A stretch of DNA of 64,000 nt from Obrimoposthia wandeli (lineage: Eukaryota): contig CDROCS010000253.1 of NCBI GenBank assembly GCA_977020255.1, positions 868,001-932,000 of the forward strand, read 5' to 3'. Both the position numbers and the translations under genes were made by a program. This document shows, piece after piece, positions 1-64,000 of the stretch. The notes under the pieces were generated by a model, which had not been told where the DNA came from, ran no database searches, and saw only the letters and a program-made list of their open reading frames with translations. How positions within the stretch are numbered: the first letter of the stretch is position 1; each line of letters starts with the position of its first letter.

Positions 1-1
1 G

Positions 2-493
2 TATTTAAACTTTCGCAATGTTATTGAAGTTGCCATGATTTTAGGTACACTTCCGCTCGCTATGGTAGGTAGTATTTGGTTAATGTATTTACAAGGTTTC
101 AATTTCTCTGTCGCAGTCGGCGTTGGTTTCATTGCCCTTGCTGGTGTTGCTGTAGAAATTGGCGTTATTATGTTAGTTTACTTGAATCAAGCATATCATG
201 CGGTATTGGCCGATAATGCCGTACAAGGAAAGGCGACAACTAAAGCTGATATTTTACAGGCAGTCCTCCATGGCGCAGGCTTGAGAGTAAGACCAGTTAT
301 GATGACCGGAGGCACGGTTATTGTTGGTTTATTACCAATATTATATGGCACAGGCACGGGTTCAGAAGTGATGAGTCGAATTGCTGCTCCTATGGTTGGT
401 GGTATGGCGAGTGCCATGTTATTAACCTTGCTCGTTTTACCCGCGCTCTATTATTTATGGCGCTCTGCTGGCCTACAAAAAATTAATGAGTAA
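2..493 (+). CDS. cusA: CusA/CzcA-family heavy-metal RND efflux transporter, C-terminal part (5' end outside window)
   Basis: Frame is open from base 2 (YLNFRNVIEVAM...). GFIALAGVAVE, RVRPVMMT and IAAPMVGGM are HME-RND C-terminal transmembrane motifs. Confidence 0.85.
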   Translation, partial: YLNFRNVIEVAMILGTLPLAMVGSIWLMYLQGFNFSVAVGVGFIALAGVAVEIGVIMLVYLNQAYHAVLADNAVQGKATTKADILQAVLHGAGLRVRPVMMTGGTVIVGLLPILYGTGTGSEVMSRIAAPMVGGMASAMLLTLLVLPALYYLWRSAGLQKINE

Positions 494-507
494 TCAAAAA
501 TAAAGCC

Positions 508-1356
508 ATGGTCAAACACACTAAAAATATTCTTCTGCTTAGCCTCGCTTGCTTGACGCTATGGTCAAATATCGTTGCTAAGCCTGCACAAGCAAAAACA
601 CTCGTTATTGCTTCTGATGAATGGTGTCCTTATATTTGTGACGATCCTATTCTTCCGGGGTTTTTAGTTGAAATAGTGACCGAAATTGCTGCTAATAACG
701 ACATTAAAATAAGGTTTTCTTTAACACCATTAGCCAGAGCACTAGACCTCACTCAAAAGGGGGAAATCGACATGTTACTTGGCTTAACGCCACAGCATAT
801 TATTGATTTTCAACTCAAGCAGAGCCATTTTAGCTTTGGTGGTTTATATAACGATTTTTACGTGCGAGCTAATGACCCATGGCGCTTTCAAAATATTGCT
901 AACTTAGAAACTAAGTTAAAAAACAATACTGTTTTAGGTACTATCAATGGCTATGAGTATGGCGACAGTATCAGCCGTTTACTTAAAGATAATGCAACAC
1001 ATGTCTTTTCTGCTAGTGGTAATTCACCTTTGCAAAAACAATTGAGAATGTTGCGCTTGGGTCGATTAGACATCTTATTGGACTCAAGATTTACTGTGCA
1101 GTACCAACTATCAACGTTGTTAAAGACAGCCAAACCAACAATTGTTTATGCTGGTACAGAAGGTGACTTTACCCCCTTATATTTAGGCTTTTCACCTTTA
1201 CTGAGTAAAGCGCAAATACAAGTCTTTGATAAAGGTTTAATAACACTTAGACGCAGTGGTCGGTTAAACGAAATATTAGCAAAATATGGCGTAATAGATT
1301 GGCATGAGCAGTCGATTACTCTTCAAGATAAAGAATTATCACTATTGGCTAAATAG
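508..1356 (+). CDS. Periplasmic substrate-binding protein (family-3/PBPb-like), no cognate permease nearby
   Basis: Signal peptide, DEWCPY motif, GTINGYEYG, GRLDILLD and LRRSGRLNEILAKY, typical of orphan family-3 SBPs of marine gammaproteobacteria. Confidence 0.7.
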   Translation: MVKHTKNILLLSLACLTLWSNIVAKPAQAKTLVIASDEWCPYICDDPILPGFLVEIVTEIAANNDIKIRFSLTPLARALDLTQKGEIDMLLGLTPQHIIDFQLKQSHFSFGGLYNDFYVRANDPWRFQNIANLETKLKNNTVLGTINGYEYGDSISRLLKDNATHVFSASGNSPLQKQLRMLRLGRLDILLDSRFTVQYQLSTLLKTAKPTIVYAGTEGDFTPLYLGFSPLLSKAQIQVFDKGLITLRRSGRLNEILAKYGVIDWHEQSITLQDKELSLLAK

Positions 1357-1410
1357 TTACTTATCAAGTACTAAAAAGTAAATCACTATGCATTTTTCAG
1401 AGTACTCACG

Positions 1411-1950
1411 TTATTTTTTTAATCCAACAATGGCATAGTCACCACCAACGGTAAGTTTAACCACGACCGGTTTATCTGATGTGTTTTTCCAATACCAACC
1501 ATGAATACCAGTAAATGGTGTAGTAAAACTACCTTTCATTTCTGTTAACGTCGCAATAGCATAACTTTCATAATAACCTGTGGTATCACCTTCTGGCTCA
1601 CCGTGTAAATCAAAGAAAAGTGCAGTGCCGTCGGTTTGCCATTGATATTCCATTTTCTTAAACTGCGTCATAGCAAATTTATACTCGACACCACGCCCAG
1701 CGGGTACAACAACTTCAATAATATCGACTGCATGTTGGTTTGCTGTGTTGAGGTCTTCACTTTGTGCTGTGTTTATTGTCGCAGTAGCCACTGGATTTGC
1801 TAAAGCTGTTAAACCGAGCTTAGCGCCAATACCTGTTGGGTCGATATTATATTCTGCAGGTAATATAAAGCTAATAAGTACTAAACCAGCAATCACCAAA
1901 GCAATGATGGTTGATTTGAGTAAGGCTTTATTTGATAAGGTATGTTGCAT
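1411..1950 (-). CDS. Uncharacterised membrane-anchored protein downstream of HupE/UreJ gene
   Basis: N-terminal TM helix, LPAEYNIDPTG, then a soluble domain with FDLHGEP and HGWYW motifs. Confidence 0.75.
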   Translation of the reverse strand: MQHTLSNKALLKSTIIALVIAGLVLISFILPAEYNIDPTGIGAKLGLTALANPVATATINTAQSEDLNTANQHAVDIIEVVVPAGRGVEYKFAMTQFKKMEYQWQTDGTALFFDLHGEPEGDTTGYYESYAIATLTEMKGSFTTPFTGIHGWYWKNTSDKPVVVKLTVGGDYAIVGLKK

Positions 1951-1998
1951 AAAATATCTCTTAGATTTTCGAATTGAAGTAATGTGTTTTTTGATAAG

Positions 1999-2700
1999 TT
2001 AGCTAGCGAGAAAATAGCCGCTTAACTGAAAACCTAGCAGCATAAAACCAGCGCTCATTAATAAGGTATTACTTGTTGTTGAAAACTGCTTAAACGAATG
2101 ATGTTTTCGCCAAAAGCTAATCACCAGTAATATAAACGTTAGCGCGGCAAATTGCCCCAACTCAACCCCTAAATTAAAAGCGATTAAGTTCGCCCATAAT
2201 CCATCTTGAGGAAGTTGAAACTCTTGTAATTTTGTCGCTAAACCAAAGCCATGAAATAACCCAAAAATCAGTACTGCCATTTTAGCATTTGGACTAAAAC
2301 CTAAGGTCCGTTGAAAACCACCTAAGTTATCAAAACCTTTGTAAACAACAGACAGACCGATAATAGCGTCAATTATATAGGCATTTACTTGTACGTTGCC
2401 AAGCACGCCAAAGAGTAAAGTTAAGCTATGTCCCAAGGTAAACATACTGACATACAGTAAAATATCTTTGCTCTTGTATAAAAAGAAAATAACACCGGCT
2501 AAAAACAATAAATGATCATACCCGGTCACCATATGTTTAGCGCCAATGTACATAAAGGGGAAGAATTGAACTCCGGTATTATTTTGTAAAAAAAGACGGG
2601 TACTTTCATCTACGCCATGGGCCATGGCATCAAAAGAAAGTAGACCCACCAAACTCAACGCCATGGTAATTAAGGCTAGGCGACTACTTCGAGGAAACAT
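1999..2700 (-). CDS. HupE/UreJ-family (Ni/Co-type) metal transporter
   Basis: Multi-TM protein with AHG after the signal region, GAKHMVTGYDHLLFL, GHSLTL, FGLFHGFG and FNLGVELGQ motifs. Confidence 0.85.
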   Translation of the reverse strand: MFPRSSRLALITMALSLVGLLSFDAMAHGVDESTRLFLQNNTGVQFFPFMYIGAKHMVTGYDHLLFLAGVIFFLYKSKDILLYVSMFTLGHSLTLLFGVLGNVQVNAYIIDAIIGLSVVYKGFDNLGGFQRTLGFSPNAKMAVLIFGLFHGFGLATKLQEFQLPQDGLWANLIAFNLGVELGQFAALTFILLVISFWRKHHSFKQFSTTSNTLLMSAGFMLLGFQLSGYFLAS

Positions 2701-2930
2701 GAATAACTCCGCTGATTTCAGCCTATATTAAGTGAGGAGGATGATTGTTATAGGGTCGATAGAACAAACAAAATAAAGATCTTGTACATAATGCCAGTTA
2801 AATAGATGCTGACAAGTCTTTTATACCCGTTACCAATCAGACTAATTTATTAATTACTTAGCGATAATTTAAAAGTAGTGAAGAAGTTTTTGTTCACTTG
2901 TACAAAAATTAAGCAACAAAAAAACAAAGC

Positions 2931-2944
2931 TGACACTTGTGTCA
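2931..2944. promoter_or_regulatory. Palindromic operator TGACAC-TT-GTGTCA upstream of xdhA, overlapping a putative -35 (extended -10 TGcTATAGT at 2956-2964)
   Basis: 6-bp perfect arms; near-identical copy at 16297-16310; TGAC-N6-GTCA spacing matches the RutR box as recalled. Confidence 0.65.
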
Positions 2945-3021
2945 ACTACCTATTCTGCTATAGTAATTTTATATGCTGATTAAAATCGACACTAAAAATC
3001 AAAATTAAAGCGGAAATAATA

Positions 3022-4482
3022 ATGGTAGCTAATACAATAAAATTCCTGTTAAACAATGAGCTAGTAAATATTGAAAATATAGATCCTAATCTATCTGTTT
3101 TACAGTATTTACGTGAAGAGCTATTTAAAACTGGCACTAAAGAAGGTTGTGCCTCCGGTGATTGTGGTGCTTGTACGGTAGTACTGGCAGAATTGTCTGC
3201 AACTAATAATCAAGAGATCGCCTACAAATCGGTCAACGCTTGTATCACTTTTGTTGGTAGCTTACATGGCAAACAACTGATCACGGTTGAGCACTTAAAA
3301 GAAGGCGTAAAACTTCATCATGTGCAACAAGCTATGGTCGACAATCACGGCTCACAATGTGGATTTTGTACCCCTGGTTTTGTTATGTCGTCATTTGCAC
3401 TTCATAAAAAGAACAGCAAACCCAATCGTGAAGAAGTGCTTGAAGCCTTAGCCGGAAATTTATGTCGTTGTACCGGTTATCGTTCAATTATCCATGCGGC
3501 ACTAACATCAAGCGAAGCAGCCGCTGAAGATTCATTTAGCCACTTTTACCAGCAAACGCTAGCAAGCTTAACTGAATTAAATCAGCAGCCCTCAGTAACA
3601 TTAACCGGTAATAATAAGAGTTACTTTGCGCCGAAGAACGTTAAAGAACTTGCTCAGAAATTAGTAGATCAGCCTAAATCAACACTGGTTGCCGGTGGTA
3701 CCGATTTAGCCTTATCGGTAACACAAAATTTAGCGTCTATCGAACAACTCGTTTACCTTGGTGATGTTGCTGAACTTAATGAAATTAGCGAAAGCGAAAC
3801 TGAGTTTGTTATTGGCTCTGCTGTACCTTACAGCCAGTTCACGCCAATGCTTGCCAATACATACCATGAACTTGGCGAAATGATTGAGCGTATTGGCTCA
3901 CTACAAGTGCGCAATAACGGCACGCTTGGTGGCAACATTGGTAACGCCTCACCTATTGGTGATATGCCGCCAGCATTAATTGCTTTAGCTGCAAAAATGA
4001 CTTTGCAACGTGGCGATGATGTCCGTGAAGTATTGGTTGAAGATTACTTCCTCGATTACAAAAAAACGATTTTGGCTGAGTCTGAGTTTATTAAAGACAT
4101 TAGTATCGCTAAACCTAACGCCAATCAACAGCTTAAACTTTATAAAATCTCTAAACGTATCGACGATGATATTTCAGCCGTGCTCGCAGCCTTCTTTATT
4201 GAAATAGAAAACAATCGAGTTAAAACCATACGTATTGCTTTTGGTGGTATGGCTGGCATACCTGCCAGAGCTAAACATTGTGAAGCACAATTATTAGGTA
4301 AAACCTTAACCGATAAAACCATCGTAGCTGCACAGCAGGCTTTAGAAAATGATTTTAGCCCAATGTCAGATGTACGTGCTTCTGATAAGTACCGTATGCA
4401 AGTAGCAAAGAATTTACTGCAAAAATGCTATTTAGAACTTCAAAACAGACACATCGAAACTAGAGTAGTTAATTATGCGTAG
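3022..4482 (+). CDS. xdhA: Xanthine dehydrogenase small subunit (2x[2Fe-2S], FAD)
   Basis: GTKEGCASGDCGAC, QCGFCTPG, GNLCRCTGY, AGGTDL, GTLGGN and KISKR motifs. Confidence 0.97.
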   Translation: MVANTIKFLLNNELVNIENIDPNLSVLQYLREELFKTGTKEGCASGDCGACTVVLAELSATNNQEIAYKSVNACITFVGSLHGKQLITVEHLKEGVKLHHVQQAMVDNHGSQCGFCTPGFVMSSFALHKKNSKPNREEVLEALAGNLCRCTGYRSIIHAALTSSEAAAEDSFSHFYQQTLASLTELNQQPSVTLTGNNKSYFAPKNVKELAQKLVDQPKSTLVAGGTDLALSVTQNLASIEQLVYLGDVAELNEISESETEFVIGSAVPYSQFTPMLANTYHELGEMIERIGSLQVRNNGTLGGNIGNASPIGDMPPALIALAAKMTLQRGDDVREVLVEDYFLDYKKTILAESEFIKDISIAKPNANQQLKLYKISKRIDDDISAVLAAFFIEIENNRVKTIRIAFGGMAGIPARAKHCEAQLLGKTLTDKTIVAAQQALENDFSPMSDVRASDKYRMQVAKNLLQKCYLELQNRHIETRVVNYA

Positions 4483-6850
4483 TCTTATCGACATAAATAA
4501 AAGTAATATCGCTACGGCTTCAGATAAAAGTAAAATAGGTCTAGGTGGTGTTGGTCGTTCAGTAAAACATGAAAGTGCTGATAAACACGTTAGCGGTGAA
4601 GCAATTTATATTGATGACCGTCCCGAGCCAAGAGGTCAATTGCATGCTGCAGTAGGTCAAAGTACGGTAGCGCACGGTAACATCAAAAGTATGGACTTAT
4701 CAGCCGTAAAAGCCGCAACGGGTGTTATTTCGGTTATTACTGTTGAAGATGTGCCCGGCCATACAGATATTGGCCCTGTTTTTCCTGGTGATCCGGTCTT
4801 AGCTATCGGTAAAGTTGAATTTATCGGCCAGCCACTTTTTGCTGTTGCAGCAACAAGCCACGAACTTGCTCGCAGAGCCGTTACCTTAGCTAAAATTGAG
4901 TATGAAGAATTACCCGCGGTATTAACGGTAAAAGATGCCTTAGCGCAAAAGAGCTTTGTTCGCCCTCCATTTACCATGAAACGTGGCGATTCAGCTGCCG
5001 CGATTGAAACTGCTGCCCATCAACTTAGCGGTGACATTGTTGTTGGTGGTCAAGAGCATTTTTACCTAGAAGGTCAAATCTCTGCTGCTGAGCCAACAGA
5101 AGACGGCGGCATGACCGTTTATTCTTCTTCACAGCATCCAAGCGAAGTACAAAAACTAGTGGCTGAAGTATTAGCTATCCCCCTCAATAAAGTGGTGGTA
5201 GATATGCGCCGCATGGGCGGTGGTTTCGGTGGTAAAGAAACTCAAGCCGCACCCTGGGCTTGTCTTGCCGCCTTATTAGCCAATGAAACTAAACGTCCGG
5301 TTAAATTTAAATTAAGCCGTAGCGACGATATGTGTATGACAGGTAAACGTCATCCTTTTGAAAATAACTACCACGTTGGTTTTGACAAAAATGGTCAAAT
5401 TAAAGGGATCAAGATTACCGTTAATGGTAACTGTGGTTATTCACCCGATTTATCTGATGCCATTGTTGATAGAGCCATGTTTCACTCAGACAATGCTTAC
5501 TATTTAGATCAAGCAACCGTTACCGGTAATCGCTGTAAGTTAAATACTGTGTCTCATACCGCTTACCGTGGTTTTGGTGGCCCGCAAGGTATGATGACCA
5601 TAGAAATGGTAATGGATGATATTGCTAGGCATTTAGGTAAAGATCCCTTAGAGATTCGTAAAATCAACTTATATGGTACTGACGATCGTAACGAAACACA
5701 CTACCACCAAAAAGTTAAACACAATAAATTAGACAAACTTATTGGTGATTTAGAAACCAGCTCAGACTATCAATTACGTCGTGCCGCGGTAAGCTTATTT
5801 AACAAAGAAAATACTATTTTAAAGAAAGGTATTGCCTTAACACCGGTTAAGTTTGGTATTTCATTTACCGTACAACATTTGAACCAAGCCGGTGCGCTTA
5901 TTCATATTTATACCGATGGTACTATTCTTTTAAACCACGGTGGCACTGAAATGGGCCAAGGTTTAAATACTAAAGTGGCGCAAATTGTTGCGGAAGAATT
6001 TCAAGTTAGTGTCAGCACCGTTGGCGTTTCTGCCGCGCGTACTGACAAGGTACCCAATACATCACCCACCGCAGCTTCTTCAGGTACTGATTTAAACGGT
6101 AAAGCCGCTGAAGCCGCTGCTAAAATAATCAAAAAACGGTTAATTGATTTTGCCTGTACTAAATATGAAGTAACCGCTGAGCAAGTTAAGTTTGACAACA
6201 ACACCATTATTGTTGCTGAGCAGATTTTTACCTTTGCTGAGTTTAGTCAAATAGCTTACATGGGCCGTGTATCTTTATCGGCTACTGGTTTTTACAAAAC
6301 GCCAAAAATTTATTTTGACCGCGCGACCGGTAAAGGTCGTCCGTTCTTTTACTACTCTACGGGTGCGGCAGTTTCAGAAGTATTAATTGATACGCTAACC
6401 GGCGAATACAAAGTATTACGTGCTGATATTTTACATGATGTAGGTCATTCAATTAACCCTGCCATTGATATTGGCCAAATTGAAGGTGCTTTTATCCAAG
6501 GCATGGGTTGGTTAACTACTGAAGAATTAGTATGGAATGACAAAGGCCGTTTATTATCAAATAATCCAGCGACTTATAAAATCCCCGCCATTAGTGATAC
6601 ACCAGCAGACTTTAGAGTCACCTTAGTTTCTGATGAGCCAAACCAAGAGCAAACCATCTACAACTCAAAAGCGGTTGGTGAGCCACCCTTTATGTTGGGT
6701 ATGTCGGTATGGTCAGCATTAAAAGATGCGATTGCCAGTGTTGCTGATTACAAAGTAAGCCCTGCGCTTGATACACCAGCAACGCCAGAAAGAGTGCTGT
6801 GGGCAGTTGAAGCGGTTAAAGCCGTTAAAGTGACGCAAGCGACTAAATAG
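4475..6850 (+). CDS. xdhB: Xanthine dehydrogenase molybdopterin-binding subunit
   Basis: GGQEHFYLE, RMGGGFGGKET, AYRGFGGPQG, GTEMGQG and SKAVGEPP; overlaps the xdhA stop. Confidence 0.97.
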   Translation: MRSLIDINKSNIATASDKSKIGLGGVGRSVKHESADKHVSGEAIYIDDRPEPRGQLHAAVGQSTVAHGNIKSMDLSAVKAATGVISVITVEDVPGHTDIGPVFPGDPVLAIGKVEFIGQPLFAVAATSHELARRAVTLAKIEYEELPAVLTVKDALAQKSFVRPPFTMKRGDSAAAIETAAHQLSGDIVVGGQEHFYLEGQISAAEPTEDGGMTVYSSSQHPSEVQKLVAEVLAIPLNKVVVDMRRMGGGFGGKETQAAPWACLAALLANETKRPVKFKLSRSDDMCMTGKRHPFENNYHVGFDKNGQIKGIKITVNGNCGYSPDLSDAIVDRAMFHSDNAYYLDQATVTGNRCKLNTVSHTAYRGFGGPQGMMTIEMVMDDIARHLGKDPLEIRKINLYGTDDRNETHYHQKVKHNKLDKLIGDLETSSDYQLRRAAVSLFNKENTILKKGIALTPVKFGISFTVQHLNQAGALIHIYTDGTILLNHGGTEMGQGLNTKVAQIVAEEFQVSVSTVGVSAARTDKVPNTSPTAASSGTDLNGKAAEAAAKIIKKRLIDFACTKYEVTAEQVKFDNNTIIVAEQIFTFAEFSQIAYMGRVSLSATGFYKTPKIYFDRATGKGRPFFYYSTGAAVSEVLIDTLTGEYKVLRADILHDVGHSINPAIDIGQIEGAFIQGMGWLTTEELVWNDKGRLLSNNPATYKIPAISDTPADFRVTLVSDEPNQEQTIYNSKAVGEPPFMLGMSVWSALKDAIASVADYKVSPALDTPATPERVLWAVEAVKAVKVTQATK

Positions 6851-6860
6851 GAATATCATC

Positions 6861-7760
6861 ATGAAAATGAATTGGACCGGTGCCGCACATCAATTGAACA
6901 AACAAGGCAAAGCCTATGTTATCGCCACAATTGTCGGTGTAACCGGTTCAACGCCGCGTAATAGTGGCACCAAAATGGTGATAACCCATGATGATATTTT
7001 TGACACCATAGGTGGCGGACACCTAGAACATAAAACCATTAAGCATGCACTCCAATTGTTAATTACCGGTGCAGCTTGTCAGCAAATTGAGCACTTTCAA
7101 TTAGGTGCACAATTAGGCCAATGTTGTGGCGGTGATGCCACGGTATTGTTTGAATGTTTTAAAGCCAGTGGTGCCAATATCATCTTGTTTGGTGCTGGTC
7201 ATGTCGGTAAAGCGCTTATGCCTATTCTTGCTGGTTTACCCTGCAGTATTACTTGGGTTGATAGCCGTACAGAGCAATTTCCTGCTGATGCAAGCAATTA
7301 TCATAATGTCACTACGGTAGTTAGTGAAAATCCGGCTGAAGAAGTTGCGCTGATGTCCGCTAATAGCTACTACATAGTGATGACGCACAACCATCAACTC
7401 GATTATGAAATTAGTCATAATATTTTAAAACGTGCTGATTTTAGTTACTTAGGTTTAATTGCTTCAGACACTAAATGGCGTCGTTTCCAACAAAGGTTTC
7501 AACACCGTGATATCGCTAAAAGCTTAGTAGAAAGAATGAATTGCCCTATTGGTTTATCACAAGTACAAGGTAAGTTACCGATGGAAGTCGCCGTATCAGT
7601 TGCCGGTGAAATCATTCAACTTTATCAAGCAGAGTTGGCTGCGCAAGCAATAAACAATCCCAGTGCGAATAAGCAAAAAGATGCCAAATCAAAAAGTACA
7701 AAACAAGGTATTGCTTGGCAAGAATTAAAAAGCTTAATGACAGAAGAAATAATCAGTTAG
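6861..7760 (+). CDS. xdhC: Xanthine dehydrogenase accessory protein XdhC
   Basis: GSTPR, TIGGGHLE, LGQCCGG, FGAGHVG, VMTHNHQLD, CPIGL; position after xdhB. Confidence 0.93.
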   Translation: MKMNWTGAAHQLNKQGKAYVIATIVGVTGSTPRNSGTKMVITHDDIFDTIGGGHLEHKTIKHALQLLITGAACQQIEHFQLGAQLGQCCGGDATVLFECFKASGANIILFGAGHVGKALMPILAGLPCSITWVDSRTEQFPADASNYHNVTTVVSENPAEEVALMSANSYYIVMTHNHQLDYEISHNILKRADFSYLGLIASDTKWRRFQQRFQHRDIAKSLVERMNCPIGLSQVQGKLPMEVAVSVAGEIIQLYQAELAAQAINNPSANKQKDAKSKSTKQGIAWQELKSLMTEEIIS

Positions 7761-7790
7761 TAAGCCTAAAAAATAAAGAGGAGAAGCAAG

Positions 7791-9146
7791 GTGACTCATT
7801 TTGCTCTACAAAGTACACAAGTAGTCATTGCAGGAAAAATGATCGCAGCCTGCGTCGAAATAAAAGACCAGCTGATTCATGCTATTCATCCTTATGGCCA
7901 AGCATTAAACTGCGAAGTTAAAGATTTTGGTACACAAGTGATTATGCCTGGTTTGGTCGACTCTCACGTTCATATTAATGAACCTGGTCGTACCGAATGG
8001 GAAGGTTTTAATACCGCCACTCAAGCTGCTGCAGCTGGTGGTATCACCGCCTTAGTCGATATGCCGCTTAATTGTATTCCAGTCACAACAACCAAAGCCG
8101 CTTTTCAAGAAAAACTCGACTCTGTAGACGATAAACTTTGGGTAGATTGTGGTTTTTGGGGTGGTGTTATCCCTGACAATATTGATGAACTTGATGATTT
8201 ACTCAACGCCGGTGTTTTAGGGGTTAAATCTTTCTTGATTGATTCAGGTATCGAAGAGTTTCCACCTGTTGCAGCAAAAGATATGCGCGCTGCTATGCCT
8301 ATTTTAGCTAAACATGATGTACCTTATTTGATCCACGCAGAACTGGATTGTGGCCATTTTGATGATGTTGAAATCACTAAAAAGTACAACTCTTTCTTAG
8401 AATCACGACCCAAAAGCTGGGAAAACAATGCTATCTCGTTAATGGTTGATATGGCTCGTGAATCTAAAGAAGCTGGTGATAACTGTAAAGTTCATATCGT
8501 GCATTTATCCTCTGATGAAGCGTTAAGCACTATTGCACAAGCAAAGTCTGAAGGTTTACGTTTTACCGCTGAAACCTGTCCGCACTATTTAACTATTGCC
8601 TCGGAAGATATTCTCGATGGTAAAACGTTATTCAAATGTTGTCCGCCAATTCGTGAAAATAAAAATCGTGAGCACTTATGGCAAGCGATTACCGATGGCC
8701 GCTTAGATTTTATCGTTTCTGATCACTCTCCTTGTACACCAGAATTAAAACATATTGATACCGGTGATATTGAAAAAGCCTGGGGTGGCATTTCAGCGCT
8801 ACAACTTGGTCTCTCGCTAATTTGGACTGAAGCCAAAGACCGTGGTTTTACCTTGGTAGATCTAGCGCGTTTAATGTCTTTGGAAACAGCTAAATTTGCT
8901 GGATTAGACAGTGTTAAAGGTGCAATTAAAGTGGGTAACCATGCCGATTTTTGTGTGTTTGATGAAAAGTTTGAATACACCATTACCACCGAAATGATCA
9001 AGCACAAGCACAACATTACCCCTTATGTAGGTCGAAAGGTTTTTGGTCAAGTAAACCATACCTTTGTTCGTGGTTTTCATGTTTATCAGCAAGATGAATT
9101 CATTAATTCCCCTGTAGGCCGACCGTTACTTAAAGGTCAGTTGTAA
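7791..9146 (+). CDS. allB: Allantoinase (amidohydrolase superfamily)
   Basis: PGLVDSHVHINEPGRTEWEGF, AAAGGIT, DMPLN, HIVHLS, ETCPHYL, FKCCPPIR, SDHSP. Confidence 0.93.
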   Translation: MTHFALQSTQVVIAGKMIAACVEIKDQLIHAIHPYGQALNCEVKDFGTQVIMPGLVDSHVHINEPGRTEWEGFNTATQAAAAGGITALVDMPLNCIPVTTTKAAFQEKLDSVDDKLWVDCGFWGGVIPDNIDELDDLLNAGVLGVKSFLIDSGIEEFPPVAAKDMRAAMPILAKHDVPYLIHAELDCGHFDDVEITKKYNSFLESRPKSWENNAISLMVDMARESKEAGDNCKVHIVHLSSDEALSTIAQAKSEGLRFTAETCPHYLTIASEDILDGKTLFKCCPPIRENKNREHLWQAITDGRLDFIVSDHSPCTPELKHIDTGDIEKAWGGISALQLGLSLIWTEAKDRGFTLVDLARLMSLETAKFAGLDSVKGAIKVGNHADFCVFDEKFEYTITTEMIKHKHNITPYVGRKVFGQVNHTFVRGFHVYQQDEFINSPVGRPLLKGQL

Positions 9147-9228
9147 GGCTCTGAAAAAACACAACATGCACGCAATGTATCAGAGTCGACCAAGGCTTGC
9201 CTGACAATGCAGTAACAGGAGATAAAAA

Positions 9229-10308
9229 ATGGTTGAAGATTGGTTAGCACAAAACAAATTGTCGGCAGAAGAAGCGGTATTAGAGCAAAAATTAAAAACT
9301 CATTATGTCGATTTAGCCAGTGAGCGCGTTGGCGGTGAAACACTATCATGTAGTGATGACTTTTTTTCTGAAATGGAAAATTTATTAAAGCCTGGTCGTG
9401 GGATTTTTATTGAAGATAAGTTTACTGAACGCGGTAAATGGATGGACGGTTGGGAATCACGCAGAAGTTATGGTCGTGCTCATCGTCGAGAAAGTGGCTG
9501 TGATTCAGATTGGTGTATTATTCGTTTAGGTATCAGTGGTGTTATTCGTGCTTTTGATATCGACACTAATTACTTCCGTGGTAACGCGCCAGAAAAAGTC
9601 TCTGTAGAAGCTTGTGTCAGTGAAGTACAACCTAACAAAGATACCGTTTGGCATACTATTTTTGAAGCGACTGATGTTAAAGCGCATAGCCAAAACATTT
9701 TTGTACTCGACGCTGAAAAAAAGGTAAATAATACCCCATGGACTCACGTTCGTTTAACCATGTTCCCTGATGGTGGTATTGCTCGTTTCCGTGTTTACGG
9801 TGAAGCCGAAGTTAACTGGAATGATTTTGTTGACGGTGAACTCATTGACCTAGCATCCATTAAAAATGGTGCTAAAGCGTTATTAGTAAGCGACATGTTC
9901 TTCAGCGATAAAAACAACCTTATAATGCCTGGCCGTGGCACCAACATGGGTGATGGCTGGGAAACTAAACGTCGTCGTGATCCAGGTCCAGATTGGTCCA
10001 TTGTAAAACTTGCCGCTACCGGTAGTGTTAATAAGGTCATCATAGATACCTGTCACTTTAAAGGTAATTTCCCTGATACCTTTATGCTTGAAGGCTGCAT
10101 TAGTGATAGCGATGATTTTTCTGATAACGCAGCAAATGCAACTTGGACAGCGATTATTCCACGTACTAAGTTATATGCTCATCGTGAACATTTCTTCACT
10201 AAAGAGATCATCGTTGAAAAAGATCAAGCGTTTACACATGTACGTTTAAGTATTTTCCCTGATGGTGGTATTTCTCGACTGCGTGTTTTTGGTAACCGCC
10301 AAAGTTAG
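9229..10308 (+). CDS. alc: Allantoicase
   Basis: Two internal repeats: MDGWESRR and GDGWETKRRR, DTNYFRGN and DTCHFKGN, PDGGIARFRVYG and PDGGISRLRVFG. Confidence 0.95.
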   Translation: MVEDWLAQNKLSAEEAVLEQKLKTHYVDLASERVGGETLSCSDDFFSEMENLLKPGRGIFIEDKFTERGKWMDGWESRRSYGRAHRRESGCDSDWCIIRLGISGVIRAFDIDTNYFRGNAPEKVSVEACVSEVQPNKDTVWHTIFEATDVKAHSQNIFVLDAEKKVNNTPWTHVRLTMFPDGGIARFRVYGEAEVNWNDFVDGELIDLASIKNGAKALLVSDMFFSDKNNLIMPGRGTNMGDGWETKRRRDPGPDWSIVKLAATGSVNKVIIDTCHFKGNFPDTFMLEGCISDSDDFSDNAANATWTAIIPRTKLYAHREHFFTKEIIVEKDQAFTHVRLSIFPDGGISRLRVFGNRQS

Positions 10309-10374
10309 CATGCTAAACAACGGCATTAATTAAAATTCCGTTGTTTAAGAGAAATAGTAAGTAAAGTAAGGGAT

Positions 10375-10902
10375 ATGACAATGATATTAGAAGATTTAAA
10401 CCAATTACCAGAAGCAGATGCTAGCCATACGTTCATGCAATGTTGTACTTCAAGTACGTGGGTTAACAATATGGTTAATGCCCGTCCATTTGCTAGTGCT
10501 GTTGCATTAACACAAGCAGCTGATGATGCGTGGTTAGGTTTAACGGAACAAGATTATTTTGAAGCATTTGAAGGTCACCCAAAAATTGGTGATGTAAGTA
10601 GCTTACGTGCTAAGTATGCCAATACCAAAGAATTAGCTGGCACAGAACAAAGCCTAGTAAAAGAAGCCAATAACGATGTACTTGAAGTACTTTCTCAAGG
10701 TAATACTGACTATGAAAAAAAGTTTGGCTTTATCTTTATTGTTTGTGCCACCGGAAAAAGCGCTAAACAAATGTCTGATTTATTACAGGCACGTCTACCA
10801 AATAACAAAGCGCAAGAGCTAGTTAATGCCGCGGAAGAGCAACGTAAGATATTCCAACTGCGCATCACTAAAACCTTAGGAAAAGCATTAGCTAAAGGCT
10901 AA
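10375..10902 (+). CDS. uraD: OHCU decarboxylase
   Basis: AFEGHPKIG, EQS, YEKKFGFIFIVCATGKS and EEQRKI motifs. Confidence 0.92.
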   Translation: MTMILEDLNQLPEADASHTFMQCCTSSTWVNNMVNARPFASAVALTQAADDAWLGLTEQDYFEAFEGHPKIGDVSSLRAKYANTKELAGTEQSLVKEANNDVLEVLSQGNTDYEKKFGFIFIVCATGKSAKQMSDLLQARLPNNKAQELVNAAEEQRKIFQLRITKTLGKALAKG

Positions 10903-10917
10903 TAATACCTCTAGGTC

Positions 10918-10945
10918 TAAAGTTTAAAGTTTAAAGTTTAAAGCT
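10918..10945. repeat. Heptamer tandem repeat (TAAAGTT)x3 + TAAAGCT
   Basis: Read directly between uraD and uraH. Confidence 0.85.
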
Positions 10946-10964
10946 ATTTTAAAAAGGAACGAAT

Positions 10965-11306
10965 ATGAGTCAAATTACTACCCATATACTTGATACTACC
11001 CGTGGTTTACCTGCGCAAAATGTCCCTATTACCTTATTTACTCAAGACGGTGATAGTTGGAAAGAAGTCAACTGCGGAGTCACTAATGCTGATGGTCGTT
11101 TACCGGGTTTATTAGCTGATGATGAAAAATTAGCAGCGGGTGTTTACCGTATGCACTTTGCCACAGGGGTTTATTTTAAAGCGAATAACGAAGCAGGGTT
11201 TTACCCATACGTTGATATCGTTTTTGAAATCGACGCCAGCGGTACTCATTACCATATTCCATTATTACTAACAGCCTATGGATACTCTACTTACCGTGGT
11301 AGCTAG
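10965..11306 (+). CDS. uraH: 5-hydroxyisourate hydrolase (transthyretin-like)
   Basis: ITTHILDT, TNADGR, FYPYV, HYHIPLLL and C-terminal YRGS signature. Confidence 0.97.
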   Translation: MSQITTHILDTTRGLPAQNVPITLFTQDGDSWKEVNCGVTNADGRLPGLLADDEKLAAGVYRMHFATGVYFKANNEAGFYPYVDIVFEIDASGTHYHIPLLLTAYGYSTYRGS

Positions 11307-11376
11307 GAGTTAGTTAAGTCATTAGTTACATTATGAATAAAAATTCAGCAACATATTTATTAACCGAGAAGATAAG

Positions 11377-11892
11377 ATGACCTGTAAAATCATTAATCTT
11401 ATACCCCAAGAGCTAACGACAGAGAATTTCTCAGCTTATGGGGATGTTATTTCAGTGTCCGAAAGTGCTGAACATTTCGCCATTAATGATGGCCATACTA
11501 TGCATTATCACAATCTTGCTGATGTTGATGTGGCTGAGCAACAGGGTAAAACCTTCATTAATATTTTTCGTTCCACCCCGCTAGTTTTTCCTTTACCTAT
11601 CAAAATGATGGAACGCCATCCTTTAGGCAGCCAAGCATTTATTCCTATGGGTAAACAACCTTATGTGGTTGTTGTTGCACCCGCAGGTGAGCTTGATATA
11701 TCAGCCATTAAAGTGTTTTTAGCAAGCGGTGAGCAAGGCGTAAATTACCATAAAGGTACTTGGCATCACTTTTGTTTAGCACTGAATGAAGTCAGTGACT
11801 TTCTCGTAGTCGATCGCGGCGGAGAAGGTGATAACTGCGATGTAGAAAAACTCGACGGTTCAATGGTTATCAATTTAACTGCACACGATTAA
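11377..11892 (+). CDS. allA: Ureidoglycolate lyase
   Basis: FSAYGDVI, MMERHPLGSQAFIP, GVNYHKGTWHH and DFLVVDR. Confidence 0.93.
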   Translation: MTCKIINLIPQELTTENFSAYGDVISVSESAEHFAINDGHTMHYHNLADVDVAEQQGKTFINIFRSTPLVFPLPIKMMERHPLGSQAFIPMGKQPYVVVVAPAGELDISAIKVFLASGEQGVNYHKGTWHHFCLALNEVSDFLVVDRGGEGDNCDVEKLDGSMVINLTAHD

Positions 11893-11959
11893 AAATATTC
11901 AACTCACATTATTAGCACCAAACATTAGCACCAAAAACATACACAATAGGTTAACAAAC

Positions 11960-13285
11960 ATGTCAAACAGTACATCAACTAGCGAAGCAACAAACACAGG
12001 TACCAAAGCGTATCGCGGCGAATTACTACACTTTTTAGCCGATCCTGCCAAAGTACCGGAAGAAGAGAGTTATCAATACTTTGAAGATGGACTTTTAGTG
12101 ATTACCAATGGCTTAGTTGAAGCCGTTGGTAATGCCACAGATTTATTGGCAACATTACCCGCAGCAGTCAGTGTAACTCAGTATGACAATGGCTTAATAA
12201 TGCCCGGTTTTATTGATACTCACGTACATTACCCACAAACTGAAATGGTCGCTTCTTATGGCGCACAATTACTTGAGTGGCTTGAAAATTATACTTTTCC
12301 AGAAGAAAGAAAATTTTCCGATATTGAACACGGTAAACGTGTGGCCGAGTTTTTCTTAACGCAATTATTAGCGGCTGGCACAACCACGGCGTTGGTTTTT
12401 GGTACTGTGCATAAAGAATCTGTCGAAGCTTTTTTCACCATTGCCCAACAGAAAAAATTACGCATGATTTGCGGTAAAGTATTGATGGATCAAAATTGCC
12501 CCGATTACCTGAGTGATACGGCAGAATCTGGCTATACCGACAGCAAAGCCCTTATTGAAAAGTGGCACAATACCGACAGATTACAATACGCTATTACGCC
12601 TCGCTTTGCCCCAACTTGCTCTACTGAACAAATGAATAAAGCTGGTGAGCTATTAAAAGAATACCCAGGTGTCTATTTACATACCCATTTATCTGAAAAC
12701 AAAGCTGAAATTTCTTGGGTAAGTGAGTTATTTCCAGACAGTGATTGTTACCTTGATGTGTACGATAAAAGCAGTTTATTAGGCCGACGTAGTGTGTTCG
12801 CTCACGGCGTACATTTACACGACCACGAATGTCAGCGTTTAAGTGAAACCAATTCAGCCATTGCTTTTTGTCCCACTTCAAACTTATTTTTAGGCAGCGG
12901 TTGTTTCAACTTAAAACAAGCAGAAGAGTTTGATGTCAATGTCGGTTTAGGTACCGATATAGGCGCTGGCAGTAGTTTTTCAATGTTAACCACCTTAAAC
13001 GAAGGCTACAAAACCCAACAATTACGTGGCGATAAATTAAGTCCATACAAATCACTCTATCTAGCAACGCTAGGTGGCGCTGTTGCTTTAGATTTAGAAG
13101 GGACCATTGGTAACTTCGTACAAGGCGCTGAAGCTGATTTTATTGTTCTGGATTATAACGCTACGCCATTGATGGAAAAGCGTATTGAACATTGTAAAAC
13201 CCTCACAGAAAAATTGTTCGTCTTGAGCATGCTAGGCGATGACCGACACGTCAAAGCTACCCATATCATGGGCGAAAAAGTTTAA
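11960..13285 (+). CDS. guaD: Guanine deaminase
   Basis: PGFIDTHVHYPQ, LLEWLENYTFPEE, YAITPRFAP, HTHLSEN, FCPTSNLFLGSG and GLGTDIGAG. Confidence 0.97.
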   Translation: MSNSTSTSEATNTGTKAYRGELLHFLADPAKVPEEESYQYFEDGLLVITNGLVEAVGNATDLLATLPAAVSVTQYDNGLIMPGFIDTHVHYPQTEMVASYGAQLLEWLENYTFPEERKFSDIEHGKRVAEFFLTQLLAAGTTTALVFGTVHKESVEAFFTIAQQKKLRMICGKVLMDQNCPDYLSDTAESGYTDSKALIEKWHNTDRLQYAITPRFAPTCSTEQMNKAGELLKEYPGVYLHTHLSENKAEISWVSELFPDSDCYLDVYDKSSLLGRRSVFAHGVHLHDHECQRLSETNSAIAFCPTSNLFLGSGCFNLKQAEEFDVNVGLGTDIGAGSSFSMLTTLNEGYKTQQLRGDKLSPYKSLYLATLGGAVALDLEGTIGNFVQGAEADFIVLDYNATPLMEKRIEHCKTLTEKLFVLSMLGDDRHVKATHIMGEKV

Positions 13286-13381
13286 TTAACAAATTATTTA
13301 ATACCTGAAATCTGCGAATACGGCATCAGAAGTACTCATTTATAATTTAAAAATACCAGTAAGCGTACAAAAGGAAAGACT

Positions 13382-14572
13382 ATGGATCCGTATATTACTG
13401 AGTGGTTAAATTTAATCATTCGCTTCGCACATTTAATAGTCGGTATCGCTTGGATCGGCGCATCCTTTTATTTTGTTTGGTTAGATAACCACCTTGAGAA
13501 ACCACCTGAATGGAAAGCAGAAAAAGGCATTTCAGGTGATCTTTGGGCTATTCATGGCGGTGGTTTTTACCAAGTAGCAAAATATAAACTAGCACCACCA
13601 ACTATACCAACAACCTTGCATTGGTTTAAGTGGGAAGCGTATACCACGTGGATTACCGGTTTCTTACTCTTATCACTGATGTTTTATGTCGGCGCTGAGT
13701 CTTACTTAATTGACCCGCGTGTGAAAGATTTAACACAATGGCAAGCTATTGGCTTAGGTCTTGGCTCTATTGTAATCGGTGTTGGTAGTTATGAGTTATT
13801 AGTGAGAACTAAACTTAAAGATCATGGCTTAGTATTAGCGGTTATTTTATTCGTTATTGCTACGGCTTTATCTTACGGTTTAACGCAAGTATTTAGTGCT
13901 CGCGGTGCTTACATGCATATGGGTGCTATTTTAGGTACGATTATGGCTGGTAACGTATTTTTTGGCATCATGCCATCACAACGTGCCTTAGTAAAAGCCG
14001 TAGAAGAAGGTGCTAAGCCTGATGCTAAATATGGCCTTAACGCTAAATTACGTTCAACCCACAATACCTATATCACTTTGCCCGTGTTATTTATTATGAT
14101 TTCGAATCATTATCCGATTACCTATAACCACAGCGCTAACTGGTTAGTATTAATGGCAATTATATTAATTACCGCGGCTGTGCGTCAGTATTTTGTTTTA
14201 CGTCATTTTGGTAAACAGAAACCTATGGTATTAGTGGGTTCTATTATCGCCACTATTGTACTTGCTTACGCTATTGCACCAAAAACTGTTGAGATTTCAG
14301 CAGAGCAAAAGCAACAAGGCGTTACTAATGCGCAAGTACAAAAAATCATTGAAAGCCGTTGTAGTGCCTGTCATTCATCAGCTCCTACGGATGATATTTT
14401 TACCTCCCCTCAAGGTGGCGTTATCTTCTCGGATATTGCTTCTATCAAACAATGGGCGCCAAGAATTGAAGCACGTGTTATCAACTCTAAAGACATGCCA
14501 TTTATGAACAAAACTAAAATGACCGATGAAGAACGTCTAACACTTTCGCTTTGGTTAAACCAAATCAAGTAA
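13382..14572 (+). CDS. puuD: Urate hydroxylase PuuD (membrane protein with C-terminal cytochrome c)
   Basis: HLIVGIAWIGASFYF, LWAIHGGGFY, LHWFKWEAY, RSTHNTY, SNHYP and a C-terminal CSACH heme-c motif; context of urate catabolism genes. Confidence 0.9.
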   Translation: MDPYITEWLNLIIRFAHLIVGIAWIGASFYFVWLDNHLEKPPEWKAEKGISGDLWAIHGGGFYQVAKYKLAPPTIPTTLHWFKWEAYTTWITGFLLLSLMFYVGAESYLIDPRVKDLTQWQAIGLGLGSIVIGVGSYELLVRTKLKDHGLVLAVILFVIATALSYGLTQVFSARGAYMHMGAILGTIMAGNVFFGIMPSQRALVKAVEEGAKPDAKYGLNAKLRSTHNTYITLPVLFIMISNHYPITYNHSANWLVLMAIILITAAVRQYFVLRHFGKQKPMVLVGSIIATIVLAYAIAPKTVEISAEQKQQGVTNAQVQKIIESRCSACHSSAPTDDIFTSPQGGVIFSDIASIKQWAPRIEARVINSKDMPFMNKTKMTDEERLTLSLWLNQIK

Positions 14573-14747
14573 AAGGATAAAAACAAAATAGATTCCCTAT
14601 TAAGCACCTAACCATAAGCGACGTTTATTTACCCACGATACTCTAATTTACCCTATTATTAATTCCATTTGCCAGAAAGCGATGGCTGTCAGTTAAAACT
14701 TGTTATACAGTTATTTTCTCCACTATGAATGAAGTTATGAGGTATCT

Positions 14748-15374
14748 GTGCAGGTAAAGAAAGAATCAGTCGGACAAGTTCGCCAAAAAAATGTGGCACT
14801 TATTTTAACTGCGGCTAAAACAGAGTTTGTAACCCATGGTTTTAAAGGCGCATCAATAAAGCGTATTGCCGAACGAGCTAATATTCCAAGAGCTAATATT
14901 CATTATTATTTCAATGATAAAACCGACCTTTATCAACAGTTGCTCACCGAGATTATTGTTAGCTGGAACACTAGCTTCGACACCTTGAGTATTGATGATG
15001 ACCCTCAAACAATTCTTACCGCTTATATCCATGAAAAAATCATGCATGCTAAGCATGATCCCGATGGCTCTAAGATATTTGCTAGTGAAGTAATTCATGG
15101 AGCTCCTATACTTAAAGATTATTTACATACCGAATTTAAGCAATGGCTAGATGAAAAAATAACCATCATTGAAACCTGGATCAAACAAGGGCAAATAGAC
15201 GCTGTTAATCCATACCATTTGTTATTTCTTATTTGGAGTTCAACACAGCATTATGCTGATTTTAATGTACAGGTATTAGCTGGCTTTGGTAAAGAAACGA
15301 TGAACGATGAGGATTTTGATAACGTCGTTGAGTCATTGACTACTATAATATTAAAAGGCTGTGGTTTATCTTAA
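14748..15374 (+). CDS. TetR-family regulator, RutR-like
   Basis: N-terminal HTH (IAERANIPRANIHYYFNDK) and RutR-type C-terminus (SKIFASEVIHGAP, LIWSSTQHYADF); GTG start. Confidence 0.88.
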   Translation: MQVKKESVGQVRQKNVALILTAAKTEFVTHGFKGASIKRIAERANIPRANIHYYFNDKTDLYQQLLTEIIVSWNTSFDTLSIDDDPQTILTAYIHEKIMHAKHDPDGSKIFASEVIHGAPILKDYLHTEFKQWLDEKITIIETWIKQGQIDAVNPYHLLFLIWSSTQHYADFNVQVLAGFGKETMNDEDFDNVVESLTTIILKGCGLS

Positions 15375-15490
15375 GCCTGACAACATTACTGGTATTGTTG
15401 ACATGATTTATTGAAAAGCTTACTGTCTTATTAGCTTTGAAAGTTAAACAGCCTCTTAGTCTTGAGAGAAATAACAATAGAAACTAAAAT

Positions 15491-15916
15491 ATGAAAATTG
15501 AAGAAATAATGAGTGAGGATATCACTTGTATAGATTTAGATGACAGGTTATCTGTTGTTAGAGAGCTATTTATTAAACATAAATTTCATCATCTGATGGT
15601 TACAGATAACAAGAATCAACTTATAGCTGTTATTTCTGAAAGAGATTATTTAAAAGCAACAAATTCCAATTTAGAACTACCAGCAGCTAATGAGAAAGAT
15701 TTAGCGATGTTAAACAAACGTGTGCATCAAATTGTATCGAAAAAATTAGTCGCAATTAAACAATTTAGCCCTTTTAGTGAAGCGATAAAAACTTTCCATG
15801 ACACGGGCATGTCCTGTCTTCCCGTCATCAATAGCAATAATCAGCCTGTCGGCATATTAACTTCGCGAGATATAATTAAGTGGCTTTATAGTAAAGTTAA
15901 CTCACCTAAATCTTAA
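15491..15916 (+). CDS. CBS-domain pair protein
   Basis: IMSEDI, HHLMV, VISERD, SCLPV and GILTSRD tandem CBS motifs. Confidence 0.88.
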   Translation: MKIEEIMSEDITCIDLDDRLSVVRELFIKHKFHHLMVTDNKNQLIAVISERDYLKATNSNLELPAANEKDLAMLNKRVHQIVSKKLVAIKQFSPFSEAIKTFHDTGMSCLPVINSNNQPVGILTSRDIIKWLYSKVNSPKS

Positions 15917-16296
15917 CCATTATAACCGCTAATACCATGACCTTGATAATATAACCTGCCCATTTTATCACTCGCTGCAACTCAGTTTACAAAATATGCT
16001 TCCATCCTTGCTAAACCAACTACGGATAAGCCAATAATAAATTCATTCTTGGTTTGAAAAGCATATTGAAGTAAAATTTTCACTTCATCCATCATATTGA
16101 TGAATTATGGGTCAATATGAGCAATCATTAACCTAGTCAATGCAAAAGATATTCGTGCATTTACATCAGAAGGACCAAGCCCACTAAAATCTTTGTGGCG
16201 GGCTAAATGATTTAAATGTCATAATTGCTTTACCTTCTATTTTAATTTCTAGTTGTGTTTATAAAACAACCTGATGTATCGTAGCCAACCACAAGC

Positions 16297-16310
16297 TGTC
16301 ACTTGTGTCA
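16297..16310. promoter_or_regulatory. Second copy of the xdhA-type operator (TGTCAC-TT-GTGTCA), overlapping putative -35 TTGTGT (16303-16308; TATAAA at 16326-16331, 17-bp spacer)
   Basis: AAGCTGTCACTTGTGTCA vs AAGCTGACACTTGTGTCA: 17 of 18 identical to the xdhA site. Confidence 0.65.
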
Positions 16311-16379
16311 GGTTATGGTGGTGGATATAAATTTACATTAAAATAGAACAAAAACTAAAACTACATTAAGAGAGACACT

Positions 16380-17207
16380 ATGAAAATTTCAGCTCCACTT
16401 ACCGCCCTTGCATTAACTGCGGCGTTAAATGCGCCAATAGTATCAGCAGAGATATGGGGAAATACCGAAGTACAATTACAAGCATTAGGTGAATTAGAAC
16501 GAGTAGGTACTGGCGGCACCGCTGACACTACTATCATCACCTTCCAACATGCTGGTGGCTGGGAATACGGCGATAACTTCTTTTTTATGGATTATTCGCG
16601 CTATTCAGTGAATAACGATGCTAACTTCACTGCATCAGATTCAAGCGAACTTTATGGCGAGTGGTATTCAAACTTTAGTTTAGGCGCAATTAGCGGTAAT
16701 GACCTTAGTTTTGGTCCAGTGAAAGATATTGGTATCGTTGCTGGTTTTAACTTTGCCCCAGAAGTAGACAGTGCTTGGATATTACCTGGTGTAAGATTCG
16801 CTTTAGACTTACCTGGTTTTGCTTTTGCACAAATTGATGTTACCGGTTATATGCATCAAGGTGGTGGCAGTGCAAACTCTCCTGTATTTACCGTAGTTGA
16901 TGAAGACTCTAGTTTTATGGTTGATTTTGCTTGGGCATATCCATTTAAAATTGGTTCTACAAGCTGGAGCATCGAAGGTCATTTAGAATACATTGACGGC
17001 CGCACTCAAGTTAATAACTTTAGCACAACAGAACTAGAATCATGGATTCTATTTCAACCACAAATTCGCTTAGATTTAGGTGAGGTATTGGGTCAAAAAG
17101 CACAGCGTTTATTCGTTGGTGTTGAATATCAATACTGGAAAAATAAACTAGGTGAAAAAGGTACTGATGATAATGCAGCACAATTTCTTGCTGTATGGCG
17201 TTTCTAA
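16380..17207 (+). CDS. Tsx-like nucleoside/nucleobase outer-membrane channel
   Basis: Signal peptide, TFQHAGGWEYGDNFFFMD, ELYGEW, QPQIRLDLG, GVEYQYWKNK and C-terminal F. Confidence 0.8.
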   Translation: MKISAPLTALALTAALNAPIVSAEIWGNTEVQLQALGELERVGTGGTADTTIITFQHAGGWEYGDNFFFMDYSRYSVNNDANFTASDSSELYGEWYSNFSLGAISGNDLSFGPVKDIGIVAGFNFAPEVDSAWILPGVRFALDLPGFAFAQIDVTGYMHQGGGSANSPVFTVVDEDSSFMVDFAWAYPFKIGSTSWSIEGHLEYIDGRTQVNNFSTTELESWILFQPQIRLDLGEVLGQKAQRLFVGVEYQYWKNKLGEKGTDDNAAQFLAVWRF

Positions 17208-17239
17208 ATAGAGCAATAATCTATTTAGATCGATAAATC

Positions 17240-17282
17240 AAAAAGGCTGCCAATATTATTATCAATATTGGCAGCTTTTTTT
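17240..17282. terminator. Bidirectional intrinsic terminator between convergent genes
   Basis: 12-bp stem GCTGCCAATATT/AATATTGGCAGC (17246-17257/17264-17275) flanked by A and T tracts. Confidence 0.85.
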
Positions 17283-17317
17283 ATGTTGAGTCAAAGCCTA
17301 AGTAAACACTTCAGACA

Positions 17318-17875
17318 TTAGTCTCTTTTATATAAAGACTCTATAGTGCTTGTTGCGATAGTATTAGCATTAATCATATACCCCGCTAACGCACCTGAAG
17401 CGTCTTCTGGTAGTTCAAGTGTCTCTACTGATAGTGCATGTACCGTAAAGCGGTAATGGTGAATACCATGACCTGCTGGCGGACAAGCACCACCAAAACC
17501 TCGACTGCCAAAATCATTTTTTATTTGCATACTTCCTTTAGGGGCTAAGTCTTTTTTAGTACTACCTGCACCTGCGGCTAATTCAGTAACGCTCAGCGGA
17601 ATATTAACGACTTGCCAATGCCACCAGCCACTACCTGTAGGCGCATCAGGATCATAAACAGTAATAGCAAAGCTTTTAGTACCTTTAGGTACACCAGACC
17701 ATGTTAACTGTGGTGATAAATCATCACCGACACAACCAAAAGTATTAAATTCTTGTGCTGTAGACATAAACTCTCCATCAGCAATATCCTCACTAGACAA
17801 GTTAAACGTATCTGCAAAAACAGTTGATGAAAGACTTAATGTAAGTAAAGTAACTAATGTGAACGACTTAAACAT
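17318..17875 (-). CDS. YbhB/YbcL-family (PEBP/RKIP-like) exported protein
   Basis: Signal peptide, SPQLTW, YDPDAPTGSGWWHW, GGACPP and HHYRFTVHAL. Confidence 0.92.
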   Translation of the reverse strand: MFKSFTLVTLLTLSLSSTVFADTFNLSSEDIADGEFMSTAQEFNTFGCVGDDLSPQLTWSGVPKGTKSFAITVYDPDAPTGSGWWHWQVVNIPLSVTELAAGAGSTKKDLAPKGSMQIKNDFGSRGFGGACPPAGHGIHHYRFTVHALSVETLELPEDASGALAGYMINANTIATSTIESLYKRD

Positions 17876-17985
17876 AGTGATGAACCTTATTTAATGAATT
17901 ATTAATTGGTGGTTAGCAATGGATGATTAAGTATTCTAGCGATACCTCAGATCATTTATAGTCTCAATTCAGTCAAATTTTCGCC

Positions 17986-18810
17986 CTAATCCGTCACTTT
18001 AGTTTTTCTCAGCTCTGAGGGTGTCAGACCAAAACGCCCTTTAAAGCGGCTGGTAAATCGGGATTGTGACTGATAACCACATTGCTGTGCGATATAAACA
18101 ATAGAATGACTGGTTGTTTGCAATAAATGCAAACCAAGCCCTAGTTTGACCTGATCTTTTATCTCTTGAATAGTCGTTCCTTCTGCAATTAACTTTCGCC
18201 TAAGGGTAGACTCACTCATAGCCACTTGTTGGCAAATAGTGGTGAGTGAAATATCCACTGAGGGTTGTTCACTCAAAATGGCATGTATTTTTTGCCCTAG
18301 TTTATGAGGCCCTACCATCGATAGAATATCTTTATGCCCCAAGTGGTAAAGTAATTGTAGAATTTCTTTTCTACGTAATGACCACATGGCTTGTGGCGAA
18401 AAAAGCGACCACTCAACAAATTGCTGCAGGCATTTTTCTAGAGCCATGGATATTTCACCAGTACTAAAAGACTGCTCACTGACTGTCTTTAGGCCTATAC
18501 CAATAAAGTCTTCATACTCAAACTCAATAAGTAGCGCAAAATATTCTTTTTCTTGCGGAATATTACGCATATTAATAGCAGGGCGATCTGATAAAAAAAC
18601 GAAGTCTCCCGCATGACAAACGATTTCCCCCTCTTTGCCCAGTATTTTATCGCCATCAAGTATTGCAATAAATAAAGGTTTTACTACCGGTACATTTAAT
18701 AAATACTGCTCTTTTATCGAGGAGTAAACGGCAAAAGGCAGTGCTCGGCCTTTTATACTGGTCGCTTTAATAGTATTAATCAGATTATTCATATTTACAG
18801 ACATAGTCAT
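17986..18810 (-). CDS. AraC-family transcriptional regulator (YbcM-like)
   Basis: C-terminal MSESTLRRKL...IAQQCGYQSQSRFTSRFKGRFGLTPSELR. Confidence 0.92.
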   Translation of the reverse strand: MTMSVNMNNLINTIKATSIKGRALPFAVYSSIKEQYLLNVPVVKPLFIAILDGDKILGKEGEIVCHAGDFVFLSDRPAINMRNIPQEKEYFALLIEFEYEDFIGIGLKTVSEQSFSTGEISMALEKCLQQFVEWSLFSPQAMWSLRRKEILQLLYHLGHKDILSMVGPHKLGQKIHAILSEQPSVDISLTTICQQVAMSESTLRRKLIAEGTTIQEIKDQVKLGLGLHLLQTTSHSIVYIAQQCGYQSQSRFTSRFKGRFGLTPSELRKTKVTD

Positions 18811-18898
18811 TTTTATTCAATTAGTTAAGCATAACGTACTGCGAAATCAGCACATCACCTTCGAAGCTTACTCCAAGGCATGCCTGTTGTGGCAAATG

Positions 18899-19324
18899 TT
18901 ATATAAACTTACACATACCATGACCCAAAGTATTATTAGGTCTTTGGATGTAGTCATAGCATTTATAAAAATCCTCTTTTCCCTGTGCCACCAATAAGCC
19001 GATAGTAGAGCCTTGGTTAGTAGCATCGCTTAGATAATCTTCTATCTTATCCATTAATGCTGCGCCAATACCCAAGTTTTGATAACTTGGGTCAACCATT
19101 ACATCTTGAATATAAAAATACATGGCGCCATCACCAACCACTCTTCCCATACCAATAAGTTGCTCTTCATGGCAAATTATTACCTGAAATAAACTATTAT
19201 TTAAACTCTTTTCAGCAAGGTTCACATCAAGATCACCCCAACCCACTTTACTACGTAAGATCAAAAAGTCTGCAACCGCTGGCCTTTCTAATTTTAGGCA
19301 AAATTTATCTGTTAACACTGTCAC
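18899..19324 (-). CDS. GNAT-family acetyltransferase
   Basis: LIGMGRVVGDG, IQDVMVDPSYQNLGIG acetyl-CoA motif, FYKCYDY. Confidence 0.9.
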   Translation of the reverse strand: MTVLTDKFCLKLERPAVADFLILRSKVGWGDLDVNLAEKSLNNSLFQVIICHEEQLIGMGRVVGDGAMYFYIQDVMVDPSYQNLGIGAALMDKIEDYLSDATNQGSTIGLLVAQGKEDFYKCYDYIQRPNNTLGHGMCKFI

Positions 19325-19500
19325 CTTCCTTTATGCTAGCTAGCTTGATAGCTTGATTATCTAATAACTATGATAGGAGTTCTCTCCCGTCAACTCAAAA
19401 ACATCGATTAATACACCACTATAACTTTGTTTTTACGACTGATATATCTTACTATTTACGTTCAACACCTTAATTTAACAATAAAATTGGAAATAGATTA

Positions 19501-20187
19501 GTGCAACTACCTTCAAATAAAATCAAAGTTATTCTCGCTATTATTTTACTCATTATTATTACTTCGGTTATTTACACTGTTACTCAAAAGGAAGCCGAGC
19601 TTCCTAAAATGACAGTACAAGAGAAAAAAGCAAGATTTAAAGCCTTAATTGTTCCTGCCGTTAATAAGGTTTACGCTCAGCTGATGACGCGATATGAAGA
19701 TATTAAAGCAACAATAGATGCAGGAAAAAGTAATGCTAAAATTGAACAGCTAAAAGTCGAATATAAAGCCACTACAAATGACGAATTACTAATGGCACTT
19801 AAACCTCATCCTAAAAGTATTGCCATTGCACAGGCGGCAATGGAAAGTTCTTGGGCTACCTCTCGCTTTTTTAGAGTTGCTAATAACATCTTTGGTGTTT
19901 GGTCTTTTGACAAAGATGAGCCTAGAATTGCTGCGCTGAAAAAACGTGGTAACAAAACTATTTGGGTAAAAAAATACGATTCCATTGAAGATGCGATATA
20001 CGATTACTATCGCACTTTAGGACGTAGCAGCGCTTTCGCTGAGTTTAGGCAAGCTAGAATGCAAACAAACGACCCTTTTACCCTAGTCACTAAATTAGAT
20101 CGTTACTCTGAAAAAGGTAGCCTTTATGGTGAAGAGTTAACCTCAATTATCAAGTTCAACAACTTTGATAATTATGACGCCGATTAA
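19501..20187 (+). CDS. GH73 glucosaminidase-domain (Bax-like) protein
   Basis: N-terminal TM/signal, IAIAQAAMESSWATSRF, NNIFG and LDRYSE motifs; GTG start. Confidence 0.85.
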   Translation: MQLPSNKIKVILAIILLIIITSVIYTVTQKEAELPKMTVQEKKARFKALIVPAVNKVYAQLMTRYEDIKATIDAGKSNAKIEQLKVEYKATTNDELLMALKPHPKSIAIAQAAMESSWATSRFFRVANNIFGVWSFDKDEPRIAALKKRGNKTIWVKKYDSIEDAIYDYYRTLGRSSAFAEFRQARMQTNDPFTLVTKLDRYSEKGSLYGEELTSIIKFNNFDNYDAD

Positions 20188-20500
20188 AAATGTAATGTTT
20201 ACGCTCATAAGTCGTAATGTAGAGGGAAGTTGAGACGATGGAATGCTAAAAGTGTCGTATATACCCGCTAAGCATCATTAAATGAGTATATTGATATCAA
20301 AGCGGACATCGCAACCAATATATATTAAACTAAGTAAAGTTAGCAGCTTCCAAGTAATAATAGGTTGGTGAGTTTTATTCATTGAAATAAAACGGTATTA
20401 TTTTCTGTCATGAGTTGACTATAAAACACCAGAGAAACAATAGCTTAATGTTACAGAATATTTGGGTCGTATTTAACACCGTTTAATTCTGAGGCTAAAA

Positions 20501-21469
20501 ATGCACAATAGATATTACGTTAACACCTTATTCTCATTAATACTCTTTTCCAGCATGTTATGGTCCAAACCATCTCACCTTTCAGATAAAGTCGTTATAC
20601 CAATAAACAACTGGTCAAGCCAGCGTGTATTGTCGAACGTTGTTGGACAGTTAATTGAAAATTTAGACATCCCTATAGAATATGTAAACATTAGCGCTGA
20701 CCATCAATGGGGGGCATTAAAAAGAGGGGTGATTCATTTTCAGATCGAAGTATGGGAACCTTCAATGGGACCAGAATTTAATAAACTTGTCGCTAACGGT
20801 GACATTATCGATTTAGGTACACACGAAGCGAAAGTGATAGAGGATTGGTGGTATCCCAAATATGTGGAGGATTTATGCCCAGAATTACCCCAGTGGCAAG
20901 CTTTAAACAAATGTAGATCACTTTTTAAAGGATCGTCAACAATTGACAAAGGTGTATATTTTGGAGGCCAATGGGATTATGGTGATGCTGATATTATTCG
21001 AGCGTTAGACCTAAAATTTACCATCGAACGCTTACCTAATGAATCAGCATTATGGGAGGAGCTTACCAATGCGATTGAAAATAAACGCCCTATCCTTATG
21101 CTAAATTGGAGCCCTAATTGGACCGACGATAATATTGAAGGTAGCTTTGTCAATTTTCCACTCTATACAGAGCAATGTGAAAAGGTGCCAGAATGGGGGC
21201 TCAATAAAAAACTAGTTAAAGACTGTGGCAACCGCAGAAACGGATGGTTAAAAAAAGCAGCTTCTCTCAATTTAAAACAAAAGTTTCCTTGTGTGTATAA
21301 CTTAATTCAAAATATTAGTTTTACTAATAAAATGATTAAGGATGCATCGTCTTTAGCTGTTATCGAAAAACTTTCAGATCAAAATGCAGCTATTAAATGG
21401 TCAAAAATATATGCTAAGGATATCAAAAAATGGTCATCACTTGAGTGTCAACAATCAACCTCAAGCTGA
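20501..21469 (+). CDS. Orphan OpuAC/ProX-family substrate-binding protein, TmoX (TMAO-binding)-like
   Basis: VIPINNWSSQ, EVWE, EDWWYP, CPELPQWQALNKC, NWSPNW, DCGN...LKKAA and ISFTN match the recalled Ruegeria TmoX sequence pattern. Confidence 0.75.
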   Translation: MHNRYYVNTLFSLILFSSMLWSKPSHLSDKVVIPINNWSSQRVLSNVVGQLIENLDIPIEYVNISADHQWGALKRGVIHFQIEVWEPSMGPEFNKLVANGDIIDLGTHEAKVIEDWWYPKYVEDLCPELPQWQALNKCRSLFKGSSTIDKGVYFGGQWDYGDADIIRALDLKFTIERLPNESALWEELTNAIENKRPILMLNWSPNWTDDNIEGSFVNFPLYTEQCEKVPEWGLNKKLVKDCGNRRNGWLKKAASLNLKQKFPCVYNLIQNISFTNKMIKDASSLAVIEKLSDQNAAIKWSKIYAKDIKKWSSLECQQSTSS

Positions 21470-21473
21470 ATGA

Positions 21474-22661
21474 CTACTGCAGACATTGTTTTGCTTCTTT
21501 AAAATTAAATTTGGCATAAGTCAGCAGCATAATGCCACATGCGACAATAATAGCTGTTATATATAAAGCCGGGCTATAACTATCAAAGTGTTTAATCAAG
21601 GCCACGCAATATAACGGTGCAATGATTTGTCCAACCCCATAAGCGGAGGTCAGCGCTCCCATGATAAATACTGGATTGTTATTTGAAAGCTGACCACCAA
21701 AATTCATAAACAAAGCAACTAAACCTATAAATGTGGCGCCAAACAATATGCCACTGATAAGGTTCATAACAATATTGCTAGAAAATGTAGGAATTAAAAT
21801 TCCGATAATCTGTAAAAGCATTGCCACTATCATAATATTAATACTGCTAAAGCGATGTGCTAAACGCATCCATAGTATACAAGACGGAATTCCAGCAATA
21901 CCTACCGCTAACCACACATAACCTCCATAGCCATTTAGCCCAGCTAACGAATTCACTATATCGGGCAAAAATGTTGCTTGTACCACCATACCAACGCCTT
22001 CGGTAAAGTAAGCAATGATTAGAATGATGACAATGGGAGAAAATAGTGATTTATCAAATTTATGCTTAACAACTGCAGTAGTTGGTTGCTTATCAAAGCG
22101 TAATATATAAGCAGAATAACATGATAAAAAAGCTCCTATAAGCGCTAATATAAGCCATGCATCTCTCCAGTCTCCGCCATAATAAAATACACTTCGCATC
22201 ACAAGATCACTAATGACTATTGAAAAACCTAAACCGGTAAAGTGTATCCCCATTGCCTTCGTTTTATTTGTCGATTTTAGCTTTAGCATCACAACAGCCG
22301 CACCTACAACAAGCGCCATTGCAGCCCCAAAACCAGCAAATAATCTAGCAATAATCCACACCATACTGTTTTCAGTGATACCTAAAATAAAAGAAGAAAC
22401 GACACAAATAAATAACCCAAACCTAAAAAATTTTACTTTGGTATATTTATCTTTGATGAAAATGGAAAAGATAGAACCAGCTAAATAGCCAAGGTAATTT
22501 ATTGATGCAAGCACGCCAGAAAAAGCGATACTGATTGAGTCCTCCAACATTGCAGGCAAAAGTGAAGTAAAAACAAAACGAGCAACACCAACTCCGACAA
22601 CAAGAGCTAAGATTCCAGCTAATAGGATTGAATAATTACTATCTCGGCTAAAGTGCGCCAT
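21474..22661 (-). CDS. YbfB/YjiJ-family MFS transporter
   Basis: GVARFVFTSLLPAM, ASINYLGYLAG, ATFLPDIV and LTSAYGVGQIIAP; about 12 TM segments. Confidence 0.88.
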   Translation of the reverse strand: MAHFSRDSNYSILLAGILALVVGVGVARFVFTSLLPAMLEDSISIAFSGVLASINYLGYLAGSIFSIFIKDKYTKVKFFRFGLFICVVSSFILGITENSMVWIIARLFAGFGAAMALVVGAAVVMLKLKSTNKTKAMGIHFTGLGFSIVISDLVMRSVFYYGGDWRDAWLILALIGAFLSCYSAYILRFDKQPTTAVVKHKFDKSLFSPIVIILIIAYFTEGVGMVVQATFLPDIVNSLAGLNGYGGYVWLAVGIAGIPSCILWMRLAHRFSSINIMIVAMLLQIIGILIPTFSSNIVMNLISGILFGATFIGLVALFMNFGGQLSNNNPVFIMGALTSAYGVGQIIAPLYCVALIKHFDSYSPALYITAIIVACGIMLLTYAKFNFKEAKQCLQ

Positions 22662-22822
22662 ATTGCTCCATAAAGGTTTTCTTCACCATAATTTTACAGT
22701 GTATAACTAACTGAGTTAGATAAGTAAATCACCAATGATGATGGGTGGTATATAAAATGAAGATATGTCTGTCTTGGCTTTAAAGTGCCTCATTATGTGG
22801 ATAGTTTAACTTTAACCTCAGC

Positions 22823-23077
22823 TCACCATGTGATCACAAAATTATGCTGAGCAATACTATTTCCTAATGCCTCGAGTGTTTTTACTTCACTTAAAAGCAG
22901 TTGATGGGTTTTAATACCGTCATTAATGTTTAGATATTCTTGCCTTTCAACAAGTTTGATATCGGTTGCTATGCCATTGTATTTTTTATTATCCTTGGTC
23001 GTCACCTCAATTAGGCTCCGGCGCATACAGACAATTTCAAAATAGTCATGGGCATCACAACTTATCTTATTTGCCAT
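22823..23077 (-). CDS. rof: Rho-binding antiterminator (Rof/YaeO family)
   Basis: ISCDAHDYFEIVC N-terminal motif and 84-aa length. Confidence 0.8.
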   Translation of the reverse strand: MANKISCDAHDYFEIVCMRRSLIEVTTKDNKKYNGIATDIKLVERQEYLNINDGIKTHQLLLSEVKTLEALGNSIAQHNFVITW

Positions 23078-23150
23078 TTAGTACTCCCTCCTTTTTACTT
23101 AAACCTTACAACTTAACACTTAAATCGCTATTCCATCGATATTAGCTAAA

Positions 23151-23402
23151 TTATAAACGAATAATACTATACCCCTGACTAGCGATATTATCTTGCACCT
23201 CAAGGTTAGCAAGTTCACTATGGCAAAAATTGCAGCGGCTTTGCTTAATATTATTTATTTCCACGCCTAAACTCGCGAGATACTGTTTAGCATATTGCTC
23301 TACCTCCTTAATATTTTCATTATTCACCAAAACATCAAAATGGATATATTGACCTGACGCTGTCATTACATGGGTATCAAAAACATGTATTTGCATACTC
23401 AT
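23151..23402 (-). CDS. DUF2024-family protein
   Basis: IHVFDTHV, HFDV, AKQYL and CNFCHSE motifs. Confidence 0.8.
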   Translation of the reverse strand: MSMQIHVFDTHVMTASGQYIHFDVLVNNENIKEVEQYAKQYLASLGVEINNIKQSRCNFCHSELANLEVQDNIASQGYSIIRL

Positions 23403-23415
23403 TGCTCCTACTAAA

Positions 23416-24162
23416 TTATTTACTTTGGCCGGGTAAACTTAAATCACCAGATGCGACATCAAATACATCGGTAATACACAGTAAAGGCGCATGTACTTGC
23501 TGGTTTATTTTTAAACCTGAGGTAACACCATCAAAAGAAAAGCTTTCTGGAAAACCAAGTGAAGATAGAGGCACTCGCACTAAGACTTCAGATTGCGCTA
23601 AAGTAAAATCAAATCCAGGACTGTCAATAAAGATGGGTAAATTTGGCCAAGTCAGCGGTAATTTAGGTGAGCTACCGTGAGCAATATCTTTAACTTTTAA
23701 AGCGCCTTCACCACAAGCATTATCTGGCACAAGAACTACCCAGTGACTATGCCATTTATCTCCGTCGTTGGTTTTGTTGCCATCGCCATCTTCATCATAC
23801 AAAGGGGTGTCATCGAAGTCAGGATGCACTGTTAAAGCTAAAGAGAGAATGCCTTGATCCGCTTCAAAACCTACTGCAGAACTATTAAGTGACGTTGGCC
23901 ATACATAACTATAGACCTCGGCGCCTGCTAACTGACCCTTTTTTTTGGGCTGTTTATTACCAACTTTACCGGTTACCGCTTGTTGGAATATTAAATGACT
24001 ACCTTGGGTAATTACCTTGGCATGAACAATATCAAACTCACTAGCAATGGCCGAAGAAGTGGGTGCTTGAATATGACCACTGTGCTTGTTGTGGGCATAT
24101 GTAGTTGTTGTCAGCAGCACTGTGCTCAGGGTTGCTGCGATAAATAGGTGTGAAGTTTTCAT
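23416..24162 (-). CDS. Secreted uncharacterised protein with His/Asp motifs
   Basis: Signal peptide followed by AHNKHSGH; YSYVWPT, HPDFDDTPLYDEDGDG, WHSHWVVL, TWPNLP and IDSPG. Confidence 0.85.
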   Translation of the reverse strand: MKTSHLFIAATLSTVLLTTTTYAHNKHSGHIQAPTSSAIASEFDIVHAKVITQGSHLIFQQAVTGKVGNKQPKKKGQLAGAEVYSYVWPTSLNSSAVGFEADQGILSLALTVHPDFDDTPLYDEDGDGNKTNDGDKWHSHWVVLVPDNACGEGALKVKDIAHGSSPKLPLTWPNLPIFIDSPGFDFTLAQSEVLVRVPLSSLGFPESFSFDGVTSGLKINQQVHAPLLCITDVFDVASGDLSLPGQSK

Positions 24163-24223
24163 GATTAATCCTTTTAGTTAATTTAACTAAGTGCTTAACA
24201 CTTAATTTGTCTTATTTCGCTCA

Positions 24224-24248
24224 AAGTAGTTTCGATTCGAAACTACTT
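24224..24248. promoter_or_regulatory. Perfect 25-bp palindrome AAGTAGTTTCGA-T-TCGAAACTACTT, candidate MarR operator
   Basis: 12-bp perfect arms with a 1-nt centre in the divergent intergenic region; degenerate half-site TCGATACTA at 24293-24301. Confidence 0.75.
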
Positions 24249-24308
24249 ATATTTAAGCATAATAAAACTCTACTTGTCAAATCTGTTTTGACTCGATACT
24301 ATTGGGGG

Positions 24309-24863
24309 ATGAATGATGAACTATTTAATTTAATCGAGCGTTTAGCTAATTTATTACGGCAAGAAACGCGACTTGAAGGGCAAAGCTTAGGGTTACAACC
24401 TATACAGCAGGAGGCTCTGTATTATCTGTCGACTTGTAATCGTTATTCAGATACCACCTTAGCGGTCACTGAATTTTTAGGCTTAACCAAAGGTACAGTA
24501 TCACAATCGTTAAAAATTCTAGAAAGCAAAGCCTTGATTGTTAAAGTAAAAGACAAAAAAGATAAGCGTATTATCCATTTAAAAGTGACTGAGGCAGGTC
24601 ATGAATTTTTGATGAAAACCTGCCCACCGCAAAAGTTTACTGACGCTATCACCAGTTTGTCTGTTGATGAAGAGTTTGAGACCAAAAAATTACTAACAAA
24701 AGTATTAAGTAACTACCAACATGCTACAGGGCGAACTGCCTTTGGGGTTTGTCAGCATTGTAAATTTAATCGCAAGACAAGTGACGGAATTTTATGTGAG
24801 TTAACCAAAGAGACGTTAAGTAGTGATGACATCATGCTGATCTGTAGAGAGTATGTCGTTTAA
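24309..24863 (+). CDS. MarR-family regulator with C-terminal Cys4 extension
   Basis: LQPIQ...LGLTKGTVSQSLKILESK...DKR..HLKVTEAG winged HTH; C-x2-C-x11-C-x15-C tail. ATG at 24309 preferred to the track start at 24207, which runs through the operator. Confidence 0.88.
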   Translation: MNDELFNLIERLANLLRQETRLEGQSLGLQPIQQEALYYLSTCNRYSDTTLAVTEFLGLTKGTVSQSLKILESKALIVKVKDKKDKRIIHLKVTEAGHEFLMKTCPPQKFTDAITSLSVDEEFETKKLLTKVLSNYQHATGRTAFGVCQHCKFNRKTSDGILCELTKETLSSDDIMLICREYVV

Positions 24864-24885
24864 GCATGATCTAATACCAATCGAA

Positions 24886-25596
24886 CTAACCCGCTTGGTC
24901 TAACAATCGGAAACTCCAGTTTTCTACCTCGTTGCTTACTAGGCGCTGCACAACTTTTTCCATCCAACTGCTGGATAACCGGCCTTGTTTTTTTAATACC
25001 AGCAGCTTCTCGTTATTGAGTGGATCACCAAAAAATGTCTCACATACCGCAGTAATTGTCATGGCATTGGCAACTCTGTCAATTAACTCAAGTGGTTCAT
25101 TCACACTGACCATTCCTGGCTGAATAACACGATATAACCAGCCACAGCGACTAATGTCCTGCATGTCGACCGATAAATGTTCGATACCCCAACGTTTATT
25201 TAGTTTAAAACAAGGAGAACGTGGCTGACTCACTTCGATAATCGCTTCTCCCCATTGGTAGCGATCGCCCAAAAAAACAGTCTGTTCAGTCATGCCTATT
25301 GAACTAAGGTTTTCACCCATACCTGCCGCTTGCCAATTAACCTTCTGGGCAGATGTCTCCATACAGTTAGTACCATATTTTTCCTGCCAATAGGCATAGT
25401 GTTCCGCTGGGTATTGATGTAACGCACGTTCGAACCCGCCATGATGAAGTTTATCGGCACACTCATCACCTGCTAATCCTTCAAGTGATAAATACAAACG
25501 TGTGTTGACCGGATGCTTTTCTATCGCGGTTTCAATACCGTAGCGCTCTGCCACCTTTCCGCAGAAAACATTATTTAGGTAGTATTGACTTTGCAT
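24886..25596 (-). CDS. MOSC-domain protein (YiiM-like, with 3-alpha domain)
   Basis: GLAGDECAD..HHGG.ERALHQY, GENLS, GDRYQWG, EVSQPRSPCFKL and GWLYRVIQPG. Confidence 0.9.
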   Translation of the reverse strand: MQSQYYLNNVFCGKVAERYGIETAIEKHPVNTRLYLSLEGLAGDECADKLHHGGFERALHQYPAEHYAYWQEKYGTNCMETSAQKVNWQAAGMGENLSSIGMTEQTVFLGDRYQWGEAIIEVSQPRSPCFKLNKRWGIEHLSVDMQDISRCGWLYRVIQPGMVSVNEPLELIDRVANAMTITAVCETFFGDPLNNEKLLVLKKQGRLSSSWMEKVVQRLVSNEVENWSFRLLDQAG

Positions 25597-25686
25597 GTAT
25601 CAGCCCTTTTTTCTTAATAATATACATATTAATAATGAGTGTATTAATTATATAGCCAGCAGCTCTTGATCTTTCACGGTTAGGTT

Positions 25687-26700
25687 TTATGGTAATACGT
25701 GCCCTCTTGCGCAAAGCCACAATGCGTACCAATGCTCTCTAGTTAAGTCGATGTTATCAACTTCTACACAGGCTTTAATACGCTCAACATTGGTGGTACC
25801 AATAACGGGTTGAATATTCGCAGGATGACGCTTTAACCACGATAATACTACGGCTTCTTTACTCACCTGATATTCAGCCGACAACTTCGTAACCAATTCT
25901 GCCGTTTTCTGAATGTGAAGCGGTTCTTGAGAAATTTCACGTCCGGTAAATATGCCTTGGCTTAAGCAACCCCATGATTGCAGCTGAACATTGTTTTTTC
26001 GGCAATATTCAATGGTACCTGCACCATAGTTTACAGACGGTTCTCCCGCGTTTCCTGACGTTACACCTTCTTCTACCCAAGCTAAATGGCTTAAGCTGAG
26101 TTCAACTTGGTTGACGACTAAAGGTTGTGACAATGCTGATGATAAAAATGCCATTTGATGATGCTGCATATTCGAAACACCAAAGTTTTTAACTTTTCCG
26201 CTAACAGATAACGTATCAAAAGCTTGGGCAACTAATTCAGGTTCCATGAGGGGATCGGGGCGATGAAGCATTAATATATCTAATTGCTCTATGTTTAACC
26301 GAGACAGACTCTTTTCAACTGAATTGATAATCCACTCAGGTGAACAGTCATAACGCTGGGGTCCTAAATTATCTTCAAATCTAATGGCGCATTTTGATTG
26401 AATAGAAATTAACGCTCGTAATTCAGGACGTGCTTTTAATACTTCACCAAAAACTTGTTCAGCTTTACCGAAAGTATAAATATCCGCATGGTCAAAAACC
26501 TTAATACCTGCATCGATAGCTGCATCAACAACTTCGTGGGCTTTTTTTATATCGACTGCACTAATAGGATTTTTATCCCAAGTGCCGCCTAATCCCATAC
26601 AGCCAAAGACAATCGAGCTATTGTTTTTTATTACGCGAGATAACGGGTATTTATTACTGTTCATGTAAATTCCTATAGAAACTATACCAATAGGACTCAT
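25687..26700 (-). CDS. Aldo/keto reductase (YdhF/YcsN-like); start may be the ATG at 26664
   Basis: FGCMGLG, FDHADIY, QSKC, LHRPDPL, FGVSN, NQVE and PVIGTT. Confidence 0.92.
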   Translation of the reverse strand: MSPIGIVSIGIYMNSNKYPLSRVIKNNSSIVFGCMGLGGTWDKNPISAVDIKKAHEVVDAAIDAGIKVFDHADIYTFGKAEQVFGEVLKARPELRALISIQSKCAIRFEDNLGPQRYDCSPEWIINSVEKSLSRLNIEQLDILMLHRPDPLMEPELVAQAFDTLSVSGKVKNFGVSNMQHHQMAFLSSALSQPLVVNQVELSLSHLAWVEEGVTSGNAGEPSVNYGAGTIEYCRKNNVQLQSWGCLSQGIFTGREISQEPLHIQKTAELVTKLSAEYQVSKEAVVLSWLKRHPANIQPVIGTTNVERIKACVEVDNIDLTREHWYALWLCARGHVLP

Positions 26701-26756
26701 TTATTGACCCGTTCGGTGTTAATACTGCATCAAAGGTTTATCAAAACCTTACCGAG

Positions 26757-27230
26757 CTAAATATCTATCGCTCTGATTAAAAAATACGTTGGCCAAATCT
26801 CTCGTACTTGAGATTCCCATTCCGGATCAGCTCTACCACTCGGTAACTGTAAAAACCAATATTTCGCCCATGTGCGAACAACTTTACCTGACTTACTTAG
26901 CTTCAGCGGAGAGAATTTTCGTTGATAAGCATTGCCATCATACTCAACAACTGCATTATTTTTGGCTCTTTTATGCAAAAAATCTAATGCAATAGTAATA
27001 ATCTCGACCTCAGACGGCGCCATTAATCCTTGTACTTTTAAACAAGCGAGTATCTCAGCTTTCTTTATACTAGCCTGCATATAGTCATCTATATGCGGGG
27101 TATAAACCATACCGGTTAAACCATAAATAGCTCTGCGCTCTCTATCGGCTAGTGCTTTTAAAGGCATGAGTCGTTCATTAATATCATGTAATTCACTGAT
27201 AACATGAAGCTTTGGAATCGATTTAGACAA
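26757..27230 (-). CDS. Hypothetical protein
   Basis: 157-aa ORF filling the gap between two co-oriented genes; no motif recognised; TTG start. Confidence 0.65.
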   Translation of the reverse strand: MSKSIPKLHVISELHDINERLMPLKALADRERRAIYGLTGMVYTPHIDDYMQASIKKAEILACLKVQGLMAPSEVEIITIALDFLHKRAKNNAVVEYDGNAYQRKFSPLKLSKSGKVVRTWAKYWFLQLPSGRADPEWESQVREIWPTYFLIRAIDI

Positions 27231-27276
27231 TTATTACGCTCTCATAAATTTTAATTCGTTTATCATTTTTTTCTTG

Positions 27277-27954
27277 TTAGCTTGGCGGGTCAATGTTATT
27301 AGCAATACTATTATTTAAGCGAAACCAACCCGCGATAGAGTATCGGTCTCGCTTCGCGGGTAATACTTCATGAGGAAACTCTTCACTTAAAAATACCACT
27401 ATAGTGCCAAAATTAGGTATCACGGTAATTGTACTATTATCAATGACAGAAGAGACAGGCCTACTTTTATCATAAATCACTAATTCTCCCCCATCAGATG
27501 AAGCCCACTGTTGATTAAGATACACCACAACAGACAACACCCTATTATCTTCACCTTTAAACGCGTCTTTGTGCTTCTTATAAAAATCGCCTTTTGCGTA
27601 ATGAGAAAAATGACTTTCAAAAGAAAATAAACCAAGAAATAAACGTCTATTTAAATAAGCTTGTAGTGATTCGGTCCAGTTGATCCAAGCACACCCTGCC
27701 TCGCTGTCATTGGTTATCCAACTTATTGCGTCGGTACGAATAAAGTCATTCACAATATGATCTTTACTTCGACCAATGCCTGCACGTTTAAAGTTTTCGG
27801 TTGGCAGCTCGGTGATATGTTGTGATAGCAAGCAGGTTAAGTCTGCGGGCAAAGCGTAAGGACGAATACTGTAGCCCTTGTCGACAATGTCATTGGATAT
27901 TGATTCAAACAGTGATGTGTCACCGCCAGAATGTGTCGTTTGAGCTAGGCTCAA
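27277..27954 (-). CDS. 2OG-Fe(II) oxygenase (prolyl-hydroxylase-like)
   Basis: FYKKHKDAF (HxD), YLN..W...DGGEL, FPHEVLP and RYSIAGWF. Confidence 0.9.
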   Translation of the reverse strand: MSLAQTTHSGGDTSLFESISNDIVDKGYSIRPYALPADLTCLLSQHITELPTENFKRAGIGRSKDHIVNDFIRTDAISWITNDSEAGCAWINWTESLQAYLNRRLFLGLFSFESHFSHYAKGDFYKKHKDAFKGEDNRVLSVVVYLNQQWASSDGGELVIYDKSRPVSSVIDNSTITVIPNFGTIVVFLSEEFPHEVLPAKRDRYSIAGWFRLNNSIANNIDPPS

Positions 27955-28038
27955 CTACATCCTGTCTTAGGAGGTAAAATTAACATTTAATTGATAATTT
28001 AATAAAAGGGAATATGGCTCATAGTAGCACTTTGCAAC

Positions 28039-28070
28039 TACCCGTTACCAATCAAGATGCATGTTTCAGT
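28039..28070 (+). repeat. Truncated terminus of a related ERIC-like subfamily (TACCCGTTACCAATCAAGATGCATG)
   Basis: 16 bp identical to 2824-2839; continues AGATGCA like the left end of the full elements; no partner inverted end seen. Confidence 0.5.
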
Positions 28071-28128
28071 GTTTGTAATCAAGTTAACGTACGTCTGAGT
28101 CTTTAGCCGCAATTGGCTGTTAGTCATA

Positions 28129-28485
28129 TTACCCGCTTGACAATGACTTCACCTTAACGGCATCAATGATGAAGCTTTTGATGTTAGCTAATCGGTAAGG
28201 TTTTTCAATTTTATGCTCAAAGCAACTATCCATCATTACATCGAGCTCTCCAGTGATTAAAATTTTTATCGAATCACACGTGATTGCTTTAGCGACATCT
28301 GTCCCATTTTGGGTTTTTAATCGATAGTCAATAAATATCAAATCTGGGTTGCTCTTATTGCAATATTCTATGGCAGGTGCTTCATCAGTAAAAACAGCAA
28401 GGTCTATTTCGTCTGACTGTAAATATTCTTTGAACATATTACATAGCATCTCTTCATCATCAATATAAACAACATTTATTGGCAT
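28129..28485 (-). CDS. Single-domain response regulator
   Basis: YIDDE, PDLIFIDY (phospho-Asp), LITG and EKP; start lies 1 bp after the kinase stop. Confidence 0.9.
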   Translation of the reverse strand: MPINVVYIDDEEMLCNMFKEYLQSDEIDLAVFTDEAPAIEYCNKSNPDLIFIDYRLKTQNGTDVAKAITCDSIKILITGELDVMMDSCFEHKIEKPYRLANIKSFIIDAVKVKSLSSG

Positions 28486-28486
28486 T

Positions 28487-30328
28487 TTAATCCTTACTAA
28501 TTTTCTTTATTTTTGGAAAATGAATAACAAAACAGGTATTCATATTATTATTGTCGATCGAAATTTTGGCGTCATGATGATCTAAAATCCCCTTTACAAT
28601 AGATAAACCAAGCCCGGTACCGTCCCCGGTATTTTTTGTAGTAAAAAAGGGTTCAAATATTAATAACTGCTTATCTAATGGGATGGTAGGGCCTGCATCG
28701 GTAATTGAAATTGTGTAGTCTTGTGTCGTTTCTGTCACTAAGATCTTAATCCATTTATCCGGAAGTTCTGATAAAGCATCTATCGCATTATTAATTAAGT
28801 TTACAATCACTTGTTCAATTTCTATTTCATTACACAGAATATTACTCTCTTCAATATGATCGCATTGCAGCGTTATCATGCGAAGTTTTAATTTTGGTCT
28901 CGTAAGTACTATGGCTTCATTAATCACACTTTTAAGTGAGCAAACAGTATGTTGGGTTTCTTCATCACTTCGGGAGAATTTTTTCAGACTCTTAACAATA
29001 TGGGTAATTCGATCACAAGATCTTAAAATGACAGCTGATTTTTCCGAAATATCTTCTGGAGACGCAGTAGTATTAGTTAATTGTAATAATTCAGCATAAC
29101 CAGAAATAATACCTAATGGATTATTTATTTCGTGAGCAATACTTGCTGATAACTCGCCAAGTGCGGCAAATTTTGCGTTCATAATACTTTTTTGTCTTTC
29201 TTGATTATACTTTATCTCGGTAATTTTACGTTGATGAATGTCTTGAATAGTGCCCGATATTGTGTCGATTTTTCCATCTTTATAGTTGGCTTTACCATTG
29301 GTATATATCCATTTTATATCACCTTTTGGTGTTCTGGCTTGTAGCTCTAAACCATAAGATTCACCAAACTCTATTACTCGGCTAACGGCTTTCTCAATAA
29401 TGGGTTGGTCTTCAGTAATAAATAATTGTAGTCCTTCGGGTAACATCGGTGTTAATCCGTCAACTTGTTCAACGTCTAATATTCTAAAGGTTTCATTGGT
29501 CCATGTTAGTACACCCGTAGCCACATCCATTTCCCAACCGCCAACTTTTGCAGCAGAACTTGTTTCACTGAGGATCTGAAGGGCCTTTAAGCGGTCATGT
29601 TCACTATTAACTTTGTCGGTTATATCTTGCCTTATGGCAATGTAATTAGAGATTTTCTCATTATTATCGAATATAGGTACTAAAATGCTTTGTACAAAGT
29701 AGTAATCACCATTTTTCTTGCGATTTTTTATGGCGCCTGACCAAATCTTTCCTGATGATATTTTTTTCCATATCTCACTAAAGAAAGAGGCTGGGTGATG
29801 GTCGGAATTGATTAATTTGTGTGTATTACCGATTAGTTCTGCTTTTGAATATCCCGATATTTGACAAAAATTATCATTAACTTTCGTGATAACACCATTT
29901 ATATCGGTTTCAGCATAAATAGTTTCTTGCGTTAATGCGCGTTGCAAATGTTGCAGTTTATTTCGGACTTTAACTTGCTCGGTAATATCACGAGCAACGG
30001 CATAGATAAGCCCTGAATCACCCTCAAAAGAACCATTCCATGAAAAAGTTAAATAGTGATTGTTTTTATGCCGGTATCTATTTTCAAAAAATAAAGAATT
30101 TTGTCCTGAGTTTAATTTGGCAAATTCTTGCACTGTTTTATCGACATCATCTGGGTGTATAAAATCATGGATGGGCGCGAAGAGTAATTCTTCTTCGCTA
30201 TAGCCTAGTACTTGGGTGAATGAGGGGCTAATGGTTTGGAAATAGCCCTCTGTATTAGCTACACATAACATATCAATAGATAAATTAAAAAATTTCTCGT
30301 AGATGTTCTTATTTGCTTTGATTGGCAT
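28487..30328 (-). CDS. Cytoplasmic triple-PAS sensor histidine kinase
   Basis: Three PAS/PAC blocks, H-box AHEINNPL, N-box QVIVNLINNAIDA, DAGP, FEPFFTTK and GTGLGLS; no TM segment. Confidence 0.93.
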   Translation of the reverse strand: MPIKANKNIYEKFFNLSIDMLCVANTEGYFQTISPSFTQVLGYSEEELLFAPIHDFIHPDDVDKTVQEFAKLNSGQNSLFFENRYRHKNNHYLTFSWNGSFEGDSGLIYAVARDITEQVKVRNKLQHLQRALTQETIYAETDINGVITKVNDNFCQISGYSKAELIGNTHKLINSDHHPASFFSEIWKKISSGKIWSGAIKNRKKNGDYYFVQSILVPIFDNNEKISNYIAIRQDITDKVNSEHDRLKALQILSETSSAAKVGGWEMDVATGVLTWTNETFRILDVEQVDGLTPMLPEGLQLFITEDQPIIEKAVSRVIEFGESYGLELQARTPKGDIKWIYTNGKANYKDGKIDTISGTIQDIHQRKITEIKYNQERQKSIMNAKFAALGELSASIAHEINNPLGIISGYAELLQLTNTTASPEDISEKSAVILRSCDRITHIVKSLKKFSRSDEETQHTVCSLKSVINEAIVLTRPKLKLRMITLQCDHIEESNILCNEIEIEQVIVNLINNAIDALSELPDKWIKILVTETTQDYTISITDAGPTIPLDKQLLIFEPFFTTKNTGDGTGLGLSIVKGILDHHDAKISIDNNNMNTCFVIHFPKIKKISKD

Positions 30329-30429
30329 CGTTAAACTCTATAAAAGCGGGTGTTATATCAAACGGACTAATTTATTAACCCGGTTGGTATTATTAATCAT
30401 CGTAAAATGGTGTTGATAAAGGTGCGTTT

Positions 30430-30742
30430 TATACCCGCTCCACTTGAAGAGAAAGGATTCAGCTGGAATTATAAACGCCTTTAGGCAAGGCATTGATTGA
30501 AGAGAATAGTTATTCTATTGTCAAAATCAATAACGCAGTATAAAGCGTTTATAAACCAGCCCTTTGGAGAAAACTAAGCAAAAAATACCCGTCGTTACAT
30601 TTGTTGCTAAGGAGGCTACATGGATGGTGCTATTAGAAAATGCAGGAGCTTATTCTCTTGAATAACCATTAACAAAAAATGTGCCTTGATTATGATTCGC
30701 TCAGGTTTCTTGAAACGATCATCTTCAAGTGGAACGGGTATA
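30430..30742 (+). mobile_element. ERIC-like/MITE-like element, copy 1 (313 bp)
   Basis: Terminal inverted repeats TATACCCGCTCCACTTGAAGA / TCTTCAAGTGGAACGGGTATA (1 mismatch); body aligns with copies at 38364 and 60459. Confidence 0.9.
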
Positions 30743-30745
30743 TAG

Positions 30746-31324
30746 TTAAGCAATGGCCTTTTTTTTCTCAACAAATTGTGTGATCGTTTCTTTTAAAAGC
30801 GCAAAATTTAGTGGTTTGCCAAAACAAGTTTCAGCCCCTAATTCAACTATCCTATTTACATTATCATCCGTTAATGCGCCGGTCATTGCAATAACACTAA
30901 TATTTGCTGTTGCAGGCGTACTTTTAATACGGTGGCAAATAGAAAAGCCATTAATGCCAGCCATCATTAAATCTAGCATGACCAAATCAGGCTTAAAAGT
31001 ATGCAGTAGATCGCCTGCATCAAAAGGATTATAAGCTATTTTCATTTTAGCGTGAGGAAAAAGGTTTTCTAGGAACTGAGTAAGCATATCGGCAAATTCT
31101 TTATCATCTTCAATGATTAAAATAGAGAAGCTGTTTTTTACACTTGCTTGAGGTTGAGACATTAAGGATAAGATGTCGTTTTTATCGAAACGCCTATGAC
31201 CACCTGGTGTCATAATAAAAGGTAGTCGACCAATTTGAGCCCAATGGCGAATAGTCGTTGGCGCTACATGCAATAATTTAGCCGCTTCTGCAGGTGTTAA
31301 CAGAGACTTTTTACTTATATCCAA
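30746..31324 (-). CDS. Response regulator with N-terminal BldC/excisionase-like HTH and C-terminal REC domain
   Basis: LLTPAEAAKLLHVAPTTIRHWAQIGRLPFIMTPGGHRRF followed by IIEDD, DLVMLD, AMTG and GKP. Confidence 0.9.
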   Translation of the reverse strand: MDISKKSLLTPAEAAKLLHVAPTTIRHWAQIGRLPFIMTPGGHRRFDKNDILSLMSQPQASVKNSFSILIIEDDKEFADMLTQFLENLFPHAKMKIAYNPFDAGDLLHTFKPDLVMLDLMMAGINGFSICHRIKSTPATANISVIAMTGALTDDNVNRIVELGAETCFGKPLNFALLKETITQFVEKKKAIA

Positions 31325-31451
31325 TCTATTTATCCTTAATAAAATAAACCATTTTTACTATAGCAGTCTATTATTCCTTAATATTAACCTAGATCAATGT
31401 AGTCTTTTTTTTATTGAGCTCAAATCAAATTTCAGCTATATTCCACGAGCA

Positions 31452-31478
31452 TTGTCGTTTTTATCGTTTTTGTCGATT
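31452..31478. promoter_or_regulatory. Three tandem 9-bp direct repeats TTGTCGTTT / TTATCGTTT / TTGTCGATT; putative promoter TTGTCG-19 bp-TATAAT (31470-31500)
   Basis: Counted directly in the divergent intergenic region between the HTH-REC gene and the aer-like gene. Confidence 0.65.
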
Positions 31479-31549
31479 CTTATGAATGGTACGATATAAT
31501 TTTGTAACTAGGATGTAAACCTCATTAATTTATATAACAGGAAATCATA

Positions 31550-33085
31550 ATGACAAAGATAAAGCAATCGATTATCAATGAGGAAGTTAATTTTCAAAAC
31601 GGTGTGGAATTAATTTCTACAACGGATAAAAATGGCGTTATTACCTATGCAAACCCTGAATTCTGTCGAATTGCCGGTTTCTCTCTTGATGAACTTGTTG
31701 GACAACATCATAACATTGTAAGGCATCCTGATATGCCAGCTGATGCTTTTAAAGATTTATGGGAAAACTTAAAGTTAGGCTTACCTTGGCGCGGAGTGGT
31801 TAAAAACCGCTGTAAAGATGGTCGTTATTATTGGGTAGATGCCTTTGTAACACCCATTTTCGAATCTGCTGAACTCATTGGCTATCAATCGGTCAGAACA
31901 CGCCTAGACGATGAGACCAAAAAAAATGCAATATTGTCTTATCAAGCATTACAAAATGGCAAGTCATTAAATAAATGGTACCAAAATGCGACCGTTAAAA
32001 ACGTAGCCTACTGGACAGGAAGTATTACCACGTTAGTCAGCGCGATGTATTATCCATACATGATGTTCTTGTTACCTTTATTACCCTTTATAACGTATAA
32101 AAATGAAATTATAGATACGCCCAAATATCTTAAAAAGCTCGCTAATGAATACGACAGTGTTTCACGCCTAATTTATTGTGGCACTAAACCTCAAGGCATT
32201 GCAGATTTTCATTTAAAGATTGCTGAAGGTAAAATAAAAACAATTCTAGGACGCATTATCGATAGTAGTAATTTACTCAGCTCTGGTGCTAGCAATCTAG
32301 AGGAAGCGGCACGAATAGCTAAAGAAGGCACTGAGCAAGAAACTGCCGAATTACATCAAGTATCGACTGCCGTTGAAGAAATGGTTGCCACAATTGATGA
32401 GGTTGCGCAAAACACAACGTTCACCTCACAAAAAGTTAACCAAGCGCATTCTGATTGTGAAATAGCAACACAAGCCATGCACCTGACCATGGAAAAAGTA
32501 AACCTATTAGCTAAAGAAGTCGCTAACTCGGCATCTTCAGCAACAGAGCTCGCGAGTGAAGTAGAAAAAGTTGGTAGCATTATGCATGAAATTCAGGGGA
32601 TTGCAGACCAAACAAACTTATTAGCACTCAATGCTGCAATCGAAGCGGCAAGAGCTGGAGAGCATGGCCGTGGCTTTTCCGTTGTAGCCGATGAAGTTCG
32701 GGCATTATCAAGTAGAACCCATGCAGCAACAGAGCAAATACAAAGCTCAATATCAGAAATGCAAAATACTTTATTGTCTTGGGTACAAACAATGACTAAA
32801 GGTAAAGAGTCTGCTGAGAGCTGTGTTGAAAAAGCGACAGAAGCTCATAATGTTGTTGATAAAGTTTATTCGTCAATTACTGATATTTCTGACTTAGCGA
32901 TTCAAATATCAACCGCATCAGAGGAGCAAAGCATGGTATCTCAAGAGATCAGCCGCAATATTATTAACATCAGTGATGCTTCTCAAAATAACCTTCATCA
33001 AGCCAATACCGTAGAAAGTGAGACAATAAACATTAAAACAAGAGCCAACGCCCTTGGGGCGTTAGGCCAAGCTTTTAATGGATAA
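31550..33085 (+). CDS. aer: Aer-type PAS methyl-accepting chemotaxis/aerotaxis receptor
   Basis: LISTTD..G.ITYAN..F..IAGF...ELVGQHHNIVRHPDMP, YYWVDAFVTP, short hydrophobic hairpin, IADQTNLLALNAAIEAARAGEHGRGFSVVADEVR. Confidence 0.9.
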   Translation: MTKIKQSIINEEVNFQNGVELISTTDKNGVITYANPEFCRIAGFSLDELVGQHHNIVRHPDMPADAFKDLWENLKLGLPWRGVVKNRCKDGRYYWVDAFVTPIFESAELIGYQSVRTRLDDETKKNAILSYQALQNGKSLNKWYQNATVKNVAYWTGSITTLVSAMYYPYMMFLLPLLPFITYKNEIIDTPKYLKKLANEYDSVSRLIYCGTKPQGIADFHLKIAEGKIKTILGRIIDSSNLLSSGASNLEEAARIAKEGTEQETAELHQVSTAVEEMVATIDEVAQNTTFTSQKVNQAHSDCEIATQAMHLTMEKVNLLAKEVANSASSATELASEVEKVGSIMHEIQGIADQTNLLALNAAIEAARAGEHGRGFSVVADEVRALSSRTHAATEQIQSSISEMQNTLLSWVQTMTKGKESAESCVEKATEAHNVVDKVYSSITDISDLAIQISTASEEQSMVSQEISRNIINISDASQNNLHQANTVESETINIKTRANALGALGQAFNG

Positions 33086-33090
33086 AAATT

Positions 33091-35697
33091 ATGACTGATT
33101 ATGCAAACTTATTAATGTCTTTAACCAATAGTTCATCGCTAGATTCAGGAAGTATGAGCCAGTTAATACAAGAAGGACTTTACATTACCCCTGCTTTATT
33201 TTCTGTCGACCGTGCAGGACTTTGGGTATTAAATAAAGACGAAGAAGCTTACCTTTGTGAAGCCGATTTTTTTGATGGCATAATTAACCATATAGCGCCT
33301 CAACCGTTAACTAAACAAGAAGATGCACAGTCTTTTTCGTTTTTAGAACATACCTCGGAAATTATTATAAACAATAATTTTACCCATGAGTCATTTGGCA
33401 TAAATACGAGCAAATTATTATCTGTATTTCAGCTTTCTTCTATGCTTCTTATTCCTTTACAAATTAAAGGCAAAAATAGAGGCTTTATCTTTTTAGGTGA
33501 CAGTGAAAAAAGTACCGAATGGTCTACCGATGTACTGTTTGCCAGTAGAATTTTAGCGCAGCTGTTTGGACGTGCACTATTAGCACTTGATAATACCGCC
33601 GTTGAAACTAAACTCCAGCATCAATACCAATTGATGAATGAAATAGAGAGACTTGCCAAAATTGGTGGTTGGGACTATGAAATATCAACAGGAAAAACAC
33701 ATTGGACTGATGAAACATATCGGATTTATGGATTATCGCCTGATGAAGAAATAACGCTTGAGCAAACGGCCAAATTTTACAGTTCAGAAGCCAAAGAAAA
33801 AATAAAAAGTGTCTTTGAATTAGCCATAAACCAATTAAAACCTTATCAAGTAGAGTTGCCTTTTATTGATGTACAGGGAAATCATAAGTGGGCAAAAACC
33901 ACGGGGCAAATAAGAAGTAATGCTCAAGGTGTTGCCACACATGTTTACGGGGCGTTCGAAGATATAACCGAACAAAAACGATTACTCGACTCAGAAAGGT
34001 CGACTAATCAAAACTTAAAAACCATTGTTGATAATTTAAACGACAGTATTGTTACTATTTCAAGTAAAGGCATTATTTTATCTGCCAATAGAATGGTGGA
34101 AAAAACATTTGGCTATTTACAGCAAGAGTTGATTGGCCAAAATGTGTCCATATTAATGCCAACGCCCTTTGTTTCTCAACATGATAAATATATGCAGAAC
34201 TACCTCAAAACAGGAGATGCTAAAATCATAGGGATAGGGAGAGAACTTCCTGCGATGAAAAAAGATGGCACAACCTTCCCTATGGAATTATCAATATCAG
34301 AGGTGCTGCACGGAAATGAAAGAGTATTTATTGGCATTGTTCGGGACATAACAGAGAGAAAAAAGGCAGAACAAGATATTCATCAACTTGCTTATTATGA
34401 TGAAATAACAGGCGTAATGAACCGTTATTCTCTTGAACGTGATTTAAAAAAATGTTTCGATAAATCCTTACTCTTAAATGAAAATATCACCACGATGTTA
34501 ATAAATCTGGATAAGTTTTCTCAAGTTAACTTAATTTATGGTGATGATATCGGTGACGTAATTCTAAAAGAAACGGCAAAAAGACTCAATGAACGTTTAC
34601 CTTCATCGGTAGTTACCTATAGAAGCAGTGCCGATAGTTTTTATATTCTTTTAAAATTAAGGGGTGCTGCAGGTTTAGATAACGCACCTATAGTTACCAA
34701 TGAAGAATTAGCAGAACAGATTCTTCATGAAATTAATCAAACCATTATGGTCAATCAGCACGCAATTAATGTACAAGCAAGTATAGGAATATTAAACATT
34801 CCTGCTAAAGAAATAGACTACATCGATATCAAACCTTTACTAGAATTAGCTGTTTTTAATGCCAAAAATAAAGGTGGAAATAATTATGTATTTGCCAGCA
34901 ATAATGACACCAGTTTACTTAAAAGACATTCAGAATTATCGTTAGCAATGAAAAGTAGTCAGTTTATCAGTGAACTCAATATTGTCTTGCAGCCTCAATA
35001 TTCTACCCAAGGTAATATTGTTGGCTCAGAAGCATTGGTTCGGTGGCAGTCCGCATCATTAGGCGGAATATCCCCTGCTGAATTTATCCCCTTAGCAGAA
35101 AAGAATGGCGCTATTATTGAGTTAGGTAATTGGATGATCGATAAAGCCTGTATTTTGTTAACAAAAAGGCGTACATTTTCAAAAGAATCATCCCCTATTT
35201 CTGTCAATATAAGTGCTAAGCAAATTGCTCAGCCAAACTTTGTCGATAACCTTTTAGCTAGCCTTGATAAATACCAAATACCCTACTCTGAACTGTTACT
35301 TGAATTAACAGAAAGTGCCCTGGTTACCGACTTGAAACTTGTCGTGGGCAAAATGGAGTTATTAAAAAGAAAGGGCATTCTGTTCTCAATTGATGATTTT
35401 GGTACCGGATATTCAAGCTTAAATTATATTCATCATTTGCCAATAATAGAGTTAAAGATTGATAAGTGTTTTATTGATGATATAAAAAATGAAACCGATG
35501 ATGTCCCTATCATCAATACCATATTGCAAATGGCGAAGTCGTTAAAGTTAAGAGTTGTCGCTGAAGGTGTTGAATCTAAAGAGCAACTGAATTATTTAGC
35601 TGCGCACGGTTGTGATGTTATACAAGGCTATTACTTTTCCAAACCTCTAAACTCTGCTCAATGGTTAGATAAATGGAAAACTAAGGTAAGCATGTAG
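33091..35697 (+). CDS. GAF-PAS-PAS-GGDEF(degenerate)-EAL protein, probable c-di-GMP phosphodiesterase
   Basis: FixL-like PAS (LMP...QHD.Y...YL.TG...IIGIGRE); GGDEF site replaced by SSADSF; intact EAL, DDFGTGYSSL and AEGVE. Confidence 0.9.
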   Translation: MTDYANLLMSLTNSSSLDSGSMSQLIQEGLYITPALFSVDRAGLWVLNKDEEAYLCEADFFDGIINHIAPQPLTKQEDAQSFSFLEHTSEIIINNNFTHESFGINTSKLLSVFQLSSMLLIPLQIKGKNRGFIFLGDSEKSTEWSTDVLFASRILAQLFGRALLALDNTAVETKLQHQYQLMNEIERLAKIGGWDYEISTGKTHWTDETYRIYGLSPDEEITLEQTAKFYSSEAKEKIKSVFELAINQLKPYQVELPFIDVQGNHKWAKTTGQIRSNAQGVATHVYGAFEDITEQKRLLDSERSTNQNLKTIVDNLNDSIVTISSKGIILSANRMVEKTFGYLQQELIGQNVSILMPTPFVSQHDKYMQNYLKTGDAKIIGIGRELPAMKKDGTTFPMELSISEVLHGNERVFIGIVRDITERKKAEQDIHQLAYYDEITGVMNRYSLERDLKKCFDKSLLLNENITTMLINLDKFSQVNLIYGDDIGDVILKETAKRLNERLPSSVVTYRSSADSFYILLKLRGAAGLDNAPIVTNEELAEQILHEINQTIMVNQHAINVQASIGILNIPAKEIDYIDIKPLLELAVFNAKNKGGNNYVFASNNDTSLLKRHSELSLAMKSSQFISELNIVLQPQYSTQGNIVGSEALVRWQSASLGGISPAEFIPLAEKNGAIIELGNWMIDKACILLTKRRTFSKESSPISVNISAKQIAQPNFVDNLLASLDKYQIPYSELLLELTESALVTDLKLVVGKMELLKRKGILFSIDDFGTGYSSLNYIHHLPIIELKIDKCFIDDIKNETDDVPIINTILQMAKSLKLRVVAEGVESKEQLNYLAAHGCDVIQGYYFSKPLNSAQWLDKWKTKVSM

Positions 35698-37564
35698 GAA
35701 TAACTTCTTTTATTAACTTAGGTTGCTGCTCGATAATATCAACAGCAATAGCTGCTGAGCCCGGTCTACGTGGATCTGCCGTACCTAAAAATACGCCATT
35801 ATGTTTCATGATGGCTTGTAAGCTACCCAATGAACTAGATACTTTGACGTTGTAGCCTTTCGCTTTTAAGATATTAACGGTATCAGCAGGGATATTCCTT
35901 TCAACAGACAACACATCGGGTTGCCATTGATGATGCACTCGTGGAGCATTGGTAGCTTCAGCAATATTCATTTCAAAATATAAAACATTAACCAATTGTT
36001 GAAATACCGAGGTAATGATTTTACTGCCGCCAGGCGTACCGGTAGCAAGGTAGGGTTCACCATCTTTTAGCACTATAGTAGGCGTCATTGAGCTTAGCGG
36101 TCGTTTTTTTGCTTCAATGGCATTAGCTATACCGCCAATTAAACCGTAACTATTTGGACTACCCGGTTTTACCGAAAAATCATCCATGGTGTTGTTCAGT
36201 AAAATTCCTGTACCTGGAATAGTGATACCACTACCGTAATTGTGATTTAAGGTATAAGTACTACTCACCACATTACCCGCGGCATCCATTACAGAAAAAT
36301 GCGTCGTATCAGGGCTTTCATATTTACTGGGTTCTCCAGCTTTGATATCACTTGAAGGGGTTATTTTATTCCGCTTAATATTTTTACTGAGTTCTTTTGC
36401 ATAGGTTTTGCTAGTTAAGCCCCTACTCGGTACGTTGGCAAAAGTTGGGTCGCCTAAAAAGGAACTTCTGTCGGCATAGGCACGCTTAAATATTTCAGTT
36501 TGCAGATGTATCAGTGCTGCTGAGCCTTGCTGAATGTTCTCTAAGTTAAGTGTTTCAAACATATTTAACATTTGAATAAGGTGAACGCCACCTGAACTAG
36601 GCGGTGGCATAGTTAAAATTTCAAATCCTTGAAATGTGCCGCGGATAGGCGCTACTTCATTCACTTTATAATCAGCTAAGTCTTGTGCGGTAATAAGACC
36701 TCCCCCCTTCTCCATTGCAGCGACAATGCTTTTTGCAATATCACCTTGATAAAACCCATCTTTACCATGCTCTCGTAAATATGCGAAACTATTCGCGAGG
36801 TCTTCTTGCACCCAAATGTCACCGGCCTGATAAGGTTGGCAATTTTCTTTTAAAAAGACTCTGCATGTTTCGGGACTGCGTGATAAAAAAATTTGTTCTT
36901 TGTAAAAAAAACGTGCCATATCGTCATCAACAACGATGCCAGTTCTAGCGAGTTTCTCTGCGGGTTTAATGACCTCAGACCAAGACATTGAACCATAGTT
37001 TTCAAGAGCATAATGTAGACCAGCTACTGTGCCGGGTACGCCTGAAGCTGATAATGTTTTCAGTGATTTATTCGCTATCGGATAGCCAAACTCATCAAGA
37101 AAAACATCTTTGTATGCTGAAGCAGGAGCTGTTTCTCGATAATCAATCGCAATTATTTTCTTTTCATCACCTAAATGAACCAGCATAAAACCACCACCCG
37201 CTAAGTTTCCAGCGCGTGGTAAAACAACGGATAATGCAAAACCTACCGCTACCGCAGCATCAACTGCGTTGCCGCCTTGCCTAAGAATATCGGCCCCCAC
37301 TTCACTGGCTATGCGCTTTTGACTAACAACCATGCCTTTTCTGCCGATAATAGGGTGATTGACATCATGATAATCAACCAATTGCCATAAACGAGGCAGC
37401 TCAGTTTTGCTAACTTGCTGGATTGCTGTAGTAGCGACACTATTGGTAGCGATGAATGCCAAAAAACAACAGCTTAATTTTATTACCGTATATCGAGACT
37501 TTTTTGGGAGGGTATCTTTGTCGAATAATCGATTATGAATATTGGTAATAAAATTATTTTTCAT
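35681..37564 (-). CDS. ggt: Gamma-glutamyltransferase; its 3' end overlaps the EAL gene by 17 bp
   Basis: GGNAVDAAVA, GGGFML, DYRETAP, GVPGTVAG, PPPSSGG, catalytic TTHFSV, LSSMTP and GTPGGSKI. Confidence 0.96.
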   Translation of the reverse strand: MKNNFITNIHNRLFDKDTLPKKSRYTVIKLSCCFLAFIATNSVATTAIQQVSKTELPRLWQLVDYHDVNHPIIGRKGMVVSQKRIASEVGADILRQGGNAVDAAVAVGFALSVVLPRAGNLAGGGFMLVHLGDEKKIIAIDYRETAPASAYKDVFLDEFGYPIANKSLKTLSASGVPGTVAGLHYALENYGSMSWSEVIKPAEKLARTGIVVDDDMARFFYKEQIFLSRSPETCRVFLKENCQPYQAGDIWVQEDLANSFAYLREHGKDGFYQGDIAKSIVAAMEKGGGLITAQDLADYKVNEVAPIRGTFQGFEILTMPPPSSGGVHLIQMLNMFETLNLENIQQGSAALIHLQTEIFKRAYADRSSFLGDPTFANVPSRGLTSKTYAKELSKNIKRNKITPSSDIKAGEPSKYESPDTTHFSVMDAAGNVVSSTYTLNHNYGSGITIPGTGILLNNTMDDFSVKPGSPNSYGLIGGIANAIEAKKRPLSSMTPTIVLKDGEPYLATGTPGGSKIITSVFQQLVNVLYFEMNIAEATNAPRVHHQWQPDVLSVERNIPADTVNILKAKGYNVKVSSSLGSLQAIMKHNGVFLGTADPRRPGSAAIAVDIIEQQPKLIKEVIPTCLP

Positions 37565-37794
37565 AGCTATTTCTTTATATCATAGGATTTTACACTAAGG
37601 AAAAATGGTTGAATGAACTGCCCAGCTTCTACTCGACAATTTGTCACTCAGAAAATTATCATCATCAACATTAGCAGGTAAATACCCTCATTTATTAATG
37701 AGGCTGGTCAGAATTGTAAAACATTTCTATAATATTATGCAGTTATGCTTTGTATCATGACGTGTCGAATCAAAATACAGCTAAAAATGAAACC

Positions 37795-38265
37795 TTATAC
37801 TTTGGGCTTTTCAGATATCCAAAGTTTAATATTTCCCTTAACCACAACAACATCATTTTCATCATAAGCGGTGATGTTAACAAGCATATCACCCGGTAGC
37901 CAATCTTCTGCATTCACCTTGGCTACACATCGAATATCACTACCCGCTTTAGCGGTGTAATCAACGGTCATTCCTTTTGGTATCCAACGTAGGTGCTTAG
38001 GTACCGATGCTTCTGCCATTACCCCCATAGCCATTTCTAAACCATTACAAATAGCAATCACATGCACCGTTTTTATATGATTAAAAACCTTTTTTCTTTT
38101 TTTAATAAGACAAGTGCACTGATTCGGCACTAATTCTGAAATTTTAGGACTAATAGTCGCAAAATAAGGCGCGATGCGGCTGACCATAATTGAAAAAAGT
38201 TTATTTCCAAAAGGGTATTTTTCAAGTTTATTGTATAACGATAGTGTTTTATTGGTCTGGTTCAT
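37795..38265 (-). CDS. Hotdog-fold thioesterase-like protein (DUF4442 type)
   Basis: APYFATISP, VFNHIKTVHVIAICN and RWIPKGMTVDY. Confidence 0.85.
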   Translation of the reverse strand: MNQTNKTLSLYNKLEKYPFGNKLFSIMVSRIAPYFATISPKISELVPNQCTCLIKKRKKVFNHIKTVHVIAICNGLEMAMGVMAEASVPKHLRWIPKGMTVDYTAKAGSDIRCVAKVNAEDWLPGDMLVNITAYDENDVVVVKGNIKLWISEKPKV

Positions 38266-38363
38266 AATCTGCTTTTAATTGTTATTTTAAAGAGTTTTTT
38301 AATGCTAGCTGAAGGTAACTTATCATTAGCTCAACTTCACTACAAACTAATGAAATAGTTAAC

Positions 38364-38678
38364 TATACCCGTTCCACTTGAAGATGCAGGATTCAGCTGG
38401 AATTATAAACGCCTTTAGGCAAGGCATTGATTGAAGAGAATAGTTATTCTATTGTCGAAATCAATAACGTGGCATAAAGCGTTTATAAACCAGCCCTTTG
38501 GGGAGACCTGAGCAAAAAACATTCATCGTTACATTTGTTTTTAAGGACGCTACATGGATGTAACTTATTAGAGAATGCAGGAGCACATTCTCCCGAATAA
38601 CCCTTAACAAAAAAATGTGCCTTGATTATGATTCGCTCCGGCTTCCTGAAACGAGCATCTTCAAGTGGAGCGGGTATA
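38364..38678 (+). mobile_element. ERIC-like/MITE-like element, copy 2 (315 bp)
   Basis: 23-bp terminal inverted repeats TATACCCGTTCCACTTGAAGATG / CATCTTCAAGTGGAGCGGGTATA; best-preserved internal hairpins. Confidence 0.92.
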
Positions 38679-38862
38679 TACATAAATTTTATTTAAGTTA
38701 TTTTTAATGATTATAAATTTAACAACTGCATTCCCCTAGTTCTAGTATCGGTGATAGCAGTGTTCGATCTGAACCATTGGAATGATATTTATTCATTTTT
38801 GGTGTAGTGTGGTCCTGAACGGCAACAAGACTCTTTGATAAAAACTAAAGGAAATAATAATA

Positions 38863-39834
38863 ATGAAAAAATCTATCCTACCAATAGCCGCCTTAATATT
38901 AAGTACTTATATAATGCCAGCTACGGCACAATCAGATTGCGGGGACATCACAATAAGTGAAATGAACTGGGCCTCAGGACAGTTGGTGACATCGGTATCC
39001 AAATTCCTTTTAGAGCAGGGATACGGCTGTAACGTTCAAACCATCCCGACATCTACCGTTCCTTCTGTTGTCTCTCTTGCAGAAACCGGTAAACCTGACA
39101 TCATTACCGAGCTATGGATCACCGCCGTGCCTCTGTATAAAGAGCTTGAAGAACAAGGCAAAGTAATCACGGCAACTCAGGTTCTTTCTGATGGTGGTAG
39201 TAACGCTTGGTGGATTCCGAAATACCTTGTCGACAAACATCCAGTGCTGAAAACCATAGAAGGCGTCCTGGCTAACCCAGAACTGGTTGGCGGTCGTTTC
39301 CATAATGCACCGAACGGCTGGGGCATGCGAACCACGAACGACAACTTGATCAAGGCATTCGACTTTGCTGGCAATAAGATGGATGTTTTCAACCATGGCT
39401 CCGGTGAAACACTGGCCGCCTCTATTGCATCAGCTTACAACGCTCAGGAACCATGGTTCGGCTACTACTGGGCACCAACTTCTGTCTTGGGTAAGTATGA
39501 TATGGTTGCCGTAGATATGGGCGCTTATGATGAGGCAGCCTATACCTGCGCTGAAAGTAAAGAATGTGCTAACCCGCAAAAGACCTCGCTGCCAAGCGCC
39601 TCGGTAGTGACTGCAATAACCACTGATCTGGCAACACGTGAGCCAGAAGTACTCGCGCTGATGAAGAAGCTCTCCTTTACTAACAAGCAGATGAGTCAAT
39701 TACTGGCCTGGCAAGAAGCTAATAAAGCCTCTTCTGAAGAGGCTGCCGTTCACTTTATTACCACGCGGCAGGATATCTGGTCAGCGTGGCTCAGCGAAGA
39801 TGCCCGCAAAAACCTTGCACCTCTGATGAAATAA
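38863..39834 (+). CDS. Glycine betaine/proline-type ABC transporter substrate-binding protein
   Basis: Signal peptide, CGDITISEMNWAS, LEQGYGC, ELW, WWIPKY and YYWAPT. Confidence 0.88.
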   Translation: MKKSILPIAALILSTYIMPATAQSDCGDITISEMNWASGQLVTSVSKFLLEQGYGCNVQTIPTSTVPSVVSLAETGKPDIITELWITAVPLYKELEEQGKVITATQVLSDGGSNAWWIPKYLVDKHPVLKTIEGVLANPELVGGRFHNAPNGWGMRTTNDNLIKAFDFAGNKMDVFNHGSGETLAASIASAYNAQEPWFGYYWAPTSVLGKYDMVAVDMGAYDEAAYTCAESKECANPQKTSLPSASVVTAITTDLATREPEVLALMKKLSFTNKQMSQLLAWQEANKASSEEAAVHFITTRQDIWSAWLSEDARKNLAPLMK

Positions 39835-40001
39835 ACTGCATTAACGATGGGACCAGTAAACAAGTATTGATATTGGTCCTCTCCCCCACATATTGACAGC
39901 AAATATTGCAACAAAATCAAGATGCCATAAATATAAAGCAACAACAGTTACCCTGATAAGAAATTATCCGAACGGGGTAAAATAAACAGGAAATATTTAA
40001 T

Positions 40002-41042
40002 ATGTCATTTTATGACTCGCTATTCGATTCACTTGGCTTACAGGACTGGTGCAGTAACGAAGCTAAAGGCGGCCCAATGACCATGGCTGAACTATTAGCA
40101 CAAAGCAAAGGTACTGCGGCAACCGAAGAGACTTCTCTCTGGAATATGCCTTTCCCATCACTCGATAATCTCCATGGCGCTTGCAACAGTATCCCTCGTA
40201 CGCGAGATATGACTTCAGGTGTCGAGCAGCTTTTTCTCAACATTAAAAGCAGTCTTCAATTTGTACTTGATCCCCTCACACAGCCTCTGAGCTGGCTATT
40301 GGATGGCTCTATCTGGTTGTTTGTTGCTACGCCTTGGTGGCTTTTGATCGGATTAACACTGCTCACTGTGCAACGAGTGACTCGTTCAAAAGGCGCTACG
40401 TTGCTGACCGCTATTACTTGGTTCTTCCTCGCCTTTATCGACCACTATTCTTACGCCGTGCAAACCATGGCGATTATCTTTGTCTGTACGGGGATCAGTG
40501 TTTTACTCGGCGTTCCCATCGGTATAGCGATGTCAAAATACGATAGATTTCAAAAAGGTGTTATTCCGATTCTTGATATGCTGCAAACCTTGCCCTCCTT
40601 TGTTTATCTAATTCCACTCATCTTTCTGTTCAGTGTCACCGAATCCAAATTATATGGCATTGCAATTATTATGTACGCGATAGTGCCAGTCATTAGGCTC
40701 ACTGATTTGGGTATACGATTAGTCGATAAGGATATTATTGAAGGGGCTAATGCCTTCGGTATGAGCGCCCGTCAGAAATTATTCAATGTTGAACTGCCAC
40801 TGGCACTACCCAACATCATGGCCGGCATTAACCAGACTATTATGATGTCACTGGCGATGGTGGTTATCGCATCATTAGTATCTGCACCGGGTCTTGGGGT
40901 ATTGGTATTGCGGGGGATTAATAACCTTGAGCTCGGTGTGGGACTAGTCTCTGGTTTCTGTATCGTAATTTTGGCAATCTTACTAGATCGTGTCAGTAAA
41001 GCAACGCTAGCACGGATTGATGTATCTCAATCTAACACCTGA
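40002..41042 (+). CDS. ProW-type ABC permease with a long N-terminal extension
   Basis: ILDMLQTLPSFVYLIP, IRLTDLGIR, EAA-like EGANAFG, LPNIMAGINQTIMM and APGLG. Confidence 0.92.
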   Translation: MSFYDSLFDSLGLQDWCSNEAKGGPMTMAELLAQSKGTAATEETSLWNMPFPSLDNLHGACNSIPRTRDMTSGVEQLFLNIKSSLQFVLDPLTQPLSWLLDGSIWLFVATPWWLLIGLTLLTVQRVTRSKGATLLTAITWFFLAFIDHYSYAVQTMAIIFVCTGISVLLGVPIGIAMSKYDRFQKGVIPILDMLQTLPSFVYLIPLIFLFSVTESKLYGIAIIMYAIVPVIRLTDLGIRLVDKDIIEGANAFGMSARQKLFNVELPLALPNIMAGINQTIMMSLAMVVIASLVSAPGLGVLVLRGINNLELGVGLVSGFCIVILAILLDRVSKATLARIDVSQSNT

Positions 41043-41053
41043 GGCAGTGAATA

Positions 41054-42109
41054 ATGACAGCTAATATAAAAATATCTATCAAAAAACTCTATAAAATATT
41101 TGGCCCTGAGCCAGAAATGGCGCTGCAACATGTTAAAAATGGCATTGAAAAACCCGATCTTCTGGAACAACACGGTCATGTATTAGGCTTGAAAGATATC
41201 AACATCGATATGTTAGATGGCCAGATCACTGTGATTATGGGCTTGTCTGGTTCTGGAAAATCTACTTTAATTCGCCATTTTAATCGGCTGATAGAACCCA
41301 CTGATGGTCAGATCTTGATCGACGGTATTAATGTGATGGACTTATCTGATAAAGAGCTGCGTAAAATGCGTCAATCAGATATGTCGATGGTGTTTCAGAA
41401 TTTTGCCCTACTGCCTCATAAAACCGTATTGGAAAATGCGGGTACGGCTCTGCGAGTCAGAGGGGTCTCAGCAGAAAATGCCGATATCGAAGCTAAAAAA
41501 TGGCTCGACCGAGTTGGTCTGACCGGTTTTGAAGGACACTATCCACATCAGCTATCCGGTGGTATGCAGCAACGAGTGGGTATCGCCCGAGCGCTGACCT
41601 CAAACTCGGCAGTGATGCTAATGGATGAAGCTTTTTCAGCACTGGATCCATTGATCCGTAATGATATGCAAGATCTACTACTAGCACTTCAAAAAGAGCT
41701 GCACAAGACGATTATCTTTATCAGCCATGATCTAGATGAAGCGCTTAAACTAGCCGACCATCTGGTTATCCTCAAAGATGGTGAAGTAATTCAACAAGGT
41801 GAACCCCAGCATATTCTATTAAACCCTTGCGATCCTTACATTGAAAGTTTTGTCAGCGAGATTAATCGAGTACGAGTACTGCGAGTACGTTCAGTGATGC
41901 AATCGCTACTTGATAAACCCTTAGATACCGTTGGCAGTGTAGACGTCAACGCTACGCTAGAAGATGTGATCTCTTATTCAGGCGGCGACACTAACAAGGT
42001 GTACTTAGTCAAGAAAGAAGGCGAAGCGGTAGGGACTATCTGCATGAAAGACTTAGTGCGTGCTCTGGTACCCAGAGTTCCCTCTCAAAAAGAGACTCTT
42101 ACAGCGTAG
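41054..42109 (+). CDS. ProV-type ABC ATP-binding subunit
   Basis: Walker A GLSGSGKST, LSGGMQQRV, MDEAFSALDP and ISHDLDEA; C-terminal CBS-like region. Confidence 0.95.
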   Translation: MTANIKISIKKLYKIFGPEPEMALQHVKNGIEKPDLLEQHGHVLGLKDINIDMLDGQITVIMGLSGSGKSTLIRHFNRLIEPTDGQILIDGINVMDLSDKELRKMRQSDMSMVFQNFALLPHKTVLENAGTALRVRGVSAENADIEAKKWLDRVGLTGFEGHYPHQLSGGMQQRVGIARALTSNSAVMLMDEAFSALDPLIRNDMQDLLLALQKELHKTIIFISHDLDEALKLADHLVILKDGEVIQQGEPQHILLNPCDPYIESFVSEINRVRVLRVRSVMQSLLDKPLDTVGSVDVNATLEDVISYSGGDTNKVYLVKKEGEAVGTICMKDLVRALVPRVPSQKETLTA

Positions 42110-42131
42110 ACCAGAAAATTTAGAAAAATCG

Positions 42132-43085
42132 CTATAGCAATCTCATGTCGTGTACGCGCTTATTGATTAACTTACCGCATTGTTCTTTTAATAAGTTGCG
42201 TAGCCATATCTGTGCAGCTGAGTGTTCACAGCGAGGGTGCCAGATAAGTGAATATTCAAAAGGTTTAAACTCAAAGGGTAACGGTTTCACAATAAGATTA
42301 TGTTTTTCTGCCACTAAATAGGCCAAATCAGCAGGCACTGTAATAATCAGCGGCATTTTATCAACAATCGCTAACGCAGCTTCTAAATGATAAGCCCGTA
42401 ACACGGTTTTGGGTTTTTGATGGTCACTAAGCGCACCATCAATCAGTGCTTTCACGCCATCACTAATAGCAATTAAGGCATGAGGATAAGCAAGATAATC
42501 AGCTAAGGTTATCTCTTTGTCTGCAAGCGGATGGGATTTCGATAACATGCAAAAAACACTAACTAAACCCAGTTTTTCGTGCGCTAATGGCTCAATACTA
42601 TGAGTAGGATGACAGATCGCCATATCACAGCCTTCTGTGGTTAATTGCTCAAGCATCTGTCCATGCTGAAGTGGCGGAAATTCCAGTGAGATATTAGGCG
42701 CTTTTTCATAAATGTGCGGTAATGCATAGGGCAAAATAGTCTGCATTGCATAATCGGTCGTGGCGATAGCAAAATGCTGTCGGCATTGTTTTGGATCGAA
42801 ATTTGTTGGAGACAGTAAAATCCGCAACGATTCTAACGGTTCATTGACAGCAAGACTTATTTCGATAGCACGTTGTGTAGGCTGAAGGTGTTGTCCATGA
42901 CGAATAAAAAGCGGGTCATTGAGCAACTCCCTTAACCTTCCTAAAACCCGGCTCATCGCTGATTGGCTTAAGTTTAGCCTGACTGCCGAGCGCCTAACAC
43001 TGCCCTCTTCTATCAGTACTTTTAACGCCACTAATAGGTTTAAGTCGCGGCGGTAGACTTCTTCTAACTCCATATTTTCATCCAC
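42132..43085 (-). CDS. LysR-family regulator (NodD/YidZ-like)
   Basis: DLNLLVAL...LSQSAMSRVLGRLRELLNDPLF and C-terminal WHPR...WLR. Confidence 0.93.
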   Translation of the reverse strand: MDENMELEEVYRRDLNLLVALKVLIEEGSVRRSAVRLNLSQSAMSRVLGRLRELLNDPLFIRHGQHLQPTQRAIEISLAVNEPLESLRILLSPTNFDPKQCRQHFAIATTDYAMQTILPYALPHIYEKAPNISLEFPPLQHGQMLEQLTTEGCDMAICHPTHSIEPLAHEKLGLVSVFCMLSKSHPLADKEITLADYLAYPHALIAISDGVKALIDGALSDHQKPKTVLRAYHLEAALAIVDKMPLIITVPADLAYLVAEKHNLIVKPLPFEFKPFEYSLIWHPRCEHSAAQIWLRNLLKEQCGKLINKRVHDMRLL

Positions 43086-43278
43086 AATATAACCATAAGA
43101 GGCTCATTATGAACAACAGCAAACGAGACAGCCATCTATTAATAATAAAACAGCCTTATAATTAATCGATACAAACCTATAGTTGCGTTTTATGCATGTA
43201 CATTATGATTTTTATTCATTTGCGTAATGTATTTGCTTTCTTTACTATCCCGCGTTTTTAATGCGATAGGCAACTTCT

Positions 43279-43452
43279 ATGTTTTCACAGTCACTCTTTG
43301 CACAGCTAATACGCATGGTGCTGCTACTTATACTTACGCTTTATGGTGTGCATCACTACCAACCATTAATAGATACCTTAGCTGAACATGCGACAAGCGG
43401 CGGCTGCCACCAGCAAATTTCACTTCAACACGAACATATGGAACAGCATTAA
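43279..43452 (+). CDS. Small (57 aa) membrane-anchored His-rich protein, absent from the ORF track
   Basis: Hand translation MFSQSLFAQLIRMVLLLILTLYGVHHYQPLIDTLAEHATSGGCHQQISLQHEHMEQH; AGG 8 nt upstream; the stop TAA overlaps the MFS ATG (TAATG). Confidence 0.7.
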   Translation: MFSQSLFAQLIRMVLLLILTLYGVHHYQPLIDTLAEHATSGGCHQQISLQHEHMEQH

Positions 43453-44666
43453 TGAGCATTTTTCGTTTTCCACTGTTAGTTTGGCTGGGTATCGCAATAT
43501 TAATTGTCAGTTTAGGGATCAGACAGTCGTTTGGTATCTTCATGCTACCGATTTCAGACACATTTAATACCGGCCGTGAATTTTTCAGTTTTACCATCGC
43601 ACTGCAAAATTTGCTATTTGGTGTATTCCAACCTTTTGTTGGTATGGCAGCTGACCGCTGGGGACCCAAGCGCATTATTATATTGGGTGCCGTGGCTTAT
43701 GCCTCCGGCCTGTATCTGACGTCAATCACAACAGATCCAAGTTGGTTATATCTCACCCTTGGTACTTTGGTTGGATTTGGGCTAAGTGCGACAAGTTATG
43801 TTATTATTCTTGGGGCCGTTGCTCGCGTGGTTCCCGCAGAACACACAGCAAAAGCGTTTGGTTTAACTACCGCTGCTGGCTCATTTGGCATGTTTGCCGT
43901 GATCCCTGGGGCACAAGCACTGTTAAGCAATGTTGGCTGGCAGAGCGCTCTACAAATTTTTGCATTCATATGTTGTTTGATAATCGCTTTTGCCGCTTTT
44001 ATAAAGAATACCAACATTTCATCGAAGACAAATACACCTATTGATGATTCACAAAGCTTAACCCAAGCGCTAAAAGAAGCCTTTAATCATCGCGGTTATT
44101 GGCTTATCCACGCTGGTTTCTTTATTTGTGGTTTCCATGTGATGTTTATTGCTATTCATCTTCCTAGCTACCTCGCAGATAAAGGTCTACCTGCTGCCAC
44201 TGCTGCAATGGCGTTGGCCTATGTTGGCATTTTCAATATCTTCGGATCTTACTTCTGGGGCGTGATGGGTGATAAGTTCGACAAACGTTATGTCATGACA
44301 TCCCTGTATCTAATACGATCGGTGGTCATTGCCGGTTTTGTTGTACTACCTGTTACTGTCGATACGGCCACTATTTTTGGCGCCGCTATTGGTTTTTGTT
44401 GGTTAGGCACAGTGCCACTCACCTCGGGTTTGGTAAGGCAGATTTTTGGAGCTCGATACATGTCAACACTGTACGGGCTAGTATTTTTCACCCATCAAGT
44501 AGGTAGCTTTTTAGGTGCTTGGGTTGGCGGACTAGTGTATGACTACTACGGCTCTTACGAACCAATTTGGTGGTCAACCGTGGTACTGGCACTCTGCGCG
44601 GCCTTGATCCACCTTCCTATTAATGATCGCCCAGTTCCTCGCTTAGCACTAGCGACTGCTGCCTGA
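43452..44666 (+). CDS. MFS transporter
   Basis: GIRQSFG, GMAADRWG, TAAGSFG, FICGFHV, WLGTVPLT and HQVGSFLG; about 12 TM segments. Confidence 0.93.
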   Translation: MSIFRFPLLVWLGIAILIVSLGIRQSFGIFMLPISDTFNTGREFFSFTIALQNLLFGVFQPFVGMAADRWGPKRIIILGAVAYASGLYLTSITTDPSWLYLTLGTLVGFGLSATSYVIILGAVARVVPAEHTAKAFGLTTAAGSFGMFAVIPGAQALLSNVGWQSALQIFAFICCLIIAFAAFIKNTNISSKTNTPIDDSQSLTQALKEAFNHRGYWLIHAGFFICGFHVMFIAIHLPSYLADKGLPAATAAMALAYVGIFNIFGSYFWGVMGDKFDKRYVMTSLYLIRSVVIAGFVVLPVTVDTATIFGAAIGFCWLGTVPLTSGLVRQIFGARYMSTLYGLVFFTHQVGSFLGAWVGGLVYDYYGSYEPIWWSTVVLALCAALIHLPINDRPVPRLALATAA

Positions 44667-44884
44667 CATAGTTAACAACTAATCGGTCTGTGGGAGAGTA
44701 ATAAAGTTCCCCACTCAAAACTAGGCTAACTAGTTTCATATTTTACCGTAATAGAGTCTTTTAGTCCTGAACAAAGCTCATCCCATCTAACGTTCACTTA
44801 GCTACCTCAGTTCAGATGAAAAGATAGCAGAAAAATAGCATATTCAAGCCAGTCTACTACAGGAAAAAATACTCAAATATAAAC

Positions 44885-44916
44885 AAAAAAACCAGTCATA
44901 AACTGACTGGTTTTTT
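44885..44916. terminator. Bidirectional intrinsic terminator
   Basis: A7-CCAGTCA-taaac-TGACTGG-T6 between convergent MFS and PEP-CTERM genes. Confidence 0.85.
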
Positions 44917-44943
44917 GAATAGGATTAGTTTAACAAAACTAAA

Positions 44944-45642
44944 TTATGACGTGACTTTTTTACGTCTGGCTGTAATACCAAGTAAGGCTAAAGCAAATAA
45001 TGCAATAGATGATGGTTCAGGCACATTGGTTGTTGGTCCGCAGTTATTATCACATTCATTTCCATAAAAGGATATGTGAGACAGATCTTTTGGCGACCCC
45101 GCATTTCCACCATTCGTGTTTAAAGGGGTCGTCCAAGCGCCTGTTGTGACGCTGACCGCTAAATCTAGGCACTCTACAGAAAACTCGCCAAATAATGCAC
45201 AAGTAGCATTATTAGCTACAGTATCATCGATCATCCAATTTAAAACAAAGCTATTAGAAGCCTTTGCCACCCAATAAGAAACACCCGGATATTCTGAGCC
45301 GGTATAGTGCCATTGTCCTGTTCCACTGTCACCTGGGTGTGTTTGATTTGTTAAATTATTAACATCAAAATTCCAATCAGAATCTTGTGATGGTGTTACA
45401 AATTCATTGTTATCCCCAAATTTACCCATTATTTTCGCAAAAACGGGGGAATTGGTAGTTGGCACATGTGTTATTTTACAGTTCTCAAAGCCCTGACCAA
45501 AATAACCACTACAATCATTATTACCTTCTGTAATCAATATAGAAACTTGAGTTAATGAAGCATTAACAAAAAAGCTAGTGAAAAGAGAAGCTGCTATTAA
45601 TATTGCCTTTGAAAAAAAATTTTTTGAAAGCATAATATTCAC
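44944..45642 (-). CDS. PEP-CTERM sorting-domain surface protein
   Basis: Signal peptide; C-terminus VPEPSSIALFALALLGITARRKK (PEP, TM helix, basic tail); several Cys. Confidence 0.95.
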   Translation of the reverse strand: MNIMLSKNFFSKAILIAASLFTSFFVNASLTQVSILITEGNNDCSGYFGQGFENCKITHVPTTNSPVFAKIMGKFGDNNEFVTPSQDSDWNFDVNNLTNQTHPGDSGTGQWHYTGSEYPGVSYWVAKASNSFVLNWMIDDTVANNATCALFGEFSVECLDLAVSVTTGAWTTPLNTNGGNAGSPKDLSHISFYGNECDNNCGPTTNVPEPSSIALFALALLGITARRKKVTS

Positions 45643-45686
45643 CTAAAATAATTCAATTATCATAATCATCTATATAAAAATAAGCC

Positions 45687-45702
45687 TGCAAAAAGCGTAC
45701 CT
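45687..45702 (-). promoter_or_regulatory. Sigma-54 promoter of the PEP-CTERM gene (AGGTACGCTTTTTGCA)
   Basis: GG-N10-GC with TTGCA at -12, 45 bp upstream of the start codon. Confidence 0.7.
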
Positions 45703-45775
45703 TAGACTAAAAGCCTTTGTTATATATAGCCTTATTGATTTAATTGTAAGTTTTAATTCTTAAAAAAATAAAAAG

Positions 45776-45792
45776 TGTAAAATTTATTGACA
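45776..45792. promoter_or_regulatory. Enhancer-like site TGT-N11-ACA (TGTAAAATTTATTGACA), candidate PrsR-type activator site
   Basis: Typical enhancer-binding-protein dyad about 75 bp upstream of the sigma-54 motif. Confidence 0.55.
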
Positions 45793-45873
45793 GTGTGAAC
45801 AAGGTTATTAATGCTGTGTTATCTTTATTACAATAATTTTGCCATAATCACTATCTAATATTCACTTGTAATT

Positions 45874-48660
45874 TTGGATAGATGTTTGAAAGCTTATTCG
45901 TATATATTTTTACTACTTATTTCTTCTTCGTTAGCTGCTTCACAAGAAGACAAGCTTTATGAAACAGCTCGTAGCGCATTAAACGATCATAAATATAATG
46001 AGGCGCTGATACATGTAAAAAATATACTAAGAACATCACCAGAGCACTTAGCCTCACATATCTTAATCGCTGAAATATTGCTCGCACACGGTAGTGCTAG
46101 TGCGGCAGAAGCAGCATTAACGAAGGCGGCTTCTCTAGGCGCAAATAAGAAGCAGTTACGACTATTATTTGCTAAATCCTACATTATGCAAGAGCAATAT
46201 AATAAAACCTTAGATTACCTACCAGAACAAACTAATAACGACAAATTAGCCGCTAAAATTTATGTACTTCGTGGTGATGCTCATTTGGGGTTACGACAAC
46301 TAAAACTATCACAAAATGATTACCACACAGCCTTAGCTTTTAATGCTAAAAATATAGATGCCAAGCTAGGGTTAGCGCAAATTGCCGTTAATTACTTTCA
46401 ATTCCGTCAGGCAGATAAGCTCGTTGATGAGGTGTTAGCTGGGTATATTCCGCCGATTAAAGCTTGGAATTTGAAAGCGAGTATTCAGCAAAGTTTAGGC
46501 AATAACGAACTTGCTCTTAATGCCATTAACCAATCGTTGTTGATTAATAAAAATAATATTCAATCACTCATTTTTGCAAGTACCATAAACATCGAATTAC
46601 AGCAATTTGAGTTAGCAGAGCAATACGCAGATACCGTATTAGAGCAAGTGCCGAATGAACCTAAAGCTGAATTTCTTAAAGCAATGGTACAGGTGAGAAA
46701 AAATCAAAATACTGGCCTTGAAAGCTCAATAGACAAAGTTGCACAAATATTGGAACACCTGAGTGATGATGTATTGCAGTCAAACCCTTCTTATTATTAT
46801 TTAGCCAGTATAATTTTATTTCACCAACAAAAATATGAATCAGCAAGAAAATATATAGATAACTATTTATTTATAGATGAAAATAATATTAACGCTTTAA
46901 CACTTGCTGCCACTATTGAATTAGTAGAAAAAAAACCAATGCAAGCTAAAATATTGTTAAGCAGGGCTAATTTTTTAGATCCCAATAACCCGAAAATATT
47001 ATCTATGCTAGGCATGACCTACTTAGAACTAAAGCAGTATGAAAAAGCTCACTTTCACCTTACAAAAGTTAAAGAGCTGAAGCCTAATTTTGGCATCGCA
47101 GACACTCTACTTGCACAAAGCTATTTAGCAACGGGGGTGCCCGAAAAAGCGATTGAACATTTATTAACAGCTTCTGCAGCGGAGTATGACCCAACAATGG
47201 TTGGTCTATTGTTGGTTAAGTCTTATATCAAGTCTGGAAAAATGGATAAGGGTATTAGTGTTGCGAAAAAATTAGCTGAAAACATGCCCGATAATGCAAA
47301 CATTCAGCATCACCTTGGTTATATTTACCAAATTTCAGGTGAGATAGGAAAGGCAAAGTACCAATTTGAACAAGCATTGGCAATTGAACCAAATCATGTG
47401 AAATCTATAATTAGCTTAGCTAACCTCGATTATCAAAATGGTCATGCAAATACTGCTATTAATCGTTTAAAAAAAGCATTAACAATATCAGAAAATGATA
47501 TTTATTTAATTACAGCCTTAGCTAAGTTATATAACCGTACTAATAATTCAGCTGCTAGCGTCATCTTACTAGAAGAACAATTTAAGCTTAATAATAAAGA
47601 TGAAGCGTTATTAAAAAACTTAATTGTTAGTTATGTTGGCAATAAACAGCTGATGCTTGCCATTGAAACACTGAATACTTATTTATTGAATCAAAGAAAA
47701 ACAGTTGAGCTTTATCTTATGCTGGCAAGTTTACAAACAATAAATTCAGATGTGAACTCTGCCGTTAACGCTTATAAATCAGCGATAAAACAAGACGGTG
47801 ATAAAGGAAAGATTTATTTGTTGATGGCCCATGTTTACCAGCAATTTTCTAAAGTACCTGAAGCAATCACTGCCTATAAAAAATCGATGGCTTGGGGTGG
47901 GGATAACGAGAAAGTAATCATAGGATTAGCGCAACTGTATAATGCCGAAAATGATACGGCTAGCGCAATAAAGTTAATTAAATCATTTGAAGTTAATCAT
48001 CCGTTATCTGCCCAATTAGTCGAAGTGTTAGCTAATTCATATTTACGTATCAATCAATATAGCCTAGCTGAAGTGTATTATAAAAAGCGTATTAAATTAG
48101 CGAGTAATGACAGTAGTGTCGTTGGTTTAAACTTAATATACAGAGCGACGAAACGAACCAATAAAGCGGTAGGCTTATTAACAAAGTCGCTAAATGAAAG
48201 TCCAAACAGTTTATTATTAAATACGGCATTAGCTGAACTTTATATCGATCAGTCTCAATGGACCAATGCAGATAAGATATATCAAACATTAGTTAAGCTA
48301 CACCCTAAACACCCGGCTATATTAAATAATGCCAGTTATGTGGCTTTGAATCTACCTGATTACCAACGAGCTGAAGCCTTGGTTAAAAAATCATTGGCAC
48401 TTGTTGATAATCAGCCTGACTCGTTAGACACCCTAGGCTGGATTTATTATCACACGAAAGAATTTAATAAAGCCTTACCTCTGTTTAGAAAAGCCTTAGC
48501 CATCAATAATTCTAATCCGGCAGTGAAATATCATTTAGCGTTAACGCTCAAGGCTATTAATAGAGATAAAGAAGCAATCAAACTCATGGTTGATGTAGTG
48601 AATTCAGATTATTCCCAAAAAGCTGATGCGGATGTATTATTGAAGCAATGGTTAAAATAA
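45874..48660 (+). CDS. prsT: PEP-CTERM system TPR-repeat protein (PrsT-like)
   Basis: 928 aa of TPR-like helical repeats, N-terminal A.IHVKNIL motif, C-terminal LNNASY...DTLGWIYY...YHLA; divergent from a PEP-CTERM gene. Confidence 0.8.
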   Translation: MDRCLKAYSYIFLLLISSSLAASQEDKLYETARSALNDHKYNEALIHVKNILRTSPEHLASHILIAEILLAHGSASAAEAALTKAASLGANKKQLRLLFAKSYIMQEQYNKTLDYLPEQTNNDKLAAKIYVLRGDAHLGLRQLKLSQNDYHTALAFNAKNIDAKLGLAQIAVNYFQFRQADKLVDEVLAGYIPPIKAWNLKASIQQSLGNNELALNAINQSLLINKNNIQSLIFASTINIELQQFELAEQYADTVLEQVPNEPKAEFLKAMVQVRKNQNTGLESSIDKVAQILEHLSDDVLQSNPSYYYLASIILFHQQKYESARKYIDNYLFIDENNINALTLAATIELVEKKPMQAKILLSRANFLDPNNPKILSMLGMTYLELKQYEKAHFHLTKVKELKPNFGIADTLLAQSYLATGVPEKAIEHLLTASAAEYDPTMVGLLLVKSYIKSGKMDKGISVAKKLAENMPDNANIQHHLGYIYQISGEIGKAKYQFEQALAIEPNHVKSIISLANLDYQNGHANTAINRLKKALTISENDIYLITALAKLYNRTNNSAASVILLEEQFKLNNKDEALLKNLIVSYVGNKQLMLAIETLNTYLLNQRKTVELYLMLASLQTINSDVNSAVNAYKSAIKQDGDKGKIYLLMAHVYQQFSKVPEAITAYKKSMAWGGDNEKVIIGLAQLYNAENDTASAIKLIKSFEVNHPLSAQLVEVLANSYLRINQYSLAEVYYKKRIKLASNDSSVVGLNLIYRATKRTNKAVGLLTKSLNESPNSLLLNTALAELYIDQSQWTNADKIYQTLVKLHPKHPAILNNASYVALNLPDYQRAEALVKKSLALVDNQPDSLDTLGWIYYHTKEFNKALPLFRKALAINNSNPAVKYHLALTLKAINRDKEAIKLMVDVVNSDYSQKADADVLLKQWLK

Positions 48661-48718
48661 GGGTGAAGCTCTGAGGAAGGCACTTAGCTAATGTTTCCAG
48701 GGCGTACAAAAGGATCAT

Positions 48719-48747
48719 AAAAAAGGCCGATATTATCGGCCTTTTTT
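48719..48747. terminator. Bidirectional intrinsic terminator between prsT and glmS
   Basis: AAAAAA-GGCCGAT-att-ATCGGCC-TTTTTT. Confidence 0.88.
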
Positions 48748-48806
48748 GCAGTGCTAGTATGAGACTTTATTACGCCCCATACGGTCAGCATTTTATTTTG
48801 AATAAA

Positions 48807-50639
48807 TTACTCTACCGTAACTGATTTCGCTAAATTACGTGGTTGATCGACGTCGGTACCTTTAATTATCGCTACATAATATGAAAGTAACTGTAATGGT
48901 AGGGTGTAAACGATTGGTGCGATAATATCATCACAATGCGGTACGTTAATTACTTTCATGGTGTTGTCACTTTCAAAATGCGCATCAACATCGGCAAAGA
49001 CATACATTAAGCCGCCACGAGCACGCACTTCTTCAACATTTGATTTAAGTTTTTCAATTAAATCATTTTTAGGTGCGACAACAATGACTGGCATTTCCGC
49101 ATCAATCAGCGCTAAAGGACCATGTTTAAGTTCACCCGCAGCATAGGCTTCAGCATGAATATAAGAAATTTCTTTAAGCTTAAGTGCGCCTTCCATTGCA
49201 ATAGGATATTGGTCGCCACGACCTAAAAATAACGCATGGTGTTTATCTGCAAAATCTTCCGCTAAATCTTCAATTGATGAGGCAAGTGCTAAGACTTCAT
49301 CAAGTTTTGCCGGTAATGACATTAGTGATTTAGTAATTTCAGCTTGTTTCTCAGCAGTCATGCCGTGATGCTGGCCAATAGCTACGGTCATCATTAATAA
49401 ACCAACAAGCTGAGTAGTAAAGGCTTTGGTTGATGCTACGCCAATTTCAGCGCCCGCTTTCGTCATAAAGGCAAGGTCAGATTCACGTACTAACGATGAA
49501 CCCGGTACATTACAAATAACTAAGCTAGATTGATAACCAATCTCTTTTGCTAAACGCAAAGCCGCTAACGTATCAGCTGTTTCACCTGATTGCGAAATAG
49601 TAACCAATAAAGAGTTTTTAGGAACAAAAGATTTACGGTATCTAAACTCACTAGCAATTTCAATATTACAAGAAACACCAGCAAGCTCTTCTAACCAATA
49701 TCTTGCCACCATGCCTGAGTGGTAGCTGGTACCACAAGCAATAATTTGTACATGTTCTACATTTTTAAATATCTCATCAGCGCCTTCGCCAAAGGTATTG
49801 ATATCTAACTTGCCGCCCACTACACGACCTTCTAATGAATTACGGATAGCAGTAGGTTGTTCGTAAGTTTCTTTTAACATGTAGTGACGGTATTCGCCTT
49901 TGTCACCACTGTCATGCGAAACGTTAGCATCTTTAGCTTCACGCTCAACAGGTTCGCCATTGGTATCGAAAATACTGACATTAAAGCGACTTATTTGCGC
50001 TACGTCACCTTCTTCAAGATAAGAGAATTTACGTGTTACCGGTAATAACGCCATAATATCTGACGCAATGAAGTTTTCGCCTAAACCGTAACCGATAACT
50101 AATGGACTACCAGAACGAGCAACAATGATGTTGTCTTTATCGCGACTGTCCATTACCACTGTACCGTAAGCACCTTCAAGCTGCTTAACGGTTTTTTGTA
50201 CTGCAGATAATAAGCTGTCACTCGTTTTTAGTTCATGATGAACCAAGTGAGTAATAACTTCGGTATCGGTTTGCGATAGAAATTCATAACCTAAACCCTG
50301 TAACTGACTACGTAAGCTTTGATGATTTTCTATAATGCCATTATGCACTACCGCAATAGTACTATTAGAAACATGAGGGTGAGCATTCGCTTCACTTGGT
50401 ACGCCATGTGTAGCCCAACGTGTGTGTGCTATGCCTGTACCACCTGTTAAAGGTTGTTGCTCTAATGCTTGGGCAAGCTCTTGCACTTTACCTAAACGTT
50501 TTGTTGTTAGTAATTCGTTATTGTTATTGATCACTGCAACACCAGCAGAATCGTAACCGCGATACTCTAATCGCTTTAAACCTTCTACTAAAATGTCTGC
50601 TACATCACGTTGCGCTACTGCGCCGACTATACCGCACAT
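48807..50639 (-). CDS. glmS: Glutamine-fructose-6-phosphate transaminase (isomerizing)
   Basis: N-terminal [38 protein letters not shown] and [14 protein letters not shown]. Confidence 0.99.
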
Positions 50640-50729
50640 AATCTTGATTCCTTTTTTACTTTTACGTATTTGATTGTTTTGAGCTTGGTTAACGCCATTA
50701 ACTTAAATAAATGAGCTAAGTCAGCTAAG

Positions 50730-51494
50730 TTAACCTTTGGCAATAATTAATTTTACGCCTTGCTCAGTAAGAGCTGTTCGCATTTCATCAGAGAGACCGT
50801 CATCGGTGATCACTGTATGAATTTGCTCCCAGGTTAGTTCTAAATTAGGGATTTTCTTCGTTATTTTTGCCGATTCAACCATAACAATAACTTCACGAGC
50901 GACTTCAGCCATCACTCGGCTCAAGCCAATTAATTCGTTAAAAGTCGTCGTGCCACGCTTAATATCAATACCATCGGCACCGATAAAGAGTTGGTCAAAA
51001 TCGTACGATCGTAAAACTTGTTCAGCTACTTGACCCTGAAAAGCTTCAGAGTTAGCATCCCACGTGCCTCCGGTCATCAATAATGTTGGTTCATTTTCTA
51101 ATGCGTGAATCTCGTTAGCAATGCTAAGTGCATTGGTCATTACCACTAAACCTTTTTTATGAGCTAATTGACTCACTAAAGCAGAGGTAGTTTGACCGCT
51201 ATCGATAATAATACGGTTATGATCACGAATAAGCATGGCTGCCCTTTTCGCAATATGTAATTTCTGTTGAGAAAGAGGATCTGCCTTTGTTTCAGTTATT
51301 TCACTTGGTAGAGCAACCGCACCACCATAACGTCTTAATAATAAACCACTGGTTTCCAGTGCAGCAAGGTCTTTTCGTATGGTAACTTCTGAAGTATCAA
51401 ATTGCTTGGCTAAGCTATCTACGCTCACTTCGCCCTGAGCATTTAAGTCGGCAATTATATTATGACGACGTTGTTGAGTATTTCGTTTCGACAT
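50730..51494 (-). CDS. DeoR/GlpR-family regulator upstream of glmS (GlmR-like)
   Basis: SEVTIRKDL HTH, YGGA, IDSG.T, VMTN, LMTGG and LFIGADGI. Confidence 0.93.
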   Translation of the reverse strand: MSKRNTQQRRHNIIADLNAQGEVSVDSLAKQFDTSEVTIRKDLAALETSGLLLRRYGGAVALPSEITETKADPLSQQKLHIAKRAAMLIRDHNRIIIDSGQTTSALVSQLAHKKGLVVMTNALSIANEIHALENEPTLLMTGGTWDANSEAFQGQVAEQVLRSYDFDQLFIGADGIDIKRGTTTFNELIGLSRVMAEVAREVIVMVESAKITKKIPNLELTWEQIHTVITDDGLSDEMRTALTEQGVKLIIAKG

Positions 51495-51526
51495 GGGATT
51501 TAATGGTTAACTTATATAATTAATTT

Positions 51527-51602
51527 GTTTCGAAAAGTTTCGAGTTGCGAAGTTTAGTTTCGCTATTGCGGGCATTATGTTTCATACCGAAAGATAATGC
51601 AA
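51527..51602 (-). promoter_or_regulatory. Putative promoter TTGCAT-17-CATAAT of DeoR-glmS with phased GTTTCG repeats (51527, 51537, 51557)
   Basis: Hexamers counted on the minus strand (51597-51602 and 51574-51579); repeats in 10-bp phase downstream of the -10. Confidence 0.6.
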
Positions 51603-51659
51603 TTTTTACTTATATTTTCATGATAACTTATTCAACAAGTAATGCTCAAATTTCAGACA

Positions 51660-51688
51660 TAAAAAAAGCGCTATAAAAAGAGCACTTT
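51660..51688 (-). terminator. Probable intrinsic terminator after glmU
   Basis: 8-bp stem AAAGUGCU/AGCGCUUU with one G-U pair, followed by a U tract on the minus strand. Confidence 0.55.
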
Positions 51689-51715
51689 TATAAAATAGTT
51701 AGTTTTATTAGATTA

Positions 51716-53104
51716 TTAACTCTTTTTTACCGGTCGCTGCCAGCCAGCAACATTACGTTGTTTCGCGCGACCAAGTCCTAAACCGTTTTCTTCTACTTGT
51801 TTAGTAATTACAGAGCCGGCACCAATAGTCGCATGCTTGCCAATAATTACTGGTGCTACCAATGAGCTATTAGAGCCAATAAAGGCATTATCACCAATTT
51901 CGGTGGTTGATTTATTTACCCCATCGTAATTACAGGTAATCGTTCCTGCACCAATATTTACTTTGCTGCCTATTTCGGCATTACCAAGATAACTTAAGTG
52001 ACCAGCCTTACTGCCAGTACCAAAAGTGGTATTTTTCATTTCAACAAAGTTGCCGATATGCGAATTTTGTTTCATTACTGAGCCAGGGCGAATACGAGCA
52101 AATGGACCCACTGAACAATCTGCTTCAATAATGGCATCTTCAATAATGCTATTAGGTTTTATTTCAACATTTTCGCCAATAGTACTATTGATAATAATAC
52201 AGTTCGCGCCAATAAGTACGTTATCAGCCAGTGTTACAGTGCCTTCGAAAATACAGTTAACGTCGATGCTAACTTCAGTGCCCGTGGTTAACTTACCACG
52301 AACATCGATGCGTGCAGGGTCACGTAAACTCGCGCCTGCAATCATTAACTCTTCGGCAATACGCGCTTGATAAGCACGCTCTAACGTTGCCAGTTGTACC
52401 CGATTATTCGCGCCTTCTACTTCTATTTCAGTCTCTGGGTGCGCGGTAGCAATCGCTTTGCCTTCACCATGTGCTGAAGCAATAATATCAGTGAGGTAAT
52501 ATTCACCTTGGGCATTATCACTTGATAAGTTGCTTAACCAACGTTTTAAATCGCCGCCATTAGCCAGTAAAATACCGGTATTAGCTTCGTTAATTTTAAG
52601 TTGTTCTGCACTAGCATCTTTTTGTTCAATAATACCAACGACTTGTTGTTGTCCGGCAATTTCTTCACGAACAATACGACCATAGCCCATTGGGTTAGCC
52701 AAGTTTACTGTTAATAGCGCCATGCCATTCTCTGGTTTAGCTGCTAATAAGCTCTCTAAAGTAGATACTTTAGTTAACGGGACATCACCATAAAGTACCA
52801 GTACATTTTCATCATCTTTCAAAAAAGGCGATGCTTGGTCAACCGCATGACCGGTACCTAGTTGATCTTTTTGTTCAACAAACGTTAAGTCATCACCCGT
52901 AATACGCTGTTGTAGCACTTCACCGCCAAAACCATAAACTACATAGATATTGCTTGCGCCGAGTTGGCGAGCACTATCGATAACATGAGCAACCATTGGC
53001 TTGTCGGCGATACTATGAAGTACTTTAGGTAAAGAAGAGCGCATGCGAGTACCTTTACCCGCAGCAAGAATAACGACAGAAAGTGACATAATAAATCCAT
53101 TCAT
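51716..53104 (-). CDS. glmU: Bifunctional UDP-GlcNAc pyrophosphorylase/glucosamine-1-phosphate acetyltransferase; likely start at 53089 (MSLSVVIL)
   Basis: [37 protein letters not shown], hexapeptide repeats and GTITCNYDG. Confidence 0.99.
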
Positions 53105-53210
53105 TGAGCATTTTTAAGAGCGCGTATTGTAACCAAGTTTATACCGTCTAGGCTAGTAGGCTTGATTAATATAGTTGCTCTTTAGTTGTTTACCTATTTA
53201 TGAAAGGGCA

Positions 53211-55988
53211 TTAACTTATTGTTAGTGCTGTCACTGTATCAATAGGGTTTGTTTGGTATTGGCTAATTAAGCTGGCTAACTCTGGTTTACAAGAGCCACA
53301 TTTAGTACCGCACTGTAATTTTTTGCCAAGCTTTTCAACACTACTACAGCCTTTTGCTATAGCTTCATTAATGATTTTTTCGCCGACATTGTAACAACTA
53401 CAGATTTGCTTACCTTGGTTGAACTCTTCACTGGCTATTCCAAGTAATAACGATTGAATGGTTGAAAATTCTAACGTCTGTGCACCAAAAACATGCTCAA
53501 GCCACGATGATTCTATTTCAGGCCACTTCGTTGAAAAATAGCTTAAAAAGACAAGTTTACCTGCTTGTAAACACACGATATAAGATTGGTCTTCTTGCTT
53601 AAACGTTAACCATTCTCCTAATAGGCCACTTGTTTGTTGACTCCACAATAAGGCGTCGGCGGTTGGCTCATCTAACGCGATTTGGTAACTATCCCCATAA
53701 GCGGCAGTACTTTTAACCCAAAAGTCAGCCCCAATGTTAACATTAATGTCACTACGACTATGTACACTGATATATTGTTTAAAGGTTTTTTTGCTTAACG
53801 CAACCGCGCCCTGCTTACACTCAGCTTGTCCTGAAATTGGATCAACAATACCTTGATATAAGGCGCTAACATTGGCATGGGAAGCAAAGGTCTCACTCCA
53901 GTGGATTGGCATAAAACACTCACCAATACGCTGCTTATCATCAATTTTAACGTGGGCAATCACTTGACCCTTACCTACCGTGCCTTTTGTTATTCCTTTT
54001 GGGGAGGTAATGCTCAGCATGTCGTCATTTTGAACTGACAAGGTTTGAGCATCTTTAGGATGAAGGTAAAGATAAGGTTTGTCGGTATGCGCGGAAAGTT
54101 TGCTGGTTTTTCCTGTGCGGGTCATGGTGTGCCATTGATCACGAAGTCGGCCACTATTTAACAGAAACGGAAAGCCTGTTGATACTTGCTGAACAGGTAA
54201 TTGAGGTGTTATGCCAATAAACTGTGCTTTCGTTGTAGCTGTGTTAAATTGGCCATCCGCGTAAACTCGAGCACAACCTTGCGGGTGTTTCTTATTAACG
54301 GGCCATTGAATAGGCGCTAACTGATGATATTCTTGCGTTGTCAATTGACTTAAACCCGATAAATCGAGCAGTCGCTCACCTTGGTTTTCAAAACTGGTTA
54401 ACTGAGTATGTTCTTTAAAAACATCACTAACGTCTTCGAAATCAAAACCATCAAAACCCATTGCCTGAGCAACATCACGGATAATCTGCCAATCATGTTT
54501 TGCTTGTCCTGCCGGTGAAACAGCATTGCGTTGACGAGAAATTCGTCGCTCTGAATTTGTGACTGTGCCATTTTTTTCTAACCATGGCGTAGCGGGTAAT
54601 TTTACATCAGCAAAAGCCAAGGTATCATTTTTCTCAACACAATCCGACACCACCACTAATTCACAATTTTTCAGTGCTGCGATGGTTTTATCGCGATCAG
54701 GTAAACTTACTACCGGATTGGTTGCCATTATCCATACCGCTTTAATTTCACCTGACTCAATTTTATCAAACAGTTCAACGGCTTTAGCACCTTGTTTGTT
54801 TGCTATAGTTGGCGATTGCCAAAAACGCTGTACCGTATCTTGATGTTCTGGATTATCAATATCCATATGGGCAGCTAATTGGTTGGCAAGTCCACCAACT
54901 TCCCTGCCTCCCATGGCATTGGGTTGCCCTGTGATTGAAAAAGGCCCACTACCAGCTTTTGCTATTTTTCCACTGGCTAAATGACAGTTAATAATACTCT
55001 GGCATTTATCAACCCCAGAAGACGATTGATTAATACCCATAGAATAGAAGGTAACTGCACTTTTACTCTGACAAAACAATTGATAAACAGCCGTTAGTTC
55101 TTCAGCACTCACTTGACAATATTCAGCCACTTTCGCTACTGACCAGCTTGCCGCTAGCTTTAGAGTTTCTTCAAAACCTTCGGTGAATTCGTCTATATAA
55201 TCCGTGTCTAAACCGCCATTTTCGCTTAAATAATTCAGCAGGCCATTAAAAAAGGCGCCATCAGTACCGGCCTTTAATTGCACAAAATTATCGGCTAGTT
55301 CACAAGTAGCTGTTTTTCTTGGGTCAATCACCACAACTTTCATCAAAGGATTTATTTTTTTAGCGCGCTCAATACGTTGATATAAAACAGGATGTGTCCA
55401 CGCGGCGTTTGAGCCGGTGAGTAATAACAGCTCTGTTTGCTCAAGATCTTCATAAGTACAAGGTACTACATCTTCGCCAAATGCTCGTTTATAAGCAGAT
55501 ACTGCCGACGACATACAAAGTCTAGAGTTAGTATCAATATTGCCTGAGCCGATATAACCCTTCATCAATTTATTAGCGAGATAATAGTCTTCCGTCAATA
55601 ATTGCCCTGATACATAAAAAGCAACGGCATCTTTACCGTGCTTTTTGATAATATCGCTAAATTGAGTTGCTACATGGTCTATCGCTTGTTGCCAACTCAC
55701 TTGTTGACCTGAAATTTCAGGTACCAATAAACGATTAGTTAAATCTATAGTATTAAGTAAGTTACTGCCTTTAACGCACAATCTGCCAAAGTTTGCCGGA
55801 TGATCTACTGAGCCAACTAATGACACGGCTTTACCATCGGCTACGCCAATATCAACCCCACAGCCCACGCCACAATAAGCGCAGGTACTTTGAATAAGTG
55901 ACGGTGTATTCTCTGCTAAAGCGGCTAAGGCAGGTGAAACGTGCGCTGAAGCAGGTATCAATCTGCTCATACTGAACTCCTCAAACAA
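53211..55988 (-). CDS. nasA: Assimilatory nitrate reductase catalytic subunit (NasA/NasC type) with C-terminal BFD-like [2Fe-2S] domain
   Basis: TCAYCGVGCG...LCVKG, DTNSRLCMSSA, GQPNAMGGRE, GRLRDQWHTMTRT and CSC...CGTKCGSC. Confidence 0.95.
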   Translation of the reverse strand: MFEEFSMSRLIPASAHVSPALAALAENTPSLIQSTCAYCGVGCGVDIGVADGKAVSLVGSVDHPANFGRLCVKGSNLLNTIDLTNRLLVPEISGQQVSWQQAIDHVATQFSDIIKKHGKDAVAFYVSGQLLTEDYYLANKLMKGYIGSGNIDTNSRLCMSSAVSAYKRAFGEDVVPCTYEDLEQTELLLLTGSNAAWTHPVLYQRIERAKKINPLMKVVVIDPRKTATCELADNFVQLKAGTDGAFFNGLLNYLSENGGLDTDYIDEFTEGFEETLKLAASWSVAKVAEYCQVSAEELTAVYQLFCQSKSAVTFYSMGINQSSSGVDKCQSIINCHLASGKIAKAGSGPFSITGQPNAMGGREVGGLANQLAAHMDIDNPEHQDTVQRFWQSPTIANKQGAKAVELFDKIESGEIKAVWIMATNPVVSLPDRDKTIAALKNCELVVVSDCVEKNDTLAFADVKLPATPWLEKNGTVTNSERRISRQRNAVSPAGQAKHDWQIIRDVAQAMGFDGFDFEDVSDVFKEHTQLTSFENQGERLLDLSGLSQLTTQEYHQLAPIQWPVNKKHPQGCARVYADGQFNTATTKAQFIGITPQLPVQQVSTGFPFLLNSGRLRDQWHTMTRTGKTSKLSAHTDKPYLYLHPKDAQTLSVQNDDMLSITSPKGITKGTVGKGQVIAHVKIDDKQRIGECFMPIHWSETFASHANVSALYQGIVDPISGQAECKQGAVALSKKTFKQYISVHSRSDINVNIGADFWVKSTAAYGDSYQIALDEPTADALLWSQQTSGLLGEWLTFKQEDQSYIVCLQAGKLVFLSYFSTKWPEIESSWLEHVFGAQTLEFSTIQSLLLGIASEEFNQGKQICSCYNVGEKIINEAIAKGCSSVEKLGKKLQCGTKCGSCKPELASLISQYQTNPIDTVTALTIS

Positions 55989-56045
55989 TCTATTAGACTA
56001 TCTATTAGGTAAGTATAATTATCGAACAAATAATGTAGGAACAAG

Positions 56046-56483
56046 TTAATAAAGCACTTGTACTTGTTCATTTTCAATACGAATATCGTAAACAGAGATA
56101 CTTTCATCTTCCTGTAGGCAACGCCCTGTTTTTAATGAGAAATGCTGTTTGTATAACGGTGAAGACACCACAGGTTCATCGTCAATAGAGCCAACAATGC
56201 CACGATAAAGCACGTTGGCTTTACCGATAGGGTCGTAGTTTGCTACCGCATATATTTTTTCTTCGCTGTTAGGTAAATGAAAAATAGCAATTTGCTCTTC
56301 TACTTTTTGCTCATTGGCTTCGTTCACATCATTGACAAGTAAGGCGCTAATACCTGAATCTTTTACTAAGTCTGCTGATCCGCAGATAGTACGCCATGAT
56401 TTTTCAGTAATTACGTGCGCTTGAGTTACTTTAGTTTGGCTTGCTTTGTTTACTGTATTTAAAAATGTGGTTGAAAGTGTCAT
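56046..56483 (-). CDS. nirD: Nitrite reductase (NADH) small subunit
   Basis: QIAIF, NYDPIGKANVLYRGIVG and SPLYKQHFSL.TG.C; follows nirB. Confidence 0.93.
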   Translation of the reverse strand: MTLSTTFLNTVNKASQTKVTQAHVITEKSWRTICGSADLVKDSGISALLVNDVNEANEQKVEEQIAIFHLPNSEEKIYAVANYDPIGKANVLYRGIVGSIDDEPVVSSPLYKQHFSLKTGRCLQEDESISVYDIRIENEQVQVLY

Positions 56484-56498
56484 TGGGTTGTACTCCTC

Positions 56499-59096
56499 TT
56501 AAGCTTCTTCGGCATCAGCTGTTTCTAAAGACGGGATAAACGTTATCGCTATTTTTTCTGCGCAACGTGCTGGACGAATTTGCTCTCGCTCAGTAACAAA
56601 CTGGATATTGCTATCCGCTTTTTCTGAGTTAACAAAAGGTTGAAAACGTTTTAATGCTTCAGGGTCTTCTATGGTCGTTTTCCATTCACACTGATAAGTA
56701 CCAATAATGGCTTTCATTTGTGCTTCTAGCACCTCATTAATACCTAAACTGTCTTTCATGATAACGTCTTGTAAATAAGCTAAACCGCCCTCTAAGTTAT
56801 CCATCCAAGTAGAGGTACGTTGTAATCGGTCACCCGTTTGTACGTAGAACATTAAAATGCGATCAACATATTTTACTAAAGTTTCATCATCTAAATCGGT
56901 GGCAAATAAATCACCGTGGCGTGGTTTCATACCACCGTTACCAGCAACATATAAGTTCCAGCCATTATCGGTGGCGATAATGCCGATATCTTTCCCCTGG
57001 GCTTCAGCACATTCACGGGTACAGCCAGAGACACCAAACTTAATCTTATGTGGGGCACGTAAGCCTTTGTAACGATTTTCTAAATCGATGGCCATGCTCA
57101 TACTATCTTGCACACCATAACGACACCAAGTAGAGCCAACACATGATTTAACGGTACGTAATGACTTACCGTAGGCATGACCCGTTTCAAAACCAGCATC
57201 AACTAACTCTTTCCAAATAGGCGGTAACTGTTCAACGCGTGCGCCGAATAAATCCACACGGGCACCACCAGTAATTTTGGTATACAAATTATATTTTTTA
57301 GCGACTTCACCGAGTACGATAAGTTTATCTGGGGTGATTTCACCACCGGCAATACGTGGTACTACCGAATAAGTACCATCTTTTTGCATATTACCTAGGT
57401 AAGTATCATTGGTGTCTTGCAGGGATAAATGAGGCTTTTTCAGAATGTAATCATTCCATACCGAGGCAAGTACTGAACCCGCTACCGGTTTACAAATTTC
57501 ACAACCTAAACCACAACCATGTGCGGAAAGTAGCTCATCAAAGGTTTTGATTTTTTCAACACTGATAATGTCAAATAACTCACGACGTGAATAAGCAAAA
57601 TGCTCACAAATATCTTTTTTAACTTCAACACCGCGTTTTTCAAATTCGTTATCAGCCACACTCTTCGTTAAGGCAGCACAACCACCACAACCTGAGCCGG
57701 CTTTAGTACAGCTTTTAACTTCGCCTACTGTCATTGCGCCCGCATCAATTGAGGCAATGATGTCGCCTTTAGTGACGTTATGACATGAACAAATAGTCGC
57801 CGTATCAGGTAAAGCATCAACACCTAATGTCGGCTTATCTGCCGCCATTGGTAAAATAAGACCTTCAGGTGATTCAGGTAATTCAATCCCGTTAAGCATA
57901 TATTGCAATAAGGTATCGTATTCACTGGTATCGCCAATAAGCACGGCACCGAGTAATAGTTTTTTGTCGCTCGATACCACAATCTTCTTATAAACGCCTT
58001 CTGGTTGGTTTTCGTAGGTATATGTTAATGAACCTTCTGTTTTACCGTGCGCATCACCAATGGAGCCAACTTCTACGCCCATTAACTTCAATTTAGTACT
58101 CATGTCAGCACCAGTAAACTCAGCAATTTCTCCGTTTTCGCCATTTCCTTCATGAGTAATACCAGCAATGTGTTTGGCGACAACTTTAGCCATGGCATAA
58201 CCTGGTGCAACTAAACCAAAGATAAAGTTATTCCACAAAGCACACTCACCAATTGCATAAATATCATCGTCTGATGTTTGACATTGGTTGTTAACAACAA
58301 TACCGCCACGTTCGCCCATTGTCAGGTCAAACTCACGGGCAAGGTTGTCATAAGGACGAATGCCCGCTGAGAATAAAATTAAATCGGTTTCTAATTCACT
58401 GCCATCGTTAAAACATAACTTGTAACGGCTAGTATCACCTTTTTCAATCACGTTGGTCGCTTTAGAGGTATGAACTTGCACACCTAAGTCTTCAATTTTT
58501 TCTCTTAATAAACGACCGCCGCCGCCATCGATCTGCACACCCATCAATTGTGGTGCAAATTCAACAACGTGCGTTTGTAAGCCTAATTGTTTGATAGCGT
58601 TTGCCGCTTCAAGACCTAATAAACCACCACCAATAACAACACCAACTTCACTTACTTTAGCGCTAGCCGCGATGTCTTCTAAATCGTCAATAGTACGGTA
58701 AACTAAACAATGGTCTTGATCTTTTCCAGGAATAGGCGGAACAAACGGGAAAGAGCCTGTTGCTAACACAAGTTTGTCATAAAAATATGTTTCACCATTT
58801 TCTGTACAGACAAATTTAGCCACTTTATCAATGGTGGTAACTTTGGCATCAGTTTTAAAATTGACCCCTAATTGTTGATAATTCTCAGGCGTAGTCATCG
58901 CCAAATCTTCAGCAGTTTTCCCACCAAAATATTCTGATAAGTGAACTCTATCGTAAGCTAAACGAGATTCTGCCGAGAGCACAGTTATGTCGTAATCGGT
59001 ATTTTTTGCCATTTCTTCAACAAAATGATGGCCAACCATGCCATTACCTACCACAACAACTTTACACTTTTTCAATAACTGCTTATCTGTACTCAT
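56499..59096 (-). CDS. nirB: Nitrite reductase (NADH) large subunit
   Basis: VGNGMVG, ATGS.PFVPP, GGGLLGLEAA, ICSCHNV, GCGGC, CEICKP and siroheme motifs CVGSTWC / SGCTRECA. Confidence 0.98.
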   Translation of the reverse strand: MSTDKQLLKKCKVVVVGNGMVGHHFVEEMAKNTDYDITVLSAESRLAYDRVHLSEYFGGKTAEDLAMTTPENYQQLGVNFKTDAKVTTIDKVAKFVCTENGETYFYDKLVLATGSFPFVPPIPGKDQDHCLVYRTIDDLEDIAASAKVSEVGVVIGGGLLGLEAANAIKQLGLQTHVVEFAPQLMGVQIDGGGGRLLREKIEDLGVQVHTSKATNVIEKGDTSRYKLCFNDGSELETDLILFSAGIRPYDNLAREFDLTMGERGGIVVNNQCQTSDDDIYAIGECALWNNFIFGLVAPGYAMAKVVAKHIAGITHEGNGENGEIAEFTGADMSTKLKLMGVEVGSIGDAHGKTEGSLTYTYENQPEGVYKKIVVSSDKKLLLGAVLIGDTSEYDTLLQYMLNGIELPESPEGLILPMAADKPTLGVDALPDTATICSCHNVTKGDIIASIDAGAMTVGEVKSCTKAGSGCGGCAALTKSVADNEFEKRGVEVKKDICEHFAYSRRELFDIISVEKIKTFDELLSAHGCGLGCEICKPVAGSVLASVWNDYILKKPHLSLQDTNDTYLGNMQKDGTYSVVPRIAGGEITPDKLIVLGEVAKKYNLYTKITGGARVDLFGARVEQLPPIWKELVDAGFETGHAYGKSLRTVKSCVGSTWCRYGVQDSMSMAIDLENRYKGLRAPHKIKFGVSGCTRECAEAQGKDIGIIATDNGWNLYVAGNGGMKPRHGDLFATDLDDETLVKYVDRILMFYVQTGDRLQRTSTWMDNLEGGLAYLQDVIMKDSLGINEVLEAQMKAIIGTYQCEWKTTIEDPEALKRFQPFVNSEKADSNIQFVTEREQIRPARCAEKIAITFIPSLETADAEEA

Positions 59097-59191
59097 AAGG
59101 GCGTAATCCTACTCATAATGCGGGAATAAAATAAAACCGATTAGCAAATGACACACTATTATTAAGGTTTTATTCAAGATGCCTTTAGTAG

Positions 59192-59207
59192 AGCAAGCTA
59201 GATGCCA
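59192..59207 (-). promoter_or_regulatory. Sigma-54 promoter of nirB (TGGCATCTAGCTTGCT)
   Basis: TGGCA-N6-TTGCT, GG-N10-GC spacing. Confidence 0.8.
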
Positions 59208-59291
59208 ATATATTTATATGATTAATAACAGTGTGTTAAGTTATCTTTCGCTTTTTGAAATTGTACCTTTGCACTAGCGTGAATGTTATTG

Positions 59292-59308
59292 AGCACTCGG
59301 ACGGTGCA
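59292..59308. promoter_or_regulatory. NtrC-like binding site AGCAC-N7-GTGCA; weaker half-site TGCAC at 59270
   Basis: 17-bp GCAC-N7-GTGC dyad about 85 bp upstream of the sigma-54 motif. Confidence 0.65.
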
Positions 59309-59558
59309 GCGTTTTAAAAATGTAAGTAACCTGAGCGGGGCGTAACAAGGGAAATAAAAATAGGGATAAACACGCTATGTCCATTACTTATTATAGAAAG
59401 ACATAGGTGGGTGATTCAGTCAGTTAACAGTAAATATTTGCGTATTATGAAGGTGTCTCTAGGTAGATAGAATTAGGTAGCTAAGGCGATGCAGCTAAAT
59501 TACGCTGATTGCTATCACCACTACGATTTCTCAATCCATTTTTGATTGCAGTTTGGCG

Positions 59559-60248
59559 TCAATACAATTTATAAACACGTCGGTATCCATCAATTAGGTA
59601 GATTTTGCTAAAATTATGCTCTAATTTTAGAGAATCGTAGGCTCCCCGATATGAATCAACGTCGGCCATGCAATAAGTATTGAAGAGTGCCAGCCAATAT
59701 TCATCTATATCACCATTGGCATTGCATTTTTGATTCTTGATGCTGATCCTGTTTTCTAACAGGAATTGGGTGTTTTCCTGAATGTTTGTCGAAGCAAATT
59801 TAGTGGCTATTGATTGAACCACTTTTTTCTTTGGTGGGTGTTGACACTTATATAAATTGATTGAGACCACATAACCTAAAATGTCTATCACTGCTTCATT
59901 TGTCTTAGTCGCAATCATGTTAAGAATTATTCGGGTCAGTTCTTTTTTAAATTCATTGATCCCCTTAATTGGGCTCGGAATAACAAGATGAATCCATCGG
60001 TTTTTAGGAATTAGGTTGCCTATTTCTTCATTTAACTGTTCGACGACATTTGAGATTGGCACATCATCTGCCAATCTTGAGCGCCGTTTTCCATTTTCAT
60101 TGATGTGCTCAACCAGCTTGGTAACTTCTACGGCAATTCTCCGGTTATTGAGTAGTAAATAACCGTCTGGCGGGTCTTCGCCATCGATATATTTCCCGCC
60201 GAATTTAGACGCTAGGGTCGCAAGAACATATTCTTCATCTGGTCTCAT
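59559..60248 (-). CDS. Hypothetical protein, possible PD-(D/E)xK restriction-endonuclease-like fold
   Basis: N-terminal GEDPPDGY...IAVEVTK pattern; isolated inside the nitrate cluster. Confidence 0.6.
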   Translation of the reverse strand: MRPDEEYVLATLASKFGGKYIDGEDPPDGYLLLNNRRIAVEVTKLVEHINENGKRRSRLADDVPISNVVEQLNEEIGNLIPKNRWIHLVIPSPIKGINEFKKELTRIILNMIATKTNEAVIDILGYVVSINLYKCQHPPKKKVVQSIATKFASTNIQENTQFLLENRISIKNQKCNANGDIDEYWLALFNTYCMADVDSYRGAYDSLKLEHNFSKIYLIDGYRRVYKLY

Positions 60249-60458
60249 GATGTATCCTTAAAGCATATCAGTACATTATTCAGGAGTACGACAATGGATA
60301 TTTTAACTCTTGTATAGTATAGGATATTGGGCCGTTTTTTTCGTGTAGTGCTTCTCTGCTTGGTTGGCAATAGTGGGCAATGCCTCTCTTATTAGGTATT
60401 GCTGGGTTAGGATAACCAAATACGAGGGCACGTTAAATAGATTAGCACATCGACAATA

Positions 60459-60772
60459 TATACCCGCTCCACTTGAAGATGCTCGTTTCAGGAAACCTGA
60501 GCGAATCATAATCAAGGCACATTTTTTGTTAAGGGTTGCTCAGGAGAATGTGCTCCTGCACTCTCTAACAAGCTACATCCATGTAGCGTCCTTAAAAACA
60601 AATGTAACGACGGGTATGCTTTGCTCATTTTTCCCCAAAGGGCTGTTTTATAAACGCTTTATGCTGCGTTATTGATTTCGACAATAGAATAACTATTCTC
60701 TTCAATCAATGCCTTGCCTAAAGGCATTTCTAATGCCAGCTGAATCCTGCATCTTCAAGTGGAACGGGTATA
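60459..60772 (-). mobile_element. ERIC-like/MITE-like element, copy 3 (314 bp, inverted relative to copies 1 and 2)
   Basis: Terminal inverted repeats TATACCCGCTCCACTTGAAGATG / CATCTTCAAGTGGAACGGGTATA; body is the reverse complement of copies 1 and 2. Confidence 0.92.
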
Positions 60773-60922
60773 GTCATTAGTAACTGTAGATCATGGAAGA
60801 ATTTTTCAGTCGCTTTGTACTCAAAGTTACCATGATAGGACATTTAACCTAATATTTTCTTTTAGCAAAAAGTTGCCTTAAAGAGTCGCTAACAGCTCAT
60901 GATTCAAACCACCAAAACATCA

Positions 60923-62731
60923 TCAATTAAAAAGTAATGCCGATAGCCATAAAATAAAAAATAACGCGGTAGCACCCTGCCAAAACAGTACTGGATTACG
61001 CTGCAAAATAGGCTGGCTTTTATATTCTTCAAATGCTGAGGCGGTGGGTTTGCTCAAATCAGCTTTAAATTCAGAATACGCCTGTAAACGAAACTTAGGA
61101 TCGGCTTGGGTCGCTTTTGACAGCACCATATCAAGCCAAAAAGGTAAATCGCTGCGACATTGTCTAATACTACGATACTGCCACAGTGAATAATTTTCCA
61201 CTCGACTTTTTTCGTCATTAACAGCGTAACTGTGCATATCAGCTCTTTGCATCGGCTTGTAAGGTAATTCTCCGCAAAGCATTTCATAAGTGATAACACC
61301 TAAGGAAAATAAATCGCTTTGATGGTCTGCATGTAAAGTTAACAAGGTTTCTGGTGCGATATAATTCAATGTGCCTTGTGGCACAGTTTCGGTAACAACA
61401 TCATCATTTTCAGCCAGTGAGGCAATAAGTGCGGTGCCATAATCAATGAGAAAAACCTTACCATAGGTATCAATCATTATGTTGTCCGGCTTTAAATCTC
61501 GGTGAATAACTTCTAAGCGCTGAAATGAACGCAAGGCGATAATAATTTGCCCGACAATGTCACGTACTTGGGCAAGATTAGGTTTTGGATTATCAAACAT
61601 CCATTGCCCCAGTGTTTGCCCATCAATATATTCACAAATATGATAAAGAAAGCGACTATTCTCACTACCGCGTTTTATTTTCATTACGTGACTATTACTC
61701 AGCCTTTCTCCTAGCCAGGCTTCACGTATGAAACCTTGTAAATAACTACTGTCATCAGCGAGGTTTTGTGAAGGAACCTTAAGAACACAGGGCTCAGATT
61801 CATTAGGGTGTTTCGCTAAGTATAAATGTGACCGAATGCTGGCATGAATAACTTTACAAATTTCATAGTCATCAATTTTATTACCAACCGCCAGCGCATG
61901 AGGTATGGCTTTATTTAACAGTTCTCGCTCAATCTCGACAAGCGCTCTATTAGGCGTACCACCGATATAGACCAATAAGCAGCTAACATTATCTTTACTA
62001 CCATTTGCTATCGCCATTTCAGTAAGACATTTTGCCATCGCTTCTAATGCTTGCGTGCTAGGTGACTGCGTTAATGACCTTAATTTTTTTTTGATCTGTT
62101 GAGACGATAAATACTCATGCACACCATCACAGGTAAGTACAAAAATATCACCCGCTTGAATAGCAACTTGCTGCACATCAACTTGCAATCGATGATCAGC
62201 GCCCAGTGCACGGGTTAACACACTATGAGAAGGTCCCTGCTTTTGTTGATGGTCTTTGGTCAGTACTTCAATTTCATCTTGCCGATACTGGCTGATACGC
62301 GTATCACCGACATGAAAAATATAGGCGGTAGACGATTTGACTATCAAGGCTGAAAAGGTTGTTAACCATTGTAATGTATAACCTGATACCGCATCAGTTT
62401 GTGCATACAACCATTGATTTAAGCTTGATAACACCTTGCTAGCAGACTTTTGTGTTGACCAAGTTTGCGGTGTTGCGTAATAGTCGTTAATAAATTGTGT
62501 CACTGATAATTGTGCCGCCTCTGCTGCTTTACTGGCACTAGATACCCCATCCGCAATAACCGCCACAACACCTTTGGCTGTTAACTCTGCGTCACTGGGC
62601 ACTAACGAGGCAAAAGCATCTTCATTGCTTGCTTTGATACCTGCGCTACTATAACCGCCCAATAACACTTGTAACTTGGCTTTAGTTGCCTTAGATCTTT
62701 GTTCTTTATCGGCGTTATTATCAGCTTTCAT
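60923..62731 (-). CDS. Bifunctional PP2C phosphatase / Ser-Thr kinase with C-terminal TM helix
   Basis: IADGVS, HVGDTR, TCDGV and KDNVS (PP2C); VLK, HRDLKPDN, DYG, GTLNYIAPE and SDLFSLG (kinase). Confidence 0.93.
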   Translation of the reverse strand: MKADNNADKEQRSKATKAKLQVLLGGYSSAGIKASNEDAFASLVPSDAELTAKGVVAVIADGVSSASKAAEAAQLSVTQFINDYYATPQTWSTQKSASKVLSSLNQWLYAQTDAVSGYTLQWLTTFSALIVKSSTAYIFHVGDTRISQYRQDEIEVLTKDHQQKQGPSHSVLTRALGADHRLQVDVQQVAIQAGDIFVLTCDGVHEYLSSQQIKKKLRSLTQSPSTQALEAMAKCLTEMAIANGSKDNVSCLLVYIGGTPNRALVEIERELLNKAIPHALAVGNKIDDYEICKVIHASIRSHLYLAKHPNESEPCVLKVPSQNLADDSSYLQGFIREAWLGERLSNSHVMKIKRGSENSRFLYHICEYIDGQTLGQWMFDNPKPNLAQVRDIVGQIIIALRSFQRLEVIHRDLKPDNIMIDTYGKVFLIDYGTALIASLAENDDVVTETVPQGTLNYIAPETLLTLHADHQSDLFSLGVITYEMLCGELPYKPMQRADMHSYAVNDEKSRVENYSLWQYRSIRQCRSDLPFWLDMVLSKATQADPKFRLQAYSEFKADLSKPTASAFEEYKSQPILQRNPVLFWQGATALFFILWLSALLFN

Positions 62732-62866
62732 TTATTTCCTATAAAAGAGCTTAGCTATAATGAATTTAGCTACAATAAACTTACTTGTAATCAATTGAAT
62801 AATGAACTTTTTTATCATGATTACAAAGATCATGACTCAACTTGGTAACGATTAAATAAATCGCCC

Positions 62867-64000
62867 TTAATTAACTTGAATTAACTCTACGGTACCGTCT
62901 TCTCGAATTTCGGTAATAGAGCCCTTTGGTTCTTGCATAAAGAGCAAAGTAACGAAACCTAATACGGCAGTTGCTGCAATCACTAAGAAAAAAGTTTGGT
63001 AGCTGACCATAGATAATACTGTTAAATAAACCACTGCACCAACATTACCATATGCCCCAGTCATGCCCGCTATCTGCCCGGTTAATCGACGTTTAATTAA
63101 CGGCACTGCAGCAAATACTGCCCCCTCTCCTGCTTGTACAAAGAACGAACAAGCCATTGCGGTAATCACAGCCAACACGAGTGGCCAAGAGCTATCAATT
63201 AATGCCATGGCAAGATAACCAAGTGCTAGCCCTGCAGTTAATATCAATAAGGTTTTCTTACGACCATATTTATCACTTAACCAACCACCGCCAGGTCGAG
63301 ACATTAAGTTCATAAAAGCATACAGCGATGCGAGCATGCCTGCATAAACCATATCTAAGCTAAACGTTTCGGCAAAAAATAATGGCAACATAGAAACTAC
63401 CGCAAGTTCAGAGCCAAACGTCGCAAAATATAAGACATTAAGCACAGCCACTTGCTTGAACTGATACTGGTGAATTTCAGGGACTTTTTCGGTAAATAAA
63501 TGCCCATTTACTTGATAGGTTTTCCACACTTCAGCAATAAATAAAATAACTAAAGAAATATAAGCGATGATGCTCATATTGCTTGATAACAAGCTAACGC
63601 CTTGTGCTGATAATTTCCACGTCAACAAAGCTAACGCACCGTACATGGGTAATTTCATCAGCAAGAGTAAGTAAAAATCACCTACGCTGGTAACTTCCAT
63701 TGCGCCAGTTTGTTTAGGTTTAAAGTAGGTAGCACCTTTAGGAGTGTCGGTAACATTGGCATACCAAATGAAACTAAAGATCAAACTCATTAAACCTGTT
63801 AAGGCAACAGAATAACGCCACGCATCTTCAACACCAAACGTATCGCCAATATAAAGAGTAGCTAAGGGTAACGACATTGCCGCAGCAGCAGAGCCAAAAT
63901 TACCCCAGCCGCCATAAAGCCCTTCTGCTGTACCCAGTTCATTGGCAGGAAACCACTCACTGACCATGCGAATACCAATAACAAAACCAGCCCCAATAAA
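62867..64000 (-). CDS. narK: NarK/NRT2-family nitrate/nitrite MFS transporter (5' end outside window)
   Basis: Frame open to the window edge; [10 protein letters not shown] nitrate signature, [15 protein letters not shown] and [10 protein letters not shown]. Confidence 0.92.

What the first reader, a model, noticed from the sequence alone, without database searches (positions are those of the whole stretch)
23151..24863. Candidate undescribed stress/metal system: Cys4-tailed MarR controlling a secreted His/Asp protein and DUF2024
Seen: a MarR with an extra C-x2-C-x11-C-x15-C tail is divergent from a two-gene unit (13-bp gap). The unit encodes a secreted protein with AHNKHSGH, HPDFDD, a DEDGDGN Ca-loop-like segment and WHSHW, then DUF2024 with H..D.H, H.D and C-x2-CH. 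All three carry metal-ligand clusters and I know no function for either target. Inference: a metal- or thiol-redox-sensing regulon with a periplasmic binder or enzyme and a cytoplasmic partner. rof lies just downstream on the same strand and may be co-regulated.
Basis: partly seen in the sequence, partly recalled or inferred. Interest (0 to 1): 0.72.

Follow-up and report, generated by a model that had tools for sequence, protein, structure and literature searches.

The report
Cys4-tailed MarR redox-stress operon, undescribed
A Colwellia regulator of the MarR type with an extra four-cysteine tail sits next to, and almost certainly represses through two palindromic DNA sites, a small operon for an exported protein of an uncatalogued but widespread family, a small metal-binding protein and the cell's only Rof (Rho inhibitor); this gene set recurs across many bacterial phyla beside thiol-redox enzymes, so it is probably an unstudied oxidant-stress system.

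Summary
It is far more than chance.

- **Exported protein ("SEC"):** the 248-aa protein belongs to a large, very conserved family. The word search gave 5,424 clusters, with 55-60% identity across phyla. It has no Pfam, NCBIfam or PDB sequence match.
- **Linkage to the regulator:** in 64 of 80 SEC loci from several phyla, a MarR whose four tail cysteines are invariant (60/60) lies next to SEC.
- **Other recurrent neighbours:** DUF2024 (36 loci), Rof (19), a CPGC redoxin (19), a CPVC thioredoxin-like protein (17), GATase, MOSC and an AhpD-like protein.
- **Operator:** I found a 15-bp palindrome, GTWTCGANTCGAWAC. Two copies lie between marR and SEC and nowhere else in the window. In two clean Colwellia genomes the only perfect match lies at this locus. 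The palindrome is present in 40 of 44 divergent-type loci.
- **Second lineage:** where the MarR is co-directional with SEC, a different palindrome is used, ATAGGANTCCTAT.
- **Regulator swapping:** where the MarR is missing, SEC is paired with RclR-like AraC, HxlR/Rrp-like or LysR regulators.

Best reading: an autoregulated repressor that senses thiol-oxidising stress through its Cys4 tail. Whether the tail holds Zn or an Fe-S cluster is unresolved. A metal-homeostasis reading is weakly supported. SEC has a DOMON/Glucodextran_C-like beta-sandwich fold, and its function remains unknown. No paper on this system turned up in my searches of the held library.

The parts
24309..24863 (+). MarR-family repressor (184 aa) with a C-terminal Cys4 module (C148, C151, C163, C179). 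The mechanical ORF starts at TTG 24207; the real start is probably ATG 24309.
   Evidence: Pfam MarR_2/HTH_27. Foldseek matches MarR structures at E 3e-7 over the ~140-residue core only. The four Cys are invariant in 60/60 neighbours of SEC and in sequences down to 20% identity. Homologues are 184 aa.
24285..24299 (.). Operator B, GTTTTGACTCGATAC (1 mismatch to GTWTCGANTCGAWAC). It lies 10-24 nt upstream of the marR ATG, inside a -35/-10-like pair (TTGTCA-17-TACTAT).
   Evidence: A second, weaker site about 55 bp from the first recurs in most divergent-type loci.
24224..24248 (.). Operator A: a perfect 12+12 inverted repeat, AAGTAGTTTCGA t TCGAAACTACTT. Its core, GTTTCGATTCGAAAC (24229-24243), lies 67-81 nt upstream of the SEC start codon.
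   Evidence: With operator B, these are the only two hits (<=2 mismatches) in the 64-kb window. In loci there were 64 hits in 19.8 kb upstream of the MarRs against 21 in 855 kb elsewhere. In two clean Colwellia genomes the only perfect match lies at this locus.
23416..24162 (-). SEC: an exported 248-aa protein of an uncatalogued family. The predicted fold is a beta-sandwich of DOMON/CBM9/Glucodextran_C type. It has an invariant HPDFDDTPL.DE..DG...DG..WH.HW block, H224 and two invariant Cys.
   Evidence: No Pfam, NCBIfam or PDB sequence hit. The word search gave 5,424 clusters. Alignment A1. AF2 pLDDT 72.6, pTM 0.74. VIA Z 8.1 to 1ulv and 7.6 to 2ivf_C. Atlas TM 0.53/0.61 to a cluster in which 20% of members carry Glucodextran_C. 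Family members carry Por_Secre_tail or PEP-CTERM tags.
23151..23402 (-). DUF2024 small cytoplasmic protein with a conserved D9/H21/D23/C57/C60/H61 cluster. The likely start is ATG 23396 (81 aa).
   Evidence: Pfam PF09630 E 2e-29. PDB 2HFQ E 4e-16. Conservation. Shine-Dalgarno spacing. Present in 36/80 SEC loci.
22823..23077 (-). Rof-family protein (84 aa), same strand, 73 bp downstream of DUF2024, with no terminator-like site between them.
   Evidence: Pfam ROF 59 bits. No terminator found. Adjacent to DUF2024 in 19 loci. It is the only Rof-family gene in each of four genomes checked.
24886..25596 (-). YiiM-like MOSC protein, convergent with marR. It is a frequent neighbour of the cluster but has no operator of its own here.
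   Evidence: Pfam MOSC, and NCBIfam 6-hydroxyaminopurine reductase at 218 bits, below the cut-off of 294. Present in 11/80 loci. In a SEC-less genome (L116), MOSC plus a redoxin lie divergent from a Cys4-MarR with an operator.

Best explanation
This is a dedicated, single-locus stress regulon.

**Regulator and DNA sites.** A MarR-type dimeric repressor binds two 15-bp palindromes (GTWTCGA-N-TCGAWAC) in the 146-bp divergent promoter region. Through them it represses its own gene and the operon SEC-DUF2024-rof.

**Sensor.** The regulator carries an about 40-residue C-terminal module with four invariant cysteines. I take this module to be the sensor. It most likely holds a metal centre, either a Zn(Cys)4 thiolate site or an Fe-S cluster. 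Thiol-oxidising agents (reactive chlorine species, disulfide stress, possibly NO or peroxide) would attack that centre and release the repressor from DNA.

**Induced products.**
- SEC, an exported, probably Ca-stabilised beta-sandwich with an invariant His/Asp cluster. It would act in the periplasm; its function is unknown.
- A small cytoplasmic Cys2His-type metal-binding protein (DUF2024).
- Rof, which would damp Rho-dependent termination during the stress.

**Shown here:** gene linkage, residue conservation, the operator motif and its specificity, and the folds.

**Inferred:** repression, the sensing chemistry, the inducing signal and every effector function.
For: **Linkage**
- The MarR is next to SEC in 64/80 loci. 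These loci come from Gamma-, Alpha- and Betaproteobacteria, Deinococcota, Gemmatimonadota and Nitrospinota; the SEC-bearing Chloroflexota locus has a LysR regulator instead. Gene order and orientation vary between them.
- In 81 genomes of one bacterial family, SEC occurs in 6 and the Cys4-MarR in 9. Those 9 include all 6 SEC genomes, each with the MarR within 5 kb.

**Sensor module**
- The four tail Cys are invariant in 60/60, even in sequences 20% identical to the query.
- The AF2 model gives a confident MarR core and a small beta-hairpin tail.
- No solved MarR structure covers the tail.

**Operator**
- There is a perfect 25-bp inverted repeat plus a second site in the window, and no other hits in 64 kb.
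- The motif is present in 40/44 divergent-type loci, about 130-fold enriched.
- In two clean Colwellia genomes the only perfect match lies at this locus.
- Co-directional-type loci carry their own palindrome, ATAGGANTCCTAT, directly after a TTGAC element. There were 15 hits just upstream of the MarRs against 5 elsewhere, and 4 of those 5 lie within the cluster.

**Signal**
- Recurrent neighbours are CxxC proteins: a CPVC thioredoxin-like protein, a CPGC redoxin and an AhpD-like protein.
- Cys4-MarRs without SEC sit beside the thioredoxin-like gene (Budvicia) or beside MOSC plus a redoxin.
- SEC genes without the MarR are paired with RclR-like AraC/Cupin_6, HxlR (RrpA/B-like) or LysR regulators.

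**Expression**
- Contigs of a marine metatranscriptome cover rof, the SEC/DUF2024 junction in one piece, the 5' end of SEC, and marR. This is weak evidence.
Against: - No experiment exists. Repression, the inducer and the metal content are all inferred.
- A Cys4 site in a regulator can be purely structural, as in Fur/PerR (my own knowledge).
- The neighbouring redox enzymes are absent from the Colwellia locus itself.
- The regulators that replace the MarR match RclR and RrpA/B far below the equivalog cut-offs. Calling them reactive-chlorine sensors is therefore only an analogy.
- The tail is modelled at only pLDDT 57-74.
- SEC's function is unknown, and its fold matches are in the range where chance similarity is common (Z <= 8.1).
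Confidence: 0.5

Rival explanations
1. Metal-homeostasis regulon. The Cys4 tail binds a cognate metal (Zn, Cu, Cd, Ni...) as an allosteric effector, as the MarR-type zinc sensors AdcR/ZitR do with their own sites. SEC would be a periplasmic metal binder and DUF2024 a cytoplasmic metal buffer.
For: All three proteins have conserved His/Asp/Cys clusters. DUF2024 is labelled 'metal-binding protein' in an archaeal dark-matter survey (PMC6393860). SEC has a DxDxDG-like loop.
Against: None of the recurrent neighbour families in the 80 loci was a metal transporter, efflux pump, P-type ATPase or metallochaperone; the recurrent neighbours are thiol oxidoreductases, MOSC and GATase. The alternative regulators are not metal-sensor families. 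The AdcR model scores 24 bits against a cut-off of 175. SEC's N-terminal His-rich stretch is not conserved.
Confidence: 0.15
2. Ligand-responsive detoxification regulon. The Cys4 module is only a structural zinc site. The MarR responds to a small organic molecule (an electrophile, quinone or N-hydroxylated compound) in the usual MarR ligand pocket, and the operon belongs with the neighbouring MOSC/aldo-keto reductase detoxification genes.
For: Most MarRs sense small ligands (my own knowledge). A YiiM-like MOSC and an aldo-keto reductase lie beside marR, and MOSC recurs in 11/80 loci. Structural Cys4 zinc sites are common in regulators.
Against: The tail is the only feature that separates this subfamily from other MarRs, and it is invariant across phyla while the core diverges to 20% identity. 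The neighbours are dominated by CxxC proteins rather than catabolic enzymes. In Colwellia, MOSC carries no operator.
Confidence: 0.2
3. Chance adjacency: an ordinary MarR that happens to lie next to unrelated hypothetical genes.
For: MarR genes are numerous, and divergent arrangements with neighbours are common.
Against: Linkage in 64/80 loci across phyla, 6/6 within one bacterial family, a shared operator motif, and an invariant tail.
Confidence: 0.02

Closest known systems
Thiol-based redox-sensing MarR repressors (OhrR, MgrA/SarZ, OspR, MosR, HypR)
   Same: A winged-helix MarR dimer, autoregulated from a divergent promoter with palindromic operators, next to antioxidant or thiol-redox genes. 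Cysteines are the likely sensor.
   Different: Those proteins use one or two cysteines inside the MarR core, near the N-terminal helix. This one has a separate C-terminal CxxC-x11-17-C-x15-C module that no solved MarR covers. The OhrR model scores 27 bits against a cut-off of 200.
ArnR, a wHTH regulator with a C-terminal [4Fe-4S] sensory domain (PMC12343034); also MsvR
   Same: A MarR/ArsR-like wHTH, then a dimerisation helix, then a C-terminal Cys-ligated metal centre that controls DNA binding.
   Different: ArnR has three Cys, spread over about 45 residues of a larger TRAPPC3/V4R-like domain, and is actinobacterial. Here there are four Cys in an about 35-residue hairpin module. MsvR scores 15.6 bits against a cut-off of 220.
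RclR-rclABC reactive-chlorine response of E. coli
   Same: In Beta- and some Gammaproteobacteria, SEC plus the redoxin lie divergent from an AraC/Cupin_6 regulator whose best NCBIfam match is RclR. The system includes an envelope component.
   Different: No RclR or rclABC is present in Colwellia. The AraC regulators score 81 bits against a cut-off of 400, so they are relatives, not orthologues.
DOMON-like beta-sandwiches: Glucodextran_C (PF09985), EB_dh heme-b subunits, CBM9, and the cellobiose dehydrogenase cytochrome domain
   Same: Best fold matches: 1ulv C-domain Z 8.1, 2ivf_C Z 7.6, 7b04_C 6.9, 1i82 6.4, 1d7c 5.6; Atlas TM 0.53/0.61. These are extracytoplasmic ligand-binding sandwiches.
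   Different: There is no sequence relationship: no Pfam hit, and hhalign probability 0.05 against a Glucodextran_C alignment (four wrong-frame rows were left in that alignment). The invariant HPDFDD...WHSHW block was not matched by any Pfam, NCBIfam or PDB sequence model searched.
Rof (YaeO) of E. coli, inhibitor of Rho
   Same: Pfam ROF 59 bits; the two conserved Cys are present (C7, C17).
   Different: It scores 28 bits against 117 for the E. coli equivalog. Here it lies inside a MarR-controlled stress operon; in E. coli it is known in a different gene context (my own knowledge).

Membership tests
MarR family | Winged helix-turn-helix domain recognised by MarR profiles | tested here: met
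   MarR_2 29.4 bits (cut-off 27) and HTH_27 30.8 bits (cut-off 22.2). There were 38 PDB MarR hits by sequence.
MarR family | MarR fold (dimerisation helices plus wHTH) | tested here: met
   AF2 core pLDDT about 90. Foldseek E 3e-7 to 1e-6 to MepR and ST1710, TM by target 0.64-0.76.
MarR family | Palindromic operator in its own promoter region | tested here: met
   GTWTCGANTCGAWAC occurs twice upstream of marR and is conserved in 40/44 divergent-type loci. Binding itself was not tested.
OhrR/MgrA-type 1-Cys or 2-Cys redox MarR | Reactive Cys in the N-terminal helix of the core; match to the OhrR model | tested here: not met
   OhrR NF052638 scores 27 bits against 200. The only core Cys (C43) is conserved in the gamma-type proteins only (40/60).
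AdcR/ZitR zinc-dependent MarR | Match to the AdcR family model | tested here: not met
   NF038251 scores 24 bits against 175.
DUF2024 (PF09630) | Full-length match over the gathering score | tested here: met
   101.6 bits against 27, covering profile positions 1-81 of 81. PDB 2HFQ E 4e-16.
Rof (PF07073) | Pfam match over the gathering score | tested here: met
   59 bits against 27.6.
Rof (E. coli equivalog NF008636) | Score over the equivalog cut-off; Rho binding | tested here: not met
   28 bits against 117. Rho binding is not testable with these tools.
Glucodextran_C / DOMON-like superfamily | Sequence-profile similarity | tested here: not met
   No Pfam hit at E <= 0.01. hhalign probability 0.05 against 24 Glucodextran_C domain rows, four of them wrong-frame. 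No PDB profile hit at E <= 10.
Glucodextran_C / DOMON-like superfamily | Shared beta-sandwich fold | tested here: inconclusive
   VIA Z 8.1-5.2 to several DOMON-type domains. These stand first in the list but lie in the range the tool calls common. Atlas TM 0.53/0.61 over 153 residues. Foldseek against PDB gave nothing at E <= 0.001.
RclR regulon | RclR orthologue controlling the genes | tested here: not met
   There is no AraC regulator at the Colwellia locus. RclR-like regulators occur only at SEC loci of other lineages, and they score below the cut-off.

The most novel reading that the evidence does not exclude
A new class of bacterial redox sensor: a MarR whose C-terminal Cys4 metal-thiolate or Fe-S module reads oxidant stress. 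On induction it switches on two things at once. One is a previously uncatalogued exported metalloprotein family for envelope protection. The other is the cell's only Rof, which would tie oxidative stress directly to a global relaxation of Rho-dependent transcription termination.
Probability: 0.2. Interest if true: 0.8.

Novelty: new variant of a known kind. Interest (0 to 1): 0.62.

Why it matters
- It defines three linked unknowns that can be tested together: a MarR subfamily with a new sensor module, an exported protein family with thousands of members and no catalogue entry, and DUF2024.
- It supplies the operator sequences needed for EMSA and reporter work.
- If the tail is a Zn-thiolate or Fe-S switch, that adds a new sensing architecture to the MarR family.
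- If Rof is truly under this control, it gives a physiological signal for Rho inhibition, which I believe is poorly understood (my own knowledge).
- SEC is patchily distributed (about 1% of sampled gammaproteobacterial species) yet 55-60% identical across phyla. This suggests a mobile accessory function under strong constraint.

Tried and rejected
- **Foldseek of the SEC model against PDB:** nothing at E <= 0.001.
- **PDB sequence and profile searches for SEC:** no hit even at E 10.
- **hhalign of the SEC alignment against Glucodextran_C domains** taken from Deinococcota genomes: probability 0.05. Four wrong-frame rows were left in that alignment, so the test is slightly weakened.
- **Distant SEC relatives from the big search:** they carry only sorting tags or unrelated fusions, with no known domain.
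- **Atlas search with the MarR tail alone:** no usable hit.
- **Literature searches** for DUF2024, NE1496, Gll3595, MarR with 4Fe-4S, and MarR with CXXC or a C-terminal extension: nothing on this system.
- **Operator search in the window's own assembly:** uninformative. G000 is a 1.35-Gb assembly, and the other perfect matches that were fetched lie in low-GC or repeat DNA, for example L088. The same search in clean Colwellia genomes was informative.
- **Even sample of 100 gammaproteobacterial genomes:** too sparse for co-occurrence statistics, with SEC in only 1.
- **Laying reads:** only contigs were available, so no transcript ends, strand or expression levels could be read.
- **SEC promoter:** I could not place a convincing sigma-70 promoter by eye or by scan.
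Full report
**What is there.**

The window region 22.8-24.9 kb encodes four genes.
- On the minus strand: an exported 248-aa protein (SEC, 23416-24162), DUF2024 (23151-23402) and a Rof-family protein (22823-23077).
- On the plus strand, divergently: a MarR-family regulator, ORF 24207-24863.

Pfam confirms DUF2024 (E 2e-29), ROF (E 5e-16) and weak but above-threshold MarR/HTH_27 matches. SEC matches nothing in Pfam or NCBIfam.

By sequence against the PDB, DUF2024 matches the uncharacterised NMR structure 2HFQ (E 4e-16). The regulator matches many MarRs. SEC matches nothing, even as a profile at E 10.

I make two small corrections.
- Homologues of the regulator are 184 aa and start MNDELF, so the start is ATG 24309 rather than TTG 24207.
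- The Shine-Dalgarno AGGAG before DUF2024 is placed for the second ATG (23396), and M3 is the conserved start in 36/37 homologues.

The organism is a Colwellia. The locus is 96% identical in protein to C. demingiae and C. psychrerythraea, and earlier notes of this scan also call the genome Colwellia. The contig lies inside a 1.35-Gb, 6,912-contig assembly, so it is a bacterial passenger in a eukaryote-sized assembly.

**SEC is a large, tight, uncatalogued family.**

- The word search returned 5,424 clusters with E <= 0.001. The best 120 were 60-96% identical to the query, and wherever a source gave a name it was only 'hypothetical' or 'Gll3595 protein'.
- The exhaustive profile search found 403 representatives at 50% clustering. 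That is few because the family is so conserved. Some are tandem doubles of 454-556 aa.
- In a 30-sequence alignment, the block HPDFDDTPL-x-DE-x2-DG-x4-DG-x2-WH-x-HW is invariant, as are H224 and two cysteines, C150 and C229. The N-terminal AHNKHSGH stretch is only partly conserved.
- All members have a signal peptide or lipobox. Some carry Por_Secre_tail or PEP-CTERM tags, so the family is extracytoplasmic.
- AlphaFold2 gives an all-beta sandwich (pLDDT 72.6, pTM 0.74). The acidic DEDGDGNKTNDG loop is modelled poorly, as expected for a loop that orders on Ca2+ (the Ca2+ idea is my inference from the DxDxDG-like pattern).
- Foldseek finds nothing in the PDB.
- The exhaustive VIA search puts DOMON-type sandwiches first: glucodextranase C-domain Z 8.1, ethylbenzene dehydrogenase gamma 7.6, NxrC 6.9, CBM9 6.4, cellobiose dehydrogenase cytochrome 5.6, and the dopamine beta-hydroxylase DOMON domain 5.2.
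- The ESM Atlas points the same way, to Glucodextran_C: feature score 0.79 and TM 0.53/0.61.
- A profile-profile test against Glucodextran_C domains gave probability 0.05.

I therefore call this a fold-level resemblance only, not family membership.

**The genes are a conserved unit.**

I fetched 80 SEC loci from named genomes. I then searched them with the window's proteins and clustered all their ORFs. The recurrent neighbours were:

| Neighbour of SEC | Loci (of 80) | Position or note |
|---|---|---|
| Homologous MarR | 64 | adjacent to SEC |
| DUF2024 | 36 | |
| Rof | 19 | always beside DUF2024; sometimes between DUF2024 and SEC |
| Redoxin with CPGC and a C-terminal CDDxGC | 19 | just downstream of SEC |
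| 80-aa thioredoxin-like protein with CPVC | 17 | just upstream of SEC |
| Class-I glutamine amidotransferase | 12 | |
| YiiM-like MOSC | 11 | |
| AhpD-like CxxC protein | 8 | |

Families were identified.

Two architectures exist.
- In Gammaproteobacteria (and in the Nitrospinales locus) the MarR is divergent from SEC.
- In Alphaproteobacteria, Deinococcota and most of the Gemmatimonadota loci it is co-directional and upstream.

Within 81 species of the Colwellia-containing family, SEC occurs in 6 and the Cys4-MarR in 9. Those 9 include all 6 SEC genomes, and in each the MarR is within 5 kb of SEC.

SEC is rare overall. It was found in 1 of 100 evenly sampled gammaproteobacterial species. The family is therefore patchy but highly conserved.

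**The regulator's tail.**

C148, C151, C163 and C179 are invariant in all 60 full-length MarRs next to SEC. They are also invariant in a 33-sequence alignment that reaches 20% identity. A fifth cysteine, C43, is conserved only in the gamma type.

The spacing is CxxC-x11-17-C-x15-C. In the second lineage there is a conserved His beside the third and fourth Cys.

AF2 models a confident MarR core (pLDDT about 90) and a lower-confidence tail (57-74) with three short strands.

Foldseek aligns only the ~140-residue core to solved MarRs. None of them has the tail. The Atlas gave no named relative for the tail. No name more specific than 'MarR family' is attached to any homologue.

**The operator.**

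The intergenic region holds a perfect 12+12 inverted repeat at 24224-24248. Its core, GTTTCGATTCGAAAC, recurred in other loci, which led to the consensus GTWTCGANTCGAWAC.

- With up to two mismatches, the consensus hits the 64-kb window only twice: at 24229 (perfect) and 24285 (one mismatch). Both lie between the two genes.
- In the fetched loci it hits 64 times in the 19.8 kb just upstream of the MarRs, against 21 times in the other 855 kb.
- Many of those 21 are still inside the cluster, for example before the thioredoxin-like gene.
- 40 of the 44 divergent-type loci have it, usually as two sites about 55 bp apart.
- In two clean 5-Mb Colwellia genomes the only perfect match is at this locus. 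In one of them the two local sites are the only hits at up to one mismatch.
- Site B lies within a -35/-10-like pair for marR, which fits autorepression.
- The co-directional lineage uses a different palindrome, ATAGGANTCCTAT, directly after a TTGAC element. There were 15 hits just upstream of the MarRs against 5 elsewhere, and 4 of those 5 lie within the cluster.

I therefore regard 'MarR-type repressor with a dedicated local regulon' as well supported, although binding was not tested.

**What the signal might be.**

- Everything that recurs in the neighbourhood is cysteine chemistry: CPVC, CPGC, AhpD-type CxxC, the C-x2-CH of DUF2024, and the paired Cys of Rof.
- Cys4-MarRs without SEC sit beside the thioredoxin-like gene in Budvicia. 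In another genome they sit beside MOSC plus a redoxin, with an operator.
- SEC genes without the MarR lie divergent from other regulators:
  - AraC/Cupin_6 regulators, whose best NCBIfam match is the reactive-chlorine regulator RclR;
  - HxlR-type regulators, whose best matches are the Campylobacter redox regulators RrpB/RrpA;
  - LysR regulators.
- No recurrent neighbour is a metal transporter or chaperone.

This swapping of regulators points to oxidant or electrophile stress rather than metal homeostasis.

The sensing chemistry is open. The candidates are a Zn(Cys)4 thiolate switch (as in RsrA or Hsp33, my own knowledge) or an Fe-S cluster. ArnR is a described precedent for a wHTH plus a C-terminal Cys-ligated [4Fe-4S] (PMC12343034). 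A purely structural zinc site remains a serious rival.

**Rof.**

In four genomes checked (three of the Colwellia-containing family and one Pseudomonas fluorescens), the only Rof-family gene is the one in this operon. If the operon is induced by stress, Rho inhibition would be part of the response. This is inference only.

**Expression.**

Only assembled contigs were available. A marine metatranscriptome holds contigs 90-97% like the locus. They cover:
- rof;
- the DUF2024/SEC junction, in one piece (23359-23701);
- the 5' end of SEC, up to 24210;
- marR.

This is compatible with transcription and co-transcription, but it does not prove either.

**Literature.**

Searches for DUF2024, NE1496, Gll3595 and for MarRs with Fe-S or CxxC tails found nothing on this system. 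DUF2024 appears once, as a 'metal-binding protein' conserved in Thaumarchaeota. The library lacks most subscription journals, so absence there is not proof of novelty.

**Verdict.**

The 'conserved undescribed stress system' claim holds. The redox reading is favoured over the metal reading. The biochemical functions of SEC and DUF2024 remain unknown.

In kind, this is a new variant of the known redox-sensing MarR regulon. What is new is a sensor module, an uncatalogued exported effector family, and a possible link to Rho control.

Noticed in passing
whole window / G000: The window's assembly has 1.35 Gb in 6,912 contigs, so this Colwellia contig (C253, >930 kb) is a bacterial passenger in a eukaryote-sized assembly. 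A second contig (C4567) carries the same locus from another Colwellia strain, with proteins 84-97% identical (MarR 95%, SEC 97%).
   Followed up: partly
window 22823-23077; G001, G279, G281, G002: In four genomes checked, the only Rof-family gene of the genome is the one inside this MarR-linked operon. This hints that Rho inhibition is tied to the stress this regulon senses.
   Followed up: partly
window 24297-24311: The -10-like TACTAT of the marR promoter candidate ends 7 nt before the ATG, and GGGGG abuts the start codon. The marR mRNA may therefore be leaderless or have a very short leader.
   Followed up: no
loci L014, L026, L052, L057, L068, L072, L075 (upstream of the MarR): The co-directional MarR lineage (Alphaproteobacteria, Deinococcota, Gemmatimonadota) uses a different palindrome, ATAGGANTCCTAT, placed right after a TTGAC -35-like element.
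   Followed up: partly
G270:C65:71758-73053; G275:C1:2547604-2548914; P0233, P0235, P0240: Some species encode a tandem-duplicated SEC (two SEC domains in one 454-556 aa protein), still next to the Cys4-MarR.
   Followed up: no
L117:3245-3619(-), L118:4430-4837(+): In SEC-less genomes of the Colwellia-containing family, Cys4-MarRs with operator-like sites lie divergent from small ORFs (124 and 135 aa) that have no Pfam match. These may be further effectors.
   Followed up: partly
L120:9080-9493(+): A DUF4399 protein sits between the redoxin and DUF2024 in one SEC cluster.
   Followed up: no
Deinococcota genomes G003-G153: A Glucodextran_C (PF09985) protein is present in 147 of 151 sampled genomes of the phylum. 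Most have one match, in open frames of about 230-420 aa (a few longer); some Thermus-size genomes have an additional copy in a ~1000-aa open frame.
   Followed up: no
window 24886-26700: A YiiM-like MOSC gene (218 bits, below the 6-hydroxyaminopurine reductase cut-off of 294) and an aldo-keto reductase gene lie in tandem on the same strand, convergent with marR. MOSC recurs near the cluster in 11/80 loci.
   Followed up: partly

Follow-up and report, generated by a model that had tools for sequence, protein, structure and literature searches.

Only fragments are known of how movement along oxygen gradients is coordinated with the c-di-GMP-dependent choice between staying and leaving, among them the PilZ-bearing receptors of Azospirillum and the aer-1/PP_2258 pair of Pseudomonas putida. 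According to the summary in PMC3621253, which cites Sarand et al. 2008, aer-1 (PP_2257) and PP_2258 form a bicistronic operon encoding an Aer-like receptor and a sensory-box c-di-GMP protein whose loss affects motility. In Pseudomonas aeruginosa, two-hybrid analysis has shown that the chemoreceptor (MCP) PA2573 contacts the receiver domain (REC) of the HD-GYP-type protein PA2572, whose gene lies next to that of the kinase PA2571 (PMC3411652). The residues H53, N85 and R115 of Aer, equivalent to H132, N164 and R195 of MmoS, have been listed as forming the flavin pocket (PMC9668731), and the DNA-binding protein BldC occupies direct repeats of 9 bp in a head-to-tail manner (PMC5859096).

The window analyzed here is a stretch of 64,000 nucleotides (positions 868,001 to 932,000 of contig CDROCS010000253.1, hereafter C253) from an assembly of 1.35 Gb and 6912 contigs registered under Obrimoposthia wandeli. 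This part of a Colwellia chromosome contains five signalling genes in a compact block of ~7.5 kb that is conserved in relatives, for which C. demingiae served as the reference. They encode an Aer-type aerotaxis receptor, a c-di-GMP phosphodiesterase (PDE) with a predicted heme-PAS domain, a response regulator with a BldC-like DNA-binding domain, a kinase with several PAS domains and a receiver that stands alone. All five ORFs proposed in an earlier note on this DNA were recovered with the coordinates and domain types given there (ORF and Pfam check). The block is real and conserved, and the types of its components are already known; in the literature we found no description of the recurrent linkage of such genes around this regulator family, itself uncharacterized. 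A 2OG-Fe(II) oxygenase gene (27277-27954) was left out of the block because it is missing from the equivalent position in C. demingiae. The region 27500-36500 gave no Rfam match at E <= 0.1.

The left arm, on the minus strand, begins with the regulator gene (30746-31324), whose 192-aa product has an N-terminal BldC/excisionase-type winged helix-turn-helix (HTH; residues 6-57) and a C-terminal REC (residues 68-181). Pfam assigns HTH_17 (44.8 bits; cut-off 27), MerR and Response_reg (67.8 bits). The BldC likeness previously claimed for the HTH stands in that HTH_BldC is the best NCBIfam model, but its 61.7 bits fall below the NF033787 cut-off of 77; the best solved match of this domain is BldC (6AMK/6AMA; E 1e-9). 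The REC aligns with PDB entry 3CNB ("DNA-binding response regulator, merR family") over residues 61-191 (E 9e-72). The second gene (28487-30328) encodes a soluble histidine kinase of 613 aa in which Pfam, together with NCBIfam, recognizes three PAS domains (PAS1, ~29972-30304; PAS2, 29615-29914; PAS3, 29213-29557), a HisKA domain (28961-29161; 51 bits; H-box read from the translation) and a HATPase domain (28511-28831; 75 bits). The motif W.G.IKNRKKNG.YYFV reported for this kinase is present in its translation. The third gene (28129-28485) starts 2 bp past the end of the kinase gene and encodes a stand-alone REC of 118 aa (Pfam Response_reg, 42 bits) that contains the acidic pair D9/D10 as well as D53, T78 and K95.

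The arm thus holds the parts of a two-component system, i.e., a HisKA with its conserved His, a HATPase and receivers with DD, D, T/S and K. The phosphorelay postulated earlier is not supported, since Pfam detected no Hpt domain among 12 ORFs of the block and its surroundings, and an Hpt encoded elsewhere is possible. The ORF at 26757-27230, which follows the REC gene in C. demingiae, was considered as an Hpt candidate and discarded, having no Pfam match or other support. The genomes G123 and G072 encode the counterpart of this receiver as part of the kinase itself; in G123 the next gene past that of the regulator specifies a 3xPAS-HisKA-HATPase-REC hybrid, equal to the kinase plus the lone REC of Colwellia. 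The lone REC looks like the detached C-terminal receiver of a hybrid kinase.

The right arm, on the plus strand, consists of the aer gene (31550-33085; 511 aa) and the PDE gene (33091-35697; 868 aa), separated by 5 bp (33086-33090) as had been noted. The two arms flank a divergent control region whose reported length of 225 bp (31325-31549) is correct when the TTG codon is taken as the regulator's start, and which is well conserved with respect to C. demingiae. Within it are direct repeats with a 9-bp period (~31452-31478) and a conserved 13-mer, ATCGTTTTTGTCG (31463-31475). This 13-mer occurs once in the window versus 0.08 expected, and its exact sequence was found in ~1.0 Mb of compared loci nowhere but ahead of the regulator gene of G123, in the opposite orientation, and of G072; C. 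demingiae has a variant with one mismatch. The TGTCG-N4-TGTCG repeat (pattern T[GA]TCG-N4-T[GA]TCG) was absent upstream of more distant regulator homologues. Conservation of the element in the linked relatives agrees with the proposal of a shared control region, which appears to hold a candidate, operator-like element.

The left arm is not contiguous because a spacer of 417 bp (30329-30745), running from the regulator stop to the kinase start, contains a MITE-like repeat of ~313 bp (30430-30744) and parts the two genes. The repeat is bounded by 32-nt terminal inverted repeats (30430-30461 and 30711-30742) whose arms are 81% complementary. At least 40 copies are present in C253, the chromosome that carries the block; the contig depth spikes over the repeat in all four read runs, and the assembled contigs show a high copy number as well as strain variants. 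The equivalent spacer of C. demingiae measures ~57 bp and has no MITE. An uninterrupted left-arm operon is not supported for the Colwellia strain of the window, where the MITE breaks the arm and probably uncouples the transcription of the kinase and REC genes from that of the regulator gene.

A synteny survey, a test that the earlier note had set for its own claim, found the two arms linked in other genomes. C. demingiae (G001) has the whole five-gene block together, with both flanks different. The regulator, aer, PDE and hybrid kinase genes are linked in G123 and G072, and analogous trios exist in G120 and G040, where the regulator gene adjoins those of an Aer-like receptor and a PAS-GGDEF-EAL protein. 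The assembly contains another strain (contig C4567), in which the regulator and PDE genes likewise lie close together. The aer-PDE pair itself is found in G001, G123, G010, G032 and G072, with gaps of 2-55 bp outside the block described here; the contig of G032 ends too near the pair to judge the regulator. Aer orthologues are present in 95 of 151 genomes of the family, and all eight unlinked Aer loci sampled, one of them 88% identical and from another Colwellia-like genome, lack the other block genes, as do most PDE homologues in other genomes. Since most Aer orthologues and PDE homologues stand alone elsewhere, the hub is a recurrent option and not an obligate unit.

These data bear on the possibility that the aer-PDE operon is the only functional unit, with the regulator, the kinase and the REC being an independent two-component system next door that controls other genes. 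G010 carries aer-PDE without the regulator, many regulator homologues occur without an Aer or EAL protein, and the kinases that accompany the regulator in the different genomes are no orthologues of each other (24% identity in G123; other hybrid kinases in G072 and G120), as this explanation would predict. However, on the regulator tree the aer+EAL neighbourhood occupies six loci in two strongly supported clades and takes 2 changes, a number as low as which was reached in none of 500 label shuffles. Moreover, the 13-mer site upstream of the regulator lies in the shared spacer both in the Colwellia block and in G123, and the five genes remain together in C. demingiae though their surroundings differ. 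We consider it doubtful, for these reasons, that the two arms work separately.

Concerning the sensors, the PAS domain of the 511-aa protein matches that of E. coli Aer (8DIK) with an E value of 1e-34, and H53, N85, R115 and the RHPDMP stretch (R57-H58-P-D60) are all aligned and identical; the match to the full-length Aer chain covers residues 17-150. A hydrophobic stretch at ~150-185, read from the translation, fits a membrane hairpin without a periplasmic domain, and it is followed by an MCPsignal domain (residues 319-476; Pfam, 130 bits). By its N-terminal FAD-type PAS, its pocket residues, its hairpin and its MCP signalling domain, the protein is an Aer-type aerotaxis/energy-taxis transducer, for which FAD binding and aerotaxis are predicted.

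The label "PAS-EAL" once given to the 868-aa protein is right as to the presence of PAS and EAL, but the full architecture is GAF (33154-33579), PAS-A (33661-33990), heme-type PAS-B (34012-34386), degenerate GGDEF (34390-34881) and EAL (34972-35646). The two PAS, the GGDEF and the EAL domains were detected by Pfam. The GAF domain comes from a predicted model and Foldseek: the single-sequence model was unusable (pLDDT 39), and the one based on a 12-sequence alignment (pLDDT 74) appears to have a GAF fold, with Foldseek matches at E ~1e-6. The EAL domain (Pfam, 215 bits) has intact motifs (EAL/ExL, N, ExxE, DDFGTGYSS, KxD, EGVE, QG) here and in 20 homologues, suggesting that it is active. The signature of the GGDEF domain (78.6 bits) is a degenerate SADSF, and of the other 20 homologues 18 have a degenerate, xADSF-like sequence there; this domain is predicted to be inactive. 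The GGDEF-EAL part aligns with DosP at E 1e-71.

The tandem PAS domains of the PDE align with FixL (8JS5, residues 26-268) at E 2e-41, and with the heme domains 1D06 and 1DP6 (E 4e-31 and 2e-29, respectively). His364 (34180-34182) aligns with the proximal His of FixL and is invariant in 21 homologues, and the IIGxGR stretch, containing the Arg220 equivalent, is kept as IIGIGR. The position of FixL Arg206, a residue that touches a heme propionate in the B. japonicum protein, is occupied by Asn in the Colwellia PDE and is variable among homologues. PAS-B is a predicted FixL-type heme PAS, as judged by its proximal His and its IIGxGR stretch. In the kinase, the best solved match of PAS2 is the FAD-bound PAS-A of MmoS (3EWK; 96 bits), followed by the E. 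coli Aer PAS (88 bits). The three flavin-pocket residues (His, Asn, Arg) are all present in PAS2; the positions of Aer R57/H58/D60 are N/S/H, and the stretch reads N-S-D-H-H, i.e., the pattern of MmoS (N-S-G-Y-H) rather than that of Aer. The domain is accordingly classed by its sequence as a putative MmoS/Aer-type FAD PAS for which flavin binding is predicted.

It might still be that the module is genuine and that O2 is not what it senses, with the heme PAS reading NO, CO or the redox state and the PAS domains of the kinase binding metabolites instead of flavin. The Arg206 to Asn change, the lack of the Aer R57/H58/D60 residues in PAS2, the PDB matches of PAS1 and PAS3, from which no ligand could be assigned, and the extra GAF of the PDE, equally without an assigned ligand, are in line with such a reading, and the ligand specificity of a heme PAS cannot be read from its sequence. 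Nevertheless, the retention of the proximal His and of the Arg220 equivalent within a close FixL match, the very close similarity of the Aer PAS to that of E. coli Aer, and the three pocket residues of PAS2 that are common to Aer and MmoS argue against it, making this explanation unlikely.

As for the regulator, we found no functional study of HTH_17-type (HTH_17/BldC-like-REC) response regulators in the literature. Such proteins are encoded in ~9% of 401 sampled gammaproteobacterial genomes, and a paralogous locus exists in the same chromosome (C253:3964441-3964977). Among 34 regulator-anchored loci, 19 have an MCP gene within 6 kb, 18 an EAL or HD-GYP phosphodiesterase gene, 18 a kinase gene, and 18 at least two of these kinds. 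Kinases were found at 4 of 25 control loci compared with 18 of 34 regulator loci (Fisher p 0.004), and phosphodiesterases at 1 of 8 compared with 18 of 34, in control sets that are small and do not consist of random loci. The regulator family adjoins chemoreceptors, c-di-GMP phosphodiesterases and kinases more often than these small control sets do. Class-wide, it heads operons for a REC-HD-GYP protein, a soluble MCP of ~410 aa, a small REC and a PAS kinase. Although these operons and the PA2573-PA2572 two-hybrid interaction (PMC3411652) would fit an Aer-like receptor that signals mainly by direct contact with the lone REC, the HTH-REC or the PDE, as PA2573 does with the PA2572 REC, and not mainly via CheA to the flagellar motor, this is very improbable for a full-length Aer orthologue that is 93% identical to its C. 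demingiae counterpart and whose relatives are for the most part solitary, as ordinary chemoreceptors are.

The reading that we favour, and regard as probable though far from certain, is that the block is a conserved cytoplasmic oxygen/redox signalling module. The Aer-type FAD-PAS chemoreceptor would be co-transcribed with the GAF-PAS-heme-PAS-(dead GGDEF)-EAL enzyme that would hydrolyze c-di-GMP, and energy taxis and c-di-GMP turnover would therefore be expressed together. The soluble three-PAS kinase, whose middle PAS is of the MmoS/Aer type, would read redox and other cytoplasmic signals and phosphorylate the HTH-REC regulator, with the lone REC acting as a competing sink or modulator. Whichever sign the responses take, the phosphorylated regulator would bind the direct repeats of 9-bp period within the 225-bp spacer, controlling aer-PDE and probably also its own gene. 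The sensing hub conceived in the earlier note is partly supported, by the three predicted cofactor-type sensors, the linkage of the arms and the conserved control element; a true phosphorelay and an unbroken left-arm operon are not supported.

More tentatively, BldC-type HTH-REC regulators may define a widespread, undescribed gammaproteobacterial cassette in which a chemoreceptor-like protein, an EAL/HD-GYP phosphodiesterase and a PAS kinase feed into a direct-repeat-binding regulator, a true Aer and a heme PDE of the FixL type having been drawn into the Colwellia version. If this were true, one phosphorylation state would set aerotaxis, c-di-GMP breakdown and transcription, possibly with receptor-receiver contacts that bypass CheA. 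In any case, 7.5 kb unite a flavin-type receptor, a heme-type c-di-GMP phosphodiesterase and a flavin-type kinase, all with predicted cofactors, with a dedicated transcription factor and a candidate operator. This locus makes the coupling of taxis and c-di-GMP directly testable in a psychrophilic marine bacterium, and it would for the first time place the HTH_17/BldC-like-REC response regulators, a class with one solved receiver structure (3CNB), in a functional context.

That structure is near-identical to the receiver of the Colwellia regulator, whose protein family has already been crystallized, but it comprises the receiver only, and we know of no functional study of 3CNB. The HTH has its best solved match in Streptomyces BldC, which binds 9-bp direct repeats (PMC5859096), and direct repeats of 9-bp period lie in the control region; however, BldC is a stand-alone domain of 68 residues with an AATT-rich consensus, whereas the Colwellia HTH is fused to a receiver and the repeats have another sequence. 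PAS2 of the kinase shares the N-S-x-x-H stretch and the His/Asn/Arg pocket residues with PAS-A of Methylococcus MmoS, but MmoS is a far larger hybrid kinase belonging to a copper/methane-monooxygenase circuit, and the flavin of the Colwellia domain is a prediction. The PDE resembles FixL in the alignment of its tandem PAS domains and in the proximal His, although its output is an EAL domain and not a kinase, and it resembles E. coli DosP in combining a predicted heme-PAS, a dead GGDEF and an intact EAL; it differs from both in the N-terminal GAF, in the Asn at the FixL Arg206 position and in the location of its gene beside aer. The receptor is like E. coli Aer in architecture (PAS, membrane hairpin, MCP domain) and length, with FAD predicted, but its gene has a c-di-GMP phosphodiesterase gene 5 bp downstream and a response-regulator gene opposite. 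Compared by description, the adjacent kinase, REC-HD-GYP-type protein and MCP of PA2571-PA2572-PA2573 recall the class-wide neighbourhoods of the regulator, but no HTH-REC gene is described there and the HD-GYP of PA2572 is degenerate. Finally, as far as the summary in PMC3621253 describes it, P. putida aer-1/PP_2258 likewise pairs an Aer-like receptor with a c-di-GMP protein, whereas the Colwellia PDE has a GAF and a FixL-type heme PAS and its operon is associated with genes for an HTH-REC regulator, a kinase and a REC.

The contig that carries the window, C253, is at least 4.6 Mb long within a 1.35-Gb assembly of 6912 contigs, and the genes of the window share 80-99% identity with those of Colwellia demingiae ACAM 459; therefore, this DNA is a Colwellia chromosome. 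All five ORFs of the block were found where the earlier note had placed them, and Pfam and NCBIfam returned the domain types that it had stated, i.e., a lone receiver (REC; 28129-28485, minus strand), a kinase (PASx3-HisKA-HATPase; 28487-30328, minus), a regulator (HTH_17/MerR-REC; 30746-31324, minus), an Aer-like receptor (PAS-MCPsignal; aer, 31550-33085, plus), and a c-di-GMP phosphodiesterase (PDE) (PAS-PAS-GGDEF-EAL; 33091-35697, plus). The aer and PDE genes are indeed 5 bp apart, and the divergent spacer (31325-31549) measures 225 bp. The protein called PAS-EAL does contain both domains, but it is larger than described, having also a GAF-like N-terminus and a degenerate GGDEF domain.

The genes on either side of the block are housekeeping genes unrelated to it. 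A Pfam scan identified MOSC, an aldo-keto reductase, a 157-aa ORF, and a 2OG-Fe(II) oxygenase on the left, and a gamma-glutamyltranspeptidase (GGT), DUF4442, and OpuAC on the right. C. demingiae contains the entire five-gene block with both flanks different. The oxygenase gene (2OG-FeII_Oxy_3; 27277-27954, minus), located here between the lone REC and the 157-aa ORF, is missing there, and the ORF (26757-27230, minus; 85% identity, no Pfam match) lies about 60 bp after REC; because of this position directly downstream of REC, it may be part of the left-arm operon. The PDE gene and the convergent GGT ORF overlap by 17 bp at their 3' ends (35681-35697); C. demingiae has between the two an interval of about 4.3 kb that contains four extra ORFs.

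The sensor domains could be assigned in part. The PAS domain of Aer aligns with the solved PAS of E. coli Aer (8DIK, E 1e-34), retaining the RHPDMP stretch and H53, N85, and R115, which are flavin-pocket residues of Aer (PMC9668731). The second PAS domain of the kinase (PAS2) has as its best solved match PAS-A of MmoS, crystallised with FAD (3EWK, 96 bits), followed by Aer PAS (88 bits). It retains the His, Asn, and Arg common to both proteins and carries the MmoS-type N-S-x-x-H stretch where Aer has R-H-P-D. The earlier note had described an Aer/NifL pattern; the Aer part stands, but NifL is a far weaker match (E 2e-9). PAS2 is therefore best called "MmoS/Aer type". No ligand could be assigned to PAS1 and PAS3.

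Residues 191-433 of the PDE align end to end with the FixL tandem PAS (8JS5, E 2e-41), and its PAS-B resembles the FixL heme domains (1D06, E 4e-31; 1DP6, E 2e-29). The FixL proximal His (His364), invariant in 21 PDE homologues, and the IIGIGR stretch are retained; the position of FixL Arg206 is occupied by Asn. A rival reading is that the module responds to a ligand other than O2. In its GGDEF-EAL half, the protein is similar to DosP (E 1e-71). All the EAL catalytic motifs are intact, and 19 of the 21 aligned homologues, this PDE included, have a degenerate GGDEF signature (SADSF in this PDE). Residues 22-163 gave sub-threshold matches to three GAF models, and the N-terminal structure predicted from 12 homologues (pLDDT 74) matched GAF domains in Foldseek (E ~1e-6, probability 1.0). 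Tandem pairs of PDE homologues occur in genomes G133, G095, and G052 (loci L005, L006, and L007), with a PAS-B matching the heme-type PAS of this PDE and the His retained; in the second copy, PAS-A is missing and the residue corresponding to Arg220 is Gln (G-K-P-Q-E-L).

The best NCBIfam model for the 192-aa regulator is HTH_BldC, at 61.7 bits and thus below its cut-off of 77, and the closest solved structure to its HTH is BldC (6AMK, E 1e-9). Its receiver is near-identical to PDB 3CNB, a "DNA-binding response regulator, merR family" (E 9e-72). In translation, this receiver and the lone REC both have the acidic pair, the phospho-acceptor Asp, the Thr, and the Lys. The phosphorelay proposed earlier was not borne out, as no Hpt domain was detected in the 12 ORFs scanned in and around the block. 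Another rival reading is receptor-to-receiver signalling, as in PA2573-PA2572 (PMC3411652).

The 225-bp spacer is well conserved with respect to C. demingiae, including three direct repeats of 9-bp period, TTGTCGTTT, TTATCGTTT, and TTGTCGATT, which are closely followed by a TATAAT-like hexamer ahead of aer. Because head-to-tail multimers of BldC bind to direct repeats of 9 bp (PMC5859096), these repeats are a reasonable candidate operator for the BldC-like HTH. The 13-mer ATCGTTTTTGTCG, covering two of them, occurs once in the window (0.08 expected) and only twice in 1.01 Mb of fetched loci, i.e., inverted in the aer/regulator spacer of G123 and, in G072, at about 125 bp upstream of the regulator gene; C. 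demingiae has a variant with one mismatch, and other, more distant regulator loci lack it. A second form of this region, in which 31450-31491 has small deletions, is present in contigs of run X1.

In the left arm, 417 bp separate the regulator stop from the kinase start, and a MITE-like element (30430-30744) with 32-nt terminal inverted repeats lies within this spacer. At least 40 members of this family (~315 bp, repeats beginning TATACCCG) are present in the Colwellia chromosome, and other contigs carry more. Besides the one in the spacer, the window has two (38364-38680 and 60457-60772), of which the former, after DUF4442, also occurs in C. demingiae (L002 18116-18432). The copy between regulator and kinase is specific to this strain, the spacer being about 57 bp and free of it in C. 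demingiae. By consensus match only, the spacer has a promoter-like site ahead of the kinase gene and, on the coding strand, a pair of terminator-like hairpins, of which one is within the MITE. Because of the MITE, kinase and REC are probably transcribed separately from the regulator gene in this strain. Another copy (C253:3964141-3964412) lies about 30 bp or less from the 3' end of a paralogous regulator gene outside the window (C253:3964441-3964977, 37% identity), and a related element is found about 100 bp upstream of the regulator gene in G118 (L029 7798-8063); such proximity may reflect target-site preference or coincidence.

We surveyed 151 genomes of the GTDB family containing C. demingiae. 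PDE homologues (E <= 1e-110) were present in 20, and the 20 neighbourhoods were annotated: an Aer orthologue lies directly upstream on the same strand in C. demingiae, G123, G010, G032, and for one of the two copies in G072, the remaining homologues being solitary or tandem pairs. Aer homologues (E <= 1e-95) were found in 95 genomes, and none of the other four block genes was near the unlinked ones in the eight loci sampled, including G076 (88% identical Aer). The assembly also includes a second Colwellia strain (C4567:108-4010), in which the same PDE (84% identity) and the regulator (86%) are placed relative to each other as in the window, the contig ending inside the PDE.

The regulator is rarer than PDE or Aer (12/151 family and 37/401 class genomes) and is the informative anchor. 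The linkage of the two arms postulated from this one locus extends to other genomes, with the whole block in C. demingiae and regulator, aer, and PDE together in G123 and G072. In G123, PDE<aer diverges from regulator>kinase, the kinase being a 773-aa hybrid (3xPAS-HisKA-HATPase-REC) that equals the 613-aa kinase plus the 118-aa REC of the window; thus, the lone REC looks like a receiver split off from a hybrid kinase. In G072, a pair of hybrid PAS kinases, the regulator, aer, and the heme PDE all lie on one strand, and the order in both G120 and G040 is regulator > Aer-like receptor > PAS-GGDEF-EAL. A paralogous set in C. demingiae, G076, and G118 comprises a regulator, a kinase whose PAS is nearest to PAS-B of the PDE, and a REC-EAL protein, with a divergent MCP also in C. 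demingiae. The commonest arrangement among the annotated loci of the class is regulator, REC-HD-GYP (HD_5), a ~410-aa soluble MCP, a small REC, and a PAS kinase.

A further rival reading is that the left arm is an independent two-component system adjacent to aer-PDE. Within 6 kb of the regulator in 34 loci, many cut by contig ends, we found an MCP in 19, an EAL or HD-GYP phosphodiesterase in 18, and a kinase in 18, with at least two kinds in 18 and all three in 9. Around unlinked Aer or PDE genes, which are small and non-random control sets, the counts were 3/17 for MCP (Fisher p 0.009), 1/8 for PDE (p 0.04), and 4/25 for kinase (p 0.004). When 35 regulators were placed in a maximum-likelihood tree, those with the aer+EAL context fell into two strongly supported clades. 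This distribution needs two changes, and none of 500 label shuffles gave so few.

The best reading is that the block is a conserved oxygen/redox module. In this module, aer and PDE would be expressed together under the HTH-REC regulator acting from the shared spacer, the neighbouring multi-PAS kinase would set the phosphorylation of the regulator, and the lone REC could serve as a sink or modulator. Our literature search did not find a description of this regulator class being repeatedly linked to chemoreceptors, c-di-GMP phosphodiesterases, and PAS kinases, nor of the combination of Aer, FixL-type PDE, and BldC-like regulator with a conserved operator-like element. Every part is of a known kind: Aer, the FixL/DosP-type heme-PAS PDE, the MmoS-type PAS, the HTH_17-REC regulators, which are already catalogued in databases, and the MITEs. 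The aer-PDE operon also has a precedent in aer-1/PP_2258 of P. putida (PMC3621253), and the co-expression proposed here for Colwellia would be alike.

What the first reader, a model, noticed from the sequence alone, without database searches (positions are those of the whole stretch)
31452..31500. Three 9-bp direct repeats ending in a -35 with a 19-bp spacer: predicted operator of the BldC-like regulator
Seen: TTGTCGTTT-TTATCGTTT-TTGTCGATT in exact tandem, i.e. A/T tracts alternating with TCG. The third unit supplies TTGTCG exactly 19 bp before a consensus TATAAT (31495-31500) facing aer. Direct repeats with AT tracts suit BldC-type binding, and 19-bp spacers are the hallmark of MerR-activated promoters (both established). 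Inference: the adjacent regulator activates this over-long promoter by DNA distortion.
Basis: partly seen in the sequence, partly recalled or inferred. Interest (0 to 1): 0.7.

Follow-up and report, generated by a model that had tools for sequence, protein, structure and literature searches.

The report
Nine-bp operator repeats before aer
Three 9-bp repeats between a Colwellia two-component regulator gene and an aerotaxis-receptor gene are real, conserved and very probably that regulator's binding site. The proposed MerR-style activation through a 19-bp spacer is not supported, because the repeats sit right behind a better-conserved promoter, a position that suggests repression.

Summary
In detail: TTGTCGTTT, TTATCGTTT and TTGTCGATT lie at 31452-31478, followed by a 19-nt gap and TATAAT at 31495-31500.

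The repeat alone is no better than chance. Its conservation is not chance. Every orthologous locus (Colwellia, Thalassotalea, other Alteromonadaceae) keeps 2-4 TTRTCG units at exactly 9-bp period.

The adjacent regulator has a BldC-type winged helix (wing GGHRRF) fused to a receiver domain. Upstream of such genes across Gammaproteobacteria, period 9 is the dominant repeat period, and the repeat core changes with the recognition helix. An earlier scan note on the gene (s1-225571) says the same, and I re-tested it here.

The MerR-type mechanism fails:
- The operator is not inside the spacer.
- The spacer is the least conserved, indel-prone stretch, so repeat-to-box spacing varies.
- The regulator lacks the MerR dimerisation and effector parts.

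A promoter upstream, TTGAGC-17-TATATT (31414-31442), is conserved with a fixed 17-bp spacer and a fixed register to the array. That places the repeats at about +3 to +29. Repression of aer-side transcription is my best guess. A PhoB-like activator or promoter switch remains possible. No RNA data were available to map starts.

The parts
31452..31460 (+). Repeat unit 1, TTGTCGTTT
   Evidence: Conserved as TTRTCG plus a T-tract in all orthologues.
31461..31469 (+). Repeat unit 2, TTATCGTTT
31470..31478 (+). Repeat unit 3, TTGTCGATT.
31414..31419 (+). P1 -35 hexamer, TTGAGC (TTGAAT in more distant orthologues)
   Evidence: Found by the promoter scan. It is present with an exactly 17-bp spacer of variable sequence in 12 of 13 distinct orthologues.
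31437..31442 (+). P1 -10 hexamer, TATATT. It ends 9 nt before unit 1, giving a predicted start near 31449-31451.
   Evidence: The gap from the -10 to the array is 9 nt in most orthologues, 10 in L024, 0 in L026 and -2 in L027 (in these last two, which carry 3-4 units, the first unit occupies the position that the 9-nt gap fills in the other orthologues).
31479..31494 (+). It contains no palindromic operator.
   Evidence: It is the indel hot spot of the alignment. Only a chance-level 4-bp inverted repeat is present (one search lists nothing here).
31495..31500 (+).
   Evidence: A homologous box (TATATT) exists only in the close Colwellia clade. Its pairing with a TTGTCG unit at 16-19 nt is only weakly better than shuffles, with 0.02-0.28 of shuffles reaching the observed score, and it is absent in L021, L026, L027 and L059.
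31503..31518 (+). Two TGTAA direct repeats 11 bp apart (31503-31507 and 31514-31518): an ArcA/OmpR-type box
   Evidence: Conserved in all aer-linked orthologues. The ArcA consensus and the TGTAA variant are described in PMC4173790. The assignment is an inference.
31384..31397 (.). Conserved box TTAACCTAGATCAA, an FNR/CRP-like half-palindrome
   Evidence: Conserved in orthologues and a perfect TTGATCTAGATCAA before a distant family member (L040). As a match with 2 mismatches it is not significant on its own.
31357..31365 (-). Probable extended -10 (TGCTATAGT on the minus strand) of the regulator's own promoter
   Evidence: Conserved as TGnTATAGT or TGTTATAGT in Colwellia orthologues. Inference; no transcript data.
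30746..31324 (-). Regulator gene, 192 aa: a BldC-type winged HTH (residues 8-56) plus a receiver domain (residues 68-181)
   Evidence: Pfam HTH_17, MerR and Response_reg. NCBIfam HTH_BldC scores 61.7 bits, the best hit but below its cut-off of 77. BldC structures 6amk and 6ama match at E 1e-10, and the receiver domain of a Colwellia orthologue is solved as 3cnb.
31550..33085 (+). Aer-like PAS-MCP chemoreceptor gene, the likely regulated target. A PAS-GGDEF-EAL gene follows at 33091-35697.

Best explanation
The three 9-bp repeats are the operator of the divergently encoded response regulator, whose DNA-binding head is a BldC-type winged helix-turn-helix. By analogy with BldC, three protomers would bind head to tail, one per 9-bp unit. 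The wing (His43-Arg44-Arg45) would sit in the narrowed minor groove of each T-tract, and the recognition helix (PTTIRHW) would contact the invariant TCG core. Phosphorylation of the receiver domain, probably by the PAS histidine kinase encoded downstream, would control cooperative filling of the array.

The array starts 9 nt after the -10 of a conserved sigma-70 promoter, P1 (TTGAGC-17-TATATT), that points at the aer-like gene. It therefore covers about +3 to +29. Its last unit also overlaps the -35-like hexamer of a weaker second promoter-like site, P2. A filled array would block RNA polymerase at both sites, so the regulator most likely represses the aer and PAS-GGDEF-EAL genes.

What is shown: the repeat anatomy, its conservation, the protein's family, and the conservation and geometry of P1. 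What is inferred: binding itself, its stoichiometry, the transcription starts and the sign of regulation. My odds are about 0.85 that this is the operator of this regulator and about 0.5 that the net effect on aer is repression.
For: - Repeats are exact at the stated coordinates.
- They are conserved as 2-4 TTRTCG units at a 9-bp period in all 13 distinct orthologous regions, while neighbouring sequence diverges.
- The recognition helix PTTIRHW and the wing GGHRRF are invariant in all regulators that carry TTRTCG arrays.
- The paralogue on the same chromosome (37% identical, helix ...AAVRLW) has its own pair of 9-bp repeats, TTGCGTTTT and TTGCGAATT, before another divergent chemoreceptor gene.
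- Period 9 is the unique best self-similarity period upstream of 16 of 23 Alteromonadaceae family members and 13 of 27 class-wide members. Any other period wins at most 3 times in the class-wide sample.
- The repeat core tracks the residue before the conserved Trp: RHW goes with GTCG, RLW with TGCG, RQW with ATCG.
- Published BldC binding uses one protomer per 9-bp repeat, head to tail, with 2-4 repeats, and the wing His46/Arg47/Arg48 reads an AT-rich minor groove (PMC5859096). Those wing residues are conserved here.
- The array stays with the regulator gene in Colwellia sp. 12G3, where aer is no longer the neighbour.
- P1 is the scan tool's only plus-strand promoter call.
- P1 is the top-scoring promoter in 11 of 13 orthologues, always with a 17-bp spacer of variable sequence and a fixed register to the array.
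- The array is unique on the chromosome at this stringency, which fits a dedicated local operator.
Against: - No binding or transcript data exist. The public runs holding this DNA are kept only as contigs and none is recorded as RNA, so no start site could be mapped.
- P1 is a sequence prediction, however well conserved.
- BldC can activate as well as repress (PMC6428758).
- Several orthologues keep a -10-like hexamer 16-19 nt after one of the TTGTCG units despite indels. This is what an activator site overlapping a -35 would look like.
- The base-contacting residues of BldC (Lys26, Arg30) are replaced here by Thr23 and His27, so the binding details may differ.
- The NCBIfam HTH_BldC score is below its cut-off.
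Confidence: 0.55

Rival explanations
1. Activator or promoter-switch model. The phosphorylated regulator, bound at -55 to -29 of P2 (start near 31507), recruits RNA polymerase in the way PhoB-type regulators do from direct repeats overlapping the -35. At the same time it may shut off P1, so the array would toggle aer between two promoters.
For: - In 9 of 13 orthologues a TTGTCG unit pairs with a -10-like hexamer at 16-19 nt.
- A 10-bp deletion in one clade shifts the pairing from unit 3 (19 nt) to unit 2 (18 nt), so a promoter-like geometry survives.
- In the paralogue, the array runs into a TTCTAT-17-TATAAA site (my reading).
- BldC activates some targets.
- An ArcA-like box just after the TATAAT would overlap a P2 start.
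Against: - The pairing is only weakly better than shuffled sequence, with 0.02-0.28 of shuffles reaching the observed score.
- It is absent in L021, L026, L027 and L059.
- The -10-like box is confined to the close Colwellia clade.
- If the units themselves served as the -35, a protein bound to them would compete with sigma.
Confidence: 0.22
2. The regulator activates an over-long promoter (TTGTCG-19-TATAAT) by MerR-style untwisting and shortening of the spacer.
For: - The 19-nt gap and TATAAT are present in the window and in one relative, L024.
- The HTH belongs to the MerR superfamily.
- BldC binding shortens and bends DNA.
Against: - There is no operator in the spacer.
- Spacer length varies among close relatives: 19, 17 and 9 nt from unit 3 (18 nt from unit 2), or more than 30 nt.
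- The spacer is the least conserved stretch of the region.
- The regulator has no MerR coiled coil or effector domain.
- BldC distorts the DNA that it covers, which here lies upstream of the spacer.
Confidence: 0.06
3. The array serves mainly to autoregulate the regulator's own promoter, from about 100 bp upstream of its predicted start. Control of aer would be incidental or absent.
For: - The array travels with the regulator gene where aer has been replaced by unrelated genes (L020 and L022).
- In some distant family members the array lies within 45-85 bp of the regulator's start codon (L043).
- There are no indels between the array and the regulator-side boxes.
Against: - The array lies 90 bp from the predicted regulator -10, which is far for direct control.
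- Its register is fixed relative to the aer-side P1 -10.
- Both paralogues on this chromosome face a chemoreceptor gene.
Confidence: 0.1
4. The array is not a protein operator. It would be a chance tandem repeat, an UP-element-like T-rich tract, or an element of the aer 5' leader RNA.
For: - The TRF score is ordinary for this window.
- T-tracts upstream of a -35 can act as UP elements (my knowledge).
Against: - The CG cores are strictly conserved at a 9-bp period across genera.
- The family-wide period-9 arrays have cores specific to each paralogue.
- There is no Rfam match.
- The leader folds no better than shuffles, z = 0.29.
Confidence: 0.05

Closest known systems
BldC of Streptomyces and its operators (whiI, smeA-sffA)
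   Same: Both use a small MerR-like winged HTH with the wing motif GGHRR(F/Y). Both have 9-bp direct repeats, 2-4 in number, each made of an A/T tract plus a C/G position. Read on the bottom strand, the units here are AAAAACGAC, AAAAACGAT and AGAATCGAC, which fit the AATTXXXX(C) template in 2 of 3 units. BldC sites also overlap or flank promoters (-60 to -10, and -80 to -50).
   Different: BldC is a 68-aa stand-alone domain with a large regulon. Here the domain is fused to a phosphorylatable receiver and appears to have one local site. The base-contacting residues differ: Lys26 is Thr and Arg30 is His, with Arg at the preceding position. An invariant TCG core lies where BldC tolerates any base. 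The organism is a gammaproteobacterium. No binding data exist.
MerR-family activated promoters (merT, copA, zntA and similar)
   Same: The HTH belongs to the same superfamily. In this one sequence there is a 19-nt gap between a -35-like and a -10-like hexamer.
   Different: The operator is a direct repeat outside the spacer, not a palindrome inside it. The spacer length is not conserved. The regulator has no coiled-coil dimerisation helix and no effector-binding domain.
OmpR/PhoB-type response regulators on direct repeats (pho boxes, ArcA boxes)
   Same: These are phosphorylation-controlled, bind head to tail on tandem direct repeats next to or over promoter elements, and vary in repeat number.
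   Different: The period is 9 bp rather than 10-11 bp. The DNA-binding fold is different and is N-terminal to the receiver rather than C-terminal.

Membership tests
BldC-type operator (head-to-tail direct-repeat site) | Two or more direct repeats with a 9-bp period | tested here: met
   There are three exact-register units at 31452-31478. The 9-bp period is kept in all orthologues. Period 9 is the unique best period in 16 of 23 and 13 of 27 family loci.
BldC-type operator (head-to-tail direct-repeat site) | Each unit is an A/T tract followed at a fixed offset by a C-G pair, AATTXXXX(C) | tested here: inconclusive
   The bottom-strand units AAAAACGAC, AAAAACGAT and AGAATCGAC fit in 2 of 3 units. 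The conserved element here is a TCG core that BldC does not require.
BldC-type operator (head-to-tail direct-repeat site) | The cognate protein has a BldC-like winged HTH with the wing residues His-Arg-Arg | tested here: met
   Alignment to BldC structures 6amk and 6ama gives E 1e-10 with GGHRRF conserved. HTH_BldC is the best NCBIfam hit but scores below its cut-off, 61.7 against 77.
BldC-type operator (head-to-tail direct-repeat site) | Cooperative binding with one protomer per repeat | not testable with these tools
   This needs EMSA, footprinting and stoichiometry measurements.
MerR-activated promoter | A 19-20 bp spacer between the -35 and -10, conserved | tested here: not met
   The gap is 19 nt in the window and in L024 only. 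Elsewhere it is 17 nt (L023, L053), 9 nt from unit 3 or 18 nt from unit 2 (L002, L019, L052), 16 nt (L028), or there is no partner at all (L026, L027).
MerR-activated promoter | A palindromic operator inside the spacer | tested here: not met
   The stretch 31479-31494 holds no conserved inverted repeat and is deleted or expanded in relatives. The requirement is stated in PMC5859096 and PMC1526738.
MerR-activated promoter | The regulator has a coiled-coil dimerisation helix and a C-terminal effector domain | tested here: not met
   Pfam finds only the 38-48-residue HTH, followed by Response_reg.
Sigma-70 promoter (P1, 31414-31442) | -35 and -10 hexamers at 16-18 bp, conserved while the spacer sequence drifts | tested here: met
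   TTGAGC or TTGAAT, then 17 bp, then TATATT in 12 of 13 distinct orthologues. All -10 positions are at least 80% conserved and the spacer is mostly variable.
Sigma-70 promoter (P1, 31414-31442) | A transcript 5' end 6-8 nt after the -10 | not testable with these tools
   No RNA run holds this sequence. Contigs cannot show starts.

The most novel reading that the evidence does not exclude
A phosphorylation-gated, BldC-style protein filament on 9-bp repeats sits between two tandem promoters. By covering +3 to +29 of one and the -35 region of the other, it switches the aerotaxis and c-di-GMP operon from one promoter to the other. Conserved FNR-like and ArcA-like boxes flank it. Together they would form a compact three-input redox control region built around a DNA-binding mode so far shown only for Streptomyces BldC.
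Probability: 0.15. Interest if true: 0.7.

Novelty: new variant of a known kind. Interest (0 to 1): 0.45.

Why it matters
BldC is the only member of its large family whose DNA-binding mode is known, and the roles of its many homologues are stated to be unknown (PMC5859096). My literature searches found no study of the receiver-fused form.

This locus offers a clean, conserved and apparently single-target operator for such a fusion. It comes with paralogue-specific repeat cores and a solved receiver-domain structure (3cnb). That makes three questions directly testable:
- Does phosphorylation drive head-to-tail filament formation on 9-bp repeats?
- How does the recognition helix set the repeat core?
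- How does such a regulator control a chemoreceptor promoter?

It also corrects an attractive but wrong rule of thumb, that a MerR-like HTH plus a 19-bp spacer implies MerR-type activation.

Tried and rejected
- **Mapping transcript starts from public reads.** The one run search found six holders, none recorded as RNA and all kept as contigs. Laying four of them on 30400-33400 (3,001 letters) gave no starts. It only revealed a multi-copy element at 30430-30745.
- **Relatives of G000.** The assembly has no relatives in the species collection. I used genome contigs, metagenome contigs and handles of related genomes instead.
- **A wider regulon.** No further three-unit arrays turned up. Two-unit matches in four related genomes are at control frequency, and the second hit on this chromosome lies inside a ribosomal-protein gene.
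- **A known RNA element or structured leader.** Nothing in Rfam and folding z = 0.29.
- **A sigma-28 promoter for aer.** The CGATA before the TATAAT resembles GCCGATAA only in the closest clade and has no TAAA partner. I rejected this by eye.
- **FNR-like box as a significant match in itself.** At 2 mismatches it is common in the window, 100 found against 62 expected. Only its conservation is notable.
- **Literature on BldC-HTH plus receiver regulators.** Nothing found.
- **Searches not run.** I did not run the large protein searches, because the family assignment was already clear.

Full report
**Setting.** The window lies on contig C253, a 4,677,312-bp bacterial contig inside a 1.35-Gb mixed assembly. 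The closest public relatives of the locus are Colwellia species. Position 31452-31500 lies in a 225-bp divergent intergenic region.
- To the left, on the minus strand, is a 192-aa regulator gene (30746-31324).
- To the right, on the plus strand, is an Aer-like PAS-MCP chemoreceptor gene (31550-33085), followed by a PAS-GGDEF-EAL gene (33091-35697).
- Downstream of the regulator are a PAS histidine kinase gene and a single-domain receiver gene.

**Observation.**
- The units are TTGTCGTTT (31452-60), TTATCGTTT (31461-69) and TTGTCGATT (31470-78).
- A 19-nt gap follows the last TTGTCG, and TATAAT lies at 31495-31500.

Taken alone the repeat is unremarkable. TRF scores it 35, among 23 similar small repeats in the window. 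The degenerate two-unit pattern is rare, with 0.14 expected per window. It is essentially unique on the chromosome: the only other near-match lies inside a ribosomal-protein gene.

**The regulator.**
- Pfam finds HTH_17 and MerR at residues 8-56 and Response_reg at residues 68-181.
- The best NCBIfam model for the head is HTH_BldC, at 61.7 bits against a cut-off of 77.
- The head aligns to the BldC crystal-structure chains 6amk and 6ama at E 1e-10.
- The wing residues that BldC inserts into the AT-rich minor groove (His46, Arg47, Arg48) are kept as His43, Arg44 and Arg45.
- The major-groove residues differ: Lys26 is Thr23, Arg30 is His27, and Thr29 is Arg26.
- The receiver domain of a Colwellia orthologue has been solved as 3cnb, deposited as 'DNA-binding response regulator, merR family'.
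- Reading the translation, I see the usual receiver-domain signature residues (acidic pair, Asp117, Thr, Lys).

**Why the array is this protein's operator.** Schumacher et al. showed that each BldC protomer binds one 9-bp direct repeat, head to tail. Sites hold two to four repeats, each an AT tract plus a C-G pair at a fixed offset (PMC5859096). I collected orthologous loci from species genomes, metagenomes and a second strain in the same assembly.
- All 13 distinct intergenic regions keep 2-4 TTRTCG units at exactly 9 bp. These columns are among the most invariant in the alignment.
- All their regulators share the helix PTTIRHW and the wing GGHRRF.
- The paralogue on the same chromosome (37% identity, helix ...AAVRLW) has TTGCGTTTT and TTGCGAATT before another divergent chemoreceptor gene.
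- In 23 Alteromonadaceae family loci, period 9 is the unique best self-similarity period in 16.
- In an independent class-wide sample of 27 loci it is best in 13, against 0-3 for any other period.
- The core follows the residue before the conserved Trp: RHW with GTCG, RLW with TGCG, RQW with ATCG. This correlation is clade-bound, as co-evolving pairs must be.
- In Colwellia sp. 12G3 two copies of the gene keep the array although aer is no longer next door.

The tests above are my own.

**Why the MerR-type mechanism fails.** Classical MerR proteins bind a palindrome inside a 19-20-bp spacer and realign the hexamers.
- Here the operator is a direct repeat upstream of the spacer.
- The spacer (31479-31494) is the indel hot spot of the whole region. 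One clade has a 10-bp deletion, another a 2-bp difference, and three metagenomic relatives an insertion of about 20 bp.
- The gap from unit 3 to the homologous box is therefore 19, 19, 17, 9 or more than 30 nt.
- In Thalassotalea and other, more distant relatives there is no such box.
- The protein has no MerR coiled coil or effector domain.

**What the comparison shows instead.** Immediately upstream of the array lies TTGAGC (31414-19), then 17 bp, then TATATT (31437-42).
- It is the only plus-strand promoter call of the scan tool.
- It is the top-scoring sigma-70 site in 11 of 13 orthologues.
- In 12 of 13 the hexamers are conserved (TTGAGC or TTGAAT, and TATATT), the spacer is exactly 17 bp, and the spacer sequence drifts. 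That pattern is the expected footprint of a real promoter.
- The array keeps a fixed register to its -10. The gap is 9 nt in most orthologues, 10 in one, and 0 or -2 in L026 and L027 (3-4 units), where the first unit occupies the position that the 9-nt gap fills in the others.

With a start near 31449-31451, the units cover about +3 to +29. That is a repressor position.

**The second promoter-like site.**
- In nine orthologues some TTGTCG unit lies 16-19 nt before a -10-like hexamer.
- The 10-bp deletion moves the pairing from unit 3 to unit 2.
- Shuffling shows that this pairing is only weakly unusual and absent in four lineages.

I therefore rank the options as follows: repression of aer-side transcription first, then a PhoB-like activator or P1-to-P2 switch, and the MerR-style model last.

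**Other conserved boxes in the region.**
- An FNR/CRP-like half-palindrome lies at 31384-31397. Its centre is about 41 bp from the start predicted from a conserved extended -10 of the regulator gene (31357-31365, minus strand).
- Two TGTAA repeats lie 11 bp apart (31503-07 and 31514-18), like an ArcA box (PMC4173790).

Both are conserved in the orthologues. Assigning them to FNR and ArcA is my inference.

**Limits.**
- No RNA run holds this sequence, and the contigs laid on it show no starts. Every transcription start here is predicted.
- Binding, stoichiometry, the role of phosphorylation and the sign of regulation are all inferred.

**Verdict.** The site is a new variant of the BldC kind: a receiver-fused BldC head with a dedicated, conserved 9-bp array at a chemoreceptor promoter in a gammaproteobacterium.

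Noticed in passing
window 30430-30745: A multi-copy element of about 315 bp fills the 417-bp gap between the regulator's stop codon and the PAS kinase gene. At least 35 copies at 74-94% identity lie on contig C253, and more on other bacterial contigs. Two further copies lie in the window, at about 38364-38680 and 60457-60772. Another copy abuts the stop codon of the paralogous BldC-receiver gene (C253:3964141-3964412). In Colwellia sp. 12G3 the regulator-kinase gap is only 70 bp.
   Followed up: partly
window 31384-31397: TTAACCTAGATCAA is an FNR/CRP-like half-palindrome. It is conserved in all orthologues and is a perfect TTGATCTAGATCAA before a distant family member (L040). It is placed about 41 bp from the predicted start of the regulator gene, the position of a class II activator site. 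As a bare match it is not significant.
   Followed up: partly
window 31503-31518: Two TGTAA direct repeats 11 bp apart (TGTTA/TGTAA in relatives) are conserved in all aer-linked orthologues. They resemble an ArcA box and may link the aer operon to quinone and redox control.
   Followed up: partly
G000:C253:3964441-3964977 (L003) and its upstream region: A second BldC-HTH plus receiver gene on the same chromosome is 37% identical to the first. It has its own pair of 9-bp repeats, TTGCGTTTT and TTGCGAATT, and a divergent chemoreceptor-like gene. The same module occurs in C. psychrerythraea (L035).
   Followed up: partly
G000 as a whole; contigs C253 and C4567: The assembly is 1.35 Gb in 6,912 contigs, yet the window's contig is a 4.68-Mb Colwellia-like chromosome. 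Contig C4567 carries the same locus from a second strain, whose intergenic region is identical to that of C. demingiae. The bacteria therefore appear to be associates or contaminants of a larger organism's assembly.
   Followed up: no
window 31459-31467 and 31491-31499: The CGATA just before the TATAAT is an inverted copy of the TATCG core of unit 2: a 9-nt inverted repeat, 89% complementary. It could be an oppositely oriented extra unit rather than part of a -10, and it is kept only in the closest Colwellia clade.
   Followed up: no
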